Source: Candidatus Bathyarchaeota archaeon
GTDB lineage: Archaea; Thermoproteota; Bathyarchaeia; Bathyarchaeales; DTEX01
DNA: 61,843 bases
Assembly (NCBI GenBank): GCA_018396655.1
Contig: JAGTQF010000001.1
Coordinates: 1-61,843, forward strand
Reading direction: 5' to 3'
Part shown: in pieces, positions 1-61,843 of the stretch
Position numbering within the stretch: the first letter of the stretch is position 1
Layout of the letters: every line of letters starts with the position of its first letter
Notes under the pieces: model-generated
The model's input: the letters and a program-made list of their open reading frames with translations, nothing else
The model's database searches: none
What the model was told of the DNA's origin: nothing
Translations under genes and position numbers: made by a program

Positions 1-268
1 GGTATCCTATAAACCCGCTATACTCAATGAAAATGCTTATGCTGAATATGAGGGTGCACATGGAAGCTATGCTAAAGTAGACTGCGCTGAAAGTGTCCAT
101 CAAATAATACTCTCTTCTCCTAATCTGTGGAACTAGTATGGCTATGGACGCTGTGAGCGCGAGGAGTACGCTAAAGCCGAAGCCAAAGCCAGATAAGATC
201 CAATAGAGAATCCATGGAATAAAGGAGAACGCGATATAAACCATTCCAAGAAACCTTCTAACGCCCAC
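1..268 (-). CDS. Membrane protein, N-terminal part (runs off the window edge)
   Basis: Not in the ORF track. Minus strand from GTG at 268 (or ATG at 244) reads MGVRRFLGMVYIAFSFIPWILYWILSGFGFGFSVLLALTASIAILVPQIRRREYYLMD..., open to position 1, with several hydrophobic helices. Confidence 0.7.
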   Translation of the reverse strand, partial: MGVRRFLGMVYIAFSFIPWILYWILSGFGFGFSVLLALTASIAILVPQIRRREYYLMDTFSAVYFSIASMCTLIFSISIFIEYSGFIGY

Positions 269-629
269 CCCAAAATCTCACCAATAAACCACTCAATTAA
301 TCAAACCATAAAAATAACATTATTATGATTATTTATTATTGAAGAGGATTAAGGATGGCTGGCTCGGATAGGGAAGAATGGACGCGAAGAAATGTTGGTC
401 ATGAAGAGTAAATAGTTCTTTAAAAGAGACTATTGGTCACGGAAACTTTGATAGAACCGTAATCCAGGAGCATAGTGTATAGGTCACCTTCGCCTATAGC
501 GATAAGAACCCCTTAGCAACATTACCATACCAACGCCTAGCATTACGCTTGATCTGGCTAATTGGCCTGGCTAACCAACAGACAGCCACCGAACATAAAA
601 AAGAAGTTATATTTAAGAGACCCAAACGG

Positions 630-729
630 TGGTGGACCGGGCGGGATTCGAACCCGCGACCTCCGCCGTTCTCGGCTCTTTATAATTATTCTTGCGAGGG
701 CGGCATTCATGCCACTAAACTACCGGCCC
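630..729 (-). tRNA. tRNA-Ala(CGC) with a 24-nt intron at the canonical 37/38 position (intron 669-692); CCA encoded
   Basis: Reverse complement GGGCCGG-TA-GTTTAGTGGCATGAAT-G-CCGCC-CTCGCA[intron]C-GGCGG-AGGTC-GCGGG-TTCGAAT-CCCGC-CCGGTCC-A-CCA. G3:U70 Ala identity pair; CTCG/CGAG bulge-helix-bulge helix. Confidence 0.95.
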
Positions 730-981
730 CTCTTCTGGCTATTCTCATAACCTTAAAAGTGAAATGCGAAATTTAATTTTTATTGTTAGGAATGATTTTT
801 TTGTAGGTCAGGAAATCTTTAAGCGTAAATGGCTGAAGTTGCGGTCTGCGTATTTTAGGACTTGCAAAAGCCATAGGTAAATGTGACTTTACTCAGCAAA
901 TGGCTGAGTATCTGTGGCTTTATGGCAAGCATTTTCGGACGAAAAACATATATTTGCTTTTAGTTAATCTTTGATTTTGGT

Positions 982-1181
982 CGGGCGGTAGCTCAGCCTG
1001 GTAGAGCTTCCGAGCCAGCCAACCTAATGTCAGATGCGTGGCTGGTGGAGAAGCTGTAGGCGCCTACCAAAAGGTAGGTGCCGCTCAGCCTACCAGGCGT
1101 ACAGAAACCGGAGTGTCGCAGGAGGACCCTTAAGGTTGGTGGTCTTGGGTCCGGCGAATTCAAATCCTGCCCGCCCGACCA
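982..1181 (+). tRNA. tRNA-Tyr(GTA) with three introns: 1013-1052 (30/31), 1060-1106 (37/38), 1123-1158 (53/54); CCA encoded
   Basis: Removing the three inserts gives CGGGCGG-TA-GCTCAGCCTGGTAGAGC-T-TCCGG-CTGTAGA-CCGGA-GTGTC-GCAGG-TTCAAAT-CCTGC-CCGCCCG-A-CCA (77 nt), with C1:G72 and A73 archaeal Tyr identity. Each insert ends in GAA and folds into a BHB-like junction. Confidence 0.9.
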
Positions 1182-1222
1182 CCAGAAACTTGCATATCTC
1201 GTTCTTGTTTTCGACTTGGATT

Positions 1223-1582
1223 TTATTGTTCAGGTCGTTCCTGGCTTACGCTTGCCGGCGTTTTCTCCGGTTGAGCTGATGGTTTAGGTCTAGTTCTATA
1301 CATTTGTATGCCGTAGGCCACCACCTTTGAGGCTATATAGCCTAATACGAACAAAAGGAGGATTGGAATTAAATATGCCGCTCCATATATTAATGTTGAG
1401 AGAAGCCAATCCCCTTGAGTTTTAGAAGAAGGAAGAAGCGCGGTGAATGCTACCAGTTTGTTTGGATCTAAAATGAATGTGAGACCGGTATAGAATGTGA
1501 GGATTAGTAGGAAGATGCCCAAAAAGAACACTATTATGCCGGAGATGGTGCCAACTTTACTTAGGGAGTCTAATTCTTGCAA
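1223..1582 (-). CDS. Hypothetical membrane protein (2 predicted TM helices)
   Basis: 119-aa ORF with two long hydrophobic segments and a polar C-terminal tail. Confidence 0.7.
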   Translation of the reverse strand: MQELDSLSKVGTISGIIVFFLGIFLLILTFYTGLTFILDPNKLVAFTALLPSSKTQGDWLLSTLIYGAAYLIPILLLFVLGYIASKVVAYGIQMYRTRPKPSAQPEKTPASVSQERPEQ

Positions 1583-1658
1583 TATTTAGCAGTTCTCCTT
1601 CTCTATTGTTATTATTCTTTGCTCCCTAAAAATATTTAAGACTTAAAAACTTAGTTTA

Positions 1659-2324
1659 TTAATGCTCATCCGGTTTACTCTTTTGTTTTTGGAGGGTCTC
1701 TTCTTTTGGCAAGATTAATTTCTCCCAGTCTATCTTTAGCATTATAACGATTATCGCAATCAATAGTATTGTTGATATGAGCATCATCCCTACGTTGTTT
1801 TCTTCGCCTCCATAAATCATCTTTATAATGCCTATTGAGAGACGACCACCATAAGCAAGTATAAGGCTCATTGTTATCTTTCCAAGTATACATGGTATAA
1901 AGGCTTTGAAGAAATTATAGCGCATTATTCCAAGCGGTACGAAGAGCAGGTCGTCTGGAAGCGGTGTCAGGGCAAATATAAAGATCGCTATTGAACCATA
2001 ACGATCGAATATCCTCAACACGTACTCCATCTTCCTCTTTCTCTCATCGCTTATAACAGCCCTGCCATAATATCCTATTATGTAGCCAGAGAACTCGCCT
2101 AATGCTGCTCCAGCTCCGGCGGAGAATGCTAATAAGAGTGGGTCTAATATCTCTCCTAGTATAAGTATTAGGGCCGTGTATGGTATCGGAACAATTATGG
2201 ATGCGGTGCCAATGAAACTTGTTATAAAAATTCCGAGATAACCATATTGCATAGCGATGCTTCTTAACCAGGAGTCAAGTTGCTCAAGCCAAGAGATGTC
2301 TTGCCAAAGACGTGCCAAATGCAA
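1659..2324 (-). CDS. DedA/VTT (SNARE-associated Golgi, YqaA-like) membrane protein
   Basis: GAALGE..GY..G and FALTPLPDD motifs, multiple TM helices. Confidence 0.85.
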   Translation of the reverse strand: MHLARLWQDISWLEQLDSWLRSIAMQYGYLGIFITSFIGTASIIVPIPYTALILILGEILDPLLLAFSAGAGAALGEFSGYIIGYYGRAVISDERKRKMEYVLRIFDRYGSIAIFIFALTPLPDDLLFVPLGIMRYNFFKAFIPCILGKITMSLILAYGGRLSIGIIKMIYGGEENNVGMMLISTILLIAIIVIMLKIDWEKLILPKEETLQKQKSKPDEH

Positions 2325-2439
2325 TATTTAAACACACCATGAGTGTAATCTAGATTTTCACAATTTTCCAGAGGGGTGAGGATGCTTAAAAATCTATGCC
2401 TCAGAAGTTTTAAATTCACCATATTCCTTAATAGTATTC

Positions 2440-5148
2440 TTGGATAGGTCTGGAATGCCGCAAACGCAGAAAAGCCTAGATGAATTTTACAATATATTCA
2501 GGGAAGAGAACCTTAAGACTAATGCTAGTTTAGACTCTGAATCTGAGGATATGCTTGGGGAGGAAGAGGAGCTAATTATCGAGCATGTTGAGGAGGAGAG
2601 AACACCAAGAGATCTTCCACCTTCATATCTTGTCTCAGCGGGCTACGATGGTTCTAAAGGTGTTGCCTATCTTAAGCTCTATGAACCTATCTCACAGCGC
2701 ATATACTTCTGGTATGATAATACTGGCCATAAGCCATACCTGCTTACCAATATTCCGCCCGAAGAGCTTATGAAGCTCGAGAGGGTCATAAATCATCCAA
2801 GCTTCGACCATCTTGAAGTTATTGAGAAATATGATGCTCTCTATGATCGAAAGATTGCTGTAACTAAGGTTGTTGCTAAGGACCCGCTTGCCATTGGTGG
2901 GCGCCCGAAAGGCTGCCTAAGAGATATTATTCCAGAGGATTATCGATTGATTTTCGGCGAGAATAAGGAGGTTAAGATTTGGGAAGCTGCTATTAGATAC
3001 TATCAGTGTTACATTTATGATCGAGGTTTACAGCCGGGCATGCTCTATAAGATTGAGAATGGCGAATTAATTCCATATGTTCAGGATGACGCTGAGAGAA
3101 ACGTTAGGAGGATAATTGAGGAATTCTTTAAGGATGAGAGTGGTGACCTATTACGCTATCTAGAGGTTTGGGCTAGGCTCCTTGAGTATCCAGCTCCCAA
3201 AATGCGCCGTGTCGCTCTTGATATAGAGGTTTATTCGCCAGTTGCAACCCGCGTTCCAGATCCGGAGGAGGCTTCTCAGCCGGTTATATGCGCCTCGCTT
3301 GTTGGCTCTGATGGAAGGAAGAGGGTTCTTCTACTTAAGCGAGAGGGCATTGAAGTGGGGGAAATGAACCTTCCAAGCGATGTCTTAATTGAATTCTACG
3401 CTTCTGAGAGGGATCTTATTGAATCTATCTTTAATGCTTTAAATGATTATCCGTTTGTTATAACTTTTAATGGTGATGATTTTGACTTAAATTATCTTTA
3501 TCATAGGGCTAAAAATCTTGGTTTCGCGAAAAAGGATATCCCCATTGAGAGGGGTCAGAAAATCTGCCTATTGAGGCGTGGCATCCACATAGATTTGTAT
3601 AGGTTTTTCCTTAATAGGTCGATTCAGGTTTATGCTTTCGGTCAAAAGTATCGCAATGTAACGCTTGATGAGGTTGCGCAAGCACTTCTTGGCAAATCTA
3701 AGATAGAGCTTACTAAGCCGGTTTCTGAGGTTTCTTATGGCGAGCTTGCGAGGTATTGTCTGAATGATGCTGAGCTAACCTTTGCCCTCACATCGTATAA
3801 TGATGAGCTTGTAATGAAGCTTCTTTTTGTTCTGACTAGAATAAGCCGTATGCCTATGGAGGATGTTAGCCGGCAGGGTGTATCGAAATGGATTCGCAGT
3901 TTCATGCAGTATGAACATCGCAGGAGAAACATGCTAATACCAAATAGTGATGATATAATTGCTGCTAGGGGGACTACTGCCACTAAGGCGATAATTAAGG
4001 GCAAAAAGTATATGGGCGCCATTGTTGTTAGACCGCTTCCTGGTGTCCACTTTAATATTATTGTTATGGACTTTCAGAGTCTATATCCATCGATAATTAA
4101 GGTTTATAATTTGGGTTATCAAACCGTTAGATGTGTTCATGAGGAATGTCGAGATAATATTGTTCCGGAGACACCTCATTGGATATGTAAAAAGCATAGA
4201 GCGCTTGAAAGTGCACTTATTGGCTCGCTTAGAGATTTAAGGGTTAAATGGTATAAGCCTAAAGCCAAAGATAAGTCTCTTCCAAGCGAGCAGAGGGATT
4301 GGTATAATGTGATACAGAGCGCTTTAAAGGTCATCTTAAATGCCTCCTATGGTGTTTTTGGAGCCGAAGTCTTCGACCTTTATTGTCCGCCAGCAGCTGA
4401 GGCAACATCCGCAATTGGTCGAAGTATAATCACGCAGACAATAAATAAGGCGCGTGAGATGGGAATCGAGGTAATATACGGCGATACGGATAGCCTCTTC
4501 CTTAAGAATCCAACGCCTGAGCAAATTAAGATTTTAGTTGAGTGGGCTGAAAAAGCGTTGGGTATGGAGCTTGAGGCAGACAAATACTATCGATATGCTG
4601 TCTTAAGCTCTAGGAAGAAGAATTATCTGGGCGTTCTCGAGGATGGAACTGTTGATGTTAAGGGTCTTACTGGCAAGAAGAGGCACATACCATTATTTAT
4701 AAAGAGGTATTTTGATAAGATTGAGGATATATTGAGCCGCGTGAAGACCCCGGCGGAATTTGAACTAGCGAAGAAGGATATTGAGAGAACTATACGTGAG
4801 TGTTACATGAGACTTAAGAACCGCGAGTGGGATGACATAAACGACTTAGCTTTCGAGGTTGTTTTGGGGAAGGTCCCAAAAGCCTATAATAAAACCACCC
4901 CGCAGCATGTTAAGGCGGCCTATATATTGCAGGCAAGAGGGATTGAGGTTAAGGCAGGGGACACTATAAGGTTTGTGAAAGTCATTAAGGAGCCATTCGT
5001 TAAGCCAGTCCAGCTGGCAACATCTAAGGAAATAGATGTGGATAAATATATTGGATATTTAAGGTCCACATTCGACCAGATTCTCGACGCATTGAATTTG
5101 GAGTTTGATGAGATTATCGGGTTAACGAAGCTTGAGCAGTTTATGTGA
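2440..5148 (+). CDS. polB1: Family B DNA polymerase, PolB1 type (ATG start probably 2455)
   Basis: ExoI DIE, ExoII FNGDDFD, polymerase motifs DFQSLYPS, K...NASYG, YGDTDS, KKNY; crenarchaeal PolB1-like N-terminus DNTGHKPY; no intein. Confidence 0.95.
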   Translation: MDRSGMPQTQKSLDEFYNIFREENLKTNASLDSESEDMLGEEEELIIEHVEEERTPRDLPPSYLVSAGYDGSKGVAYLKLYEPISQRIYFWYDNTGHKPYLLTNIPPEELMKLERVINHPSFDHLEVIEKYDALYDRKIAVTKVVAKDPLAIGGRPKGCLRDIIPEDYRLIFGENKEVKIWEAAIRYYQCYIYDRGLQPGMLYKIENGELIPYVQDDAERNVRRIIEEFFKDESGDLLRYLEVWARLLEYPAPKMRRVALDIEVYSPVATRVPDPEEASQPVICASLVGSDGRKRVLLLKREGIEVGEMNLPSDVLIEFYASERDLIESIFNALNDYPFVITFNGDDFDLNYLYHRAKNLGFAKKDIPIERGQKICLLRRGIHIDLYRFFLNRSIQVYAFGQKYRNVTLDEVAQALLGKSKIELTKPVSEVSYGELARYCLNDAELTFALTSYNDELVMKLLFVLTRISRMPMEDVSRQGVSKWIRSFMQYEHRRRNMLIPNSDDIIAARGTTATKAIIKGKKYMGAIVVRPLPGVHFNIIVMDFQSLYPSIIKVYNLGYQTVRCVHEECRDNIVPETPHWICKKHRALESALIGSLRDLRVKWYKPKAKDKSLPSEQRDWYNVIQSALKVILNASYGVFGAEVFDLYCPPAAEATSAIGRSIITQTINKAREMGIEVIYGDTDSLFLKNPTPEQIKILVEWAEKALGMELEADKYYRYAVLSSRKKNYLGVLEDGTVDVKGLTGKKRHIPLFIKRYFDKIEDILSRVKTPAEFELAKKDIERTIRECYMRLKNREWDDINDLAFEVVLGKVPKAYNKTTPQHVKAAYILQARGIEVKAGDTIRFVKVIKEPFVKPVQLATSKEIDVDKYIGYLRSTFDQILDALNLEFDEIIGLTKLEQFM

Positions 5149-5189
5149 GGGCGCTGAAATGCCTAGAGCGCTAGATTAGTGAGCACATA

Positions 5190-5645
5190 TTATAATTGTA
5201 TGCCTATTTTCTTTAGGAGCAATTTAGCGGTTCGCGTTAACGGTATATTTTTTATTTCTTCTGGTGTGAACCAGCGGGCCTCAAGCACTTCGGAAGAAGG
5301 TTTTATCTCAGTTTTTTCTGAAAGAGGCTTAGCTCTAAAATCTATGAGCACATAATGGAATTTCACTCTGCCGTCTTCATCCATAATTATGTTTTCTACA
5401 ACATCTATTAGCTCGCCTATCTCGACCGGTATTCCGGTCTCTTCCTCAACCTCACGCTTAGCAGCCTCCTTAAGGGTTTCGCCAACCTCAAGGAGCCCTC
5501 CGGGTATAGACCATAAGCCTCTTCCGGGCTCATTTGCTCTTTGAATCAATAGAATTTTGTTGTCCATTTGGACTACTGCACCAACCCCAATTAATGGCAT
5601 TTCTGGGTAAACCCTCTTTGGGCTGTGGTGCTTTTCGCTATTCAT
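5190..5645 (-). CDS. NUDIX hydrolase (ADP-ribose pyrophosphatase-like)
   Basis: Nudix box GGLLEVGETLKEAAKREVEEETG. Confidence 0.9.
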   Translation of the reverse strand: MNSEKHHSPKRVYPEMPLIGVGAVVQMDNKILLIQRANEPGRGLWSIPGGLLEVGETLKEAAKREVEEETGIPVEIGELIDVVENIIMDEDGRVKFHYVLIDFRAKPLSEKTEIKPSSEVLEARWFTPEEIKNIPLTRTAKLLLKKIGIQL

Positions 5646-5888
5646 GTCATCTCGCTTCCTTCCGGATACTATTTTTATCGTCGGATTTGAAAAGGTTATT
5701 CTTCATTTAAAAGTGCACGCGCATATATTGGGCTCTTTAATCACGGAATGTATTATTTTTTGCCCCTAAGGTTAATGTCATCAGTATTTGGGAAAGTTTT
5801 GGAGATACATGAGGCTATTAACAAGCAATATAACTCATGCAGCTTTCAGAACTTTTAAGGTTAAACTGCAATTTGAGAGGTTATCAGA

Positions 5889-6254
5889 TTGGCTGAGCCT
5901 ATTGGGAGAAAATCTATTAAGAAGACTTTAGAGAGCCTGAAGGCTTATGTAAACCTTAAGTCGGACCTCTTTAAGGTTGAGGAAAAGTGCTTTTATAAGA
6001 TGCTTGAGGATTTGAAGAGGGAGATTGATGCTGAGGATAGGAACAGGAGGGATATTGATTTTCTCAGTACGGTTCTGGACTACAGTAATATTGTGAGCGA
6101 TTTTATTAGGGCATTACTGCTCTACATAGAAGCCCTCGAATCCTACATTTCCGAGCTAGATGAGACTTTTGATAGCTTACTTGAGGATGCTAGAAAGGCT
6201 GCTGAGCAGCAGATTCAGGAGAATAATCGTAATAAACCGTCCTTTTATGGTTAA
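5889..6254 (+). CDS. Hypothetical all-helical/coiled-coil protein
   Basis: 121-aa ORF, TTG start after GAGAGG, upstream TTTTAAG TATA-like box, heptad-like pattern. Confidence 0.65.
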   Translation: MAEPIGRKSIKKTLESLKAYVNLKSDLFKVEEKCFYKMLEDLKREIDAEDRNRRDIDFLSTVLDYSNIVSDFIRALLLYIEALESYISELDETFDSLLEDARKAAEQQIQENNRNKPSFYG

Positions 6255-6271
6255 ATTTTTGGGCGCTATAT

Positions 6272-6309
6272 TGATACCTCCCTATCTTCCTAATAGTCTC
6301 TCCCTCTCT
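6272..6309. repeat. Dispersed intergenic motif, copy A (copy B at 38215-38254)
   Basis: TGATACCTCCCTATC (15/15 identical to copy B) + 6-nt spacer + ATAGTCTCTCCCTCTCT (16/17 identical). Confidence 0.8.
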
Positions 6310-6351
6310 CCTATCGTGCTCTGTCAAGTTATTCTTCCCATAATTGGCAAG

Positions 6352-6381
6352 TCTTTTAAGGGAAAACCCCTTCTTAAAAGA
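6352..6381. promoter_or_regulatory. Inverted repeat TCTTTTAAG-N12-CTTAAAAGA; back-to-back TATA-like boxes or an operator upstream of the thiolase-like gene
   Basis: Perfect 9-bp inverted repeat; each arm contains TTTTAAG. Confidence 0.45.
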
Positions 6382-6406
6382 GGATTGATATTAGGAAGGA
6401 TGTTTA

Positions 6407-7615
6407 ATGAGGGAGAAGCCTGCGATAATTGGCGTTGGCAGAACCAGATTTGGCGAGCACTATGAACTGGACCCTGAGGATTTAATTGATGAGGCTGGCT
6501 TAATGGCTTTGGATTCGGCTGGAATAGAGCGTAGGGATTTGGAGGCATGCTATATCTCGGACTACCTCTTGCAGGTTACCAACAAAATAGGTTTGGAAGA
6601 AGGATTTATTTCGCAGCTTTTAGAGATGAACATACCAGTTGAGAAAATGAGGTCTTTTAGCTCGGCGCTTATGAATGCCTGCAATGCCATAGAGGCTGGT
6701 AAGTATGATGTCGTCTTGGTTGGCGGAATGGAGAAGATGACTGATAGGTGGAGTAAGATAAGGGATAATCTGATGCTTCTAGTAGACCATTGGAGCTATT
6801 ACGCTGGTGGAACACCCGAAGCGAATCATGAATTACTCCTCAGAGAATATATTAAGGAATATAATATTCGCGGCGAGGACCAGCAGAAGCTCATGACGAC
6901 CCTAGCCCACATATCAGTTAAAAACCATCGCAATGCTGTTTTGAATGAGTATGCACATTTCCGAAGGGAAATTGATGTTAAGAGGGTTTTCGCCGCTAGG
7001 GCTGAGGAGCAGAAAATGCTTGGATTATATGATTTTGCGCCTATATCTGATGGGGCGACAGCTTTAATACTGGCAAGCCCAAGAAAAGCCAGAGAATACA
7101 CGGACAATATGGTCTACGTGATATCTTCCTCACTGGCAACAGACTTCATATCTTATCCTTCTAGACCCTACAGAACCGGTTTCTTAGCGAGCAGAATTGC
7201 CATGGAGAAGGCCCTCAAAATGGCGGGCATAAGCTTAGAGGACATAAAACTGCTTGAGGTCTATGACCAATCAACTGTTCTTGAGATGATATCGCTTGAA
7301 GATTTAGGTTTCGTTGAGAGGGGGACGGCTTGGATAAAACTTTACAAGAACTTCGAGGATTTTAAGGGCTACTATGATGTTGATGGAAAGCGGATTTACG
7401 TGAATACTAATGGTGGATTGAAGGCTGATGGGAACCCTCTCGGCGCAACTGGTGGAGCACAGATATTTGAGGTTGTTAAACAGCTTATGGGTGAAGCAGG
7501 CCAGAGACAGATAAAGCCGGATGGCGACTTTCTTTATGGCTGCGTTCAGGAGATTGAGGGCTTTGGAACTAAAGTTTATATCCACATCTTAGGGAGGGAG
7601 AAGGGTGGGAAGTGA
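6407..7615 (+). CDS. Archaeal acetyl-CoA acetyltransferase (thiolase) homologue, apparently catalytically inactive
   Basis: Thiolase motifs IIGVGRTRFGE, VLVGGMEKMTD, SVKNH, PISDGA, VNTNGGLKA.G.PLGATG. Catalytic Cys loop, GHP His and other active-site residues are altered. Confidence 0.85.
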   Translation: MREKPAIIGVGRTRFGEHYELDPEDLIDEAGLMALDSAGIERRDLEACYISDYLLQVTNKIGLEEGFISQLLEMNIPVEKMRSFSSALMNACNAIEAGKYDVVLVGGMEKMTDRWSKIRDNLMLLVDHWSYYAGGTPEANHELLLREYIKEYNIRGEDQQKLMTTLAHISVKNHRNAVLNEYAHFRREIDVKRVFAARAEEQKMLGLYDFAPISDGATALILASPRKAREYTDNMVYVISSSLATDFISYPSRPYRTGFLASRIAMEKALKMAGISLEDIKLLEVYDQSTVLEMISLEDLGFVERGTAWIKLYKNFEDFKGYYDVDGKRIYVNTNGGLKADGNPLGATGGAQIFEVVKQLMGEAGQRQIKPDGDFLYGCVQEIEGFGTKVYIHILGREKGGK

Positions 7616-9119
7616 GCCTATAGAGAGGAGAGTTGCATATATAGGTGATAGGCTTAAGGGTAGCAGGTGCCCCTTCTGTGGAAAAGAATACTTTAGACCA
7701 AGAAAGTATTGTGGGAGTTGTGGCAGGAAAAGTCTTGGAAAAATGGAGGATATAGACTTCTTCTACGAGAAGGGGATTTTGGAGACATGCACTGTTATTA
7801 GGGAGCCGACAAATAGATTCACAAGGCTCGGAGCTTACATTTATGGAATTGTCTCCTTCCATAATGGAAGGGTTAGAGTACCTGGTAGATTAACAGATAT
7901 CATCATTAAAGGTGATGAGACAATTAGCCCGGAGGTTTTCGAGGGCAGGGAAGTTGTTCCAAGATTTAGGCGAAGATACTCCGTTGATAGAAGCGACATT
8001 ATACCCACAATATCCCTAGCATTTACATTCGCCGACGAATATTACCCATATCAGCAATACGATATTATTAAGCCGAGCAAGGAATACGACGTGCCTGGAA
8101 TAGTCGGTTATGGCGTATATATTTCGAGATTTAGGATTAAGGAGGGAGCTATGGAGCGCTCAGTCCCATTCATAGATGAGGATGCAATAACAGCAGCCGT
8201 TGAGGCTGGAAAACTCGCCCTAATACATTCAGGTATCGACCATAGGCTCGTGGGCAAAATATATGTTGGTTCAGAATCAAATCCCTACGCAGTTAATCCA
8301 ATAGCATCGAAGGTTGCGCAAGTCCTTAAGCTCGGCGAGGAGGAGAAGGCCGAGGGTGTTCAAGGGGTTGATGCTGTCGATACGGAGTTTGCATGTAAGG
8401 CTGCAACGAGCATGTTCAAGGACGCTATGGCCCTAGTATATTATCCAAGAGACCCAATGGATTATGTTATGGTTATAGGCGCCGACAATGCCCAGGCAGC
8501 ACCAAGAGGTGAGCCCGGAGGAGAACTCGATTTCTTCGTTGGGTTTGGTGGGGCAGCCTTCATATTTGGCATGAAAGATGTCATAGCCGAGGTTGAGGGA
8601 TGGTATTCATGCACATCAGATACGCCGGACTTCTGGAGGAGGGACCTAGAGCCATACCCAAGACACGGTGGCAGATTTACTGGCGAACCAGCCTACTTCA
8701 AGCATATTATAAAAGCTGGTAGAAAACTCATGGAGAAAATGAACCTTAAACCAAGTGACATAGACTATTTCGTCTGCCATCAGCCAAATCCAGCCTTCCC
8801 AGCCAGGGCTGCAGCAACCTTAGGCTTCAAGCCAGAGCAATACTTGCCGGGACTACAGGTCTCAAAGTTCGGCAACACGTACTCTGGCTCTTCACCAATA
8901 GGCCTAGCCGCCATATTAGATCAGGCTGAGCCGCATAAGAGGATAATGATTGTGAGTTATGGTTCTGGTGCTGGAAGCGATGCATATGTATTCGTTACAA
9001 CGAGCCAGATTAAGGATAAAAGGGAGCGGCAGAAGTTCACTGTAAAATATCAGGCTGAGAATAAATTCATAAACTACGTGGACTACGCAACCTACAGAAG
9101 ATTTAAAGAGGGACTCTAA
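7605..9119 (+). CDS. DUF35 (Zn-ribbon/OB) domain fused to hydroxymethylglutaryl-CoA synthase
   Basis: N-terminal LKGSRCPFCG...PRKYCGSCG and P.FRR (DUF35); C-terminal DEDAIT, GSES.PYAV.P, EFACKA, DFWRR, HQPN, GNTYSG, SYGSGAGSD (archaeal HMGCS). Confidence 0.93.
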   Translation: MGSEPIERRVAYIGDRLKGSRCPFCGKEYFRPRKYCGSCGRKSLGKMEDIDFFYEKGILETCTVIREPTNRFTRLGAYIYGIVSFHNGRVRVPGRLTDIIIKGDETISPEVFEGREVVPRFRRRYSVDRSDIIPTISLAFTFADEYYPYQQYDIIKPSKEYDVPGIVGYGVYISRFRIKEGAMERSVPFIDEDAITAAVEAGKLALIHSGIDHRLVGKIYVGSESNPYAVNPIASKVAQVLKLGEEEKAEGVQGVDAVDTEFACKAATSMFKDAMALVYYPRDPMDYVMVIGADNAQAAPRGEPGGELDFFVGFGGAAFIFGMKDVIAEVEGWYSCTSDTPDFWRRDLEPYPRHGGRFTGEPAYFKHIIKAGRKLMEKMNLKPSDIDYFVCHQPNPAFPARAAATLGFKPEQYLPGLQVSKFGNTYSGSSPIGLAAILDQAEPHKRIMIVSYGSGAGSDAYVFVTTSQIKDKRERQKFTVKYQAENKFINYVDYATYRRFKEGL

Positions 9120-9180
9120 GGGGACATTAAAGCTTCGAGAGGGCAAAAACTTATATTTAGCATTGGCGCTTTATGTTATC

Positions 9181-9398
9181 ACTAACATCAAGGTAGCTAA
9201 AGGTTGAGAGAAATCTCGCCTTTTCTACTTTGATGTTAGTTTCCGCGATACAGGACGAAATGTATAGATGCTGGCCGAAAGATGCGTGATTAAGACGTCG
9301 TTTACGCTAGGGGACACTTTTATATTGAGTCAAAGGTGTGCAGGTGGCACTCCTTATTCATTGATTCTTAGGAGCACTGCTCCTGGAATCGCGGAAAC
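9181..9398 (+). ncRNA. Candidate structured 5' leader or ncRNA upstream of ssb-TRAM
   Basis: 16-bp stem 9181-9196/9225-9240 with an apical GAAA tetraloop; second domain closed by GTTTCCGCGAT (9239-9249)/ATCGCGGAAAC (9388-9398); AAAAAC-TTATATTT promoter at about 9145-9158. Confidence 0.6.
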
Positions 9399-9434
9399 GT
9401 ATATAATAGAAAATGTTAGGAGGGAGAGGTTAGG

Positions 9435-9725
9435 ATGAAGATTAAGGAATTAAGGGATGGAATGCGCAAAGTTAGCCTGGTAGCGAAAGTCCTAGAGATA
9501 TCAGAGCCGCGTGAGGTTGTATCGAGGTTTAGTGGGGAGACTTTTAGGGTTGCTGACGCAATTATAGGCGATGAAACTGGCACTATAAAGCTCTCGTTGT
9601 GGAATGAGCAGATAGAGCGGGTTAACGTCAACGACACAATAAAAATTGAGAATGGCTATGTTAGGTCCTTTAGGGGAGAACGCCAATTAAATGTCGGCAG
9701 ATATGGAAAGCTAACCGTCCTGTAG
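9435..9725 (+). CDS. ssb: Single-stranded DNA-binding protein (single OB fold, crenarchaeal SSB/RPA-like)
   Basis: VADAIIGDETGTIKLSLWNEQ...IENGYVRSFRGERQLNVGRYG signature. Confidence 0.9.
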   Translation: MKIKELRDGMRKVSLVAKVLEISEPREVVSRFSGETFRVADAIIGDETGTIKLSLWNEQIERVNVNDTIKIENGYVRSFRGERQLNVGRYGKLTVL

Positions 9726-9762
9726 AACGCGGAAAAAATAAACCGTGCGTGAGGTGAGAAAA

Positions 9763-10029
9763 ATGCAGAATGAAAGAAGAGGAGAGAGGGGAGGGGGAAG
9801 AAGATTCGATAGAGGACGCGGAAGAGTATTCCCGCCCAAACCGGTTGAGCTAGGAAAAGAATATGACGTTGAGGTTAGGGAAGTCAGCCGGAGAGGAGAT
9901 GGCGTAGCAAGAATACAAGGTCTAGTAACATTTATACCAAACGCTAAACCAGGAGACCACGTAAGAGTTAAGATAACTAGGATAAGCAGAAGATTCGCAG
10001 AAGCTGAAATAGTCAGTCCATCCAAATAA
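9763..10029 (+). CDS. Stand-alone TRAM-domain RNA-binding protein with an RG-rich N-terminal tail
   Basis: PVELGKEYDVEV...RGDGVARIQGLVTFIP...GDHVRVKI; ATG at 9763 follows GAGGTGA (ORF track start 9745). Confidence 0.9.
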   Translation: MQNERRGERGGGRRFDRGRGRVFPPKPVELGKEYDVEVREVSRRGDGVARIQGLVTFIPNAKPGDHVRVKITRISRRFAEAEIVSPSK

Positions 10030-10229
10030 GTAAGCCAAAGCCTAAATCATAAATCCTGCTATTAACCCTCCCATATTTTTAGGTTTAATGATGCTCAATT
10101 TCTGCCATAATATGAAAAAACTACAAATATCTTTCCACAACTTCAGATGCTATCAATCCAAGCGTTTATGGGAATGGGCGCGAATAGCATCTGAAAATGT
10201 GTTAGAGGTGATGAATAATAGAAGCATTG

Positions 10230-10883
10230 TTACTCAATATCCATTAACGTCAATTTTTTGGCGCCCTTCTCAAGCATCTCTTTTATGGCTTTCTCCACAT
10301 CTCCGGGGTGCGCATCTATTCCTTTCACGGCATCTTCTAGGAGGAAGACTTCAAAGCCATATTTTAACGCGTCTAAAACCGTGCTTTTAACACAATATTC
10401 CGTTGCAAGTCCCCCAATAAAAACCCTCTTTACACCAGCCCCTCTCAACCTCTCATTCAAGTCTGTCCCCTCAAAACCAGAATAGGCCTCTTTTTCTGGG
10501 TCTGTAGCCTTAGATATAATTAATGTTCTATCCGGAAGCCTTAGCTCCGGATGAAACTCCGCGCCCTTGGTTCCCTGAACACAATGCAGCGGCCAGGGAC
10601 CACCATAATCTCTAAAGGATATATGATTTGGTGGGTGCCAATCCCTCGTGGCAACAATTAGGGCGCCGGCTGCATCAAATCTCCTTATATATTCGTTTAG
10701 GGCTGGAATTATCTTATCGCCTTCAGGAACTGGCAGGGCTCCGCCGGGGCAGAAGTCAACTTGGACGTCAACTATTATTAAAGCGTCCTCTTTCCCATTA
10801 ACCTTATACTTCAAGGAGCCATCACCAACTAGAATGTCGTAACATTCAAATTTTACCTTTTTCCCAAAACTCAATTCCGCCAT
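10230..10883 (-). CDS. pncA: Nicotinamidase/pyrazinamidase (true start may be further downstream)
   Basis: VDVQVDFCPGGAL, DWHP..H.SF, WP.HCVQ, SKA...EAYSGF, GLATEYCV. Confidence 0.92.
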   Translation of the reverse strand: MAELSFGKKVKFECYDILVGDGSLKYKVNGKEDALIIVDVQVDFCPGGALPVPEGDKIIPALNEYIRRFDAAGALIVATRDWHPPNHISFRDYGGPWPLHCVQGTKGAEFHPELRLPDRTLIISKATDPEKEAYSGFEGTDLNERLRGAGVKRVFIGGLATEYCVKSTVLDALKYGFEVFLLEDAVKGIDAHPGDVEKAIKEMLEKGAKKLTLMDIE

Positions 10884-11286
10884 CCACTACTCTAAAAATG
10901 GGATTAGCCTCAATATCATTAGCTGACAGCTCCTTCAGATACTCGAATTTCTTCCTATCTCTTTTCTCAAGTTTTCTTAATAGATGCATAAACTCGAATC
11001 CCAGCTGCCCCCTAGTAACTGCTATCTCCCCAATCAGAATTATGGGTTCTATTTTTGATAGATTAAACCTGTAATTTCGACTTTTCGCCTCAAGATAAAC
11101 TTGGTACAAGTATGCGTTTATTAGAGCAGCTGGTTTTTCATGCATCCTAAATCTTATAAGTTGAGGGTGATTTATATAACCCCTAGCATAACCCTCCAAA
11201 ACCTTTTTTGCCAGAAGACCCTCCCTCCAAAGAGCAACCAAGCCCCTAGCGTCCAGGTATTTGGGGTGAATCGACCATAACCTCAT
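10846..11286 (-). CDS. Pyrimidine-dimer DNA glycosylase/T4 endonuclease V-like protein
   Basis: MRLWSIHPKYLD..GLVALWREGLLA..VL.G...GY.NHPQL.RF signature. Confidence 0.85.
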   Translation of the reverse strand: MRLWSIHPKYLDARGLVALWREGLLAKKVLEGYARGYINHPQLIRFRMHEKPAALINAYLYQVYLEAKSRNYRFNLSKIEPIILIGEIAVTRGQLGFEFMHLLRKLEKRDRKKFEYLKELSANDIEANPIFRVVDGGIEFWEKGKI

Positions 11287-11339
11287 CTAAGACAAGCCTC
11301 AGAGCAAAGAGATTACATTGCTACGGTCTATTCTCCTTT

Positions 11340-13457
11340 TCAATATGGGCATACGCCCGTTGGGCATTCTCCCGCAAATTCCGCCGATGCCTGAATATAT
11401 GGCGGCGGTGTCGTAGTTGTGCTTAGACTCGGCGTCTGAACCCCTCCAACAACCAAGACCTGCTCGGCTTTGCTCCCATAGCGGTATACGGTTATGCCCT
11501 TACATTTAAGCTTCCATGCCATCATGAAGATTCTCCGGACATCATCAATTGTTGCCTCATGTGGTAAATTGACGGTTTTGGAGACCGCGTTATCCGTGTA
11601 TTTCTGGAAGGCTGCCTGCATACGAACATGCCACTCAGGAGCTATCTCAAGAGCCGTTACAAATATTCTCTTAACGTCAGGTGGAACCTCACTTAATCCC
11701 TGAACCGAACCTGTCCTAGCGATTTTAGAAATCAGCTCAGTGCTGTAGAATCCTCTCTCTTTGGCTATTTGCTCAAAAACCGAATTGACCTCAAAGAGCT
11801 GAGTCCCCATAACATTTCTGACAAACGCTACAGCGAAAAGTGGCTCTATCCCACTCGATGTCCCAGCGATTATACTTATTGTCCCAGTTGGAGCTATGGA
11901 CGTTACGGTTGCGTTCCGCATAGCCTTATAGCCCATCTTATCCCATATGCTGCCTGGGAAGTTCGGGAATGACCCCCTCTCCTCACCTAACTCAACGGAT
12001 TTCTTCCTAGCCTCCTCAGATATGAATGACATAACTTTCTCGGCTGTTGCTATGGCCTCATTTGAATCGTAAGGTATGCCGAGCTTTATGAGCATCTCAG
12101 CGAAGCCCATTACACCTAAGCCTATCTTCCTATTTGCTTTAGTCGCCTTCTCGATTTGCGGTATAGGATACTTGTTGGCGTCTATAACATTATCTAGGAA
12201 GTGAACCGCTATTCTAATTGTTCGTCTAAGTTTATCCCAGTCGATTTCACCATCCCTAACTATCCTGGAGAGATTAATGGAGCCGAGGTTGCAGCTCTCA
12301 TAGGGCAAAAGGGGAACCTCACCACATGGGTTTGTGCTCTCAATAACACCAACATGCGGCGTTGGATTCCTCCTATTAATCTCATCAAGAAATACTAGGC
12401 CTGGGTCGCCAGTCTTCCAAGCCGCAGTCGCTATTAGGTCGAAAACGGCCCTAGCCTTAAGACGCTTAACGACAGCGCCATTTCTGGGGTTAACTAGGCT
12501 ATAGTATTCGTCATTCTCGACAGCCTCCATGAACTCGTCTGTTGCCCCCACAGATATATTGAAGTTTGTTAGGACACCTTCCTTCTCCTTAGCGGTGATA
12601 AACTCAATTATATCTGGATGGTCAACACGGAGAATCCCCATATTTGCGCCCCTACGCCTACCACCCTGCTTAATCACTTCAGTGGCGACATCGAATATCC
12701 TCATAAAGGAGACTGGGCCGCTGGCAACACCCATTGTGGACTTAACGACATCACCACGTGGTCTAAGTCTTGAGAAGGAAAAGCCTGTACCACCACCAGA
12801 CTTATGTATGAGCGCCATATACTTCAGCGCATCAAAAATCTCCTCAATGGAATCTCCAACTGGAAGCACAAAACATGCGGAGAGCTGCCCAATATCGGTT
12901 CCAGCGTTCATTAGTGTCGGCGAATTGGGAAGGAATTCTAGATTAGCCATAACTCTATAGAATTCTTCCTCAACAGCCTCTACGTTAGCGCTTTTATCGT
13001 AAAGGGCATCAACCTTGGCTATGGCTTTAGCTACCCTCCGAAACATTTGTGATGGTGTCTCAATAACCCTTCCGCTCTCATCTTTGAGGAGATATCTCCT
13101 CTCCAAAACGCTTATTGCATTAAGTGATAATTTTAGGTCGTCTGTTACTCCCAGAAGCCTTTTCTGCTCCCTTAATTCAGCCCGCTTCTGCCTATAAAGT
13201 ATATACGCTTTTGCGACGGCGTCATAACCATTCTTAATTAAAACCCGCTCAACAATATTCTGGACATCCTCGACGCTTGGAATCCTACCCTTAAACTCCT
13301 CCTCAACTATGGCAACTACTTGCGCTGAGAGCCTAGCGGCTAACTCACCGTCTTCACCCTTAACGGCCACAATAGCCTTGTGAATTGCATTGGTAATTTT
13401 TGTTGGGTCAAACTCAACTATTCTGCCATCCCTCTTTCGAATGAGAGAAACCGGCAT
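11340..13457 (-). CDS. nrdJ: Class II (adenosylcobalamin-dependent) ribonucleotide reductase with an N-terminal ATP cone
   Basis: [13 protein letters not shown] cone; [42 protein letters not shown]; C-terminal Cys pair CPTGVC; no intein. Confidence 0.95.
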
Positions 13458-13606
13458 TCAAATACCCCAAGAGTAAAATGTAAAAGGCAACTTTAATACG
13501 TTGCGGACTCCTTTCATTCCAGAAAAGTTTATAAATAATATTCTCCAATCCAATTTTAAGGATTAAGTATGGGGATTGATGGGTCTTTTTGCTGTTTAGA
13601 TAGGAC

Positions 13607-13903
13607 GTGTTAAAATTGTCCACCGTGAAAAAATGTTTTTCAAAATGCAATAGATTCAAGTGTGGAAGGAATTACCTAGCATTCCGCGGAGGAACACCAT
13701 GGTGTAGATGGACGGATGAGCCATGCAATCCGGCAAATTGTAATTATGCGGTTTGCATTAACAGACGGCTTCTTCCCGGAGGAGTATGCGGAGAAACCAT
13801 AAGAAGGAGAACCGTTGAAAGCAGTCCAGAAGAGGAAATAATGCCCTCGGTGAAGGTTAGAGGAAAAATCTTTAGAAAAATAGGCGAGAAGGAGATTTTC
13901 TAA
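13607..13903 (+). CDS. Small Cys-rich, putative metal-binding protein
   Basis: Eight Cys in CFSKC..FKC...WCRW...C...C..A.C...LL..G.C; divergent from nrdJ. Confidence 0.7.
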   Translation: MLKLSTVKKCFSKCNRFKCGRNYLAFRGGTPWCRWTDEPCNPANCNYAVCINRRLLPGGVCGETIRRRTVESSPEEEIMPSVKVRGKIFRKIGEKEIF

Positions 13904-13941
13904 AGAGCCCTAACACTACTCTGCGTAAACCCTTTCCACCC

Positions 13942-14802
13942 CTATTTTTCCGGTTTATTTACTAAGTAAACTCCAGACAATACTAGGATAATGCTTAAAA
14001 TAGAGTTATATCCGATTGATTCGCCTAAAAATAGCCAACCAAAAAGGACCGCTACAACCGGAACAATAAAGCTTGACGTCGAAATAACAGTTACCTCCTC
14101 ATCTCTAAGTAGAAGAAGCCATATTGTTGAGACCACAGCGGAGCCGAGTAAAGATATATAGAGGATTGAAAAGAGATAAAGCACATTCCAGCTAAAGGTT
14201 AATCCATCCATTATGGATGCAAGAGGTACAAGAAAAGCCGAGCCTACCTGAAACTGGATGACATTTACGATTGCTGGCTCCACGTGGCTCAGAAACCTCT
14301 TATAATAAATTACTGTAACAGCCCAAAGAAATGCTCCAAGAATAAGGAAGGGAAATGATTCTGAAAATGCTGCTTGAAGAAGAAATTTACCAATATACAG
14401 CGTAGCCACGCCCATAAAACCAATCATTACACCTAAAACCTTAACTCCATTAATCTCCTCGTTAAGGAATAGCGTTGCTAGGCAGAAGACGAATAGCGGT
14501 TGAGTATATGTTAATAGCGAACTTAAGCCCGAAGATTCATATAGCAAGCCTATATTCGTTGAAGCCATGCCTATAGCATTTATTAGACTAAGTATAACGA
14601 GCCTAAGCCACGTATGGCTATCTCTCGGAAGATTTTTCCTCTTCCATACTAAGATAGGTAATAGTGCTCCTGAAGCCAGCAGAAGCCTCTGTGCAACGAG
14701 GTTTAACGGACCAACAAACTTTAGTCCAACCTTCATAACGGTCCAGTTTGAACTCCATATGAGGACCATTAGGGTGAAGAGAGCGCAGCTTCGCTTTCTC
14801 AA
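13942..14802 (-). CDS. EamA/DMT family transporter
   Basis: Two EamA repeats (IWSSNW..MK.GL; P..AVLFGWLFLGE), about 10 TM helices. Confidence 0.9.
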   Translation of the reverse strand: MRKRSCALFTLMVLIWSSNWTVMKVGLKFVGPLNLVAQRLLLASGALLPILVWKRKNLPRDSHTWLRLVILSLINAIGMASTNIGLLYESSGLSSLLTYTQPLFVFCLATLFLNEEINGVKVLGVMIGFMGVATLYIGKFLLQAAFSESFPFLILGAFLWAVTVIYYKRFLSHVEPAIVNVIQFQVGSAFLVPLASIMDGLTFSWNVLYLFSILYISLLGSAVVSTIWLLLLRDEEVTVISTSSFIVPVVAVLFGWLFLGESIGYNSILSIILVLSGVYLVNKPEK

Positions 14803-14928
14803 TAGTCCAGCCTCCAGATAGAGGAAAGACTAAAAATTATCCAAATAATATGGTTTTCTCAAGAATAAACCTTAAAATATTTAAACCCTAATTAGAGTAA
14901 CTCTTATTCACAAGAGTGGTGGGATGGG

Positions 14929-15120
14929 ATGCCCAGCCAATTTCCCGCCCATGAAGCACCAGCATAAAGAAGACGCTAATATATCGACTCATAGTTGACC
15001 CATTCACCCTACTTGTAACATACGCTTTTACTGGTGAAATTTCAGGCTCCATTATTGCTGTTGTGCTAATAGAGGTTTTTCTCGACAGCATTCCATTACA
15101 TACTTGATAGACTGATGTAA
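14929..15120 (+). pseudogene. Frameshifted DUF2061-like small membrane protein
   Basis: One frame reads SIKKTLIYRLIVDPFTLLVTYAFTGEISGSIIAVVLIEV, then continues FSTAFHYILDRLM* only after a shift in a T5 run at about 15076-15080. The upstream start is also out of frame. Confidence 0.55.
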
Positions 15121-15199
15121 AAAAGGCTCCTCTAAAACTCCATAAAACTATTTTTTATTTTTAGGTGTCACTTAAATTATTAATGTTAGGTATTGTGGG

Positions 15200-16030
15200 G
15201 TGGCTAAAATAAAGCTTGGTCTAATAGTTCCCTTAAAGGAGAAGCCGGATGAGGAACTTAAGAAGGTATATATGCTGGGCTTCCCAACGTGCCAGGTTTC
15301 ATGCTGGGATGTGAATCTTTACACTAGCGATGTCGCCCGCCTACTAAAAAGGGCTGCCAACAATTATGGGGTTGAGATTACAGCCATATGGGCTGGATTA
15401 CCCGGCAAACACATTTGGAACCTTATAGATGGTCCCAACACCATCGGGCTAGTGCCTCCAGAAACGAGGGAAATACGCCTAAAAGCTCTTAAAAAAGCCT
15501 CCAACTTTACAAAAGAAGCTGGTGTAGAAAATATCATCACACATGTTGGATTTATACCTGAGAACCCTAAAGATCCAATTTATATTTCCCTAATAGATGT
15601 GCTTAAGGAGATTGCTGAGTTCTGCGCAAGTAATGGGCAATTCTTCCTCTTTGAGACGGGGCAGGAGACCCCAATAACGCTCCTTAGAACGATAGAGGAT
15701 ATTGGCATGGAGAACCTTGGAGTTAACTTTGATCCAGCGAACCTTTTGATGTATGGTAAGGCTAATCCGGTAGATGCGTTGGATATACTTGGTAGGTATG
15801 TTAGGGGGGTTCATGCCAAGGATGGTGAATATCCAACTAATGGTCGCGAGCTGGGTAGGGAAAAGCCTCTTGGGGAAGGCAGAGTGAATTTTCCAGCGTT
15901 GATATCGAAGCTTAAGGCTTTAGGTTATAGTGGTGCGATAACCATAGAGCGGGAGATAAGTGGACCCCAACAGATAAGGGATATAATAAGGGCTAAAGAA
16001 CTCTTGGAGAAGCTGATTCAACAGATATAG
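15200..16030 (+). CDS. Sugar phosphate isomerase/epimerase (xylose isomerase-like TIM barrel)
   Basis: THVGFIP, FETGQE, NFDPANL, VHAKD, G.G.V.F, TIERE. Confidence 0.88.
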   Translation: MAKIKLGLIVPLKEKPDEELKKVYMLGFPTCQVSCWDVNLYTSDVARLLKRAANNYGVEITAIWAGLPGKHIWNLIDGPNTIGLVPPETREIRLKALKKASNFTKEAGVENIITHVGFIPENPKDPIYISLIDVLKEIAEFCASNGQFFLFETGQETPITLLRTIEDIGMENLGVNFDPANLLMYGKANPVDALDILGRYVRGVHAKDGEYPTNGRELGREKPLGEGRVNFPALISKLKALGYSGAITIEREISGPQQIRDIIRAKELLEKLIQQI

Positions 16031-16040
16031 GAGAAGCGCG

Positions 16041-17021
16041 CTAAGATATTCTCGGTGTTGTCAAATCTGAAATGTCAATACTATAATCATATATTCGATT
16101 TAGCAATGAAACTATTGCGGTCAAATCTCGAACTCTCTCAAAGGTTAAGGTGCTGGCTGACAATTCAACTTTTCGGCTTAACTCCTCAATTGTAGGTTTC
16201 CTCTCCCTCAACGACTCAGCAAGGGGAATGTTCCGAGACAGGAATGCTGTAACAGAATCCTCATAGGTTTTATGCACATTTTTATAAAGCTCATGTATTG
16301 CCTCTAAAGACTCTTCGGTCAGCTCTGAACTCTTAAATTTCGTGGCATATTCAGCAATCTGTGAAGATTGGTCTGCAACAGCCTCGATCAGACTTGCCGT
16401 TAACCTATAGTCTAGGCAGTCTATCGGATGTATATTCAATTTCTCGCCTAGGCTTGGATTCTGAATTATTGTTCTTAGGATTCTGACTAATAGAAAATAG
16501 AGCCTATCAACTTCATTATCTCTGGCAATGACATTTCTAGCCAGCTGGTAGTCCGCCTCTAATAGCGCCCTCACGCCATCTCTACACATACCAGAGGCAA
16601 TTAAATGCTCTCGACGAAGAACTTTCTCTGGTGATAAAGCTGAAGGCTCAAGCAAACACTGCATAACTATCTTGTTATAATCCTCCTCTATAATTTCTAG
16701 GCCTATGAGACGCGCTGATGTCTGCTTAATGATGTCTCTCTCTTCAGGGGTTATGCGCTCCCTCGCCTCAACGGTTATCACATCGTAACCTAAGAGGTAT
16801 TTACCTATAATTTCACGGCTTAAATATGGTCCGGGTTTTATAGATATTGTTCTTGGAGTGGGCTCAACATTATACTTTGGGTCTATTATGAGTTTCCCAT
16901 CAGGTGCTATTAGGCTTGCTACGATTGAACCACGAACTATACCATGGCTTAAGGCCCACTCCTTAGGTAATGTAACGAAGAATGTTCCGCTTTTCGTCAT
17001 TTGTATCTTTCGGAGCTCCAT
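16041..17021 (-). CDS. phoU: Phosphate uptake regulator (AbrB-like N-terminus + PhoU repeats)
   Basis: RKIQMT..GT..VTLPKEWA; YLLGYD.I; D.EVDRLYFL..R; E.VAD. Confidence 0.88.
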   Translation of the reverse strand: MELRKIQMTKSGTFFVTLPKEWALSHGIVRGSIVASLIAPDGKLIIDPKYNVEPTPRTISIKPGPYLSREIIGKYLLGYDVITVEARERITPEERDIIKQTSARLIGLEIIEEDYNKIVMQCLLEPSALSPEKVLRREHLIASGMCRDGVRALLEADYQLARNVIARDNEVDRLYFLLVRILRTIIQNPSLGEKLNIHPIDCLDYRLTASLIEAVADQSSQIAEYATKFKSSELTEESLEAIHELYKNVHKTYEDSVTAFLSRNIPLAESLRERKPTIEELSRKVELSASTLTFERVRDLTAIVSLLNRIYDYSIDISDLTTPRIS

Positions 17022-17245
17022 GATTTTTCCTCGGCATATTATATCACACTAATTTTTTGGTTATGGAGATATAAAAAGTATAATTAATCTTGAGTTGATA
17101 CTCAAGAATATATATCAATCATAAATATCGAGAAGAATTTGCTCCGCCAATATATCTAGACATGATATGAACCTTATTTTAGCCCTAAATAATCTTAGAT
17201 AGATTGAGGAGGCTCTTTAAGTTTAAATTATAGGGAATAGCGGGA

Positions 17246-18775
17246 ATGTTAGAGCACGAAAGAAACGCTAGTGTTCGGAGAGCCATATCCCTAATAATTC
17301 AGGCCGGATATCAGGTTGATAGTGGAGCATTTGAGTTTCTAAAGGAAATCTCAGAAAAAATGGACATAATCTCCCTAGTTAAAAAGGCGATAGATGATGT
17401 AAATGCTCTCCCAGAGAAACCTCTACTAATAACTCGTGAGATTCTTGAGAGAAAGGCCGAAACATCCGAGAAAAAATCAGCTATCACCTACCCCGTTAGT
17501 GGAAAGACAAGCTTTGAGCCGTATGCAAAGAATATTGATCCAGATCTAAAGGTGATAAGTGACTCAACAAGTAAGATAAGCGCAACAGGCTCCCTTGAAG
17601 ACTGCATAGAATATTTTAGAAGCCGCTTCATGAAGATAAGTCGGATAATAAGAAATAGAATAGATGCTAAGGACGCTGGTAGCTTAGCTGACGCACTGAA
17701 GGCTCCAGAAAGCTCTAAAGTGAAGGTTATCTGCATGATAACTGAGAAGCGCGAAACTAAGCGTGGGATATTTTTTAAGGTTGAAGATTTAGAGGACCAG
17801 GCAATAGCTTTTGCGCCGGCTGAGAATCCAAATGTGTATTCTAAGGCTCAAAAAACACTTCTTGATGAAGTTGTCTGTTTAAGTGTTTTGCGTGGGAAAA
17901 GAAACTTTCTTATCATAGATGACATAATATTGCCAGATGTCCCATTAAGGAAGCCGAACAAATCTTCTGTACCTATCTGTGCAGCCCTCTTATCGGATCT
18001 CCATGTTGGAAGTAAGATGTTCATGGAGAAGGAATTTAGGTATTTCATAAGGTGGTTGAGGGGAGAGGTTGGTAGGGACAATCTTAGGGAGATGGCGAGT
18101 CGAATCAAATACCTGGTGATAGCTGGGGATATTGTTGATGGTGTGGGAATATATCCTCAGCAGCTTGAGGAGCTGGAGATAACGGACCTTTATGAGCAGT
18201 ATAAACGCGCTGCGGAGATAATTGAGATGATTCCAGATTATATTGAGATTGTTATTATACCAGGTAATCACGACGCAACTAGAAGGGCTTTACCCCAACC
18301 AGCAATATTAAGGGAATATGCTGAACCACTATACGAACTTGGGAATATACATCTCTTAGGAGACCCCTCAGTCATAAGTCTCCATGGTGTGCATCTTCTT
18401 CTCTCTCATGGAAGAAGCCTAGACGATGTTATCTCCTCAGCTCCAAATATGAGCTTCCAAGCGCCTGATGAAGCCATGAAACTTCTACTCCAATGTAGAC
18501 ATTTAGCTCCCATATATGGTATGAGAACATTAATAGCTTCGGAGAGAACCGACCATTTAGTTATAGAGCACATACCAGACATTTTTCATGCGGGGCACGT
18601 GCACATGATGAAATACAGCGTCTATCGTGGCATACTCGTAGTGAATTCAGGCGCATGGCAGAAGCAGACAGAATATCAGAGGGAGATGGGACATATACCA
18701 AACCCGGGCATAATCCCAATAGTGGATTTACAAACTTTAAGCGTCTTCCCAATAGATTTCACTTCGACAATATAG
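17246..18775 (+). CDS. polD1: DNA polymerase D small subunit DP1 (proofreading exonuclease)
   Basis: SDLHVGS, GDIVDGVGIYP.Q, PGNHD, HG.SLDD, RHLAP.YG, GHVH, NSG.WQ.QT. Confidence 0.95.
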   Translation: MLEHERNASVRRAISLIIQAGYQVDSGAFEFLKEISEKMDIISLVKKAIDDVNALPEKPLLITREILERKAETSEKKSAITYPVSGKTSFEPYAKNIDPDLKVISDSTSKISATGSLEDCIEYFRSRFMKISRIIRNRIDAKDAGSLADALKAPESSKVKVICMITEKRETKRGIFFKVEDLEDQAIAFAPAENPNVYSKAQKTLLDEVVCLSVLRGKRNFLIIDDIILPDVPLRKPNKSSVPICAALLSDLHVGSKMFMEKEFRYFIRWLRGEVGRDNLREMASRIKYLVIAGDIVDGVGIYPQQLEELEITDLYEQYKRAAEIIEMIPDYIEIVIIPGNHDATRRALPQPAILREYAEPLYELGNIHLLGDPSVISLHGVHLLLSHGRSLDDVISSAPNMSFQAPDEAMKLLLQCRHLAPIYGMRTLIASERTDHLVIEHIPDIFHAGHVHMMKYSVYRGILVVNSGAWQKQTEYQREMGHIPNPGIIPIVDLQTLSVFPIDFTSTI

Positions 18776-18782
18776 AGGAGGG

Positions 18783-20024
18783 TCATTGAGAGGAGGATAA
18801 ATATTTGGGCTTGTAACTTATTATGCCTCTAAACCTTTCATCTTCAGAGAGAACTTCAACGATGACCTTTCGCGGAACACCAAGACTTATTTTCTTTGTC
18901 CGCCCATATCGCCCTAAACTTACCAGTCTCGAATTTAAAAGGCCCATAACATCCAGCTCATTTATCAGTCCACTCACTCTCCTCTGCGTTAAAGGACTTA
19001 TGCCAAGCTGCTCGCAAAGTTCCGAATAGAGATTATATATGTCCCCTGTTACCGAGCGATTCGCATCAAACTTGTTGAGTAAGTATACGCTTAAGAGAAC
19101 AATCTTTGAGTGAGTTGGCAAACTCTTTATGCTCTCATAGACTTGGTCGTGCTCTATTCTCTCCTGAGCCTCGCGGACATGAAACTCGGTAATTTTCCCA
19201 TCCCCCCTTCGCTCAGCAATCTCACCAGCGACTCTCAAAAGGTCTAGAGCTCTTCTGGCATCACCATGTTCGGCAGCCGCTAATGCAGCACATAATCTGA
19301 TAGCACCATTCGTTAAGACTCCATCATAAAATGCTATTTTCGCTCTCTCTAAAAGTATATCCTGAAGCTCATCAGCATTATAGGGCTTAAAGATAATCTC
19401 CTCTTCACTCAGTGTGCTTAGAACTCTCGGATCAAGAAATTCCTTAAACTTTAAGTCGTTTGAGATTCCTATAAGTGAGACTTTACTTTCATGGAGACTT
19501 TCATTTATTCTGGTGAGCTCATAGAGAAGCGTATCACCTCTAATTTTGATGAGTGCATCAATCTCGTCTAATGCTACGAGAAGGATTATTCCTTGAGATT
19601 CAAGATGCTTTTTGAATCTGTCGAAAATTTCGCCAACAGCTAATCCCGTGAAAGGAACTTTCACGTTAATGCTTGAGCATAATGTGGCAAGAACTCTATA
19701 TTCCGTTCCAGCCAGCCGGCAGTTAACGAAGCAAACCTTAACTGGAGAGCCTATCTCAGTAGCTTTCTGAGCAAGCTTATTTAACACAAACTTAACAACA
19801 GCTGTCTTTCCAGTGCCAGTCTTACCATAGATTAGGACATTGGAGCATGGTGAACCTTTAAGGGCAGGGGCGGTTATTTCGCCTAAGCGGAGGATTTGCT
19901 CCTTTCTATGGGGGAGATTTTCAGGAACATAATCATGCCTAAGCACTTCCCTATTTCTAAATATCCTTGAACCTTTCAGAAACTGAGCGAAGACATCGTC
20001 CAAGATATCCTCTTGATTCTCCAT
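18783..20024 (-). CDS. cdc6: Orc1/Cdc6 replication initiator
   Basis: Walker A GKTGTGKT, Walker B LDEID, LD.RV.S.L, PY...EL..IL..R, GDARRA.DLLR, C-terminal wHTH with GRYGRTK. Confidence 0.96.
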   Translation of the reverse strand: MENQEDILDDVFAQFLKGSRIFRNREVLRHDYVPENLPHRKEQILRLGEITAPALKGSPCSNVLIYGKTGTGKTAVVKFVLNKLAQKATEIGSPVKVCFVNCRLAGTEYRVLATLCSSINVKVPFTGLAVGEIFDRFKKHLESQGIILLVALDEIDALIKIRGDTLLYELTRINESLHESKVSLIGISNDLKFKEFLDPRVLSTLSEEEIIFKPYNADELQDILLERAKIAFYDGVLTNGAIRLCAALAAAEHGDARRALDLLRVAGEIAERRGDGKITEFHVREAQERIEHDQVYESIKSLPTHSKIVLLSVYLLNKFDANRSVTGDIYNLYSELCEQLGISPLTQRRVSGLINELDVMGLLNSRLVSLGRYGRTKKISLGVPRKVIVEVLSEDERFRGIISYKPKYLSSSQ

Positions 20025-20139
20025 TTAAACCCCTTTTCCTATCTGCCTTCAGCCTAGAAATTACACTTTATGAAAATTAAGAACTCTCATACAAAAAAAT
20101 AGATAAAGAATAGCAAAGTGTTAAAGAAAGGGGGCTCCC

Positions 20140-20574
20140 ACCCCTCTATTTCTACTGGAACAGCCCCTTTTATTAAGAAAAATTTTTCCTAAAAATAAAA
20201 GGAACAGCCTCCCATTGTGTATAGAAAGACTTGATATTTAACATCGTTTATACAATGTTTTATACTAAAAGTTAAAAATTAATTTTGCAATCCTACAGAA
20301 AAAAACAGGCCAATAAAGCCATTTTTTCAGCCAAAAATTTAAGCTTCTAGTTTCTTATGGTTGCTCCAGTGGAAAATTGGGGGTCGGTGTGATGTAGTGA
20401 AATCATATTATTGTCTGGTATTGCACATTATTGGTCTTTAACAAGTTTCACTTGTTGTGAACTACATGTTAGTGCTAAAAAGTATTCACTCTTTTTCTTC
20501 ACTCTTTTCTCGCTATAATAATCTAAAATGGATTTAATTTTGTTAAAAGGCCACCCCTTCATTTCCTTTGGAAA
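20140..20574. other. Replication origin oriC with three ORB boxes and an AT-rich unwinding region
   Basis: ORB1 20140-20161 (minus, GTTCCAGTAGAAATAGAGGGGT), ORB2 20363-20384 (plus, GCTCCAGTGGAAAATTGGGGGT), ORB3 20553-20574 (minus, TTTCCAAAGGAAATGAAGGGGT). ORB2 and ORB3 face each other across an AT-rich stretch directly upstream of cdc6. Confidence 0.88.
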
Positions 20575-20738
20575 AAGAAACAAAATCTTTTCTTTTCCTA
20601 TTTGAAGAAAATTTCCGTTATGTTAAATTTGTTAAGCAAAAAATTTGCAAAATTTTCCTTTTTTTGCAAAAGATAGCTTTTTCTCTATTTTTCTTCGCGG
20701 AGTTTTAACCGAATAATTTATAACTTGTGAAGTGATAA

Positions 20739-21179
20739 TTGTTAACCGTTAGCTACCGGGTGAAGTCTCTATTGCCTGCAAGAAAGATGAAAGTTGAAGT
20801 CTATGATGAATCTGGAAACCGATATGTAATTAGCTTTGAAGGTAGGGTTACACGGGAAAAGGCTCTAAAAATTTTAGACATTATTGAATTGCTTGGCGGT
20901 ATGCCAATTTCAGAACCAATTGAATATCTGCATGATCTCTCCAAAATCGAGAAAGTTCTCTTCATAGTAAAAAAGAATTTTCCCATAGTTTGGTTCTCGG
21001 CGAAAGAGGTCCAGAAAGTTTATGAGAAGGAGACTGGTGAATTTATAAGCCTTAGTGCGGTTTCAACCTACCTAACAAGACTGGCTGATAAGGGTATTTT
21101 AATAAAAGCGAAGAATGGCAGCCGCATATCTTTTAGACTTGCGTCTAGAGAATTAAAGGAAGTTATCAGGCCCTTTTAA
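20739..21179 (+). CDS. Hypothetical protein with a C-terminal winged helix (likely start ATG about 20787)
   Basis: N-terminal beta-beta-alpha unit MKVEVYDESGNRYVISFEG..TREKALKILD; C-terminal WFSAKEVQKVYE...ISLSAVSTYLTRLADKGIL wHTH pattern. Confidence 0.8.
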   Translation: MLTVSYRVKSLLPARKMKVEVYDESGNRYVISFEGRVTREKALKILDIIELLGGMPISEPIEYLHDLSKIEKVLFIVKKNFPIVWFSAKEVQKVYEKETGEFISLSAVSTYLTRLADKGILIKAKNGSRISFRLASRELKEVIRPF

Positions 21180-21182
21180 GGA

Positions 21183-21908
21183 TTAAGTCTTAGGGCTCTC
21201 TCCTCTTAAAATCTCTTCCATTTCTTTGTTTAAGCGGTAAACATAAGGAATCCTATCATCCCTTCTTTCAACATATCCGCGCGTATAAAGGCTTTTCATT
21301 AATCGAGCCGTGTGCTCCCTTGTCAACCCAATCCTATCTTTTATTTCTGGAACAGTTTTCTCTCCCTCTTTTGCTAAAATCTCTAAAACCTTCAATTCAG
21401 TTTCCGTGAGTGAGACTAAAACTTTATCGTCTTTCGCCGTGAATGTTGTGCGTGAGGGCTTAACCTTTGATTCCACATTTTTTTCTCTAACTTCGGCCTT
21501 CTCTATTCTGCTTTTCTCAATCTCGCTCAATTTCTTTAGAACCTCATCATATTTAACAGATAGATCATCAACTTTAGTTTTTAACTCCTCATAATTGGCG
21601 TAATACACCTCTTTATATTTCATTAATTTATCAACCTCGCCTCTAATATTAACTAGCATCGCATTTAGCTCCTCCAATCTTCTTATCTCTCCAGAAAGAA
21701 CCTCTTCAAACCTCCTAGATATCTCCTCAATCTTCTCGTTCTGCCTCTTAATATCTCCATTAAAACTAAAGATTATATCGTCGATAACGCCTTTTGCCCT
21801 CTTATATTCTCTTTCTCCCTCCCTCAACCGTTTATAATAAATAAATAAAAACGCAGAGGCTACCCCAAAGAGAACGATATGGATGCCTATCAATAGGATA
21901 TCAAACAT
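21183..21908 (-). CDS. Membrane-anchored coiled-coil protein with a C-terminal winged helix
   Basis: N-terminal TM (ILLIGIHIVLFGVASAFLFIYY-KR), about 110 aa of heptads, then LTETELKVLEILAKEGEKTVPEIKDRIGLTREHTARLMKSLYTRGYVER. Confidence 0.85.
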   Translation of the reverse strand: MFDILLIGIHIVLFGVASAFLFIYYKRLREGEREYKRAKGVIDDIIFSFNGDIKRQNEKIEEISRRFEEVLSGEIRRLEELNAMLVNIRGEVDKLMKYKEVYYANYEELKTKVDDLSVKYDEVLKKLSEIEKSRIEKAEVREKNVESKVKPSRTTFTAKDDKVLVSLTETELKVLEILAKEGEKTVPEIKDRIGLTREHTARLMKSLYTRGYVERRDDRIPYVYRLNKEMEEILRGESPKT

Positions 21909-21992
21909 TGTGACATCCCCGTGACATCACGAATCACGTGATTCATAAACATCACGATTCAATCACAATATAATCACAGTATTACGCTTAAA

Positions 21993-22099
21993 ATACTTTC
22001 GGTATCTCATTTTACATCCTCTTGAAAAAGATTTAGAATTACTGCGCCTAATACTGTAAAATATCAGGCTGAGAATATAAAATGAGATACCGAAAGTAT
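21993..22099. repeat. 29-bp inverted repeat (27/29) enclosing a 49-nt spacer; long hairpin or MITE-like element
   Basis: ATACTTTCGGTATCTCATTTTACATCCTC (21993-22021) versus GAGAATATAAAATGAGATACCGAAAGTAT (22071-22099). Confidence 0.85.
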
Positions 22100-22125
22100 A
22101 AGGATTTGTGATGTCTTTTGTGACA

Positions 22126-22572
22126 TCACGCTTTGCCGGACATAGCTCTGGGCTTAGAAAGAGCGAAAAGTCCCTTTTCTATCTCCTCCTGAAGAGTCCG
22201 TATTATTCTTATTTGTTCCTCGCTTATCTCACCCTTCTTCCATAAATCCTTATACTTTTCGCTGTATGCTCTTACTTTATTTGATATCTCAATGTATGGA
22301 TTTAGACGTGGATCATCAAAAATGCCCAAGTAACCTAAAAGAATAACTGTATAAATTGATCTAATTATATTCTTCCTTGCCTGCGCTAAGGTTCTGTTGA
22401 ATGAGCCACGGCTCACACCTACGGGCCTTAGTTTTGCCTTTTCCTCATAAACTATTCTTTCTTCACATATTTTTTCGGCTAAAATATCTATTAAGAAAGT
22501 TTCTGCCTGTATTCTCGTCAAATTGCTATTTTTAAGGAGTATTTTGAATATTGGATCTTTATTTAGGCTCAT
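22126..22572 (-). CDS. Hypothetical HTH-like DNA-binding protein
   Basis: SNLTRIQAET...YEEKAKLR..GVSRGSFNRTLAQARKNI resembles a sigma70-region-4/Tfx-like HTH. Confidence 0.75.
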   Translation of the reverse strand: MSLNKDPIFKILLKNSNLTRIQAETFLIDILAEKICEERIVYEEKAKLRPVGVSRGSFNRTLAQARKNIIRSIYTVILLGYLGIFDDPRLNPYIEISNKVRAYSEKYKDLWKKGEISEEQIRIIRTLQEEIEKGLFALSKPRAMSGKA

Positions 22573-22819
22573 CAGCCACTTTTGAACTTCATCTTTTAAT
22601 GCCGGATTTTTCAGTTCGAGAGTCCCTCCTAATGAATACGTTTTTGTATACGCATATCTATTTAAGTTTTTGCGCCTGAATAATTATTGCTGTCTGCTCA
22701 TGTGCTGTGATGTGATTTTGTTGTGATGTTTTGATATCTGCATTTTTCATAACGCTTAAGAGGTTAATGCGCTAAATCTTTTAGGTAACTGTTGGTAAGT
22801 TAGTATTGCTGGGTCTAAG

Positions 22820-23065
22820 ATGGGAAGAAGACGTAGGAAAGTAGTTCGCATACCAAAGAAGAAGCTACCTAAGGTTTTCTTGTGTCCAAAATGTAATCAA
22901 CAATCTATTAGAATTGAGATAATTGATGAGAGTGGAGGAGAAAGAAAGGCCACAATTAAATGTGGGAATTTAAATTGCGGCTTTACGAAAGAGATTCAAA
23001 TAAAACCCTTCTTTAAGGAAATAGACGTTTATTGCCAATTCATAGATGAATTTTATGGTTCATGA
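22820..23065 (+). CDS. elf1: Transcription elongation factor Elf1 homologue
   Basis: MGRRRRK...[11 protein letters not shown]...C..C...IDVYCQFID. Confidence 0.9.
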
Positions 23066-23089
23066 GAAAGTGATTGGGAGACAATTAAA

Positions 23090-23887
23090 ATGGTCGGTAG
23101 AGTCGAGAAATATCTCTTGGAAAGGATTCGGAATGAAGGAGCAATACACATGACGCTCATCGATCCAGAGAAGGTAACACCGGAGTCTGCCGTACTTATA
23201 TCTTGTGAGAGTGAATCTTGCGGTTCCTCGGCTATAATGATTGGTGGAACGACTCTTATATCTCCAAATACCCTAAATAGTGTTGCTAAGGCTATTAAGG
23301 ACTCTGTTAATATACCAGTCATATTATTCCCAAATAATATAACTGGGATTAGTGAGTACGCTGATGCAATATGGTTTATGTCCCTTTTAAACTCAGCAGA
23401 CCCATACTTTATAGCTGGAGCGCAGGTGCTAGCAGCACCATTGATTAGAAAACTCGGTTTGGAAACTATTCCACTTGGATATATAATAGTTGGTGAGGGG
23501 GGCTCGGCGGGGGTTATTGGAAAGGCGTGTCCAATTCCATACAATAAACCTGAGTTGGCGGTTGCCCATGCACTAGCAGCCCAATTCTTTGGCATGAGAT
23601 TTGTTTATTTAGAGGCTGGTTCTGGCGCAAGCCAGCCGGTTCCAACGGAAATGATTAGAATGGTTAGGGAGAATGTCAATTTAACCTTGATTGTTGGTGG
23701 AGGAATAAGGACTGGAAATCAGGCTGAGACTGCGGTGAAGGCTGGGGCTGACATAATAGTCACTGGCACGGTGACCGAGACTAGTAGAAAGGAAGAAATT
23801 AAAAGTAAGTTGATTGAAATAATTAGGGGTGTGAGGGAGGGGGCGAAAAGCAAGTTTAGGGGGAATGTTAGTATTGACAGCGTTTGA
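23090..23887 (+). CDS. Geranylgeranylglyceryl phosphate synthase
   Basis: HMTLIDP, IMIGGT, PVILFP, SLLNS, YLEAGSGA, VGGGIR, GAD.IVTGT. Confidence 0.93.
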   Translation: MVGRVEKYLLERIRNEGAIHMTLIDPEKVTPESAVLISCESESCGSSAIMIGGTTLISPNTLNSVAKAIKDSVNIPVILFPNNITGISEYADAIWFMSLLNSADPYFIAGAQVLAAPLIRKLGLETIPLGYIIVGEGGSAGVIGKACPIPYNKPELAVAHALAAQFFGMRFVYLEAGSGASQPVPTEMIRMVRENVNLTLIVGGGIRTGNQAETAVKAGADIIVTGTVTETSRKEEIKSKLIEIIRGVREGAKSKFRGNVSIDSV

Positions 23888-24185
23888 GCAGTATTTTGAG
23901 TCTCTTAAAAAGGTTTTAGGGCGAGATGACCTATACGATATATGGCCAGATTTTGAGCCCGAATACGATGAGAGGGAATATGCTTGGACGACGTTAAGGG
24001 GTTTAGGCGAATCCCTACTTCTTAATTGTGGCCAATGCGATGGGCCGTCAGATATGAGGCATAATAGGTGTAGGGCTTGTGTCGAAAGGAGGAAGGATAT
24101 AGCGAGAAGAACTTATGAGAGGGCTATGGGCCGCCCAATTGAGAAGTGGAACGCCATAATCTTATGTCGAATTCACATAGAGTAG
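23865..24185 (+). CDS. Small hypothetical Zn-binding protein
   Basis: LLLNCGQCDGPSD....CRAC; overlaps the GGGPS stop and abuts the DP2 start. Confidence 0.75.
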   Translation: MLVLTAFEQYFESLKKVLGRDDLYDIWPDFEPEYDEREYAWTTLRGLGESLLLNCGQCDGPSDMRHNRCRACVERRKDIARRTYERAMGRPIEKWNAIILCRIHIE

Positions 24186-24196
24186 TGCCAGTCATT

Positions 24197-27100
24197 ATGG
24201 AAAAAGCCAAAAGGATTAGTAGAGAATACCAAGAATACTTCTCTCATCTAGAGCAATCTCTAGAGGAAATTTATAAAATTGCCAGAGAGGCTAGAGAAAA
24301 AGGGCTTGATCCAAAGCCTTATCCTGAGATAGAGATGGCGGATGACTTAGCTGGTTTGGTTGAGGGCTTTATTGGGTTGCCGGGAATAGCTGAAAGAATA
24401 AGGGAGCTCTCTAAAGTGATGTCTAGGGAGAGGGTTGCCTTTAAGATAGCTGAGGAGATTGTTTATGGAAGGTTTGGGCATTTGGGTGAGGAGAGGGCTG
24501 CGGATTTAGCGATTAGAACCGCTCTAGCGATATTGACTGAGGGTGTTACCGCGGCGGTTTATTCTGAGGGTATAGCTAAGGTGGCAATAAAGACGAATAT
24601 GGATGGCTCTAGATATCTGGCGATATACTTAGCTGGCCCAATAAGGTCGGCTGGTGGAACAGAAACCGCCTTAACCCCTGTAATCGCAGATTTTGTTAGA
24701 CGACTACTAAAGTTGGATAGATATAAGCCAACTAGAGAGGAGATAGAGCGTTTTATTGAGGAGCTTAGGCTTTATGAGCGTGAAGTTGGTCAATTCCAGT
24801 ATAATGTCTCAGATGAGCAGCTTAGACTCGCCCTAGAACATCTCCCGGTTGAGGTCACTGGAACACCCTCCGACCCAGTTGAGGTCTCAGCTTACCGAAA
24901 TCTGCCACGCATAGAAACTAATCGTGTTCGTGGTGGAGCATTAAGGGTTGTAAATGATGGTATAGTGGGGAGGGCTGCAAAGGTTCTGGCAGTTGTCGAG
25001 GAGCTTGGTATTCAGGGTTGGGAGTGGCTTAGGGAGATTAAGGAGATTGAGAAAAAGAATAATAAATCTTCGTTGGGGTTCATGGAAGAGGTTCCAGCTG
25101 GCCGCCCAATACTCTGCTTTCCATCCAAGAGGGGAGGTTTTAGGCTAAGATATGGAAGGTCAAGAAATACTGGGCTGGCGGCCGTTGGCGTCCACCCATT
25201 AACCATGATAACCTTACAGAATTTTCTGGCAGGTGGAACCCAGCTTAAAATTGAAACTCCCGGAAAATCGGGAATCGTGATGCCTGTGGATTATATTGAA
25301 CCGCCAATTGTTAAATTGAAGGATGGTTCTGTCGTTAGGGTCTCCCAAGAAAATATAGAGGTTGTTAAGAGGGAAACCGAGAGAATTCTCTTTCTGGGAG
25401 ATATTCTTGTGAGCTTCGGCGACTTTCTCTATAATAATAGGGCCCTTTTACCCTCCGGATATACTGAAGAGTTCTGGCGTGAGGAGCTCAGGAAAGTGGT
25501 TATTGAAGATTTCGGCGGAGACATTGAAAGGGCCGCCTTAAGAGCCGGGATTTCACCACCATCTTTAAGGTCATATTTAGATGACCCATTCAATAATAAG
25601 CCTAGCGTTAACGAAGCCATCTCCTTGAGTAAAGCGCTTGGGGTTCCGCTGCACCCATCCTATGTATATTTCTGGTCAAATATAGGCGCTGAAGATTTAG
25701 AGTTAATTAGGAATTGGCTGTTAAAGTCCAATGTGAGCATTGAGGGTGGATTGATAACTAGAATTGAGGGTATTATGGACGAGGAGGTTAAAAGGGTCCT
25801 TGAGGAAATATGTCTTCCACATATGGTTGCTAATGGCAACATTATTGTTGAAGGGTCTGATGCTCACGCTCTTGCTATATCTTTAGGAATAAACAATCCC
25901 GACGTGAAAATTGATAATTCACTTTCAACGCTTGAGAACCTTTGTAGGCTTAGTGGCATGACTATTAGAGATAAGGCTCCATCTTTTATAGGCGCTAGGG
26001 TTGGCCGGCCGGAAAAGGCTAAGAAACGTGAGATGAAACCACCAGTTCATGTTCTATTTCCAGCTGGTTTAGGTGGGGGTCCTCAAAGGGACCTCATGAA
26101 AGCCTATAGGAAGGGAATAATTAGGGTTGAGATTGTCAGCCGAATATGCCCAAAATGTAGGGCAATAACATTTAAGAGATTTTGCCCATCATGTGGGTCG
26201 GAAACTAATCTTAGGTTTATCTGTCCTGAATGCGGCAGAGACCTGGATAAAGAGGAATGCCCAGTATGTAAGATTAATGCAAGAAACTTCTGTACTCAAA
26301 CGATTTCGATTAGAGATTTAATCGATGAAGCATGCCAGAAAATGGGCTTTACGCCAGAGCAAGTTAAGGGCGTTAAGGGTTTGACGAATAGGACTAAAAC
26401 TCCGGAGCCGATTGAAAAGGGAATTTTAAGGGCAAAGTATAATCTCTCCGTCTATAAGGATGGCACAATAAGATTTGACGCTACAAACGCGCCTTTAACG
26501 CACTTTAAACCATCGGAGATAGGCGTTAATGTTGAAAAACTGAGGGAGCTGGGCTACACCCACGATTATCTAGGTAATCCGCTTAAGGACCCGGAACAGA
26601 TATGCGAGCTTAAGGTTCAAGATGTTATAATTCCATGGAAGAGCGTTGAATATTTGATGGCCGTTGCGAACTTTGTTGATGAACTCCTCCAGAAGTTCTA
26701 TGGGCTTCCACCCTATTATAGGGTTAGTCGGCCTGATGATTTAGTTGGAGCGCTTATAATAGGCTTGGCTCCCCACACGTGTGCCGGGGTTTTAGGCAGA
26801 ATAATAGGCTTTACAAAGCTTAATGTATGCTTCGCCCATCCATTTTGGCATTCAGCAAAGCGTAGAGACTGCGATGGTGATGAAGATAGTATAATGCTTG
26901 CGTTGGACGCTTTCTTAAACTTTTCAAGGGAGTATCTTCCAGACCAAATTGGTGGAATAATGGATTCACCACTATTCATCATACGCATGGTCATGCCCGA
27001 GGAGGTCCAAAGGCAGGCGCATGAATTTGATGTTGCAGACCACTATCCGCTTGCCTTCTATATGGAAAGCCTGAAGGGAAGACCTGCCAGAGAGATAATC

Positions 27101-27634
27101 AACCTAATCGATATCATTAGGCATAGATTTGGTTCTGAAGCCCGCCTTCAGGGGCTCATGTTCACCACACCGACATCGAATATTGAGGCCGGTAACCGTG
27201 AGAGCATATATAAGACTCTGAAGCGCATGACCGATAAATTAAATGCCCAGCTAGGCCTGGCTGAGAAGATTAAAGCCGTTGACGCAAGGGTTGTTGCGGA
27301 AATAGTCCTAAATACGCATTTCATCCGAGATATATACGGGAACTTGAGGGCTTTTGCGACACAGAGTTTTAGATGTAAACGATGTAATAGGCGTTTTAGG
27401 CGTGTTCCACTTAAGGGTATATGTCCAGAATGTGGGGGAGAGCTAGCATTAACCGTTCATAGGGGGACTATCGAGAAGTATCTGGAGGATGCATGGCGCC
27501 TAGTTAAGAAGTATGGCATGTCAGAGTATTACATCCAACGCTTAACCCTAATTGAAGAGGAAATAGACTCGCTTTTCGAGAGCGGCAAGAGCGAAAAGCA
27601 GTCCAATCTATCAAAGTTTATAAATGGTTCTTAA
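24197..27634 (+). CDS. polD2: DNA polymerase D large subunit DP2 (ORF track start 24146)
   Basis: AGPIRSAGGT, GFRLRYGRSRNTG, IGARVGRPEKAK.R, Zn fingers, catalytic AKRRDCDGDED, C-terminal PIP-like QSNLSKF; no intein. Confidence 0.96.
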   Translation: MEKAKRISREYQEYFSHLEQSLEEIYKIAREAREKGLDPKPYPEIEMADDLAGLVEGFIGLPGIAERIRELSKVMSRERVAFKIAEEIVYGRFGHLGEERAADLAIRTALAILTEGVTAAVYSEGIAKVAIKTNMDGSRYLAIYLAGPIRSAGGTETALTPVIADFVRRLLKLDRYKPTREEIERFIEELRLYEREVGQFQYNVSDEQLRLALEHLPVEVTGTPSDPVEVSAYRNLPRIETNRVRGGALRVVNDGIVGRAAKVLAVVEELGIQGWEWLREIKEIEKKNNKSSLGFMEEVPAGRPILCFPSKRGGFRLRYGRSRNTGLAAVGVHPLTMITLQNFLAGGTQLKIETPGKSGIVMPVDYIEPPIVKLKDGSVVRVSQENIEVVKRETERILFLGDILVSFGDFLYNNRALLPSGYTEEFWREELRKVVIEDFGGDIERAALRAGISPPSLRSYLDDPFNNKPSVNEAISLSKALGVPLHPSYVYFWSNIGAEDLELIRNWLLKSNVSIEGGLITRIEGIMDEEVKRVLEEICLPHMVANGNIIVEGSDAHALAISLGINNPDVKIDNSLSTLENLCRLSGMTIRDKAPSFIGARVGRPEKAKKREMKPPVHVLFPAGLGGGPQRDLMKAYRKGIIRVEIVSRICPKCRAITFKRFCPSCGSETNLRFICPECGRDLDKEECPVCKINARNFCTQTISIRDLIDEACQKMGFTPEQVKGVKGLTNRTKTPEPIEKGILRAKYNLSVYKDGTIRFDATNAPLTHFKPSEIGVNVEKLRELGYTHDYLGNPLKDPEQICELKVQDVIIPWKSVEYLMAVANFVDELLQKFYGLPPYYRVSRPDDLVGALIIGLAPHTCAGVLGRIIGFTKLNVCFAHPFWHSAKRRDCDGDEDSIMLALDAFLNFSREYLPDQIGGIMDSPLFIIRMVMPEEVQRQAHEFDVADHYPLAFYMESLKGRPAREIINLIDIIRHRFGSEARLQGLMFTTPTSNIEAGNRESIYKTLKRMTDKLNAQLGLAEKIKAVDARVVAEIVLNTHFIRDIYGNLRAFATQSFRCKRCNRRFRRVPLKGICPECGGELALTVHRGTIEKYLEDAWRLVKKYGMSEYYIQRLTLIEEEIDSLFESGKSEKQSNLSKFINGS

Positions 27635-27693
27635 ATCGCCAAAAACATTTTTACAGTGGCGCATGCTAACTCAATTATTGTGGTGCTGCGTTA

Positions 27694-29109
27694 ATGGAAC
27701 GGGTTGGCATACTCGTAGTCTCCTATGGTTCTAGAGAAGCTGCCATAGTGGATGCATTTCTGAGGAGTCGGGAGTATAAAGTTGACCTTTATATCGCTGA
27801 TAGGCAGAGGAATCCATTTAACGTTAAGAGGGCTAAGGAGCATGTCGTAATCCCAGACTTAAATGTTGAATCTATATATAAATTTGCTGAGAAACATAGG
27901 GATGAAATAGACTTTGGCATAGTTGGTCCAGAGAAGCCGATAATTGAAGGAGTAAGGGACCTTATCGAGGGTAATCTGGGCATACCTATGATTTGTCCGA
28001 CAAAAGTATATGCTCTTGAGAGGAGTAAAGTCGCTCAGAGACTCCTATTTCAAGAGGTTGTTCCGGAGGTGAATCCGAGATTCAAAATATTTGACCCAAA
28101 AGACTACAAAGACCTAAGCGATGTAAAAAGGGATTTGTTCAAATGGCTTGATGAGCTTGATAATAAGGTTGCTGTTAAGCCGGATGCGCCAGCTGCTGGT
28201 AAAGGTGTAGGTGTTTGGGGAGACCACTTTAACACCCGTGATGAGATATGGGAGCATTTTCTAGCAAACTTTAAGGTGGGCCCAGTTATAGTTGAGGAGA
28301 AGATTGAGGGTGAGGAATCAAGCTTCCAAGCGTTCTGTGATGGTAAACATATTGTCCCATTACCTGAAACAAGAGATTATAAGAGGGCCTTTGATGGCGA
28401 TAGGGGGCCAAACACTGGAGGCATGGGAACATATAAAGATAGGGGAAATATTCTACCATTCATGAGACCTGAGGATTGGGAAAAAGAGAAAAGAATCGTT
28501 GAGAGGATATTTGAGAGGCTTAAGGGAGGCGGCTCAAACCCGAATCTTCGCGGAGTACCATTTTACGAGGCATTTATACATACTGGCAAAGGACCTATGA
28601 TACTTGAGAACAACAGTAGGCCGGGAGACCCGGAAATAATACCCATATTACCACTCCTAAAGGATGATTTCGTTGATATCTGCTTTAGGATAATTGAGGG
28701 GACTCTAACCCATGTTGATGTTGAGGAGAAGGCCGCTGTGGTGGTCTATAAGGTGCCGCCGAAATATGGCGGGTATATAGATGCCTTCCCGCATTTAGTT
28801 AACAGGAGTGAGATAGGCACGCCAGTAATCCTAGATGAGGCTGAGGGGCTTTCAGCCAAATATGGCGATAATATTAGGGTTTATCCGGGCTCGATGGAGA
28901 TACGTGAGGATGGAAAGTTTTATGCTCTCTCTTCTAGGGCTGTGTGCACTCTTGGCATCGCTGACGATATCCAAAGTGCCCGTGAGATAGCCATGGAGGG
29001 AATAAGAGCCATTAGGGGTGGAGCTCTCTGGAATAGGATGGATATAGCCTCAAGGGAGCATATCGAACGAAGTATAAGGCATATGGAGATGCTGAGGAAG
29101 CGCATATGA
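27694..29109 (+). CDS. purD: Phosphoribosylamine--glycine ligase
   Basis: VGPE.P, ERSK, VKPD..AAGKGV, EEKIEGEE.S, DYKRAFDGDRGPNTGGMG, E.N.RPGDPE. Confidence 0.9.
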   Translation: MERVGILVVSYGSREAAIVDAFLRSREYKVDLYIADRQRNPFNVKRAKEHVVIPDLNVESIYKFAEKHRDEIDFGIVGPEKPIIEGVRDLIEGNLGIPMICPTKVYALERSKVAQRLLFQEVVPEVNPRFKIFDPKDYKDLSDVKRDLFKWLDELDNKVAVKPDAPAAGKGVGVWGDHFNTRDEIWEHFLANFKVGPVIVEEKIEGEESSFQAFCDGKHIVPLPETRDYKRAFDGDRGPNTGGMGTYKDRGNILPFMRPEDWEKEKRIVERIFERLKGGGSNPNLRGVPFYEAFIHTGKGPMILENNSRPGDPEIIPILPLLKDDFVDICFRIIEGTLTHVDVEEKAAVVVYKVPPKYGGYIDAFPHLVNRSEIGTPVILDEAEGLSAKYGDNIRVYPGSMEIREDGKFYALSSRAVCTLGIADDIQSAREIAMEGIRAIRGGALWNRMDIASREHIERSIRHMEMLRKRI

Positions 29110-30185
29110 TGAGGATTTTTGTGACGGATTGTGAGGGTCCAGTATCTAAGAATGATAATGCATTTGAGCTTTCAAGTTGGCTTATACCAAAAGGAGACCG
29201 CTTCTTTACGCTAATAAGCAGATATGATGATGTCCTAGCCGACATAGTTAAGAGGCCGGGATATAAGGCTGGTGATACGCTTAAGCTAATTGTGCCTTTC
29301 TTGAAAGCCTATGGAGCAACAAATGGTTTAATGAAGAAATTCTCTATGGAAACGCTACTGCTGATTCCTGGGGCTGGTGATACGCTGGGTTATATTAGGT
29401 CGATTATGCCTACCTTTATTGTTAGCACAAGCTATGAGCCATATATAGATGCTTTGTGTGATGCCATAGGCTTTCCAAAAGAGAACGTTTACTGCACAAA
29501 AATCAACATCGACAAGTATGAATTATCCTCAGATGAGGCGGAGCGCATAAAGGCCCTAAGAAAGGAGATTGTTGAGATGCCGATGATAGAGATTCCTCCC
29601 AGCGCAAAATCTTTGGGTGATTTGCCTCTCGAAACCCAGAGGGTGATAAAGCGCCTTGATGAAATCTTTTGGAGAGAGATCTCTCAAATGAAGATAGGTT
29701 TGGCGCTTAGGGAGATTAATCCCATTGGGGGATATGAAAAGGCTAGGGCTGTTAAGGAGATTGCGTCAATCTTCGGTAGAGACCTCTCCTCAATAATCTA
29801 CGTCGGTGATAGTATAACTGATGTTGAACCGTTTAGGCTCGTTAGAAATAACGGGGGCTTAACGGTGTCATTTAATGGGAATCAATATGCTATAAGGGAG
29901 GCTGAGATTGCAGTTCTATCACATCATACAATCGTGCTGGCAGTATTAGCTGAGCAGTTTAGAAAATTTGGGAAGGAGCACGTGCTCAGCCTAGCAGAGA
30001 ACTGGGATATATCGGTGCTAGAGGACTATTGTAGCCCTCCATTACTTGAGCGCCTAAGGAGCCTATATCCAGAAAGAGCCCCATGGGTTGAGAGGATAAC
30101 CCCAAAAAACATGGAGCGTTTGATGCATGAAAGTACAGCATTTAGGAAGACTGTTAGGGGAGAAGCCATAGGAACGCTGGGTTAA
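29106..30185 (+). CDS. HAD-superfamily hydrolase, COG4030/EhaR-like
   Basis: FVTDCEGP.SKNDNAFE, Y.AGDTLKL..PF, STSY, YVGDSITD, SFNGN.YA. Confidence 0.8.
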   Translation: MMRIFVTDCEGPVSKNDNAFELSSWLIPKGDRFFTLISRYDDVLADIVKRPGYKAGDTLKLIVPFLKAYGATNGLMKKFSMETLLLIPGAGDTLGYIRSIMPTFIVSTSYEPYIDALCDAIGFPKENVYCTKINIDKYELSSDEAERIKALRKEIVEMPMIEIPPSAKSLGDLPLETQRVIKRLDEIFWREISQMKIGLALREINPIGGYEKARAVKEIASIFGRDLSSIIYVGDSITDVEPFRLVRNNGGLTVSFNGNQYAIREAEIAVLSHHTIVLAVLAEQFRKFGKEHVLSLAENWDISVLEDYCSPPLLERLRSLYPERAPWVERITPKNMERLMHESTAFRKTVRGEAIGTLG

Positions 30186-30284
30186 ATAAACAATTAGCAT
30201 TCTCCTTTTGCATGCAATGTATGCAGCGCTAATATAAAAAGTTAAAGGGGGTTAGATGAAAAATTAGTGATGGAGGAATCCTTT

Positions 30285-30353
30285 ATGTCTTGCTGTGGAG
30301 GAAAGAGAAAGAAGAAGGGTGAAGAGAAGAAGGCTGAGGAGTCTAAGAAGTAA
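30285..30353 (+). CDS. Putative 22-aa microprotein MSCCGGKRKKKGEEKKAEESKK
   Basis: ATG with GGAGG 8 nt upstream and a TATA-like AATATAAAAA at about 30231; not in the ORF track. Confidence 0.5.
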   Translation: MSCCGGKRKKKGEEKKAEESKK

Positions 30354-30430
30354 AGTCTCAAACCCTTAAAGCATTAAATAACCCATCTTTTTATTATATT
30401 TTCTTGCATTCCTTCTAGGTGGTGTGATAA

Positions 30431-31342
30431 TTGAATGCGTTTATCGAGGATACTTATGCGGAGGCTTTTGATGGATTATACTTTAGGATACTAGTTACAG
30501 CCTACGATAGAAGCACGCTTATAAAGGCTGCCGAAGATTCAACTGCAACACCATCAACAGTCATAGGTCGGATTGAAGGTGGAATAGAACGCTGGGTTCC
30601 TAAAAGTGAGACTCCGGATGGGCGCTTAGGCGTGATACTGCAGTTTTGGAGTGGGATGGATGAGAGAAAGCCTTTGGAGGAGATTATTAGAAGGTTTTAT
30701 AGAGAGTTCTCTTATAGAATTAGGCAAGACATTCTCGTTAAGCCATTCACAGCCGTCTTCGACGCATGCCCAAATCCTATAGGTAAAATTGATACATTAG
30801 AGTTTATTGGACACTGTGGGGATGGATACGAGTGGATTGAGGAGCAGTATGGTCGTGAAATGATAATTGTGCCGATAATGGTTCCAGACTTTAAGATTGA
30901 GCGATACTTAGGTTATGGGCGCGGCGTTATGGGCGGAAACTTCTGGTATATGTGCCGAACAAAGAAGGCGGTTCTAGAGGCTGGGAGAAGAGCCCTAAAA
31001 GCCATAAGGCAAGTTGAGGGCGTCATCACACCATTTGATATATGCTCAGCCGGCTCAAAGCCAGAAACAAAGTTCCCACATATAGGTCCAACAACAAACC
31101 ATCCCTATTGTCCCTCACTTAAGGATAAACTTGGTCCTGAATCGAAGGTTCCGGAGGGGGTTCGTTATATCCCGGAAATAGTCATAAATGGATTAACGTT
31201 AGACCACGTTAAGAAGGCGATGAGGGTTGGCATTAAAGAAGTCTTGGCGACCAGAGGGGTAGTTAGGGTTTCAGCCGGAAATTATGGCGGAAAACTTGGC
31301 AAATACAAAATCTATTTGAGGGGTATCCTAGATGGGGTTTGA
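30431..31342 (+). CDS. ftr: Formylmethanofuran--tetrahydromethanopterin formyltransferase homologue (divergent)
   Basis: [51 protein letters not shown]. Confidence 0.85.
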
Positions 31343-32231
31343 GGTTATCTGTTTTGGAGCATTAAATGTTGATAAACTTTATAGGGTTGATAGGCTGGCT
31401 GGAGCTGACGAGGAGAGCATAATACTAGACTTTAAGGAGTCTCCCGGCGGCTCGGCGGCAAATACAGCTGTTGGTCTTGCACGTTTAGGTGTGAGGGTGG
31501 GTTATATTGGTAAGGTCGCCGATGATAGGGAGGGCTCACTCCTTATAAAGTCCTTTATGGACGAGGGTGTGGATACTGGGGGAATAATAGTTTCCAGGAC
31601 TGGTAGAAGCGGCTCAGTTATCGGCTTTGTGGACCGAAGGGGAAATAGGGCGCTTTATCTTGACCCTGGAGTTAATAACACGTTAAGATATGAGGAGATA
31701 AACCTCGATTATATTAAGGGGGCAAAATTTTTACATTTAACATCGTTCGCTGGAGACGAACCATTTAATGCTCAGAAAAAGATTGTAGAAAATTTTTCTG
31801 AGATAAAAGTAACCTTAGACCCAGGATTAATTTATGCCCGTAGGGGCTTAGATGCCCTTAGACCACTTATAAGGAGATGTTATGCCATTCTACCGAGCGA
31901 GATGGAGATACAGCTCCTGACTGGCAGAGATTATCGTGAGGGTGCTGAAATACTGCTCAGGGAAGGTGCTGAAATAGTGGCGGTTAAATTGGGGGAGAGA
32001 GGATGCTATATTACCGATGGCAGCGAAAGCTATATAATAGAGCCATTTAAGGTTGAGGTTGTTGACACAACTGGTGCTGGAGACGCCTTCTGTGCTGGCT
32101 TTATATATGGGCTTCTTAGAGGGAAAAATCTGAAAGAATGTGGTATTCTGGGGAACTTTGTTGCTTCAAGATGTCTAATGAGAATGGGTGCGAGGGATGG
32201 TCTTCCGCGATTAGCCGACCTGCCCTTATAA
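31332..32231 (+). CDS. PfkB-family carbohydrate/nucleoside kinase
   Basis: [31 protein letters not shown]. Confidence 0.92.
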
Positions 32232-32283
32232 GGTTTATTGAGCAACTTTTAAATTCCGCTTTACACACATCATAGTAGTGTGA

Positions 32284-32904
32284 GTGCATCTAATGAGTGT
32301 GGTGAACTTCCGCAACAAGCTCCTTTCACTTCTCATAGAGGAGCTAGAATCCCACATTCCACAGTTTAAACCATATACCCTGGACCATCAGCTCGTTCTA
32401 TATGCCTCTAGAGACCTAGAGACTTGGCTGAAAGTTAAGTTAAACACGGATGATAATCGAGTGGTTTACAGACACCTTGATGAATATTTAAGGAGTAGAC
32501 CGGAGGACCTAAAGGTTTCAATAAACTTCTGGACCGGTATGTGGCTTAAAAAGTGGCGGGAGCGAGTTAGAGTTCTCTCAACAAAGTTTGAGTTACCCCC
32601 AGATTATGCTGAGAAAATTCGAAGGGCAAGAAAACTCTATCAAGATATGGATTATAGGGGCGAGCTAAAAAGCATGGCTATAAGGAAACTTATAAATCAG
32701 GGCGAAATATGCATGGTGGATTTTATAGCCGAGAATATAATAATCGACGAGATAGCAAAGCGTATCTCAAGAGGAAATAAGAATGTGGTTCCCATAGCGA
32801 TAAACCCACTGAGCATATATAATGCGGTAAGCGGCAAAATAATGCGCTTACCTAAGGAGAAAGGCCCCCTAGTATACTTGAACATGAAGCCAAACATGTT
32901 CTAA
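32284..32904 (+). CDS. Hypothetical protein
   Basis: 206-aa ORF with normal codon usage; no motif recognised. Confidence 0.65.
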   Translation: MHLMSVVNFRNKLLSLLIEELESHIPQFKPYTLDHQLVLYASRDLETWLKVKLNTDDNRVVYRHLDEYLRSRPEDLKVSINFWTGMWLKKWRERVRVLSTKFELPPDYAEKIRRARKLYQDMDYRGELKSMAIRKLINQGEICMVDFIAENIIIDEIAKRISRGNKNVVPIAINPLSIYNAVSGKIMRLPKEKGPLVYLNMKPNMF

Positions 32905-32961
32905 ACCCGGCATTTTGAGGATTAAAAGAAGTTTTTCACGAAGCTTTGGCTTAATCAGTAA

Positions 32962-33804
32962 ATGTTTATAGCCGTAGACCGTAGTAGTATTAATCATAGG
33001 TTTGTGACCCGGATGTCCATTGAACGCCTATCAACCGGTGTTCCAGAATTGGATGCTATGCTGGAGGGTGGAATACCAAAGGGCTTCACGGTGGCCATTA
33101 CAGGCGAACCTGGAACTGGAAAGACAATATTGTGCATACATTTTATTGCTCAGGGGATTCGAGAGGGCGATAAGTGCATTTACGTGACTACTGAGGAGAG
33201 TCGGGATTCAATAATCATGCAGGCTTCCCAGTTTGGATTTGATTTCTCCAGGGGGATATCTGAGAAAAAGCTAATTATTATTGATGCGTTGATGGGCGCG
33301 AAGGATGAATGGTCGCTTCAAAGCCTAGAGATTGAGGAGCTCGTGAACAAGGTTATTGAGGCTAAGAAGGCTCTGGGTTATGGTAGGGCCCGCCTGGTAA
33401 TCGATTCGCTCTCGGCTTTCTGGCTTGATAAGCCTGCTATGGCCAGAAGATACTCTTATTTTGTGAAGAAGGTTCTGTTTAAATGGGACTTCACCGTTAT
33501 GGCGACATCGCAGTATGCCATAACAACCTCCGAGGCGTTCGGTTGGGGTGTTGAGCATATAGCTGATGGCATAATAAGGTTCCGTAGGTCCGTTAGGAAT
33601 GGTGTTTTGAAGCGCTATATTCTTGTTGAGAAGATGCGCCAGACGAACCACAGCCTACAAATGTATGAGATTGCCATCCGACCTGGTAGAGGTCTAACAA
33701 TAGTTAAGCCCGTTGAGATGAGAAGGGAAGATATATCCTTACCTAGACATGTTATAGAGCGCATTCAGAAGGCTGCTGAGAGAAGGGAAGCGGAAATACC
33801 TTGA
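32962..33804 (+). CDS. KaiC/RAD55-like single-domain RecA-fold ATPase (likely start ATG 33013)
   Basis: RLSTGVPELD.MLEGGIP, Walker A GEPGTGKT, YVTTEE, LVIDS, EHIADGII, EKMR.T.H. Confidence 0.92.
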   Translation: MFIAVDRSSINHRFVTRMSIERLSTGVPELDAMLEGGIPKGFTVAITGEPGTGKTILCIHFIAQGIREGDKCIYVTTEESRDSIIMQASQFGFDFSRGISEKKLIIIDALMGAKDEWSLQSLEIEELVNKVIEAKKALGYGRARLVIDSLSAFWLDKPAMARRYSYFVKKVLFKWDFTVMATSQYAITTSEAFGWGVEHIADGIIRFRRSVRNGVLKRYILVEKMRQTNHSLQMYEIAIRPGRGLTIVKPVEMRREDISLPRHVIERIQKAAERREAEIP

Positions 33805-34652
33805 GCCATCCAGAACATTACCTGCGCCCTGATGTTCAAAAGGAGATTGTGGATTTCTGTAGGAGGAGATGGGTTGCTCTTCATTATACGAGTTCAAGTG
33901 GCAACCTAATTTTTAGGAGGTATATTGGGAGTAAGCCCATTAGGATTGAGCGTCTAGAAGACATGCTTAAGGTAAACAATGGCACGCTGAGGTCAATCTA
34001 TGCGACGGCAAATGTCTATAGGCAACTCCAAAGCCCTGAGAATATATATAGGTTAGAGAACATCGCCTACTGCACGCCAACATGGGATATTGATAGCGAA
34101 TTATCAAATTGGAGGGAGACTATTCGTATTGCTAGGGAAATAATATGCTTCTTAAATGAGTGGGGGGTTAAGAGGTCAGTTTATGTCAAATGGTCTGGGA
34201 ATGGATGCCACATTCACATAAACGAGAGAAGCATATCAGAAAATTTACTTGAAAAATACAATCCCCTAGACTTAGCATACGCCATCGTTGAATACGTGAA
34301 CACCAAGATTTCTCTAAAGCTCACGGAGTTATCCCTCAACGGCAAAGTAAAAATTGAGAATAAAATGGATTTAACGAGGGTCTTCACATGCCCATTAAGC
34401 TTTCATCGAGAACTAAACGTGGTATGCATTTGTATGAAACCAGAGGACCTTGATAAATTCACTTTGGAATGGATTAATCCACAAGGTTTTAGGCATAACC
34501 CAGGCTGGCGGGAATTTAGGGAGGGGGAAGCTGATAGTCTTGCAGAAGCAGCTTATAGGGCGATGGGTGGGTATCCGCTTAAACCTAGGCGTAGAACACG
34601 TAAGACGAGACCTCTGGACAAGCAGATAATGGAGTGGCTGCAGAAAGGGTAA
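33801..34652 (+). CDS. Archaeo-eukaryotic primase (AEP) superfamily protein
   Basis: Motif I WDID, motif II SGNGCHIH, motif III D..RVF.CPLS.H; overlaps the KaiC stop. Confidence 0.75.
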   Translation: MSHPEHYLRPDVQKEIVDFCRRRWVALHYTSSSGNLIFRRYIGSKPIRIERLEDMLKVNNGTLRSIYATANVYRQLQSPENIYRLENIAYCTPTWDIDSELSNWRETIRIAREIICFLNEWGVKRSVYVKWSGNGCHIHINERSISENLLEKYNPLDLAYAIVEYVNTKISLKLTELSLNGKVKIENKMDLTRVFTCPLSFHRELNVVCICMKPEDLDKFTLEWINPQGFRHNPGWREFREGEADSLAEAAYRAMGGYPLKPRRRTRKTRPLDKQIMEWLQKG

Positions 34653-34733
34653 GTTATTTTTAGGGGAAAGTTTTAGTAATACTTATTCATAAAATCGTAA
34701 TACTAAGAACCATCGAAATCTGGAGGAAGACGC

Positions 34734-35159
34734 TTGGGTGAAGAATCTGATGATATTACAAGTATCCTGTTAGAGGATGCCGTAAAATTTCATGGTCACC
34801 TTGGTCCATTTCTTATATTAGGTTTAAAGGCTGGATTGCTTTCTAATAAAGTTCTCGGCAAAGATTATTTTAAAACTAGAGTGATTGTTGAAACGAGACT
34901 TAAGCCTCCCTACTCCTGTTTCATTGATGGGATTCAGGTTGCCACTGGATGCACGATGGGGAAGGGAAATATTGAGATTAGGGATGGAAATCCAATATAT
35001 GTGAGATTTGTTAAGAATGGTAGAGTTCTTGAGATGAGACTTAAAAAGGAAGTTCTTGAGGACCTGAAGGGCATGCGCACTGAAGAGGATTCTAGGCGAA
35101 AAGCCCTCGAGATTATATGTAAACCAACCAATGAACTATTTGATATAATGGAGCGATAG
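34734..35159 (+). CDS. FmdE/FwdE-family protein (stand-alone)
   Basis: FHGHLGPF..LG, SCFIDGIQVATGCTMGKGN. Confidence 0.88.
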   Translation: MGEESDDITSILLEDAVKFHGHLGPFLILGLKAGLLSNKVLGKDYFKTRVIVETRLKPPYSCFIDGIQVATGCTMGKGNIEIRDGNPIYVRFVKNGRVLEMRLKKEVLEDLKGMRTEEDSRRKALEIICKPTNELFDIMER

Positions 35160-35164
35160 TTCTC

Positions 35165-35815
35165 TCATAGTTGCAGGAGCCATATCTCTTTCGCTATTAT
35201 TGGTATCTTCCTTAAAGCCGCCTTTAATATAAGCAAGGATATGATTGAGGATAGAGGAACATGAATAGCATTGAAGATTCCAGTTAGCATGAGGGTCCAT
35301 ATCCAAACGTCAAGGGTGGAAGTAACTTTTATGCCTACGGTTTTAAGGGTTGCTTCCGCGAATTGAAGGTATCCTGGAGATATGAAGAGGAAAAGCATAA
35401 TATTGGTGAAAGTGCAGACGATGACCCTCAAGATTATTCCGATAATCATTCCTGAGAGGAAAATTCTTCTGAGACTTATTTTCCTATGCCCCCTTAACAG
35501 TCTTATTCCGGTCTTAATTCCAATCCAAAAGCCACCAATCATTGGTGTCACTGCTAAAAACTTCATTGTTGGTCCAAGCCATCCGCCCCTAGAAATCAGC
35601 CCAATCCAATGAATAGTTTCGGCGATTAAAGCTGAAATCGGTCCACCGAGCATAAAAACCATCATAACGGGGACTTCGGCAAAATCGAACTTCAGATAGG
35701 GGAGCGGCGGGAAGGGAACCTCAGCTCTTACTGTTGCTAGGATTAGAGATAGGCTCGAAAATACGGCTATATAAGCAAGGACCACACTTTTTCTGCGAAG
35801 CATCTCCACCACCAT
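35165..35815 (-). CDS. ECF transporter substrate-binding (S) component, RibU-like
   Basis: EVPFPPLPYLKFDFAEVP...GP; R......N; FN; about 6 TM helices. Confidence 0.82.
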   Translation of the reverse strand: MVVEMLRRKSVVLAYIAVFSSLSLILATVRAEVPFPPLPYLKFDFAEVPVMMVFMLGGPISALIAETIHWIGLISRGGWLGPTMKFLAVTPMIGGFWIGIKTGIRLLRGHRKISLRRIFLSGMIIGIILRVIVCTFTNIMLFLFISPGYLQFAEATLKTVGIKVTSTLDVWIWTLMLTGIFNAIHVPLSSIISLLILKAALRKIPIIAKEIWLLQL

Positions 35816-35909
35816 TATCTTTTATTCGTGAGAGATTTTACTTATTTAAAAGTTATTACTCAAAAATAAGTAATCTTAGACTTAAATTTCTAAACTAAAC
35901 AATTCTTAT

Positions 35910-36545
35910 GTGGTGGATAGCGGGATGCCGAACTTTTGGAATGTGGTTAAGGGTAGGAGAAGCGTTAGAGTTTATTCGCCGGAGGATATTTCGGATGAGG
36001 CTCTCCTTAAGGTTATTGATGCTGCTAGATGGGCTCCCTCGGCTCATAATGCTCAGCCATGGCGCTTCATTATAATAACTGACTTGGATGTGAAGAGGGG
36101 TTTAGCCGAGGCTATGGCTTCTGATTGGATGAGGGACCTTGAAAGAGATGGTGTTCCCTCGGAGGTTTATAGGAGGCTGGCTGAGGAGTCTATTAGGCGC
36201 TTTACTGAGGCACCGGTCGTTATTGTCGCTGCTGTTACTATGAGGGAGATGCATAGGTATCCTAATAGGCGGAGGCAGAGGTTTGAGCATTTAATGGCGA
36301 CACAGAGCTTAGCTGCTGCAATACAGAATATTCTTTTGGCTGCTTATGCTGAGGGTTTAGGCGCATGCTGGTTCTGTGCGCCTCTATTCTGCCAGGAGAC
36401 CGTTAGGAGGGTTTTGAGGATGCCGCGTGATGTTGAGCCTCAAGCCCTAATAACAATTGGTTATCCGGCTGAGAGCCCCGAGTCTCCGCCTAGAAAGCCA
36501 CTTAAAGAAATAGCCTTTAGAAATTATTGGGGTGCTAGCCTATGA
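35910..36545 (+). CDS. Nitroreductase-family protein resembling the FbiB C-terminal/FbiE domain
   Basis: RRSVR.Y, APSAHNAQPWRF, LAEAM...W..DL..DG, QNILLAA.A.GLGACW.CAPLF; directly upstream of cofD. Confidence 0.85.
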   Translation: MVDSGMPNFWNVVKGRRSVRVYSPEDISDEALLKVIDAARWAPSAHNAQPWRFIIITDLDVKRGLAEAMASDWMRDLERDGVPSEVYRRLAEESIRRFTEAPVVIVAAVTMREMHRYPNRRRQRFEHLMATQSLAAAIQNILLAAYAEGLGACWFCAPLFCQETVRRVLRMPRDVEPQALITIGYPAESPESPPRKPLKEIAFRNYWGASL

Positions 36546-37468
36546 TAACGGCTCTGGCTGGTGGTGTTGGCGCCGCAAAATTTCTTTCTGGGCTAATTAG
36601 GGTTGTTCCAGAGGAAGAGTTAACGGTTATTGTTAATACTGGGGATGATATTGAACTTTATGGTCTGCATATTTCGCCAGACCTAGATATAGTTGCCTAT
36701 ACTCTAGCTGGCATTGTTGATGAGGAGAAGGGTTGGGGGATAAGAGGCGACACGTTCCATTGCCTAGAGATGTTGCGGAAATATGGTTATGAAACATGGT
36801 TTAATCTGGGAGATAGAGACCTTGCAACGCATATTCATAGGACAATGCTGCTGAAGAGGGGTTTGAGGTTATCTCAGGCGACAAGAGAGATATGTAGGAG
36901 CTTGGGTTTAAGAGTTAATATAATTCCGATGACGGACGATAGATTTGAGACTTGGATTGAGACTGACGCTGGCTTAATGCACTTCCAAGAGTATTTAGTT
37001 AGGAGGGGTGCTAGGGATAGGGTTTTAGGCGTGAAATATGTGGGTGCTGAGAATGCTGCTCCAGCTGAGGGGGTTATTGATGCCATACTCAGCAGCGACT
37101 TGCTAATCATCTGCCCAAGCAATCCAATTGTAAGCATAGGCACAATATTATCTGTTAGGGACGTGAGAGAAGCGATAAGAAGGAGTAGGGCGTGTAAAGT
37201 GGCTATAAGCCCCATAGTCTCTGGAGCACCAATCAAGGGTCCGGCTGATAAGCTAATGAGGGGGCTTGGGTTAGAGGTTTCCGCATTCTCAGTTGCACAT
37301 TTATATAGGGACTTTTTGAATGTCTTTGTGCTAGACCAAAGAGATGAGGCAGAGAAGGAGAGGATAGAGGGTCTCGGAATCAAGGTCATTTTGGCTGATA
37401 CAATAATGAGGACGTTGGAGGATAAGGTTAGGCTTGCAAAGATTGTCCTGAGAGAATGCGGTCTCTAA
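36542..37468 (+). CDS. cofD: 2-phospho-L-lactate transferase (F420 biosynthesis)
   Basis: LAGGVGAAKF, NTGDD, PDLD..YTLAG, WFNLGDRDLATH, PMTD, HFQEY, PSNP..SIG, KGPA. Confidence 0.95.
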   Translation: MITALAGGVGAAKFLSGLIRVVPEEELTVIVNTGDDIELYGLHISPDLDIVAYTLAGIVDEEKGWGIRGDTFHCLEMLRKYGYETWFNLGDRDLATHIHRTMLLKRGLRLSQATREICRSLGLRVNIIPMTDDRFETWIETDAGLMHFQEYLVRRGARDRVLGVKYVGAENAAPAEGVIDAILSSDLLIICPSNPIVSIGTILSVRDVREAIRRSRACKVAISPIVSGAPIKGPADKLMRGLGLEVSAFSVAHLYRDFLNVFVLDQRDEAEKERIEGLGIKVILADTIMRTLEDKVRLAKIVLRECGL

Positions 37469-37488
37469 ACCCTTAATATGAGAGAGCA

Positions 37489-38214
37489 ATGTTAATGTCC
37501 ATTAGGCCGTTCCTATTGGTGATGATGTGGGTGTTGGGTTTGCATCTGAAGATAGACTTTCACGTCCATACCTTATATTCGGATGGAACTGGCTCTGTTA
37601 AAGATGTTCTGAGGGCTGCGGAGCATAAAGGTTTAGATGGCTTAGCCATAACGGATCATGATACTCTTGAGGGGTATTTCGAGGCTAAATCCTATAATAA
37701 CCATCTAGTAGTTTTGCCCGGCTATGAGATTGTTACGGATGCTGGGCACATTCTGGTTATAGGCTTAGAGAGGTTGCCACCCAACATTGGAGGGAAAAAG
37801 CCATCCTCATATGAAAGCCTAATAGAATGGGTTAGGTTTAACGGTGGCTTATCCATCCTAGCGCATCCAGCTATAGGGAGACTGAAAATGGGTAGGTGGA
37901 TGAGATGTAAGCCCGATGCCATCGAGGTCTTAAATGCCTCATATCCATTTTATCGTCTCTATGTTGGTAGAGGATTGAAGGTATCTTCGAGACTTGGTGT
38001 TGCTGGCGTTGGTGGGAGCGACGCACATAATCCCCTAAGTATTGGTGATGCATACACGGTAGTAGAGGTAGCCGAGGAAGACTCCATTATTGAAGCTGTT
38101 AAGAGGGGGAGAGTTAAATATGAGGGTAGTCTCTCATCCCCAAAAATGAGGCTCAAAATAGGGGCAGCATATTTGTTCTCCAGAATATGCTCGTGGCTCT
38201 CACTTAAATCCTGA
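37489..38214 (+). CDS. PHP-domain metallohydrolase
   Basis: DFHVHT.YSDG, AITDHD, GH, AHP, EVLNA, GGSDAH. Confidence 0.9.
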   Translation: MLMSIRPFLLVMMWVLGLHLKIDFHVHTLYSDGTGSVKDVLRAAEHKGLDGLAITDHDTLEGYFEAKSYNNHLVVLPGYEIVTDAGHILVIGLERLPPNIGGKKPSSYESLIEWVRFNGGLSILAHPAIGRLKMGRWMRCKPDAIEVLNASYPFYRLYVGRGLKVSSRLGVAGVGGSDAHNPLSIGDAYTVVEVAEEDSIIEAVKRGRVKYEGSLSSPKMRLKIGAAYLFSRICSWLSLKS

Positions 38215-38254
38215 TGATACCTCCCTATCCTCTTGAGATAGCCTCTCCCTCTCT
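38215..38254. repeat. Dispersed intergenic motif, copy B (copy A at 6272-6309)
   Basis: TGATACCTCCCTATC + 8-nt spacer + ATAGCCTCTCCCTCTCT, enclosed by a 12-bp stem (38206-38217 with 38273-38284). Confidence 0.8.
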
Positions 38255-38495
38255 TCAACATTAATCTTCACTTCATCAGAATTTGTCCTTTCATTTTTCC
38301 GCGAATTTTGCTAATGATTAATTAATCTTTTTCTCTTTGGATGGCAAAGTTTATTAATCTCATCTATTGTTTAGCTTTTGCCCTTAGAGTTGTATTTAGT
38401 GGTTGCGTTTAATGAGGCGGTTTGATGGGGGAAAGCTTGATATATATTAATGGCTTAAGCAATCTTAAATGCTTATGGGAGGGTAGGTTTGAGGT

Positions 38496-41400
38496 TTGAT
38501 CAGCCCGGATGATGCTTTCACGGTTTTTAAGGCCTTCTTTGAGGAGAAAGGGCTGGTCAGGCAGCATTTAGACTCATATAATGAGTTCGTTGAGCACGGG
38601 CTTCAGGAAATAATAAATGAAGTTGGCGAGATAGACATTGAGGTTCCGGAGGGACCATACAAAATAAAATTTGGTAAAGTTTTTATTGCACGTGAAACCG
38701 AGAACGGAGTTATTTATGGACCATATGTCACCGAAGTCGATGGTACACGCCATGAGATATATCCGATGGAGGCCCGACTAAGAAACCTAACGTATGCGAT
38801 GCCAATATCAGTCGAGATGACGCCGGTAATCGGCGGAAGGGAGATGGATAAAGAGATAGTTTACATAGGCGATTTACCAACAATGCTCAAGTCAAAATAC
38901 TGCCACCTCTCCGGCCTCTCGGAGGAAGAGCTGATTAGACATGGTGAAGACCCATTAGACCCAGGGGGCTACTTCATAATTAATGGTTCTGAAAGGGTTA
39001 TTGTCGCCCTTGAGGATTTAGCGCCAAATCGCATACTCGTTGATGTTGAAACTAAGGGTGCTATGCCAGTTTATAGGGCCAAAATCTTCTCAACAACAGT
39101 TGGTTTTAGGGCTAGAATCGAGATGCGCATGAAGCCTAATGGGGCTCTGCACGTTTCAATACCAGGGGTCCCCTCAGAGATACCATTTGTTGTCCTAATG
39201 AGAGCGCTTGGCCTTGAATCTGATAGGGAAATAGCAGAGGCAGTCTCATTAGATAAGGAAATTCAGAGCGAGTTAGAGCCATCTTTTGAGGAGGCTACTG
39301 GCGTAAACACCGTTGAGGAAGCCCTCCTATTCATTGGTAATAGGGTGGCTCATGGCCAAATCAAAAGTTACCGCCTACAGAGAGCTGAGCTCCTCCTCGA
39401 CAGAAACTTTCTGCCCCACATTGGAAGAACGCCGAGTAAGAGAATTGAAAAAGCTTATTTGCTTGGAGAGATGGCTGCCAGAGTCATTGAGCTAAAGCTT
39501 GGTAGGCGGAAACCAGATGATAAGGACCATGTCAAGAATAAGCGGTTGAAGCTCGCCGGACCACTGCTTGCGGACTTATTCCGTGTGGCTTTCCGAAACC
39601 TCTGCCGAGACATCAAGTATCAGCTTGAGAGGATGGGCTCTAGGAAGCGTATGGTGAGCATATCAATAGCGGTTAGACCTGGAATAATAACCGAGAAGCT
39701 CCAGCACGCGTTGGCAACTGGCAATTGGGGTCGTGGAAAGGTTGGTATAACGCAGCTCCTTGATAGAACAAACTTAATCTCAACATACAGTCACCTTCGA
39801 AGGTTACAGTCACCTTTAAGCCGCAGTCAACCTAACTTTGAAGCCAGAGATTTACATGCAACGCACTGGGGTAGGCTCTGTCCCAATGAAACCCCTGAGG
39901 GTGCGAACTGTGGGCTGGTTAAAAATCTAGCATTATCAGCCTCAATATCTATCGGTGTAGAGCCCGATAAAGTTAGGCACGAACTATATAAGCGTGGTGT
40001 GGTTCCGCTCCTCGAGGCGGATGAATCATTAAAGGTTAATGGCGCTAAAGTCTTCGTTAATGGGGTTCCAATAGGCTATTGTGAGGACCCAGAGAGACTT
40101 GTTAATGAGTTGAGGAGGGCGAGGAGGAGAGGTGAAATATCCCCAGAAATAAATGTGGCTTACTTCTCTGAGGTTTATGGTGTTAAGCGTGAGGTTTATG
40201 TTAACTGTGATGAAGGTAGAATACGTAGGCCGCTAATTATAGTTGATAATAGTGTGCCGAGACTGCGTAAGGAGCACATCGAAAAGATTGTCTCTAAAGA
40301 TTGGACCTGGAGCGACCTAATAAAGCATGGCATAATAGAGTATTTAGACGCTGAGGAGGAGGAAAACGCCTACATCGCCCTATATCCAGAAGACTTAACC
40401 CCCAAACACACCCACCTAGAGCTAACTCCATACGCTATACTTGGAATATGCGCCTCATTAATACCATACCCAGAGCACAATCAGTCACCGCGAAACTCAT
40501 ATGAGTCGGCTATGGCAAAGCAGGCCCTAGGCATATATGCCGTTAACTTCCCATTTAGAGTTGACTCACGCGCCCACATATTACACTATCCACAGAAGCC
40601 CCTTGTAAGAACAAAACCAATGGAGATTATAAGCTACGACTTGAGACCTTCTGGGCAAAATTGCATCGTAGCGGTTCTCTCCTACGAAGGATATAATATG
40701 GAAGATGCGATAATATTTAATAAGGCTTCGATAGAACGTGGACTTGCAAGGTCCACATTTTATAGGCTTTATGAGGCTGAGTGCCGCCAGTATCTGGGTG
40801 GATTAAAGGATAAGCTGACTGTGCCGGAACCTGGAACCAGAGGCTTCCGCGGCGAACAGTACTATCGCTTCTTGGAGTCTGATGGAATAGTGAGCTTAGA
40901 AGCTGAGGTTTCAGGCGGTGATGTGCTGATAGGTAGGGTGAGCCCACCAAGGTTCCTTGAGGAATATAAGGAGTTTGAGGTTAGAGGCCCCTCAATGAGG
41001 GATTCGTCTATTGAGATGAGGCCCTCAGAGAAGGGCATCGTTGACGCCGTCTTCATAACGGAGACCAGTGAAGGAAACCGGTTAGTGAAGGTTAGGGTTA
41101 GAGATGAGCGCATACCGGAATTGGGTGATAAGTTTGCCTCTAGACATGGGCAGAAGGGCGTTATAGGTATGATTGTTCCTCAGGAAGATATGCCCTTCAG
41201 TGTTGACGGCTTAGTTCCAGACATTATAATTAACCCACATGCCATACCCTCAAGGATGACGATTGGCCAGTTTCTCGAGTCGATGGCTGGAAAAATAGCC
41301 GCTTTAAAGGGCGAGTTTATGGATGGAACACCGTTTGTCGGCAAGAGGAGGGGTGAGGCCCTTAAGCGTATGCTCATAAACCTTGGCTTTAGTTATACTG

Positions 41401-41864
41401 GACGTGAGGTTCTCTATAACGGTGTGACCGGCGAGAAATATGTAGCTGACATATTTATGGGCGTCGTTTACTATCAGAAGCTACATCATATGGTGGCTGA
41501 TAAAATACATGCGAGAGCTAGGGGTCAAGTGCAGATGCTAACGAGGCAGCCAACTGAGGGAAGAGCGAGAGGCGGTGGATTACGTTTTGGCGAGATGGAG
41601 AGAGACTGTCTTATTGGGCATGGCGCCGCAATGCTCCTCCAGGATAGGCTTCTTGAAGAATCGGATAAGTATGTGCTGTATGTTTGTGAGAACTGCGGCT
41701 TCATAGCCTATTACGATATGAAACAGAGAAAGTATATGTGCCACTTATGTGGAGATAAAGCGGAGGTTTCGCCAGTCATAGTCTCATATGCTTTCAAGCT
41801 CCTCCTACAAGAATTAATGAGCCTATGTATCGCACCCAGACTTAAGTTAAGGGAGAGAGCGTAA
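38496..41864 (+). CDS. rpoB: DNA-directed RNA polymerase subunit B (Rpo2), unsplit
   Basis: GGYFIINGSE, CPNETPEG, HNQSPRN, GYNMEDA, GDKFASRHGQKG, GGLRFGEMERD. Confidence 0.98.
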   Translation: MISPDDAFTVFKAFFEEKGLVRQHLDSYNEFVEHGLQEIINEVGEIDIEVPEGPYKIKFGKVFIARETENGVIYGPYVTEVDGTRHEIYPMEARLRNLTYAMPISVEMTPVIGGREMDKEIVYIGDLPTMLKSKYCHLSGLSEEELIRHGEDPLDPGGYFIINGSERVIVALEDLAPNRILVDVETKGAMPVYRAKIFSTTVGFRARIEMRMKPNGALHVSIPGVPSEIPFVVLMRALGLESDREIAEAVSLDKEIQSELEPSFEEATGVNTVEEALLFIGNRVAHGQIKSYRLQRAELLLDRNFLPHIGRTPSKRIEKAYLLGEMAARVIELKLGRRKPDDKDHVKNKRLKLAGPLLADLFRVAFRNLCRDIKYQLERMGSRKRMVSISIAVRPGIITEKLQHALATGNWGRGKVGITQLLDRTNLISTYSHLRRLQSPLSRSQPNFEARDLHATHWGRLCPNETPEGANCGLVKNLALSASISIGVEPDKVRHELYKRGVVPLLEADESLKVNGAKVFVNGVPIGYCEDPERLVNELRRARRRGEISPEINVAYFSEVYGVKREVYVNCDEGRIRRPLIIVDNSVPRLRKEHIEKIVSKDWTWSDLIKHGIIEYLDAEEEENAYIALYPEDLTPKHTHLELTPYAILGICASLIPYPEHNQSPRNSYESAMAKQALGIYAVNFPFRVDSRAHILHYPQKPLVRTKPMEIISYDLRPSGQNCIVAVLSYEGYNMEDAIIFNKASIERGLARSTFYRLYEAECRQYLGGLKDKLTVPEPGTRGFRGEQYYRFLESDGIVSLEAEVSGGDVLIGRVSPPRFLEEYKEFEVRGPSMRDSSIEMRPSEKGIVDAVFITETSEGNRLVKVRVRDERIPELGDKFASRHGQKGVIGMIVPQEDMPFSVDGLVPDIIINPHAIPSRMTIGQFLESMAGKIAALKGEFMDGTPFVGKRRGEALKRMLINLGFSYTGREVLYNGVTGEKYVADIFMGVVYYQKLHHMVADKIHARARGQVQMLTRQPTEGRARGGGLRFGEMERDCLIGHGAAMLLQDRLLEESDKYVLYVCENCGFIAYYDMKQRKYMCHLCGDKAEVSPVIVSYAFKLLLQELMSLCIAPRLKLRERA

Positions 41865-41866
41865 AA

Positions 41867-44800
41867 ATGTCAATGGTTGAAGAAGCATATCAAAAAGTAA
41901 TAGACCAGATAAAATTCGGCATACTATCTCCACAAGAGATAAGGAAGATGTCTGTTGTCGAAATTCAAACAGCTGACACCTACGATGAGGATGGGGCGGT
42001 AATACCATCCGGGCTCATGGATAGCCGCCTAGGCGTCCTAGAGCCTGGACAGCGATGTAGAACCTGTGGAAACACATCCGCAAAATGCCCCGGACACTTC
42101 GGGCACATCGAGCTTGCCGTGCCAATAATACACGTGGAGTTTGCAGAGATAATCTATAATTTACTCCAAGCCATATGTAGGAATTGTGGGCGCATATTGC
42201 TCCCGGAGAAGACCACTAAGGCGCTTAGGGCTAGGATGGAGAGGTTGAAGAAGATAATTGGGCATGTTCCGGACTCATTTTATAATAGGGTTTTTGAGGA
42301 GGCGAAGAGAAACCGCGAATGCCCATATTGTGGCGCAAAACAATATAAAATAGAGTTCATTAAGCCAACAATCTTCCATGAGTATACTGAGAAGGAGGGC
42401 TCGCAGCGCTTAACGGCAAGCATGATACGCGAGAGATTTGAGAGAATACCGGATGAAGACCTCGAGCTTTTGGGCTTTGACCCGAAATATGCCCGTCCAG
42501 AATGGATGATACTGCAAGTGCTACCGGTTCCGCCAGTTTATGTTAGGCCATCCATAACGCTTGAGTCTGGAATAAGGTCTGAGGATGATTTAACACATAA
42601 GCTTGTCGACATAATTAGGATAAATCAGAGACTTAAGGAGAATATTGAGGCGGGTGCGCCCACACTTATCATTCAAGATTTATCTGAGCTTCTGGAGTAT
42701 CATGTAACCACATACTTTAATAATGAGTCTTCAGGCATACCACCCTCAAGGCATCGTTCTGGAAGGGCACTTAAAACATTATCGCAGCGCCTCAAGGGTA
42801 AGGAGGGCCGATTTAGAAGCAACCTATCCGGTAAGAGGGTTGATTTCTCAGCCCGCACAGTTATTAGTCCAGACTCAAACTTAGACATAAATGAGGTTGG
42901 TGTCCCAATAAGCGTGGCCATGAGATTAACAGTACCGGAGAAGGTTACTCCGTGGAATATTGAGAGGCTCCGTGAGCTCGTAAAGAATGGTCCGGACAAA
43001 TATCCGGGAGCGCTATATATTATTAGACCTGATGGGAAGAGGGTTAGGCTCGAATTTGTTGCTGATAGGGAGAAGCTTGCTGAAGCCCTTGAGCCGGGCT
43101 TTGTTGTTGAGCGCCATCTACAGGATGGAGATATCGTCATATTTAATAGGCAACCCTCACTGCATAGAATGTCCATAATGGCCCACTATGTTAAGGTTCT
43201 TCCATATAAAACCTTCAGGCTACACTTATGTGTTTGCCCACCCTATAACGCCGACTTCGATGGGGACGAGATGAACCTCCATGTTCCACAGAGCGAGGAG
43301 GCCCAGACCGAGGCTCGCCTGCTCATGCAAGTTCAAGACCACATACTCTCACCTAGATTTGGCGGTCCAATAATAGGCGCCATTAGAGACTTTATAACGG
43401 CAGCTTTTCTCCTAACCAGAAAATCAACACTCTTAGATAAAAGGGAAGTCTGCCAGCTTCTGGCTGCCGCCGAGTATGATGGTCCACTACCCGAACCAGC
43501 CGTTAAAGAGCCTAAACCCCTCTGGACTGGAAAGCAAATATTCAGCCTCTTTCTCCCCAGGGACTTCAATTACACACTTAAGGCGAGCGTCTGTAGGAAT
43601 TGTGAGGTGTGCTTAAAGGATGAGTGTCCCTATGATGCTTACGTCGTCATTAAGAATGGCGTCTTAATTAAAGGCGTCATCGATAAGAATTCTATTGGGG
43701 CTGAAAAGTCGGAGAGCATCCTACATAGGATAATAAAGGATTATGGAACAGAAGCCGGTAGAAAATTCCTCAACCAAGTTAGTCGGCTTCTTACACGCCT
43801 CATATCCATGCGCGGCTTCACATACTCCTTTGACGAGCTAGACCTTTCGGCCGAGGCGAGAAGGAAGATTCGTCAAATAGTGAAGAACTCTGAGAAGAGA
43901 ATAGAGAGTTTAACTAAGGCTTTACGTGAAGGAACCCTAGAGAAGCTTCCTGGGCAGACGCTTTTAGACTCCTTTGAGCTTTATGTCATGAATGAGCTGG
44001 CTGAAGCTCGTGAGAAGGCTGGTAAAGTCGCTGAAGAGGACCTTGAGATTGATAATTCTGGCATAATAATGACGAAGACTGGTGCAAGGGGCTCAACGCT
44101 CAATATTGGGCAGATGACAGCAATTTTGGGCCAGCAGTCAATTCGAGGAAAGCGTGTCATACGCGGCTACCTTGAGAGGGCCCTACCGCACTTTGAGATT
44201 GGAGACCCATCGCCGAAAGCAAGGGGCTTCGTCTATTCATCCTATAGAGATGGCTTAGACCCAATAGAGTTCTTCTTCCATGCTATGGGTGGACGTGAAG
44301 GTCTAGTTGATACCGCTGTTAGGACACAGCAGAGCGGCTATATGCAGAGAAGGCTAATTAACGCTCTGGAGCACTTACGTGTTGAATATGATGGAACGGT
44401 TAGGAATCCGCTGGGCGAAATAATTCAATTCAAGTATGGTGAGGATGGTGTGGACCCTGCAAAAAGCGACCATGGCAAGGCGGTTAATGTTGCTAGGCTT
44501 ATTGAGCAGGTTAGGCTCATGGTTGAGGTTGGTGAGCCGGCTCCCAGAGATTACATTGAGGAGAGAGTGAATAGAGTTAAGAATGAGCTTACACTGCTTC
44601 TTGTGCGTGAGCTTATAGAGGGGCTCTCCACCTCTAACCTAAGTAAAGAGGGTGTTGACCTAACTGTTAAGCTAGCTCTAGAGCGCTACAAGAGGGCTCT
44701 CGTTGAGCCGGGAGAGGCTGTTGGTATCGTTGCAGCACAGTCTATAGGTGAACCCGGAACGCAAATGACTCTAAGAACATTCCACTATGCTGGTGTTAGG

Positions 44801-45706
44801 GAGCAGAATGTAACCCTCGGCCTTCCACGCTTAATAGAGATTGTTGATGCGAGAAGGGAGCCCTCAACACCTATAATGACGATATATCTGGATGAGGAGC
44901 ATGGGGGAAGCCGAGAGAAAGCAACCGAGGTAGCTCGGAAAATACTGTATACAACTATTGAAGATATCTCCGAGATGACGTATATTAATCCGGAAACCAG
45001 CGGAGTAGTTGTTAAGCTTGATATGCGTGAGATGCAGGAGCGCGGTATAACATTAGATGAACTTAAGGGAATAGTTAACATACCCGGCTGCTCCATAACA
45101 TTTGAAGGAGAAATGATGTCGATTGAGCCCAAGAAGAAGATGGATGCTAAGAAACTCCTAACTAAGGTATTATCTTATCATATAAAGGGTATACCGGGAA
45201 TTAAGAGGGTTTACGTATCTGAAGAGAAGGGCGAGTGGATTATAAAGACGGACGGCTCTAACTTACCGAGGGTTCTCGAAGTTATAGGCGTAGACCCAAC
45301 GAGAACCACCACAAACAACATACATGAGATAGAGAAGACGCTGGGGATAGAGGCCGCTAGAAACGCCATCATCGAGGAGGCTATGGGCGTACTTGAGGAG
45401 CAAGGGTTAGATGTCGACGTGAGACACATAATGCTCGTAGCTGACGTAATGACGGCAACCGGAAACGTTAGGCAGATAGGAAGGCATGGAGTTAGCGGCG
45501 AGAAACCCAGCGTTCTAGCTAGAGCCGCATTCGAAATAACGGTTCCAAACATCGTAGAGGCGGCGGTTAAGGGCGAAACCGATCCGCTAAAAGGCGTAAC
45601 TGAGAATGTTATAGTCGGACAGGCTATACCTGTGGGAACTGGTCTGGTCGATATTTACATGACTGCGCCTTCCGCGATTAAATCATCTAGTGAGGAGGGT
45701 GAGTAG
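41867..45706 (+). CDS. rpoA: DNA-directed RNA polymerase largest subunit Rpo1 (A' and A'' in one ORF)
   Basis: CPGHFGHIEL, NLSGKRVDFSAR, catalytic NADFDGD, GGREGL.DTA; continues in frame into EPGEAVG..AAQSIGEPGTQMTL and LARAAFE. Confidence 0.97.
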   Translation: MSMVEEAYQKVIDQIKFGILSPQEIRKMSVVEIQTADTYDEDGAVIPSGLMDSRLGVLEPGQRCRTCGNTSAKCPGHFGHIELAVPIIHVEFAEIIYNLLQAICRNCGRILLPEKTTKALRARMERLKKIIGHVPDSFYNRVFEEAKRNRECPYCGAKQYKIEFIKPTIFHEYTEKEGSQRLTASMIRERFERIPDEDLELLGFDPKYARPEWMILQVLPVPPVYVRPSITLESGIRSEDDLTHKLVDIIRINQRLKENIEAGAPTLIIQDLSELLEYHVTTYFNNESSGIPPSRHRSGRALKTLSQRLKGKEGRFRSNLSGKRVDFSARTVISPDSNLDINEVGVPISVAMRLTVPEKVTPWNIERLRELVKNGPDKYPGALYIIRPDGKRVRLEFVADREKLAEALEPGFVVERHLQDGDIVIFNRQPSLHRMSIMAHYVKVLPYKTFRLHLCVCPPYNADFDGDEMNLHVPQSEEAQTEARLLMQVQDHILSPRFGGPIIGAIRDFITAAFLLTRKSTLLDKREVCQLLAAAEYDGPLPEPAVKEPKPLWTGKQIFSLFLPRDFNYTLKASVCRNCEVCLKDECPYDAYVVIKNGVLIKGVIDKNSIGAEKSESILHRIIKDYGTEAGRKFLNQVSRLLTRLISMRGFTYSFDELDLSAEARRKIRQIVKNSEKRIESLTKALREGTLEKLPGQTLLDSFELYVMNELAEAREKAGKVAEEDLEIDNSGIIMTKTGARGSTLNIGQMTAILGQQSIRGKRVIRGYLERALPHFEIGDPSPKARGFVYSSYRDGLDPIEFFFHAMGGREGLVDTAVRTQQSGYMQRRLINALEHLRVEYDGTVRNPLGEIIQFKYGEDGVDPAKSDHGKAVNVARLIEQVRLMVEVGEPAPRDYIEERVNRVKNELTLLLVRELIEGLSTSNLSKEGVDLTVKLALERYKRALVEPGEAVGIVAAQSIGEPGTQMTLRTFHYAGVREQNVTLGLPRLIEIVDARREPSTPIMTIYLDEEHGGSREKATEVARKILYTTIEDISEMTYINPETSGVVVKLDMREMQERGITLDELKGIVNIPGCSITFEGEMMSIEPKKKMDAKKLLTKVLSYHIKGIPGIKRVYVSEEKGEWIIKTDGSNLPRVLEVIGVDPTRTTTNNIHEIEKTLGIEAARNAIIEEAMGVLEEQGLDVDVRHIMLVADVMTATGNVRQIGRHGVSGEKPSVLARAAFEITVPNIVEAAVKGETDPLKGVTENVIVGQAIPVGTGLVDIYMTAPSAIKSSSEEGE

Positions 45707-45708
45707 GT

Positions 45709-46035
45709 ATGAGTGGGCTTAGTAAGGGCGAGATTGACAAGTCCCTCAGTATAGCTGTTAGGACTGGGAAAATTTTATTTGGGTCGAATGTCACTATAAA
45801 GAATGCTATGACTGGGAAGATTAGGCTAGCAATTGTTGCAGCTAACTGCCCAAGAGATAGGCGTGAGAAAATTGAGTATTACTGTAAGCTCTCCGGCATC
45901 CCGGTTCTTATTTATCCTGGCTCAAGCCTAGATTTAGGTTCAGCATGTGGAAAACCTTTTTCAGTTGCCGCTTTAGCAATTAGAGACCCGGGTGATTCTG
46001 ATATACTTAGGTTTGTGGGTGGTGGAAATGTCTAG
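45709..46035 (+). CDS. rpl30e: 50S ribosomal protein L30e
   Basis: TGK...G...T, AANCP, LG.ACGKPF, DPGDSDIL. Confidence 0.95.
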   Translation: MSGLSKGEIDKSLSIAVRTGKILFGSNVTIKNAMTGKIRLAIVAANCPRDRREKIEYYCKLSGIPVLIYPGSSLDLGSACGKPFSVAALAIRDPGDSDILRFVGGGNV

Positions 46036-46465
46036 GGGTATACGTCTCACAAATGACGAGCTTGAGTATATGAGACTCTTCGAGTCTATAACTGGCGCCA
46101 TGGTTAGAGACTGCATAATTGACCAGAAATTTGATAGGGTTATCTTTGTGATTAAGGAGGGCGATGCTGGCATAGCCATAGGCAAGGGTGGAAAGAACAT
46201 CGCTTTGCTCGAAAAGATTACTGGCAAAAAATATGAGGTGGTTGAGTTCTCCGATGACCCTGTTCAGCTCATAAAGAATGCTTTAAAGCCAGCAAATGTT
46301 AAGGAGGTACGCATAACTAAGAAACCCGATGGAAGCACGATAGCTGTAGTCTCGGTTGACAGCAAGGATAAAGGAATAGCGATAGGAAAGAACGGCCGAA
46401 ATGCTGAGAAAATAAGATTCTTGGCGAAGCGCTATTTTAACATAAGCAATGTCCTAATAGTTTAG
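46028..46465 (+). CDS. nusA: Archaeal NusA-like transcription factor (KH domains)
   Basis: FESITGA...DC, G.AIGKGG.N, KGIAIGKNG.N; ATG at 46028. Confidence 0.93.
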   Translation: MSRGIRLTNDELEYMRLFESITGAMVRDCIIDQKFDRVIFVIKEGDAGIAIGKGGKNIALLEKITGKKYEVVEFSDDPVQLIKNALKPANVKEVRITKKPDGSTIAVVSVDSKDKGIAIGKNGRNAEKIRFLAKRYFNISNVLIV

Positions 46466-46555
46466 TCTTCATCAATGCTGGAAACACAACGAAATGTTTA
46501 TAATTAGAAACGCGAATTGGCAAATATAAATAATTGGAATGATAGGGAGCTAAAT

Positions 46556-46993
46556 ATGGCTAAGAAAACTAGAGGTGAGTTTGCGGCAAGAAAGCTAATT
46601 GAAAGAAGGAAGAAAATGCGTTGGAAGAGCATATATTATAAAAGGCGCATGCTCATGCTGGACGTTAAATCAGACCCCCTTGAAGGCGCTCCAATGGCGC
46701 GTGGGATAGTCCTCGAGAAGGTTGGGCGTGAGAGTAAGCAGCCCAACAGCGCAATAAGAAAATGTGTGAGGGTTCAGCTGATAAAGAATGGTAAGGTTGT
46801 GACAGCTTTTTTACCTGGCGATGGAGCCTTAAATGTTGTTGATGAGCATGATGAGGTTATTATTGAGGGTATAGGTGGCTCAAGAGGGCGCTCTATGGGA
46901 GACATTCCCGGAGTAAGATGGAAGGTTGTAACGGTTAATGGAATAGCGCTTAAAGACCTTGTTGTAGGTAAGAGGGAGAAGCCTCGACGATAA
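46556..46993 (+). CDS. rps12: 30S ribosomal protein S12 (uS12)
   Basis: [26 protein letters not shown]; ATG at 46556. Confidence 0.97.
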
Positions 46994-47009
46994 AAGCCTT
47001 CTTAAGTGC

Positions 47010-47522
47010 TTAGATATCCGCATATTCCTTCAAGAGCGTATTTATAATCTTCTCCTTCTCGGCTTCGGTTGAATATTCTATTGGAAAATGCTTTCTTAAA
47101 GGTATAATTAGGAAGTGCAGTATCTTATTTTCCTGGTCGTCCCAAATCTCCACCATGCCACTTTTTTCCTTTAAATTTGAGCGCTCTCTTATAACCTCAT
47201 AAAGTTCATCAAAGCCCACGTTTGTCTTTGACATGAGTATGCGGTCCTCGAGCTTTAGCGCATACACGTCTAATCTTTCCTCGGAAATATAGTTCTTTAC
47301 AAGTCCGTAAATATGGTTTATGTCAGTCTTTATGTCAGCTATTGCACCATAGTCGCTATCAGCCCTCAGAAAACTCCTCATTAACGTATCAATAAGTTTG
47401 GTTATGCCCGTTTCCTCCTCAGAAAACTCTCCCTCGACCCTTTTCCTTAAGGATGAGATTTTTTGAGGGGTCATAGAACCACTCTGCTTATCAGAATCCC
47501 CAGCAAATGTGCCAATTATCAC
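47010..47522 (-). CDS. Hypothetical protein
   Basis: 170-aa ORF, no recognised motif. Confidence 0.65.
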   Translation of the reverse strand: MIIGTFAGDSDKQSGSMTPQKISSLRKRVEGEFSEEETGITKLIDTLMRSFLRADSDYGAIADIKTDINHIYGLVKNYISEERLDVYALKLEDRILMSKTNVGFDELYEVIRERSNLKEKSGMVEIWDDQENKILHFLIIPLRKHFPIEYSTEAEKEKIINTLLKEYADI

Positions 47523-47612
47523 AAAATATTCTATTTTTTGAGGTTAAAAATTTATTGAGAATATATTTGCCTAAAATTTATGCATGTAATAATGCTGAAA
47601 ACGTCTTGAACT

Positions 47613-48662
47613 CTACAGATGCTCATAGAACTCTCTCGGTTTTAGTTCTTTGAACTCGTCGGTTTGCTCCACAAGATGCCTTCTTATATCGAGACACAGA
47701 TGGCACTTTGATATGTAACCTTCTTCCCTCTCCCTATAGCCATACTCTTCGGATGCGTATTTAAAGAGTCTTCCTACACCTCCTGGCGATATTAATTTCT
47801 CAATTATTGGGTTTTCCTCTAATTTTATACCGTCCTGGCACATCATCTCCAGGTTTCTTGCATCTCCTAAGGATATGCCGGCGCAATAGCCAGTTATATA
47901 ATTGCAGTAATTATCAATGTGAACGTGCCAATTCCTTGTGAGCTCCTTTAGACATGATTCACTAAAGAATTGTTTAGCCGGATACTTTCTGTAGAGATAG
48001 CCTATTCGATATGGGAGCCTTCCCATGAGAAGCATCGATGGATAACTTAATCCAGCATATAAGCCCATTGGATCTCTCCCACGCATTATGGACAAGTATT
48101 CCTCAAACGATAATGTTCCATTTAAGCCTATCATCTTCAACTGATTATAGAAGAGATCCTGGTATATTAGGGCGTTCTCGCCGAATATGCGCCTACTTAT
48201 CCTAACGGCTCTATCTATGCGCTCAAATGGTATCTGCTCAACAATAAATGGATTGGCGCTGATGAGTATGCCATTTAAGCCAGCTTCCTTCAGCCTATAA
48301 AGATTCTTCTCGGTTATCTCATCATTAGTACACCAGAAGCAGTTTGTCTCAACAAAGAGGGATGGTATTTCGAGTTCATGAGCCAATTTAACTAGTTCTA
48401 GCAGTAGGTCAAAATTTAGGAATGGCTCGCCGCCAGTGAAATGTAAGCCCAGGTTAACTCCCACCCGACTGAAGTCTCTAGGATACTGTCTCCTAAAGAA
48501 TTTAGAGATGCTCTCTAGAATTCTCTCAGCATCCCTCAAGTTTATCCAGTCGCTTCTCCATCTTGGAGAGCATGCATACATGCAGTGTTTACATTCATTC
48601 GTGCACCTATATGTTAGGAGAATTCCGCCTGAAACTGGTTCTGGAATAACTAGCTTAACCAC
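47613..48662 (-). CDS. Radical SAM protein
   Basis: CTNECKHC (CxxxCxxC), FTGGEPF, ETN; C-terminal Cys (C...YC...CHLC) suggest an auxiliary cluster. Confidence 0.9.
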   Translation of the reverse strand: MVKLVIPEPVSGGILLTYRCTNECKHCMYACSPRWRSDWINLRDAERILESISKFFRRQYPRDFSRVGVNLGLHFTGGEPFLNFDLLLELVKLAHELEIPSLFVETNCFWCTNDEITEKNLYRLKEAGLNGILISANPFIVEQIPFERIDRAVRISRRIFGENALIYQDLFYNQLKMIGLNGTLSFEEYLSIMRGRDPMGLYAGLSYPSMLLMGRLPYRIGYLYRKYPAKQFFSESCLKELTRNWHVHIDNYCNYITGYCAGISLGDARNLEMMCQDGIKLEENPIIEKLISPGGVGRLFKYASEEYGYREREEGYISKCHLCLDIRRHLVEQTDEFKELKPREFYEHL

Positions 48663-48798
48663 TCTTTATATCCGACCCTCGCCCTCTCACGAATATATTC
48701 TAGAGTTCCGCAATAATAAACTTAATATTGATAAAACGTTTCGCAACATTTAAATCCCCATCTTCCGTAGAAAGGCTTGTCTACTGAAAAGAGCATTA

Positions 48799-49614
48799 AT
48801 GGCAAGTGGAATTATGTTGAGTTCACATATAAATCAGATCAGCGAGCGCCCTGTAGCGTTAGTGACGGGGTCTACTAGGGGAATAGGTGCTGCAATTGCT
48901 TTAGAGCTTGCACAAAATGGATTTAACTTAGCTATCAATGGTAGGTCACCGGAGGAGCAAGTAATACCACTCATTAACAAAATTCAATCTTTTGGTGTTA
49001 AAGCAATTTATATTAGAGCTGATGTTTCAATCGGGGAAGACCGGAATTTAATATTGAAAGAGCTGAAAGAGAAGTTTGGACGAATAGATATCTTAGTGAA
49101 CAATGCTGGAGTCGCGCCAGAGGTTAGGAGAGACATCCTTGAGGTAACGGAGGAAAGCTTTGATAGAGTTATGGCGATAAATTTGAAGGGACCGTTTTTC
49201 TTAACTCAGTTAATAGCAAAGTGGATGATAGAGCTAAAGAAGGAAAGAGGTGATATCGACCCCATAATCATAAACATATCTTCTATATCATCTTACACAT
49301 CGTCGCCGGAGAGGGCAGAATATTGCATTTCAAAGGCGGGTGTAAGTATGATGACAAAACTTTATGCTCATAGACTTTCTGAGTATGGCATTAGGGTGTA
49401 TGAAATAAGGCCGGGGATAATTCTCACGGACATGACTATGCCTGTCAAGCAGAAATATGATAGGCTTATAGCTGAAGGGCTTACCCCAATTAAACGCTGG
49501 GGAAGACCAGAAGATGTAGCAAAGGCTGTAGTAGCAATTGCTAAGGGCTACTTTCCATTTTCCACGGGAGAGGTTTTTAACGTTGATGGTGGCTTCCATT
49601 TACGGAGGTTATAG
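48799..49614 (+). CDS. Short-chain dehydrogenase/reductase (3-ketoacyl-ACP reductase-like)
   Basis: TGSTRGIG, NNAG, YCISK, PG.I.TDM, DGG. Confidence 0.92.
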   Translation: MASGIMLSSHINQISERPVALVTGSTRGIGAAIALELAQNGFNLAINGRSPEEQVIPLINKIQSFGVKAIYIRADVSIGEDRNLILKELKEKFGRIDILVNNAGVAPEVRRDILEVTEESFDRVMAINLKGPFFLTQLIAKWMIELKKERGDIDPIIINISSISSYTSSPERAEYCISKAGVSMMTKLYAHRLSEYGIRVYEIRPGIILTDMTMPVKQKYDRLIAEGLTPIKRWGRPEDVAKAVVAIAKGYFPFSTGEVFNVDGGFHLRRL

Positions 49615-49620
49615 TCGGTT

Positions 49621-51597
49621 ATGAATGTAGATTTTATTGAAGTTAAAGGCTTCAAGATACCAGTCTACTCCTTTAACACCGTCATTTTAGGGAGCGGAGC
49701 GGCTGGCTTAAATTGCGCTGTTCATCTCTTCATGAATGGGCAAAAGGATATAACGGTAGTTACGGAAAATCTCTATGGAGGGACATCAAGAAATTCCGGG
49801 TCAGATAAGCAAACCTACTATAAGATTTCGCTATGTGGCACAATAAGCGATAGCCCCTATGAAATGGCCCATACGCTCTTTTCAGGCGGGGCAATGCACG
49901 GCGACATAGCTCTAGTAGAAGCAACACTATCAGCCCAAGAGTTCTTTCATCTTGTCCAAATAGGAGTTCCATTCCCCCATGACCGCTATGGCGCATATAT
50001 AGGCTACAAGACAGATCATGATCCAAAAGGGCGCGGCACCTCTGCTGGACCCTATACATCATGGATGATGCATGAGCGTCTTCTTGAGCAGGTTAAATCC
50101 TTGGGGATTGAGATTTTTGATAAGCATGAAGCGATCTCATTATTTAGGCACGGGGATAAAGTTGTGGGTGTTCTCTGCTTAAACAAGGATAAAATCAATG
50201 ATGAGAACTTTGGTATGGTATTGTTTAACTGCACAAATCTTGTTTTCGCAACTGGTGGTCCAGGTGCGCTTTTTAAGTCTTCTGTTTATCCAGAGACGCA
50301 GAGGGGTTGTATTGGGCTTGCGCTTGAAATAGGTGCTAGGGCGAGGAACATGTCTGAATTTCAGTTTGGTCTTGCTTCGGTGAAATTTAGATGGAATGTT
50401 TCAGGAACTTACCAGCAAGTTATTCCAACTTATATATCAACTGACAAGGATGGGGGAGATGAAAGGGAATTTCTTATCGATTTCTTTCCTTCTGTCGGTG
50501 TTCTCGCCACGTGCATATTTTTGAAGGGTTATGAGTGGCCTTTTGATGCAAGAAAAATTGAGAATTATGGCTCATCCCTTATAGACCTTCTAGTTTACAG
50601 GGAAACTGTCAAGCTTGGCAGGAGAGTTTTTCTCGATTTTAGACGGAATATTACGGGATTTAGGTTTGAAGATCTCGGAAAGGTAGCCTATGAGTATCTT
50701 AAAAAGTCGGATGCTCTCTTTGGAACGCCCATTGAGAGGCTTCAGAAAATGAATCCGCAAGCCGTTCAAGTATATGCTGAGCATGGAATAGACCTTACTA
50801 AAGAGCCTCTTGAGATTGCTGTTTGCGCCCAACATTGTAATGGGGGGCTTGCCGTGAATATATGGTGGGAATCCACTAACATAAAACATCTTTTTCCAAT
50901 TGGGGAGGTGAGCGGAACCCATGGTGTTTATAGGCCTGGTGGGGCTGCATTAAATTCAGGTCAGATTGGAGGGTATCGCGCGGCGCAATATATTGCGGCA
51001 AGATATGGAGAAAACCCGCCTCCCATAGACGATTTTCTCAAGATGATTAAACATGACCTTGAGAGAAAAATAGACCTTCTAGCTTATTTCGCCGAGCGCG
51101 TGGAGCCGGGGTCTACGGTGCTCATTAAGGTAAAGAATGAAATTCAGGAGCGTATGACATCCTATGCTGCTCACATTAGAAGCTTGGAAGGTGTAAGAAA
51201 GGCTCTTGATGAAGCTTACATGCTTAAAAAGAGACTGAAAGATTATCTTGTTCCATCCTCCAGAGAGGATTTATTAGAAGTGTTCCGCGTAATGGAGCTA
51301 ACGATAACGCACATAGCCGTTTTAGAGTCTATCCGGGCGTATCTAGAGAGGGGTGGGGGAAGCCGAGGTTCATATATTGTGCTGGATCCAAATGGTGTTC
51401 TGCCATGTGAGAAGCTCGAGGATGAATGGCGCTATAAGCCCTTTGACAATAGTTTAATGGACGAAATCTGTGAGATATGGTTTGATGAAAACATGGAGGT
51501 TCATGTGGAATGGACAAAGGTTCGTCCAATTCCTACCGAGGAGGCTTGGTTTGAGCGGGTATGGCGAGATTTTCGGGAGGGCAGAATAATAGAATAA
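49621..51597 (+). CDS. FAD-binding oxidoreductase, SdhA/NadB flavoprotein-like
   Basis: GSGAAG, ATGG, QH.NGG, GE..GTHG..RPGG.ALN, SRG. Confidence 0.85.
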   Translation: MNVDFIEVKGFKIPVYSFNTVILGSGAAGLNCAVHLFMNGQKDITVVTENLYGGTSRNSGSDKQTYYKISLCGTISDSPYEMAHTLFSGGAMHGDIALVEATLSAQEFFHLVQIGVPFPHDRYGAYIGYKTDHDPKGRGTSAGPYTSWMMHERLLEQVKSLGIEIFDKHEAISLFRHGDKVVGVLCLNKDKINDENFGMVLFNCTNLVFATGGPGALFKSSVYPETQRGCIGLALEIGARARNMSEFQFGLASVKFRWNVSGTYQQVIPTYISTDKDGGDEREFLIDFFPSVGVLATCIFLKGYEWPFDARKIENYGSSLIDLLVYRETVKLGRRVFLDFRRNITGFRFEDLGKVAYEYLKKSDALFGTPIERLQKMNPQAVQVYAEHGIDLTKEPLEIAVCAQHCNGGLAVNIWWESTNIKHLFPIGEVSGTHGVYRPGGAALNSGQIGGYRAAQYIAARYGENPPPIDDFLKMIKHDLERKIDLLAYFAERVEPGSTVLIKVKNEIQERMTSYAAHIRSLEGVRKALDEAYMLKKRLKDYLVPSSREDLLEVFRVMELTITHIAVLESIRAYLERGGGSRGSYIVLDPNGVLPCEKLEDEWRYKPFDNSLMDEICEIWFDENMEVHVEWTKVRPIPTEEAWFERVWRDFREGRIIE

Positions 51598-51669
51598 CAT
51601 CAACTGACAGCTTTATATGTGAGGTTTTGGCCCGAATAGTTTAAATTGCGCGATTTGGCCATGTTTAAT

Positions 51670-51735
51670 TGGGGATGATGTGGGAAGAGCACGGAGCATC
51701 ATCTGGCTGTGACCGGGAGTTACTCCACTGACCCA
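51670..51735 (+). ncRNA. Probable box C/D sRNA (2'-O-methylation guide)
   Basis: GGG-ATGATG(T)-guide-CGGA...CTGTGA-guide-CTGA-CCC, with TTTAAAT about 25 nt upstream; the first guide TGGGAAGAGC is complementary to GCUCUUCCCA. Confidence 0.7.
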
Positions 51736-52677
51736 CTATATAATCATTGAATTTCTGAATTCTGGGGGTAGTTTAAATCTTCTTTTAACATTCTCTATTT
51801 TCTCGCCGAGAACCTCTATATTGCTTAGATTAGCCACCCCCAACCCCCTCCTTTCAGCGAGCTTCAAGTATCTTACTCCTTCTGGGTTTATGCCCATAAT
51901 TGCCGCCGCCACCGTGTCAACCGCAACTATATCTCTTCCAGCAATTATGAGGTTCATTTGCACTGGTGAGCCGTGAACTTCATCCTCCTCCGAGCCCACC
52001 AAACCATCTATAACATTAAGTTTAACTTTATCCTTAAATAGTGAGGTTAGGTCAACTATCTTCTCGTTTATCTGGTCATGCATTATACTCTTAGGCAATA
52101 TTAGGCCCATCAGATTCTTCATTGAGAGTGTGACTAGAGCCATGTGGTGAACCTTCAATTTCGGAACATTTACTATGCATGTGCTCTTAAGCGCTGTTTC
52201 CGCAACACCAACCTCGTGCAGTGCTAAGGCATCTGACACTCTCACTCTAACCAACCTATCATTATTCAGGTTGATGAGCCTAACATTATGTCTTTTAATG
52301 ACATCTCTTATGCCAACCACATCAAAAGCTCTTTCAGTATCTCCGGCTCCACCCTCGCCAACAATTATCTCGTGAACTCCCACTCTCCTTAGAAATTGAA
52401 TTATGCCATCGATTATGCGCGAGTCTGTTGTGACCCCCGTTGATGGATGCTTAGCAACAACATAATTTGGTTTTATAAGAACTTTATCCTTCTGACTGAT
52501 TAACTCTTCAGCCCCAATTAGCTCTAAAGCTCTATTAAGGGCTTCATATGGCTCCTCACCCTTAACTATAGCCACTCTTGCCCTCTTTATTTCTCCTTCC
52601 ACCATAACATCCCACTTAATTAGGCGGGTTAGTTCACTTAGATATTCTTGAGTCTTAAAAAGTTTTCCTCTCAACAA
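51736..52677 (-). CDS. DUF362 iron-sulfur-associated protein (true start probably about 52605)
   Basis: VLIKPN, TTD, N.PKLK.H, TLSMKNLMG, IDG, G.D.VAVD. Confidence 0.88.
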   Translation of the reverse strand: MLRGKLFKTQEYLSELTRLIKWDVMVEGEIKRARVAIVKGEEPYEALNRALELIGAEELISQKDKVLIKPNYVVAKHPSTGVTTDSRIIDGIIQFLRRVGVHEIIVGEGGAGDTERAFDVVGIRDVIKRHNVRLINLNNDRLVRVRVSDALALHEVGVAETALKSTCIVNVPKLKVHHMALVTLSMKNLMGLILPKSIMHDQINEKIVDLTSLFKDKVKLNVIDGLVGSEEDEVHGSPVQMNLIIAGRDIVAVDTVAAAIMGINPEGVRYLKLAERRGLGVANLSNIEVLGEKIENVKRRFKLPPEFRNSMII

Positions 52678-52707
52678 TTTTTCTTTTTAGCGTTGTGAGA
52701 AAATTTT

Positions 52708-53622
52708 TTATTCTATGCAGCTCATTATGCGATTTACTATAATCTCCGGCTTAAAGGGCTCTATATCATCATATTTTTGGCCCGTTCCCAGAAATAATAT
52801 TGGCTTCTTAGTTATGTATGCTATTGATATTGCTGCCCCACCCTTTGCATCAGCATCCATCTTTGTGAGTATCGAGCCACTTATATTGATGTATTTATTG
52901 AATTCTTCAGCCTGCATTACAGCGTCGTTCCCAGCTAATGCATCCCCCACAAATATCGTTAGGTCTGGCTTAACGACGCGAACTATCTTCTCCATCTCTA
53001 CCATAAGATTCTTGTTCGTCTGCATCCTTCCAGCAGTATCGATTAGGACAGCATTTATCCCTCTAGCCCTAGCATATTGAACGGCGTCGTATGCTACCGC
53101 GGCGGCATCAGAGCCATATCTATGCTTTATTATGTGGACTCCAAGCCTTCTTGCGTGCTGCTCGAGCTGCTCTATTGAGCCAGCCCTAAATGTGTCGCTA
53201 CATGCCAAGACAACCGAGTAGCCTTTTTTGAGAAGCAAGCTTGCTATCTTCGCTATAGTTGTTGTTTTTCCAGTCCCATTTATCCCAACAAAAACTATCA
53301 CGCATGGCTCTCTCACGCTCCTCTTCTTTTCAACAACATCAATCAAATCTACTTTATCCGGCGTTTTAAGAACCTCTAGAAGGGTTTTCCGCAAAGCCTC
53401 CAGGATTATTCGGCGCTTATCCTCGAATCTGCCAACCTTAAGCCCCGTTAACCTCTTCTCGATTTCATTGCATATATGGTCTGCGACGATTAGAGCGACA
53501 TCATTCTCTATGAGCGTGAGCTTGAATTCCAAGAGAATATCCCTAATATTTTCAGGCTTAAGCTCCGCTGTTGAAATCTTATTTATTAACCCGCTTAAGG
53601 CTTCACGTAGCTTCTCAAACAT
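52708..53622 (-). CDS. ftsY: SRP receptor FtsY
   Basis: GINGTGKTTT, DTFRAG, DTAGR, TKMDADAKGG, GTGQ.Y. Confidence 0.96.
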   Translation of the reverse strand: MFEKLREALSGLINKISTAELKPENIRDILLEFKLTLIENDVALIVADHICNEIEKRLTGLKVGRFEDKRRIILEALRKTLLEVLKTPDKVDLIDVVEKKRSVREPCVIVFVGINGTGKTTTIAKIASLLLKKGYSVVLACSDTFRAGSIEQLEQHARRLGVHIIKHRYGSDAAAVAYDAVQYARARGINAVLIDTAGRMQTNKNLMVEMEKIVRVVKPDLTIFVGDALAGNDAVMQAEEFNKYINISGSILTKMDADAKGGAAISIAYITKKPILFLGTGQKYDDIEPFKPEIIVNRIMSCIE

Positions 53623-53637
53623 CTCCCCATCTTCTCT

Positions 53638-54081
53638 CTATCTTTGCCTTCTAAGTGAGGCTGTTATCTCCTGGAGTCTAGCCTGGTCCTCCTGTAGTTT
53701 GGCTAGGACCTGGCTTAATTGTTGTTCTAGGGATACCTTTGCCCTATTTAGTTCCGCTATTCTGTTTGCTATATCCTCCTTTGCCTCCTTTATGGTCTTC
53801 TCTATTGCAACCCCAGCTCCTATGCCATAAACAATTCTATCAGTGTCCTCAAGCCTAGCCTTAATGTATGAGCCTCCGCCTATCGGAACAAATATCATAT
53901 CAGAATCCTTCTTCTCTATACCTTCAAGGGACATACTGGCCAAATTGAGTTCTGTTAGGGCTGCATTAACAAAATTTATTCTTGATTGAAGATATTCCGC
54001 TGTGCTTTCAAGTATTCTGAGCTCAACTATGAGTCTCCTAGCCTCCTCCTCAACAGACTCCTCTGGCGCCGACATAAACAT
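53638..54081 (-). CDS. pfdA: Prefoldin alpha subunit
   Basis: Coiled coils flanking VPIGGGSY and GIGAGVAIEK; conserved operon position. Confidence 0.93.
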   Translation of the reverse strand: MFMSAPEESVEEEARRLIVELRILESTAEYLQSRINFVNAALTELNLASMSLEGIEKKDSDMIFVPIGGGSYIKARLEDTDRIVYGIGAGVAIEKTIKEAKEDIANRIAELNRAKVSLEQQLSQVLAKLQEDQARLQEITASLRRQR

Positions 54082-54122
54082 AACACCCTTAGAAGATAAA
54101 TGGCTGCCGTAGCATAAATAGG

Positions 54123-54323
54123 TTAGCGCTCTTCTCCCGACAGCTCCTCAATATTTGTGATTTTTATATGGAAGCGCTTAACCCTATGCTTACTCCCCAA
54201 AATCTTATATATCTCTTCTATGGCGTGCTCTGGCTTTAGAGCCCTAATCTCCTTCTTGAAAGTTGTTTTAAAGTTCGGCTTATTTATCCTCCCAATCACC
54301 CTATAAATCTTGACCTCGCTCAT
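54123..54323 (-). CDS. rpl18a: 50S ribosomal protein L18Ae/LX (eL20)
   Basis: F.KEIRA....A.E..Y..LGSKHRVKR..IKI. Confidence 0.93.
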   Translation of the reverse strand: MSEVKIYRVIGRINKPNFKTTFKKEIRALKPEHAIEEIYKILGSKHRVKRFHIKITNIEELSGEER

Positions 54324-54999
54324 CACCACCAGCCACCTTTAGGGCTTGACTTATTATGAATATTTCGGGGCCAGTTGTAAGTGAACCTGCAACCGCGACG
54401 CGGCTATTTCCTATCAGGCCAGTTCCTATATATGGGATTCCACAGTTAACTGTTCCAACACTAACTGGAGCTTTAAGAATGTCACCTAAAAGCTTTTCTT
54501 CTTCCGGCTTGATTAGTGGGTGGGCTAAAACTCCCTTGTTTGTTGCAACCGCCAGCGAGCCAACGTATGGTAGTCCAGCTATCTCGCCCTGAACGACCTC
54601 CACACCTAAAGTGTCAGCTATAGCCTTTATCTCCTCTCTCTTCAGCCTTGGGTCTGCTACAGCACCTCTATCGTTGGCCAAAACGAGGTTTCCGAAGGCT
54701 GTCTTTTTGCTCCCCTCCATGACCGTTATGTTCACGTCTCCTAGCGCCTTTATGGTCGCTAGCTCCTCATCCCAGACTGAGTGTGGTAGGATTATGCCGT
54801 TGGAATTTGCGCAGATTAGGGAGCCTACCAAAACTGAGCCGCCTATATTCGTCCTGACAATTTTTATTCCAAACCACTTCTCAAGCTTTTTTACTGTTGA
54901 TTCTGGGAGCTGATTTGGCACGATAAGGAATTTTTCAGTTACGCGCATGAAGACACCTATGCTCGCGCTGCCAAAAGTGTCAAGGAGAAACAGCGCCAT
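54301..54999 (-). CDS. eif6: Translation initiation factor aIF6
   Basis: IGVF, GN...AND.GA, VGS..VATNKG, GTVN.G, TTGPE. Confidence 0.95.
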   Translation of the reverse strand: MALFLLDTFGSASIGVFMRVTEKFLIVPNQLPESTVKKLEKWFGIKIVRTNIGGSVLVGSLICANSNGIILPHSVWDEELATIKALGDVNITVMEGSKKTAFGNLVLANDRGAVADPRLKREEIKAIADTLGVEVVQGEIAGLPYVGSLAVATNKGVLAHPLIKPEEEKLLGDILKAPVSVGTVNCGIPYIGTGLIGNSRVAVAGSLTTGPEIFIISQALKVAGGDERGQDL

Positions 55000-55001
55000 A
55001 A

Positions 55002-55334
55002 CTAATCTCCTTCAGCCAAATAGACCGTTACAATTCCATCCTTATCTTTTGCAGCCTTCACCCTAATCTTACGTGGGGGCTTCTCAATCCCCCTGCTCCA
55101 TATCTCCTCATTTACCTCATTCGAGATTACTATGGAGCCCTCATCGGCCTTCATATGCCTCTTAATAAACGCTTTAAGTATGCGGATGGCTCTAGGGGCC
55201 CTCTTCGTCACAGGCATAATCCACGCTCTACTCAATGGAACAGTATATATGCGCTCCTCAACAATCTCCTTTTTGGCCTCAGCTTTTACAGCCTTCTCCT
55301 CCTCACTCTTCGATTTCTCTTTCTCCTCACTCAT
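55002..55334 (-). CDS. rpl31e: 50S ribosomal protein L31e
   Basis: ERIYTVPL, KRAPRAI, VNE.IWSRG...PP.KIRV. Confidence 0.96.
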   Translation of the reverse strand: MSEEKEKSKSEEEKAVKAEAKKEIVEERIYTVPLSRAWIMPVTKRAPRAIRILKAFIKRHMKADEGSIVISNEVNEEIWSRGIEKPPRKIRVKAAKDKDGIVTVYLAEGD

Positions 55335-55363
55335 CGGCTTTCCTCACCATCCTGCTTCCCCTT

Positions 55364-55516
55364 TTAAGCCTTTATCTTTGTCCTCCTCCAATGTCTCTTC
55401 GGTATTCTTGGTATCTTACCTAGGGTTTTCGCTATAACCCATGAGGGTATCGGCCTATTCTCTTTCCCAGCGCTTATCAATCTAAGTTTCTTTGCGAGCG
55501 GCTTATGCCTAGCCAT
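55364..55516 (-). CDS. rpl39e: 50S ribosomal protein L39e (50 aa, missed by the ORF track)
   Basis: [50 protein letters not shown], between PDCD5 and L31e as expected. Confidence 0.93.
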
Positions 55517-55520
55517 TCTT

Positions 55521-55865
55521 TCATATCCTCCTTATCTGAATCTCTCTCTTACTAGTTTGCAGTCTCCTTAAAATCTCTTTCAGCTGCTCATCATCTATGG
55601 GTATGCTTATCCTTCCCTGCTGAGCGATTTGGATTAGCTGAATTTCCAGTTGGGATGCAAACTCTGGCTTAACTATCTTTAGGTTTGCGAGCCTCTGCCT
55701 AGCCTCTGGAGTAAGTATCCTCCTTAATATGGCCTGCTTCTGTATCTCAAATCTTTTTTGGGCTTCAGCTGCCTCCTGCTCCTGCAATAGTCTCTGCTGC
55801 AGCTCTGCGAGCTTACGCCTCCTTATTTCCTCAAGCTCCTCCTCGCTCACACCCATCTTGGGCAT
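55521..55865 (-). CDS. PDCD5/TFAR19-family DNA-binding protein
   Basis: [24 protein letters not shown]...VKPE, I.DEQLK.IL. Confidence 0.93.
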
Positions 55866-55886
55866 ACCTCCAAATCTTTAGCTGCC

Positions 55887-56342
55887 CTAGTATTTGCTTA
55901 GCGCTGGGTTTATTTTCTCAAGTTCCTCCTTTATATCAGCTGAGAGCGAATCTAATAATCTTCTCCCTTCAGATGTAATTACGCGTCCTTTTCCCTTAAT
56001 AGTCCCTATTAACCCAGCCTTCTCAAGCTGCTGGAGGGCCTTTCTTATTATTGCTCCTCCACCTTTCCTTGTATGCTCGGGCCTTGTTCCTCTATCCTTT
56101 CTCCCACCATATTCTGAGCGTAGGTGCTCGATACCTATAGGACCCTTAATGTAAACTTTCCTTAATAGTGATGCGCATCTAATATACCACCAATCCGGGT
56201 TTTGTGGCGCTCGCTCAGCATGTGCTCCAGTCTTCACGTATGGTGCCCACTCTGGAGGTTTAATGGCGTCAACATTATCCTTTAGATATTTTGCTAGGCG
56301 CTCTATCAGCATTGATGAGGGGACATCATATGGTGTTGGCAA
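55887..56342 (-). CDS. rps19e: 30S ribosomal protein S19e
   Basis: PEWA.YVKTG...ER.P...DWWY.R.AS.LRK, YGG, IIRKALQQLE. Confidence 0.96.
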   Translation of the reverse strand: MPTPYDVPSSMLIERLAKYLKDNVDAIKPPEWAPYVKTGAHAERAPQNPDWWYIRCASLLRKVYIKGPIGIEHLRSEYGGRKDRGTRPEHTRKGGGAIIRKALQQLEKAGLIGTIKGKGRVITSEGRRLLDSLSADIKEELEKINPALSKY

Positions 56343-56679
56343 CGCTATTATTCCCCACTAGACCTGACTATTCTTTCACTATTCTAGAATAAGTGTCTTA
56401 TAAATACTTATTTGCGCCCCACTCTAATTAATGCTTTTGACATCATAAACTCCTTTAGATATTAATATGAAGCAAAATGCTAACTTGAAGGCGATTATAC
56501 AACCATAAATAAAAGTAAGCGCTATTTAGGTCAATGCTGCGGAGGAATAAGCATCCCAGTTACTACCTGGTTTTAGTCGCCTACGAGAATATGTTCAGAA
56601 AGCTGAAATTTCATTTTTCTCTTTCGCCCTTAAAGTGCTTAGATAAGGATTTGGCTTACAGCGCCCCTTAGTTGGCCCA

Positions 56680-56961
56680 TTATGCCCTTCCACGTCTCTC
56701 CCTAGGCTTATACAATGTGAATGTGCGGCCTATTATCTGTATTACCCTCGAACCAGTCTCAGAAGATATTCTCTGAGCAATATCCTCTACGGTCTCACCA
56801 ACAAGGGCTGATTTTAAAACCTTAACCTTAACTGTTCTTCGCGCCTCAAGCTGCTTCAAAATCTCTTTTATCTGCGCCTCCGTTATGCCCTTCTTTCCCA
56901 CACGCACCGTTGGCTCTATTGATGAGACTCTTTTCTTGAGAGCTTGGCGGGCTCGCATCAC
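56680..56961 (-). CDS. YhbY/CRM-domain RNA-binding protein
   Basis: PTVRVGKKGIT, VKVKVLK, IG.T..LY. Confidence 0.9.
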   Translation of the reverse strand: MMRARQALKKRVSSIEPTVRVGKKGITEAQIKEILKQLEARRTVKVKVLKSALVGETVEDIAQRISSETGSRVIQIIGRTFTLYKPRERRGRA

Positions 56962-57276
56962 CTATTTTCTCCTCCTTAATGGTTTCCTCATATGTCCACC
57001 ACAATATAAGCATGTAATGACTATATGTGGTTCTCTTCTTGGTTGTATACGTACGCGGGAGCTAACTCCCGGAAAAATAAACCTTTTGCAGTGCCTACAT
57101 ATAAGCATGCGGTTCTCCCTTGGCATGCGTACCTTAGCCCTCATCCCTATCCTCCGCGCTATCTCAACATACCTCTGTGCTAAATCCGGCCTCTCAGGGA
57201 GCGCCTTAATTGCCAACTCAAATAGCTTCCTTATGCGTTTGAGCGCTATCTCCTTAACTTCGCCTCTTCCAACCAT
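56962..57276 (-). CDS. rnp4: RNase P protein component 4 (Rpp21/Rpr2)
   Basis: IA.KRI..LF, A.RYV..AR.I, CRHC...PG....R, C..CG...R.P. Confidence 0.93.
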   Translation of the reverse strand: MVGRGEVKEIALKRIRKLFELAIKALPERPDLAQRYVEIARRIGMRAKVRMPRENRMLICRHCKRFIFPGVSSRVRIQPRREPHIVITCLYCGGHMRKPLRRRK

Positions 57277-57292
57277 AATTTTAATCCACTTC

Positions 57293-57571
57293 TCACACGG
57301 ATTTTTCCTGAGATTCTAGAAGGCTGTAGATTTCTCTTAGAGACATAAGCCATGATAGATAGGAGTTTATTGATGCCCTCAAAGCCGTGATATCCTTAGA
57401 TTCAAAGAGCATGATTATGCTCCCTCCATCTCTGGAAATTTTAACTCTAGAGCGGTATTTAGATGCGACCTCTGTCTCGGGCTTTATAGATACCCCTATT
57501 ATCTCAGCCTCCCTCTTCGATGGAAATGTGAGGCGTATGACCGCGGAGGCACCCCTAATCATACATCCCAC
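57293..57571 (-). CDS. pcc1: KEOPS complex subunit Pcc1
   Basis: S..PE, RS.V, D..ALRAS.NSYL.W. Confidence 0.88.
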   Translation of the reverse strand: MGCMIRGASAVIRLTFPSKREAEIIGVSIKPETEVASKYRSRVKISRDGGSIIMLFESKDITALRASINSYLSWLMSLREIYSLLESQEKSV

Positions 57572-58116
57572 ACCACATGAGAAATCTTTATACGTGGACC
57601 AAATTCAACATTGCCTGACAAGAAATAGAATGATATGTATGCCCAGCAGTCCTCGTCTGCGGATATGCGCATGCAAGCCTCATAATTAAGCGCTTCACTC
57701 ACAGAATATATTACTGGTAAACCAAGAAACTCCGCAATACTCAATCTGAACTTATCTATCTCAGGGCTTAGGGGGTTGGATGCATCTAAGAACACCGAGT
57801 CAATCTTTTTATTCAGAATCTCTCGTGGTATTCTAAATTCTCTTCTTAACTTCACGCCGGAAATATATAGGCGAGGTGGGCTCTCATCAAAGCCGCTCTC
57901 AGAAATCTTGAATAATCTTATCCTCCCAGGCCCGCCCTTCCACCTATCAATAACAATGAAGTTTCCAGCGCCAAGCTGGATGGTTTTCTCTGCAACCTCT
58001 AAGAGACTCATTTTTCCACGATTAACTCTAACCAGACCGGGTATTGAGCGCGCAAGGTCATTACATAGGCTTCTAACTCTTCTGGTGGGCCTATGTGATG
58101 TTGTTATAAGAATCAT
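57559..58116 (-). CDS. Brix-domain ribosome biogenesis protein
   Basis: MILITTSHRPTRR.RS...DL, NRGK.SL, GP.IK. Confidence 0.9.
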   Translation of the reverse strand: MILITTSHRPTRRVRSLCNDLARSIPGLVRVNRGKMSLLEVAEKTIQLGAGNFIVIDRWKGGPGRIRLFKISESGFDESPPRLYISGVKLRREFRIPREILNKKIDSVFLDASNPLSPEIDKFRLSIAEFLGLPVIYSVSEALNYEACMRISADEDCWAYISFYFLSGNVEFGPRIKISHVVWDV

Positions 58117-58151
58117 CAGTCAATATTTTCTAGAATGGTTTATTTAGGTGT

Positions 58152-58412
58152 TTAGGCGCTTTTAGCAGCCCGCTCGGCCACAATGCCAATCTTTGTTGTT
58201 GGCGTATATGCTCCACCAGCAAATTTGAATCCGCATTTTCTGCAAATCCATATGCCGACGCTCTCTCTACGCACAGCCTTTAACCCGCATCTTGGACACT
58301 GATGGAGTTTCCTCATCTCCGAAACTATGGTTATGTAGCGTTTTCTAACTGATACACCGTATCTCGGGCCGAAACCTCTTGCAGGTCCAACCTTCTTCGT
58401 TCTTTTACCCAC
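58152..58412 (-). CDS. rpl37ae: 50S ribosomal protein L37Ae (eL43)
   Basis: KKVG...FGPRYG...RK, CP.CG, GIW.C.KC, AGGAY. Confidence 0.96.
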   Translation of the reverse strand: MGKRTKKVGPARGFGPRYGVSVRKRYITIVSEMRKLHQCPRCGLKAVRRESVGIWICRKCGFKFAGGAYTPTTKIGIVAERAAKSA

Positions 58413-59209
58413 TATGCCTTCACCACCATCCTTCTTAATTCCTCAGCTTTCTCTCGAGCTATATAAACAGCTTCTATAATTTGTTGCGGTGTTAATGCCC
58501 CCTCTCCTCCCTTTTGTATTGCGCATATCTTTCCATCCTTATCAAAAGTTATTGTCAGCCTGGCATTCATGACACCCTCCTCCTCAAGCCATGGGTCAAC
58601 AACAAGCTTATCGCTTATATTAGCAAAAGTTACGGCAACCGGATAATTTCTCATTGGAAGCGGCATATACTCTGAGGTCCTCTTGACCTCGCCATTCTCC
58701 ACAACGTAAATTGGTAGCTTAGTGTTTAGTAGAGCTGCTAAGGATGCTAGGGCCGATGCATCTATTAGGTTTCCATCATGGTTGAGCACATAGATATCAA
58801 CGAATATCACGTAAACCTTCTTCCCTGGTATGAGACAGAGTTTCTCCAATTCGATTGCCTGCGACTCGCGTATGCCCCTATCAACAACTCTAGCGAGTTC
58901 GATAGACTCTTCACTTGGTGGGCCGGCTTCAAACTCTGGAGAAGCCAGCGGAACAAACTCTGAATTAACTGTTAGGACACCCTCGTTAGGTCTATCTGAG
59001 AATGGCTCACCTATCTCAACTTTAACGCCTACAACAACCTCTGTTTTACCCAGAAGCACTCTTGCTGAACCCTCAGCCTTCTCAATTATTCCAGTCTCTA
59101 TCTTTATTGGTCGATAATCTATTAATCCCCGTCCGTCAAGTCTCTTGCCGCTGGTAATCATCTGGGAGATTTGCCTCTGCCTTATTCGAGAAATCATTAT
59201 TGAAGACAA
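58412..59209 (-). CDS. rrp42: Exosome complex component Rrp42
   Basis: RLDGR...[34 protein letters not shown]. Confidence 0.96.
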
Positions 59210-59940
59210 GTCTCAACCTCCTCCTTAATAGCCAGATACTTCGCTTTCAAAGCCTCCTTCTGCAGCCTATATATCTGCTTGCAGCCTTCAATAGCCAAAT
59301 TAAGCGCCTGCTTAAACTCATTAATAGTTAATAGTCCATCCATCTGGAGAAGGGAGACGAGGCCAAGATTGGGCATGTAGGCAACAGGTACATCAGCCTC
59401 GCCCTCCTTATCCTCAATATCATTTAAGTCAAGAACTAGGACACCGTCAACCTTCCCAGCGGCGCATGCGACAACAAGGTCCCTCATTGGTATGCCAGCA
59501 TCAGCCAGAGCTAAGGCTGCAACAGTTGTCCCAGCGCACCTTGTTCCACCATCGGCCTGGAGAACCTCAATAAATATGTCTATGGATGTTCTGGGAAACT
59601 TCTCTAGGAATATCGCTGGCTCTAAAGCTTCCTTTATAACCTTTGATAGCTCTATCTCGCGCCTTGATGGCGCTGGCGGCTTCCTCTCCTCAACGGAGAA
59701 TGGGGCCATATGATATCGGCATCTTAGGAGAGCTCTATCTGGGAGGGCTAGGTGCCTGGGATGAACCTCTCTTGGACCATAGACCGCTGCGAGTATCTTG
59801 CTCTTTCCCTGCTCAATATAGGCTGAGCCATCAGCATTACTTAATACGCCAACCTCCATTTTTATCGGCCTTAGCTCATCCGGCCTTCGTCCATCAACCC
59901 TCAAACCATTCTCATCAATTAACCTAATCTTTCCACTCAT
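59197..59940 (-). CDS. rrp41: Exosome complex exonuclease Rrp41
   Basis: RVDGR..DELRP, ADGSAY, YGPRE, MAPFS..ERK, ADGGTR. Confidence 0.97.
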
Positions 59941-60650
59941 AATCTCGCACTCTTCTCTCTCCTTATCATCTCGGCTATTCTATCAGTTAATCCGGAAGTA
60001 TGAGCCTCTTGCGCTATCTTCTCAATGGCGAGAATCGCAAGCCTCTCATTCTCCGGGCTTGGTCCAGAAATGAGTATTATACCATTCTGACCAACAGTTA
60101 TTTTACATTCAGTCTCCCTTTTAAGCATATTTATCATTGAAGCCTTACGCCCAATAATCCTCGGTATCTTAGCTGGCGAAACCCTAACAATTTGACCCTG
60201 CGTTATTTTGCCAAGCCCGGGCTCCTTAATTGTGAGGATTGGATCTATTGTCCGATCAAAAGCTACAACCTTGGCGAGAATTAAATCTCCAATATCAAGA
60301 AAACTTGATAAGTCATCCTTCTGCTGCCTGAAGGGTTTATTTAGGGCGTCGCTAACCCTCAAAATCGCCTTATAAGGGGAGTTTATATCAACAGTCCACA
60401 TGTTAATGTTTAAATCCTCTATCTTCCCTATAACCTGGTCTCCCGGAGATGGAATATAAACACTATTCAGCGCGACAACCTGAACGGTCCTACCCTCATA
60501 CTCAACAAGCCCAAGCCTACTGGCATAAATCCTAAAACCCTCCTTATACGTATTGTTCCCGGCAATATAATCCCCCTCAGCCAGAAGGTCTCCGGGAGTC
60601 ACAATCTGCCTATTCTCAAAGAAGAACATGCCTATTAAATTACCCCCCAT
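59937..60650 (-). CDS. rrp4: Exosome complex RNA-binding protein Rrp4
   Basis: V.PGD.LA, Y.P..GD.VIG, W.VDI.SPY, KH PRIIG...SM, VGQNG. Confidence 0.94.
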
Positions 60651-60656
60651 AACAAT

Positions 60657-61346
60657 TTATTTCACGATTTTTGCATCAATGTTACCGCGAGTTAACTCGC
60701 CCATCTTCTCTAGAAATTGCCCATAGAGACCAGCTGGCATTTCTAGGATAACCGAGAGGGAGCCATCGCTCAGCCAAACTTCATTCTTTATTGTTCCGAA
60801 AGCCTTGAGAGTTCCATAAGATTTGCTTGTATATTCTGGTGGTATGCGGACTGCAACGGAAATCTTCTCTACGCTTAGGGGTAAAACTGCGCGTAGGGCT
60901 TTAATGGCCTCATTAGCTTGCTCTTCAACACTCTTAAATGGGTCTATGGGAAAGTGTATCTGCTCTAGGGCTTGCTCTATGCGCATAGGTGGATGTGGAA
61001 GTTTCGTCCTGGGGTCAACAGCGTTACGTGAAATGAAATCAATTATCTGTCTGCGCTTCTCCTCAATCATCTGCCTCCTTTGCTGAGCGGTCAACTGGAG
61101 GGTCCCCTTCTTAAGTATTATCTTCGCTATTTCAAGAGGGTCCGTTGTCCCAAAGTTTTCCTTAAGCTTCTTCTCGGGCACCTTTAAACCCTTATTTGCA
61201 TCGCTAAATATCACATCGGTAACAAGTATCTCCGATAATGAAATGGGCTTTCCGCTCTTAAAAGATAGGGCTGGGTCCGGCTTAACTAGAATTTCAAAGT
61301 TTTCTCCACCAATACTTATGCGGGCAATCGTGTAATTCTTGCTCAT
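60657..61346 (-). CDS. Ribosome maturation factor SBDS/Sdo1
   Basis: FEILV.P, F.DA.KG, FGTTD, QLT..QR, DPRT..PHPP.RIE.A. Confidence 0.95.
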
Positions 61347-61843
61347 TTCCCTTCAGCTGCCTGGACTTCCCTAATATACTTCTCAATCTCCTCATCGGTT
61401 AATAGCCTAAACCTTCTAGTCGAGGCTGGAACAATTGCCATCTTAATCCTTGGCTGCTCACCCCTAGCCTGCATTGACTTAAGAAGGCACTTAACACCCA
61501 GCCTTATTGCCTCCTCAAGCGTTAGATCGTCACGATACTCCTCCTTAAGTATATTCTCGGCTGTCTCACGCCCTATCCCTATGGCAACCGCCTTATAAGC
61601 CCTGTATGTTCCACTTGGGTCTGTTGTGAATAGCTGGCTTCCACCTTTATCTACACCAGCGAAGATTATTGAGACTCCGAAGGGTCTCACACCGCCGTGC
61701 TGCGTATACATCTGCTTTATGTCACCGATTCTCTTGGCAACCATCTCAACATCAACCATCTCATCATACATGAGCCTGCTGCTTTGGGCGAATATTCTAG
61801 CCTCATCGATTAATACGCGTGCATCAGAGCTTAAGCCCACAAC
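61343..61843 (-). CDS. psmA: Proteasome alpha subunit (5' end outside the window)
   Basis: [33 protein letters not shown]. Confidence 0.95.

What the first reader, a model, noticed from the sequence alone, without database searches (positions are those of the whole stretch)
20739..22740. Candidate origin-tethering/segregation system: three HTH genes next to oriC, one a membrane-anchored coiled-coil winged helix
Seen: immediately beyond the ORB-containing origin lie three genes of no assignable function, all with HTH-like motifs. One (21183-21908) has an N-terminal TM helix, a long coiled coil and a C-terminal wHTH, the layout of a rod linking DNA to the membrane. Their non-coding gaps are packed with a short repeated motif. 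Known: archaeal segregation systems described so far (SegAB, AspA-ParB-ParA) use a ParA ATPase, and no ParA-like gene is present here; Bacillus RacA (HTH + coiled coil) anchors origin-proximal repeats to the pole. Inference: this may be a ParA-free module that binds centromere-like sites beside oriC and anchors the origin region to the membrane, or couples initiation to the cell cycle.
Basis: partly seen in the sequence, partly recalled or inferred. Interest (0 to 1): 0.82.

Follow-up and report, generated by a model that had tools for sequence, protein, structure and literature searches.

The report
Membrane-anchored DNA binder beside archaeal origin
Next to a replication origin of a hot-spring Bathyarchaeon lie three small conserved DNA-binding-type genes, one of them a membrane-anchored rod whose likely binding sites occur nowhere else in the genome, so it may pin this stretch of chromosome to the membrane, but the three genes do not act as one unit.

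Summary
Beyond Cdc6/oriC lie gene A (weak winged helix), gene B (N-terminal membrane helix, coiled coil, C-terminal TrmB/MarR winged helix) and gene C (helical, no family). The gaps round B and C hold GTGAY half-sites at a density unique in the genome.

The order PolD-small, Cdc6, ori, A, B, C, (Elf1), GGGPS, PolD-large is kept through Bathyarchaeia. It recurs in a second class, labelled Nitrososphaerota by one tool.

The three genes are not one module. In 301 Bathyarchaeia genomes A follows this Cdc6 paralogue (174 both, 3 A only, 20 Cdc6 only). B and C persist in a family that lost Cdc6, A and the ORB boxes. B is missing from other families that keep Cdc6, A and C.

A palindrome GTGAYRTCAC overlapping C's stop codon is present with B (114 of 127 distinct loci) and absent without B (0 of 11). 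In four near-complete genomes its composite form occurs only in this locus. A second palindrome upstream of C follows C.

Best reading: three separately controlled DNA-binding proteins in an old replication island. B is a transmembrane, single-locus DNA binder that necessarily holds its site near the membrane. A role in segregation is possible but unshown.

The parts
17246..18775 (+). PolD small subunit; left edge of the conserved replication island
   Evidence: ORF. It is labelled by similarity in every related locus.
18783..20024 (-). Orc1/Cdc6 initiator, called 'Cdc6-1' here. A second paralogue, 30% identical, lies at G000:C10:907-1986.
   Evidence: Pfam Cdc6_C 5.1e-29 and Cdc6_lid 3e-27. 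The paralogue is listed.
20025..20738 (.). Presumed oriC: an AT-rich gap with ORB-like boxes at 20149-20159 and 20365-20375. A's promoter region with TTGTGAA-type repeats sits at its right end.
   Evidence: GC 0.325. ORB-like regex hits. TTGTGAA/TTCACAA occurs at least twice in 25 of 43 Cdc6-A gaps, and the stretch TATAACTTGTGAA before A is conserved. In the window itself the GTGAA/TTCAC density is not unique.
20739..21179 (+). Gene A: a small N-terminal strand-strand-helix domain plus a C-terminal winged helix. Its probable start is the TTG at 20772. It co-occurs with Cdc6-1.
   Evidence: Co-occurrence with Cdc6-1 is 174 both, 3 A only, 20 Cdc6-1 only, 104 neither, of 301 genomes.
21183..21908 (-). 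Gene B: a single N-terminal membrane helix (N-out, by the positive-inside rule), a conserved juxtamembrane motif, a variable coiled coil of about 120 aa, and a highly conserved C-terminal TrmB/MarR-type winged helix.
   Evidence: A TM-like segment is present in 139 of 143 Bathyarchaeia homologues.
21909..21977 (.). B-site cluster 1, directly upstream of B's ATG: 8 GTGAY/RTCAC half-sites, including the palindromes GTGACATCAC (21921-21930) and ATCACGTGAT (21933-21942).
   Evidence: densest in the genome: 8 against next-best 4. Equivalent clusters occur in relatives.
21988..22003 (-). Putative BRE/TATA of B, read by eye on the minus strand (CCGAAAGTATTTTAAG). A TTAAG-type element stands at this place in relatives.
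   Evidence: Read. This is inference only; there are no transcript data.
21993..22099 (.). Inverted repeat specific to this genome: 29-nt arms, 93% complementary, 49 nt apart. On the minus strand it folds at -50.7 kcal/mol and is followed by a U-rich tract. It may be C's terminator, and it duplicates B's promoter element.
   Evidence: It is not found elsewhere in the genome nor in 28 related loci. No Rfam family reaches its threshold.
22107..22130 (.). B-site 2: GTGATGT, 5 nt, then the palindrome GTGACATCAC (22120-22129), which overlaps the TGA stop codon of C.
   Evidence: This is the most conserved site: 114 of 127 distinct loci with B, 0 of 11 without B.
22126..22614 (-). Gene C: all-helical, no known family. 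The annotated ATG is at 22572. The conserved N-terminal stretch is encoded upstream with no ATG/GTG/TTG, so the start may be CTG 22614-22612.
22634..22651 (.). C-site: the palindrome GAATACGTTTTTGTATAC, some 20-60 nt upstream of C's start. It is conserved through Bathyarchaeia and in the second class, and it is kept where B or A is absent.
   Evidence: The regex is found upstream of C in 128 of 156 loci, against 148 hits in all 1.85 Mb of fetched loci.
22700..22730 (.). B-type half-site cluster 3 (GTGAT at 22707, 22712 and 22723), between the divergent C and Elf1 genes. It is seen only in the window's family and in L032.
   Evidence: L032, L036, L039, L040.
22820..23065 (+). Elf1-type zinc ribbon. 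It is followed by GGGP synthase, a small Cys-rich ORF and the PolD large subunit (24146-27634), which form the right edge of the island.

Best explanation
The locus is an old 'replication island': PolD-small, Cdc6-1, oriC, A, B, C, Elf1, GGGPS, PolD-large. It carries three separate small DNA-binding-type proteins, and each has its own conserved element at its own gene.

B is a single-pass transmembrane protein with no outside domain. A dimerising coiled coil of about 120 aa carries a C-terminal TrmB/MarR/MecI-like winged helix into the cytoplasm. I infer that B dimers bind the 4-2-4 palindrome GTGAYRTCAC and the flanking GTGAY half-sites. These stand as two or three clusters between B and the 3' end of C, and nowhere else in the genome.

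Binding would do two things at once. It would shut B's own promoter, and perhaps read-through from C. Because B is fixed in the membrane, it would also hold this stretch of chromosome at the membrane. In most lineages that stretch is 1-5 kb from oriC.

A is a different thing: an accessory winged-helix protein of the Cdc6-1 origin, gained and lost together with that initiator. C is a third, self-regulated helical protein that I infer binds the palindrome upstream of its own gene.

Shown: the anatomy, the synteny, the phyletic patterns, the uniqueness of the sites, and their co-occurrence with B. Inferred: who binds what, the membrane topology, repression, and any role in chromosome positioning.
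For: Architecture of B: (TM-like segment in 139 of 143 homologues).

Sites:
- The window holds 8 half-sites in 100 nt, against a next-best of 4 in 1.32 Mb. Only 5 GTGAYRTCAC occur in the genome; 2 are here and the other 3 lie in or at the ends of open reading frames.
- The composite site GTGAYRTCAC-N2-6-RTCAC occurs exactly twice per genome in 4 of 5 complete or near-complete genomes. Both copies lie in the B-C locus. The reversed-pattern control gives 0.
- The site at C's stop codon is present in 114 of 127 distinct loci with B and in 0 of 11 loci truly without B. It is also present beside a divergent B without a TM helix (L172, L173).
- In the second class, GTGAT half-sites fill the B-C gap: 5-6 in 123-202 nt, against 37-63 in whole loci of 9-12 kb. 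This fits the near-invariant recognition region of B.

Synteny.

A and Cdc6-1: 174 both, 3 A only, 20 Cdc6-1 only, 104 neither. In family f24 both are found in 1 of 71 genomes, and it is the same genome.

The C-site follows C where B or A is missing.

Transmembrane regulators are a known, common kind in archaea (PMC10269533, passages read).
Against: - There is no experiment and no transcript data: no RNA run was listed.
- The binder is inferred. Because the sites lie in cis to B, their loss with B could also mean that another protein (C, for one) used them to control B.
- On a Cdc6 tree the loss of B needs only about 3 changes and gives 1-2 independent pairs, so the co-variation cannot be tested statistically.
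- 13 of 127 distinct loci with B lack the palindrome at C's stop.
- In family f24 the site sits in an 8-nt gap between the convergent C and HypF genes, 2.5 kb from B. B's own upstream region there mostly lacks sites. Autoregulation cannot be the whole story there.
- In f24 neither Cdc6-1 nor ORB boxes are near, so proximity to an origin is not required.
- Outside the two classes, 10 of 17 B-like proteins lack the full layout: 9 have no TM segment and 1 is a short form with a TM-like stretch but no coiled coil.
- The TM helix rests on hydropathy alone.
- A's winged-helix hits are below the Pfam cut-offs. C has no detectable DNA-binding fold.
Confidence: 0.5

Rival explanations
1. A, B and C form one ParA-free module that binds centromere-like GTGAY sites beside oriC, anchors the origin to the membrane and serves segregation or cell-cycle coupling.
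For: - The three genes stay together next to Cdc6/oriC in 80 of 80 named Bathyarchaeia loci, 70 of which reach Cdc6, and in a second class.
- B has the layout of a tether.
- The sites are unique to the locus, like a centromere beside the gene of its binding protein.
- No ParA-type gene lies in the window.
- A-B pairs stay adjacent in 5 loci of other classes where Cdc6 is not nearby (L070, L071, L074, L076, L078).
- In 41 of 80 loci a HerA/FtsK-type ATPase (with NurA in all but one of them) sits between A and B.
Against: - Phyletic patterns split the trio. B against Cdc6-1 gives 148 both, 69 B only, 46 Cdc6-1 only, 38 neither. A against B gives 138 both, 39 A only, 79 B only, 45 neither.
- Family f24 keeps B (64 of 71) and C (57 of 71) but not A or Cdc6-1 (1 of 71 each), and shows no ORB boxes at the locus.
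- Families f14, f20, f22, f23, f25, f26 and f27 keep Cdc6-1 and A with B in 0-1 genomes.
- Each gene has its own separate element.
- ParA/MinD-type genes exist elsewhere in the genome.
Confidence: 0.12
2. B is an ordinary transmembrane transcription regulator. Its only task is local control of B, C and neighbours such as Elf1 or NurA-HerA. The membrane anchor serves signal-dependent release or inactivation, and contact between DNA and membrane has no function of its own. The position beside oriC is inherited gene order.
For: - Transmembrane regulators are common in archaea. By PMC10269533, 367 of 404 species have at least one and the average is 4 per genome (passages read).
- The sites overlap B's promoter region, and in the window's family also the C/Elf1 divergent promoter region.
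- The palindrome has the 4-2-4 form that I recall for BlaI/MecI/CopY operators. B scores 22.6 bits on Penicillinase_R, which equals the cut-off, and hits MecI in the PDB at E 0.0027.
- B survives the loss of the neighbouring origin in f24.
- Nine B-like proteins of other classes have no TM segment.
Against: - B has no extracellular domain: 0-18 residues precede the helix in 20 of 21 homologues, and the one 49-residue case may be an over-called start. It is unclear what it would sense.
- A regulator whose only sites in the genome lie at its own gene has no evident output.
- In f24 the conserved site lies between two convergent gene ends, far from any promoter.
- Gene order is kept across two classes, which is unusual for unlinked archaeal genes.
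Confidence: 0.28
3. The GTGAYRTCAC sites are bound not by B but by C (or A, or a factor encoded elsewhere). They serve to control B, and they vanish with B only because their target gene is gone.
For: - The sites lie in cis to B, so co-loss is expected under this reading too.
- The main site overlaps C's stop codon. The one genome with B but without C (G167) lacks the composite site.
- There are too few independent events to tell the readings apart.
Against: - C already has its own palindrome, of a different sequence.
- A is absent in f24, where the site persists.
- C has no recognisable DNA-binding domain.
- B has a bona fide winged helix. Its recognition region is nearly invariant, as is the half-site.
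- In f24 the site is kept 2.5 kb from B's promoter.
Confidence: 0.15

Closest known systems
RicO of Staphylococcus aureus (bioRxiv 10.64898/2026.03.06.710092; abstract and section 8 read)
   Same: The same three-part logic: a sequence-specific DNA-binding domain, a coiled coil and a membrane-binding element. Its specific sites lie in the origin-proximal region, and it bridges DNA and membrane without a ParA motor of its own.
   Different: RicO has the opposite order (N-terminal DNA-binding domain, C-terminal amphipathic helix) and no integral TM helix. It has nine sites spread over about 700 kb round oriC, against 2-3 clusters within about 1 kb here. It is bacterial. No sequence comparison was made here. 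RicO's function is shown by experiment; B's is not.
RacA of Bacillus subtilis
   Same: A helix-turn-helix plus a coiled coil that binds repeated origin-proximal sites and fixes them at the cell envelope.
   Different: As I recall it, RacA has an N-terminal MerR-type HTH, reaches the membrane through DivIVA, and has about 25 sites. B is itself membrane-inserted, carries a C-terminal TrmB/MarR winged helix, and has sites only at its own locus.
Transmembrane transcription regulators (ToxR/CadC type; archaeal examples cited in PMC10269533, passages read)
   Same: A DNA-binding domain plus at least one TM region, acting on DNA from the membrane. They are mostly single-pass and common in Thermoproteota.
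   Different: The studied members have an outside or periplasmic sensor domain and regulate unlinked target genes. B has no outside domain, a long coiled-coil spacer, and sites only beside its own gene. The family itself is not named in the main text of that paper, and its supplements could not be seen.
Centromere-binding proteins with adjacent centromeres: AspA of pNOB8 and SegB of Sulfolobus (recalled; AspA's structure 4rs8 appears at rank 47 for gene A)
   Same: A small (winged) helix-turn-helix protein binds palindromic or repeated sites next to its own gene. The sites are unique, and the protein also regulates itself.
   Different: Those systems work with a neighbouring ParA-type ATPase, and AspA also with a ParB adaptor. 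No such gene lies in the window. B carries its own membrane anchor.
BlaI/MecI/CopY winged-helix repressors (Pfam Penicillinase_R)
   Same: B's winged helix scores at the Pfam cut-off (22.6 bits) and hits MecI in the PDB (E 0.0027). GTGAnnTCAC has the same 4-2-4 palindromic form as the TACAnnTGTA operators that I recall for this family.
   Different: Those are soluble dimers without a TM helix or a long coiled coil. The half-site sequence differs. Membership is borderline, since TrmB and MarR score higher.

Membership tests
TrmB/MarR-type winged helix (Pfam PF01978, PF01047), for B | Whole-protein score above the curated cut-off over the wHTH domain | tested here: met
   TrmB scores 36.1 bits against 25.6, and MarR 32.5 against 24.6, over residues 167-225.
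Transmembrane transcription regulator, as defined in PMC10269533, for B | A predicted DNA-binding domain and at least one predicted TM region in one protein | tested here: met
   The DNA-binding domain is shown. A hydrophobic 19-mer with KD 1.87-3.07 followed by K/R is present in 21 of 21 aligned homologues and in 139 of 143 in Bathyarchaeia. This rests on hydropathy only; no dedicated TM predictor was on hand.
Transmembrane transcription regulator, for B | An extracytoplasmic or membrane sensor part that receives a signal (typical of studied members, not part of the definition) | tested here: not met
   Only 0-18 residues precede the TM helix in 20 of 21 homologues, and no second TM helix is present.
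ParABS / SegAB / AspA-ParB-ParA partition systems | A ParA/MinD-type Walker ATPase encoded with the site-binding protein | tested here: not met
   PF13614 and PF01656 give no match inside window 1-61843. Matches lie at C29, C12, C27 and C1:109731.
ParABS / SegAB / AspA-ParB-ParA partition systems | Repeated or palindromic centromere sites next to the gene of the binding protein, and unique in the replicon | tested here: met
   This shows a likeness in layout, not homology.
RacA family | N-terminal MerR-type HTH followed by a coiled coil (recalled) | tested here: not met
   No MerR-type hit. The DNA-binding domain is C-terminal and of TrmB/MarR type.
RicO-like proteins | N-terminal DNA-binding domain, coiled coil and C-terminal amphipathic helix; sequence similarity to RicO | not tested
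   No RicO sequence was on hand. Only the domain logic was compared.
BlaI/MecI/CopY (Pfam PF03965), for B | Score above the curated cut-off | tested here: inconclusive
   22.6 bits against a cut-off of 22.6. MecI in the PDB scores E 0.0027. TrmB and MarR score higher.
MCM_C / generic winged helix, for A | Pfam score above the cut-off; winged-helix fold | tested here: inconclusive
   MCM_C scores 24.1 bits against 27. The AF2 C-terminal domain has pLDDT about 90 and a wHTH topology. Foldseek matches to ArsR/MarR/Fur winged helices have probability 1.00 but E of 2.5e-3 or more.
Sigma-70 region 4-like HTH, for C | A profile or fold match to region 4 | tested here: not met
   No Pfam family in 21 of 21 members. 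No PDB sequence or fold match. The only leads are a distant Atlas cluster (score 0.81) in which 14% of members carry Sigma70_r4, and my own reading of the motif.
Archaeal Orc1/Cdc6 origin, for the neighbouring gap | An Orc1/Cdc6 gene beside an AT-rich gap with ORB boxes | tested here: met
   Origin activity itself cannot be tested with these tools.

The most novel reading that the evidence does not exclude
B and its pair of inverted composite sites are a minimal, motor-free anchor between chromosome and membrane for the origin-proximal replication island. The anchor would have been inherited from the common ancestor of Bathyarchaeia and Nitrososphaeria. In about half of the Bathyarchaeia loci it is teamed with a HerA/FtsK-type DNA translocase and a NurA nuclease encoded between A and B. 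A would be a so far unknown accessory factor of the Cdc6-1 origin. This would be the first origin-membrane tether described in archaea. It would be an archaeal counterpart of RacA and RicO, in lineages where no segregation machinery is known.
Probability: 0.2. Interest if true: 0.85.

Novelty: new variant of a known kind. Interest (0 to 1): 0.62.

Why it matters
As far as I know, it is not understood how archaea outside Sulfolobales (SegAB) position and separate their chromosomes.

Here a membrane-inserted, site-specific DNA-binding protein, with sites unique in the genome, sits 1-5 kb from oriC in most Bathyarchaeia. It sits at the same place in a second class, which one tool labels Nitrososphaerota. 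That phylum, as far as I recall, includes the cultured ammonia oxidisers, and a single origin has been mapped in Nitrosopumilus maritimus (cited in PMC4010727).

That makes the question testable with ordinary means: EMSA, ChIP-seq, cell fractionation and localisation in a cultured relative.

Separately, gene A is a candidate new accessory factor of one Orc1/Cdc6 paralogue. It is gained and lost with that paralogue (174 both, 3 A only, of 301 genomes).

If B turns out to be only a self-regulating regulator, the result is still a clean case of three conserved protein and site pairs. It is also a replication island conserved across classes.

I found no description of these families in seven full-text searches. 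The supplements of PMC10269533, which list all transmembrane regulators found there, were closed and may include B's family.

Tried and rejected
- **Rfam:** only sub-threshold plant microRNA models matched the long hairpin (29.7 bits against a gathering score of 93). Rejected as chance matches to a hairpin.
- **Bacterial promoter and terminator scan:** 9 promoter-like sites against 8.2 expected. It is not meaningful for an archaeon.
- **Fold searches:** C has no Foldseek PDB match with E of 0.001 or better. A has only generic winged helices. PDB profile searches for A and C gave nothing useful.
- **NCBIfam:** only sub-cut-off winged-helix families.
- **GTGAA/TTCAC as A's site:** conserved before A across loci, but its density in the window is not unique in the genome (6 in 360 nt, tied with three other places). 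Kept as a lead only.
- **Hairpin as a mobile element:** the arms occur nowhere else in the genome nor in 28 related loci. Rejected.
- **A with Cdc6-1 as a complex (complex prediction):** no support. This is no evidence either way.
- **Expression:** no RNA holder was listed for 20000-23100. All 13 holders are DNA runs, by their records mostly hot-spring metagenomes, and 8 of them may be the source.
- **Helical phasing of the two palindromes:** the spacings (199, 238, 254 and 343 bp) show no common phase. Dropped.
- **Statistical test of co-variation between B and its site:** only 1-2 independent pairs exist on a FastTree Cdc6 tree. No test is possible.
- **My first C-site regex:** it was too strict and undercounted. 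It was replaced.
- **A slip in my notes:** I wrote 17 GTGAY in 21910-22727. The list gives 14, and that number is used here.

Limits of the counts:
- Loci are not independent genomes. Some L083-L162 loci are the same genomes as G-handle loci; for example L115 and L021 are both G052. I therefore also give counts de-duplicated by C sequence.
- 19 of 175 loci were left out of the B-site count because no C was found in them.
- The 2x2 tables and the distances rest on handle lists that I copied by hand. They assume that the three class-level draws were the same 301 genomes; the handles coincide.
- Ten weak B matches (E between 1e-10 and 1e-5) were set aside for the 'strong B' rows.
- The name Nitrososphaerota for family f40 rests on the taxon labels of one Atlas call, not on a named record.

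Full report
**What is there.** The window region 17.2-27.6 kb reads as follows:
- PolD small subunit (17246-18775, +)
- Orc1/Cdc6 (18783-20024, -)
- a 714-nt AT-rich gap
- gene A (20739-21179, +)
- gene B (21183-21908, -)
- gene C (22126-22572, -)
- Elf1 (22820-23065, +)
- GGGP synthase, a small Cys-rich ORF, and the PolD large subunit (24146-27634, +)

The gap has the lowest GC of the window (0.325) and two ORB-like boxes, so an origin there is a fair reading. By the titles of related records the organism is a member of Candidatus Bathyarchaeia. The DNA runs that hold the stretch are listed as hot-spring metagenomes.

**The three proteins.**

- All 21 aligned homologues have a hydrophobic N-terminal 19-mer followed by basic residues. 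By the positive-inside rule, the rest of the protein is then in the cytoplasm.
- A conserved juxtamembrane motif follows (EY..AK..V.DII.SFN), then a variable stretch of about 120 residues, then a nearly invariant winged helix.
- The variable stretch matches only coiled-coil proteins in the PDB.
- The winged helix passes the Pfam cut-offs for TrmB and MarR.

A has a small N-terminal strand-strand-helix domain and a C-terminal winged helix. The winged helix is confident in the AF2 model, but it stays below every Pfam cut-off and gives only generic fold matches.

C is all-helical, with no family and no fold match. A sigma-70 region-4-like motif is my own reading, with one weak Atlas lead.

**The motif.**
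- GTGATGT occurs 12 times in the window against 4 expected, and 7 of the 12 lie in 20389-22729.
- Fourteen of the window's 114 GTGAY lie in 21910-22727.
- The 68 nt before B's ATG hold 8 half-sites. Genome-wide the next-densest 100 nt hold 4.
- The full palindrome GTGAYRTCAC occurs 5 times in 1.32 Mb: twice here, at 21921 and 22120, and three times in or at the ends of reading frames elsewhere.
- The copy at 22120 overlaps C's TGA stop codon.

**Synteny.** Among 60 relatives plus the window's own genome, full-length B, A and C are each found in about 50 genomes. B and this Cdc6 lie on one contig within 5.1 kb in 40 of 48 genomes. In 7 they lie on different contigs, and in 1 no Cdc6 of this type was found.

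Twenty loci from different genera all read Cdc6, A, (two extra genes), B, C. The extra genes, in 10 of the 20, are a NurA-like nuclease and a HerA/FtsK-type ATPase, co-directional with A.

Eighty named Bathyarchaeia loci are all collinear. Seventy reach Cdc6, the other ten are cut by contig ends, and 41 carry HerA between A and B, with NurA in all but one of them.

Beyond the class, a family of complete 1.5-1.8-Mb genomes has a B-like protein in 45 of 45 genomes. The Atlas labels this family Nitrososphaerota. That protein lies 1.2-1.3 kb from Cdc6 in 4 of 5 genomes tested. In the fifth it lies across the ends of the circular record. The four loci fetched read PolD-small, Cdc6, gap, A, B, C, GGGPS, PolD-large. 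A, B and C are all recognised there by profiles built from Bathyarchaeia, and B again has a TM helix, a coiled coil and a winged helix.

**The trio is not one unit.** I searched the same 301 Bathyarchaeia genomes with profiles of B, A and C and with Cdc6.

| Query | Genomes with a match (of 301) |
|---|---|
| B | 227 |
| A | 177 |
| This Cdc6 paralogue (E of 1e-80 or better) | 194 |
| C | 246 |

Co-occurrence:

| Pair | Both | First only | Second only | Neither |
|---|---|---|---|---|
| A and Cdc6 | 174 | 3 | 20 | 104 |
| Strong B and Cdc6 | 148 | 69 | 46 | 38 |

A therefore follows Cdc6 and B does not. Kin are not independent, so these are descriptions and not tests.

The pattern is sharp by family.
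- f24 has B in 64 of 71 genomes and C in 57 of 71, but A and this Cdc6 in 1 of 71 each, and that is the same genome.
- In five f24 genomes A is not found, and only the other Cdc6 paralogue (30-33% identical) is present. In the two single-contig genomes it lies 290-340 kb from B.
- Their loci read PolD-small, (small cupin-like ORF), B, HypF, C, NadE, Elf1, GGGPS, PolD-large, with no ORB-like box near.
- Conversely, families f14, f20, f22, f23, f25, f26 and f27 keep Cdc6 and A but have B in 0-1 genomes. There A and C are direct neighbours.

**Which element goes with which protein.**

The palindrome at C's stop codon is present in 130 of 144 loci that have B. De-duplicated by C sequence, that is 114 of 127. 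It is present in 1 of 12 loci without a B hit, and in that one locus (L018) B is merely cut by the contig end. So it is absent in 11 of 11 loci truly without B, from five families. It is present beside a divergent, TM-less B (L172, L173).

In four of five complete or near-complete genomes, the composite site (palindrome plus a third half-site 2-6 nt on) occurs exactly twice. Both copies lie in the B-C locus, on opposite strands. The reversed-pattern control gives none. The fifth genome has B but no C, and it has no site.

In the second class the B-C gap of 123-202 nt again holds 5-6 GTGAT half-sites, one of them over C's stop codon.

A second palindrome, RAATACA-N4-TGTATTY (22634-22651 in the window), lies upstream of C in 128 of 156 loci. 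These make up most of the 148 regex hits in all 1.85 Mb fetched. It stays where B or A is absent and it occurs in the second class.

Before A, a TATA-like box flanked by TTCAC and GTGAA is conserved, but this is weak in the window itself.

**Reading.** The simplest account is three DNA-binding-type proteins, each with its own element. B dimers bind the GTGAYRTCAC sites.

The caveats are real.
- The sites lie in cis to B, so their loss with B does not prove that B binds them.
- On a Cdc6 tree the loss of B needs only about three changes.
- No transcript data exist.

Two facts argue that B is more than a self-repressor. It has no other site in the genome, so it has no evident regulatory output. 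And in f24 the conserved site sits in an 8-nt gap between two convergent gene ends, 2.5 kb from B, while B's own upstream region mostly lacks sites.

A protein fixed in the membrane that binds one chromosomal place must hold that place near the membrane. Whether cells use this for origin positioning or segregation is open. Against an obligatory link to the origin stand f24 and the B-like proteins without a TM segment in other classes: 10 of 17 lack the full layout.

**Comparison.**
- In logic B is closest to RicO of S. aureus: a DNA-binding domain, a coiled coil and a membrane-binding helix, with nine specific sites round oriC. It is also close to RacA, which I recall rather than read.
- In formal class it is a single-pass transmembrane transcription regulator, a kind known to be common in archaea (PMC10269533, passages read). 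It differs in having no sensor part and a long spacer.
- The layout 'binding protein next to its unique palindromic sites' recalls the centromere-binding proteins AspA and SegB, but no ParA-type gene is near.
- Seven literature searches found no description of these families or of this island in Bathyarchaeia or Nitrososphaeria. The supplements were closed.

**Verdict.** The finding is a new variant of a known kind: a transmembrane, single-locus DNA binder in a replication island conserved across two classes. It comes with a candidate Cdc6-linked accessory factor (A) and an unknown helical protein (C). The tether and segregation reading keeps about one chance in five, and it is now directly testable.

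Noticed in passing
window 21993-22099: An inverted repeat with 29-nt arms, 93% complementary and 49 nt apart, lies between B and C. On the minus strand it folds at -50.7 kcal/mol and is followed by a U-rich tract. It is unique to this genome: absent elsewhere in the genome and in 28 related loci. It duplicates the BRE/TATA-like element of B's promoter in inverted orientation.
   Followed up: partly
window 22573-22614 (minus strand): The conserved N-terminal stretch of C (…LKNPALKDEVQKWL) is encoded in frame upstream of the annotated ATG, with no ATG, GTG or TTG. Where a same-genus homologue appears to use a TTG start, the window has CTG (22614-22612). This may be a non-canonical start codon.
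   Followed up: partly
L021-L031 and 41 of the 80 loci L083-L162, for example L022:5431-7966: A NurA-like nuclease and a HerA/FtsK-type ATPase (DUF87; weak CedD and HerA hits) lie between A and B, co-directional with A, in about half of the related loci. In the window's genome the two HerA-type genes lie elsewhere (C4:14263-14874 and C4:18795-19379).
   Followed up: partly
f24 loci L043, L050, L051, L053-L056, L058-L060: One large Bathyarchaeia family has lost this Cdc6 paralogue, gene A and the ORB boxes from the island. It keeps only the other Cdc6 paralogue, 290-340 kb away. Its origin must lie elsewhere, or initiation works differently there.
   Followed up: partly
L043:8305-10617, L044:5072-7399, L071, L076, L172, L173 and others: A HypF-type carbamoyltransferase of about 775 aa recurs next to B, or between B and C, in several Bathyarchaeia families and in other classes of the phylum. 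No reason is apparent.
   Followed up: no
window 23865-24185: A small Cys-rich ORF of 106 aa lies between GGGP synthase and the PolD large subunit and overlaps both. It is 57-89% identical across the class and has no Pfam family. It may be a zinc-binding partner of PolD.
   Followed up: no
G000:C10:907-1986: A second Orc1/Cdc6 paralogue, 30% identical, is present in nearly all relatives. It could mark a second origin. Its surroundings were not examined.
   Followed up: no
L063-L066, the Cdc6-A gaps: In the second class the origin gap holds many copies of TGTTAACA, next to ORB-like 'CCCCTT.ATTTCCA.TC..GG' boxes. This repeat differs from the one before A in Bathyarchaeia.
   Followed up: no
L046:8727-9305, L052:7506-8132, and ORFs of similar size at the same place in L057, L067-L069 and L080: In some families an HTH_3 (XRE-type) plus CBS-domain gene sits between B and C. 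Pfam was run only on the ORFs of L046 and L052. This adds a fourth DNA-binding gene to the island.
   Followed up: no
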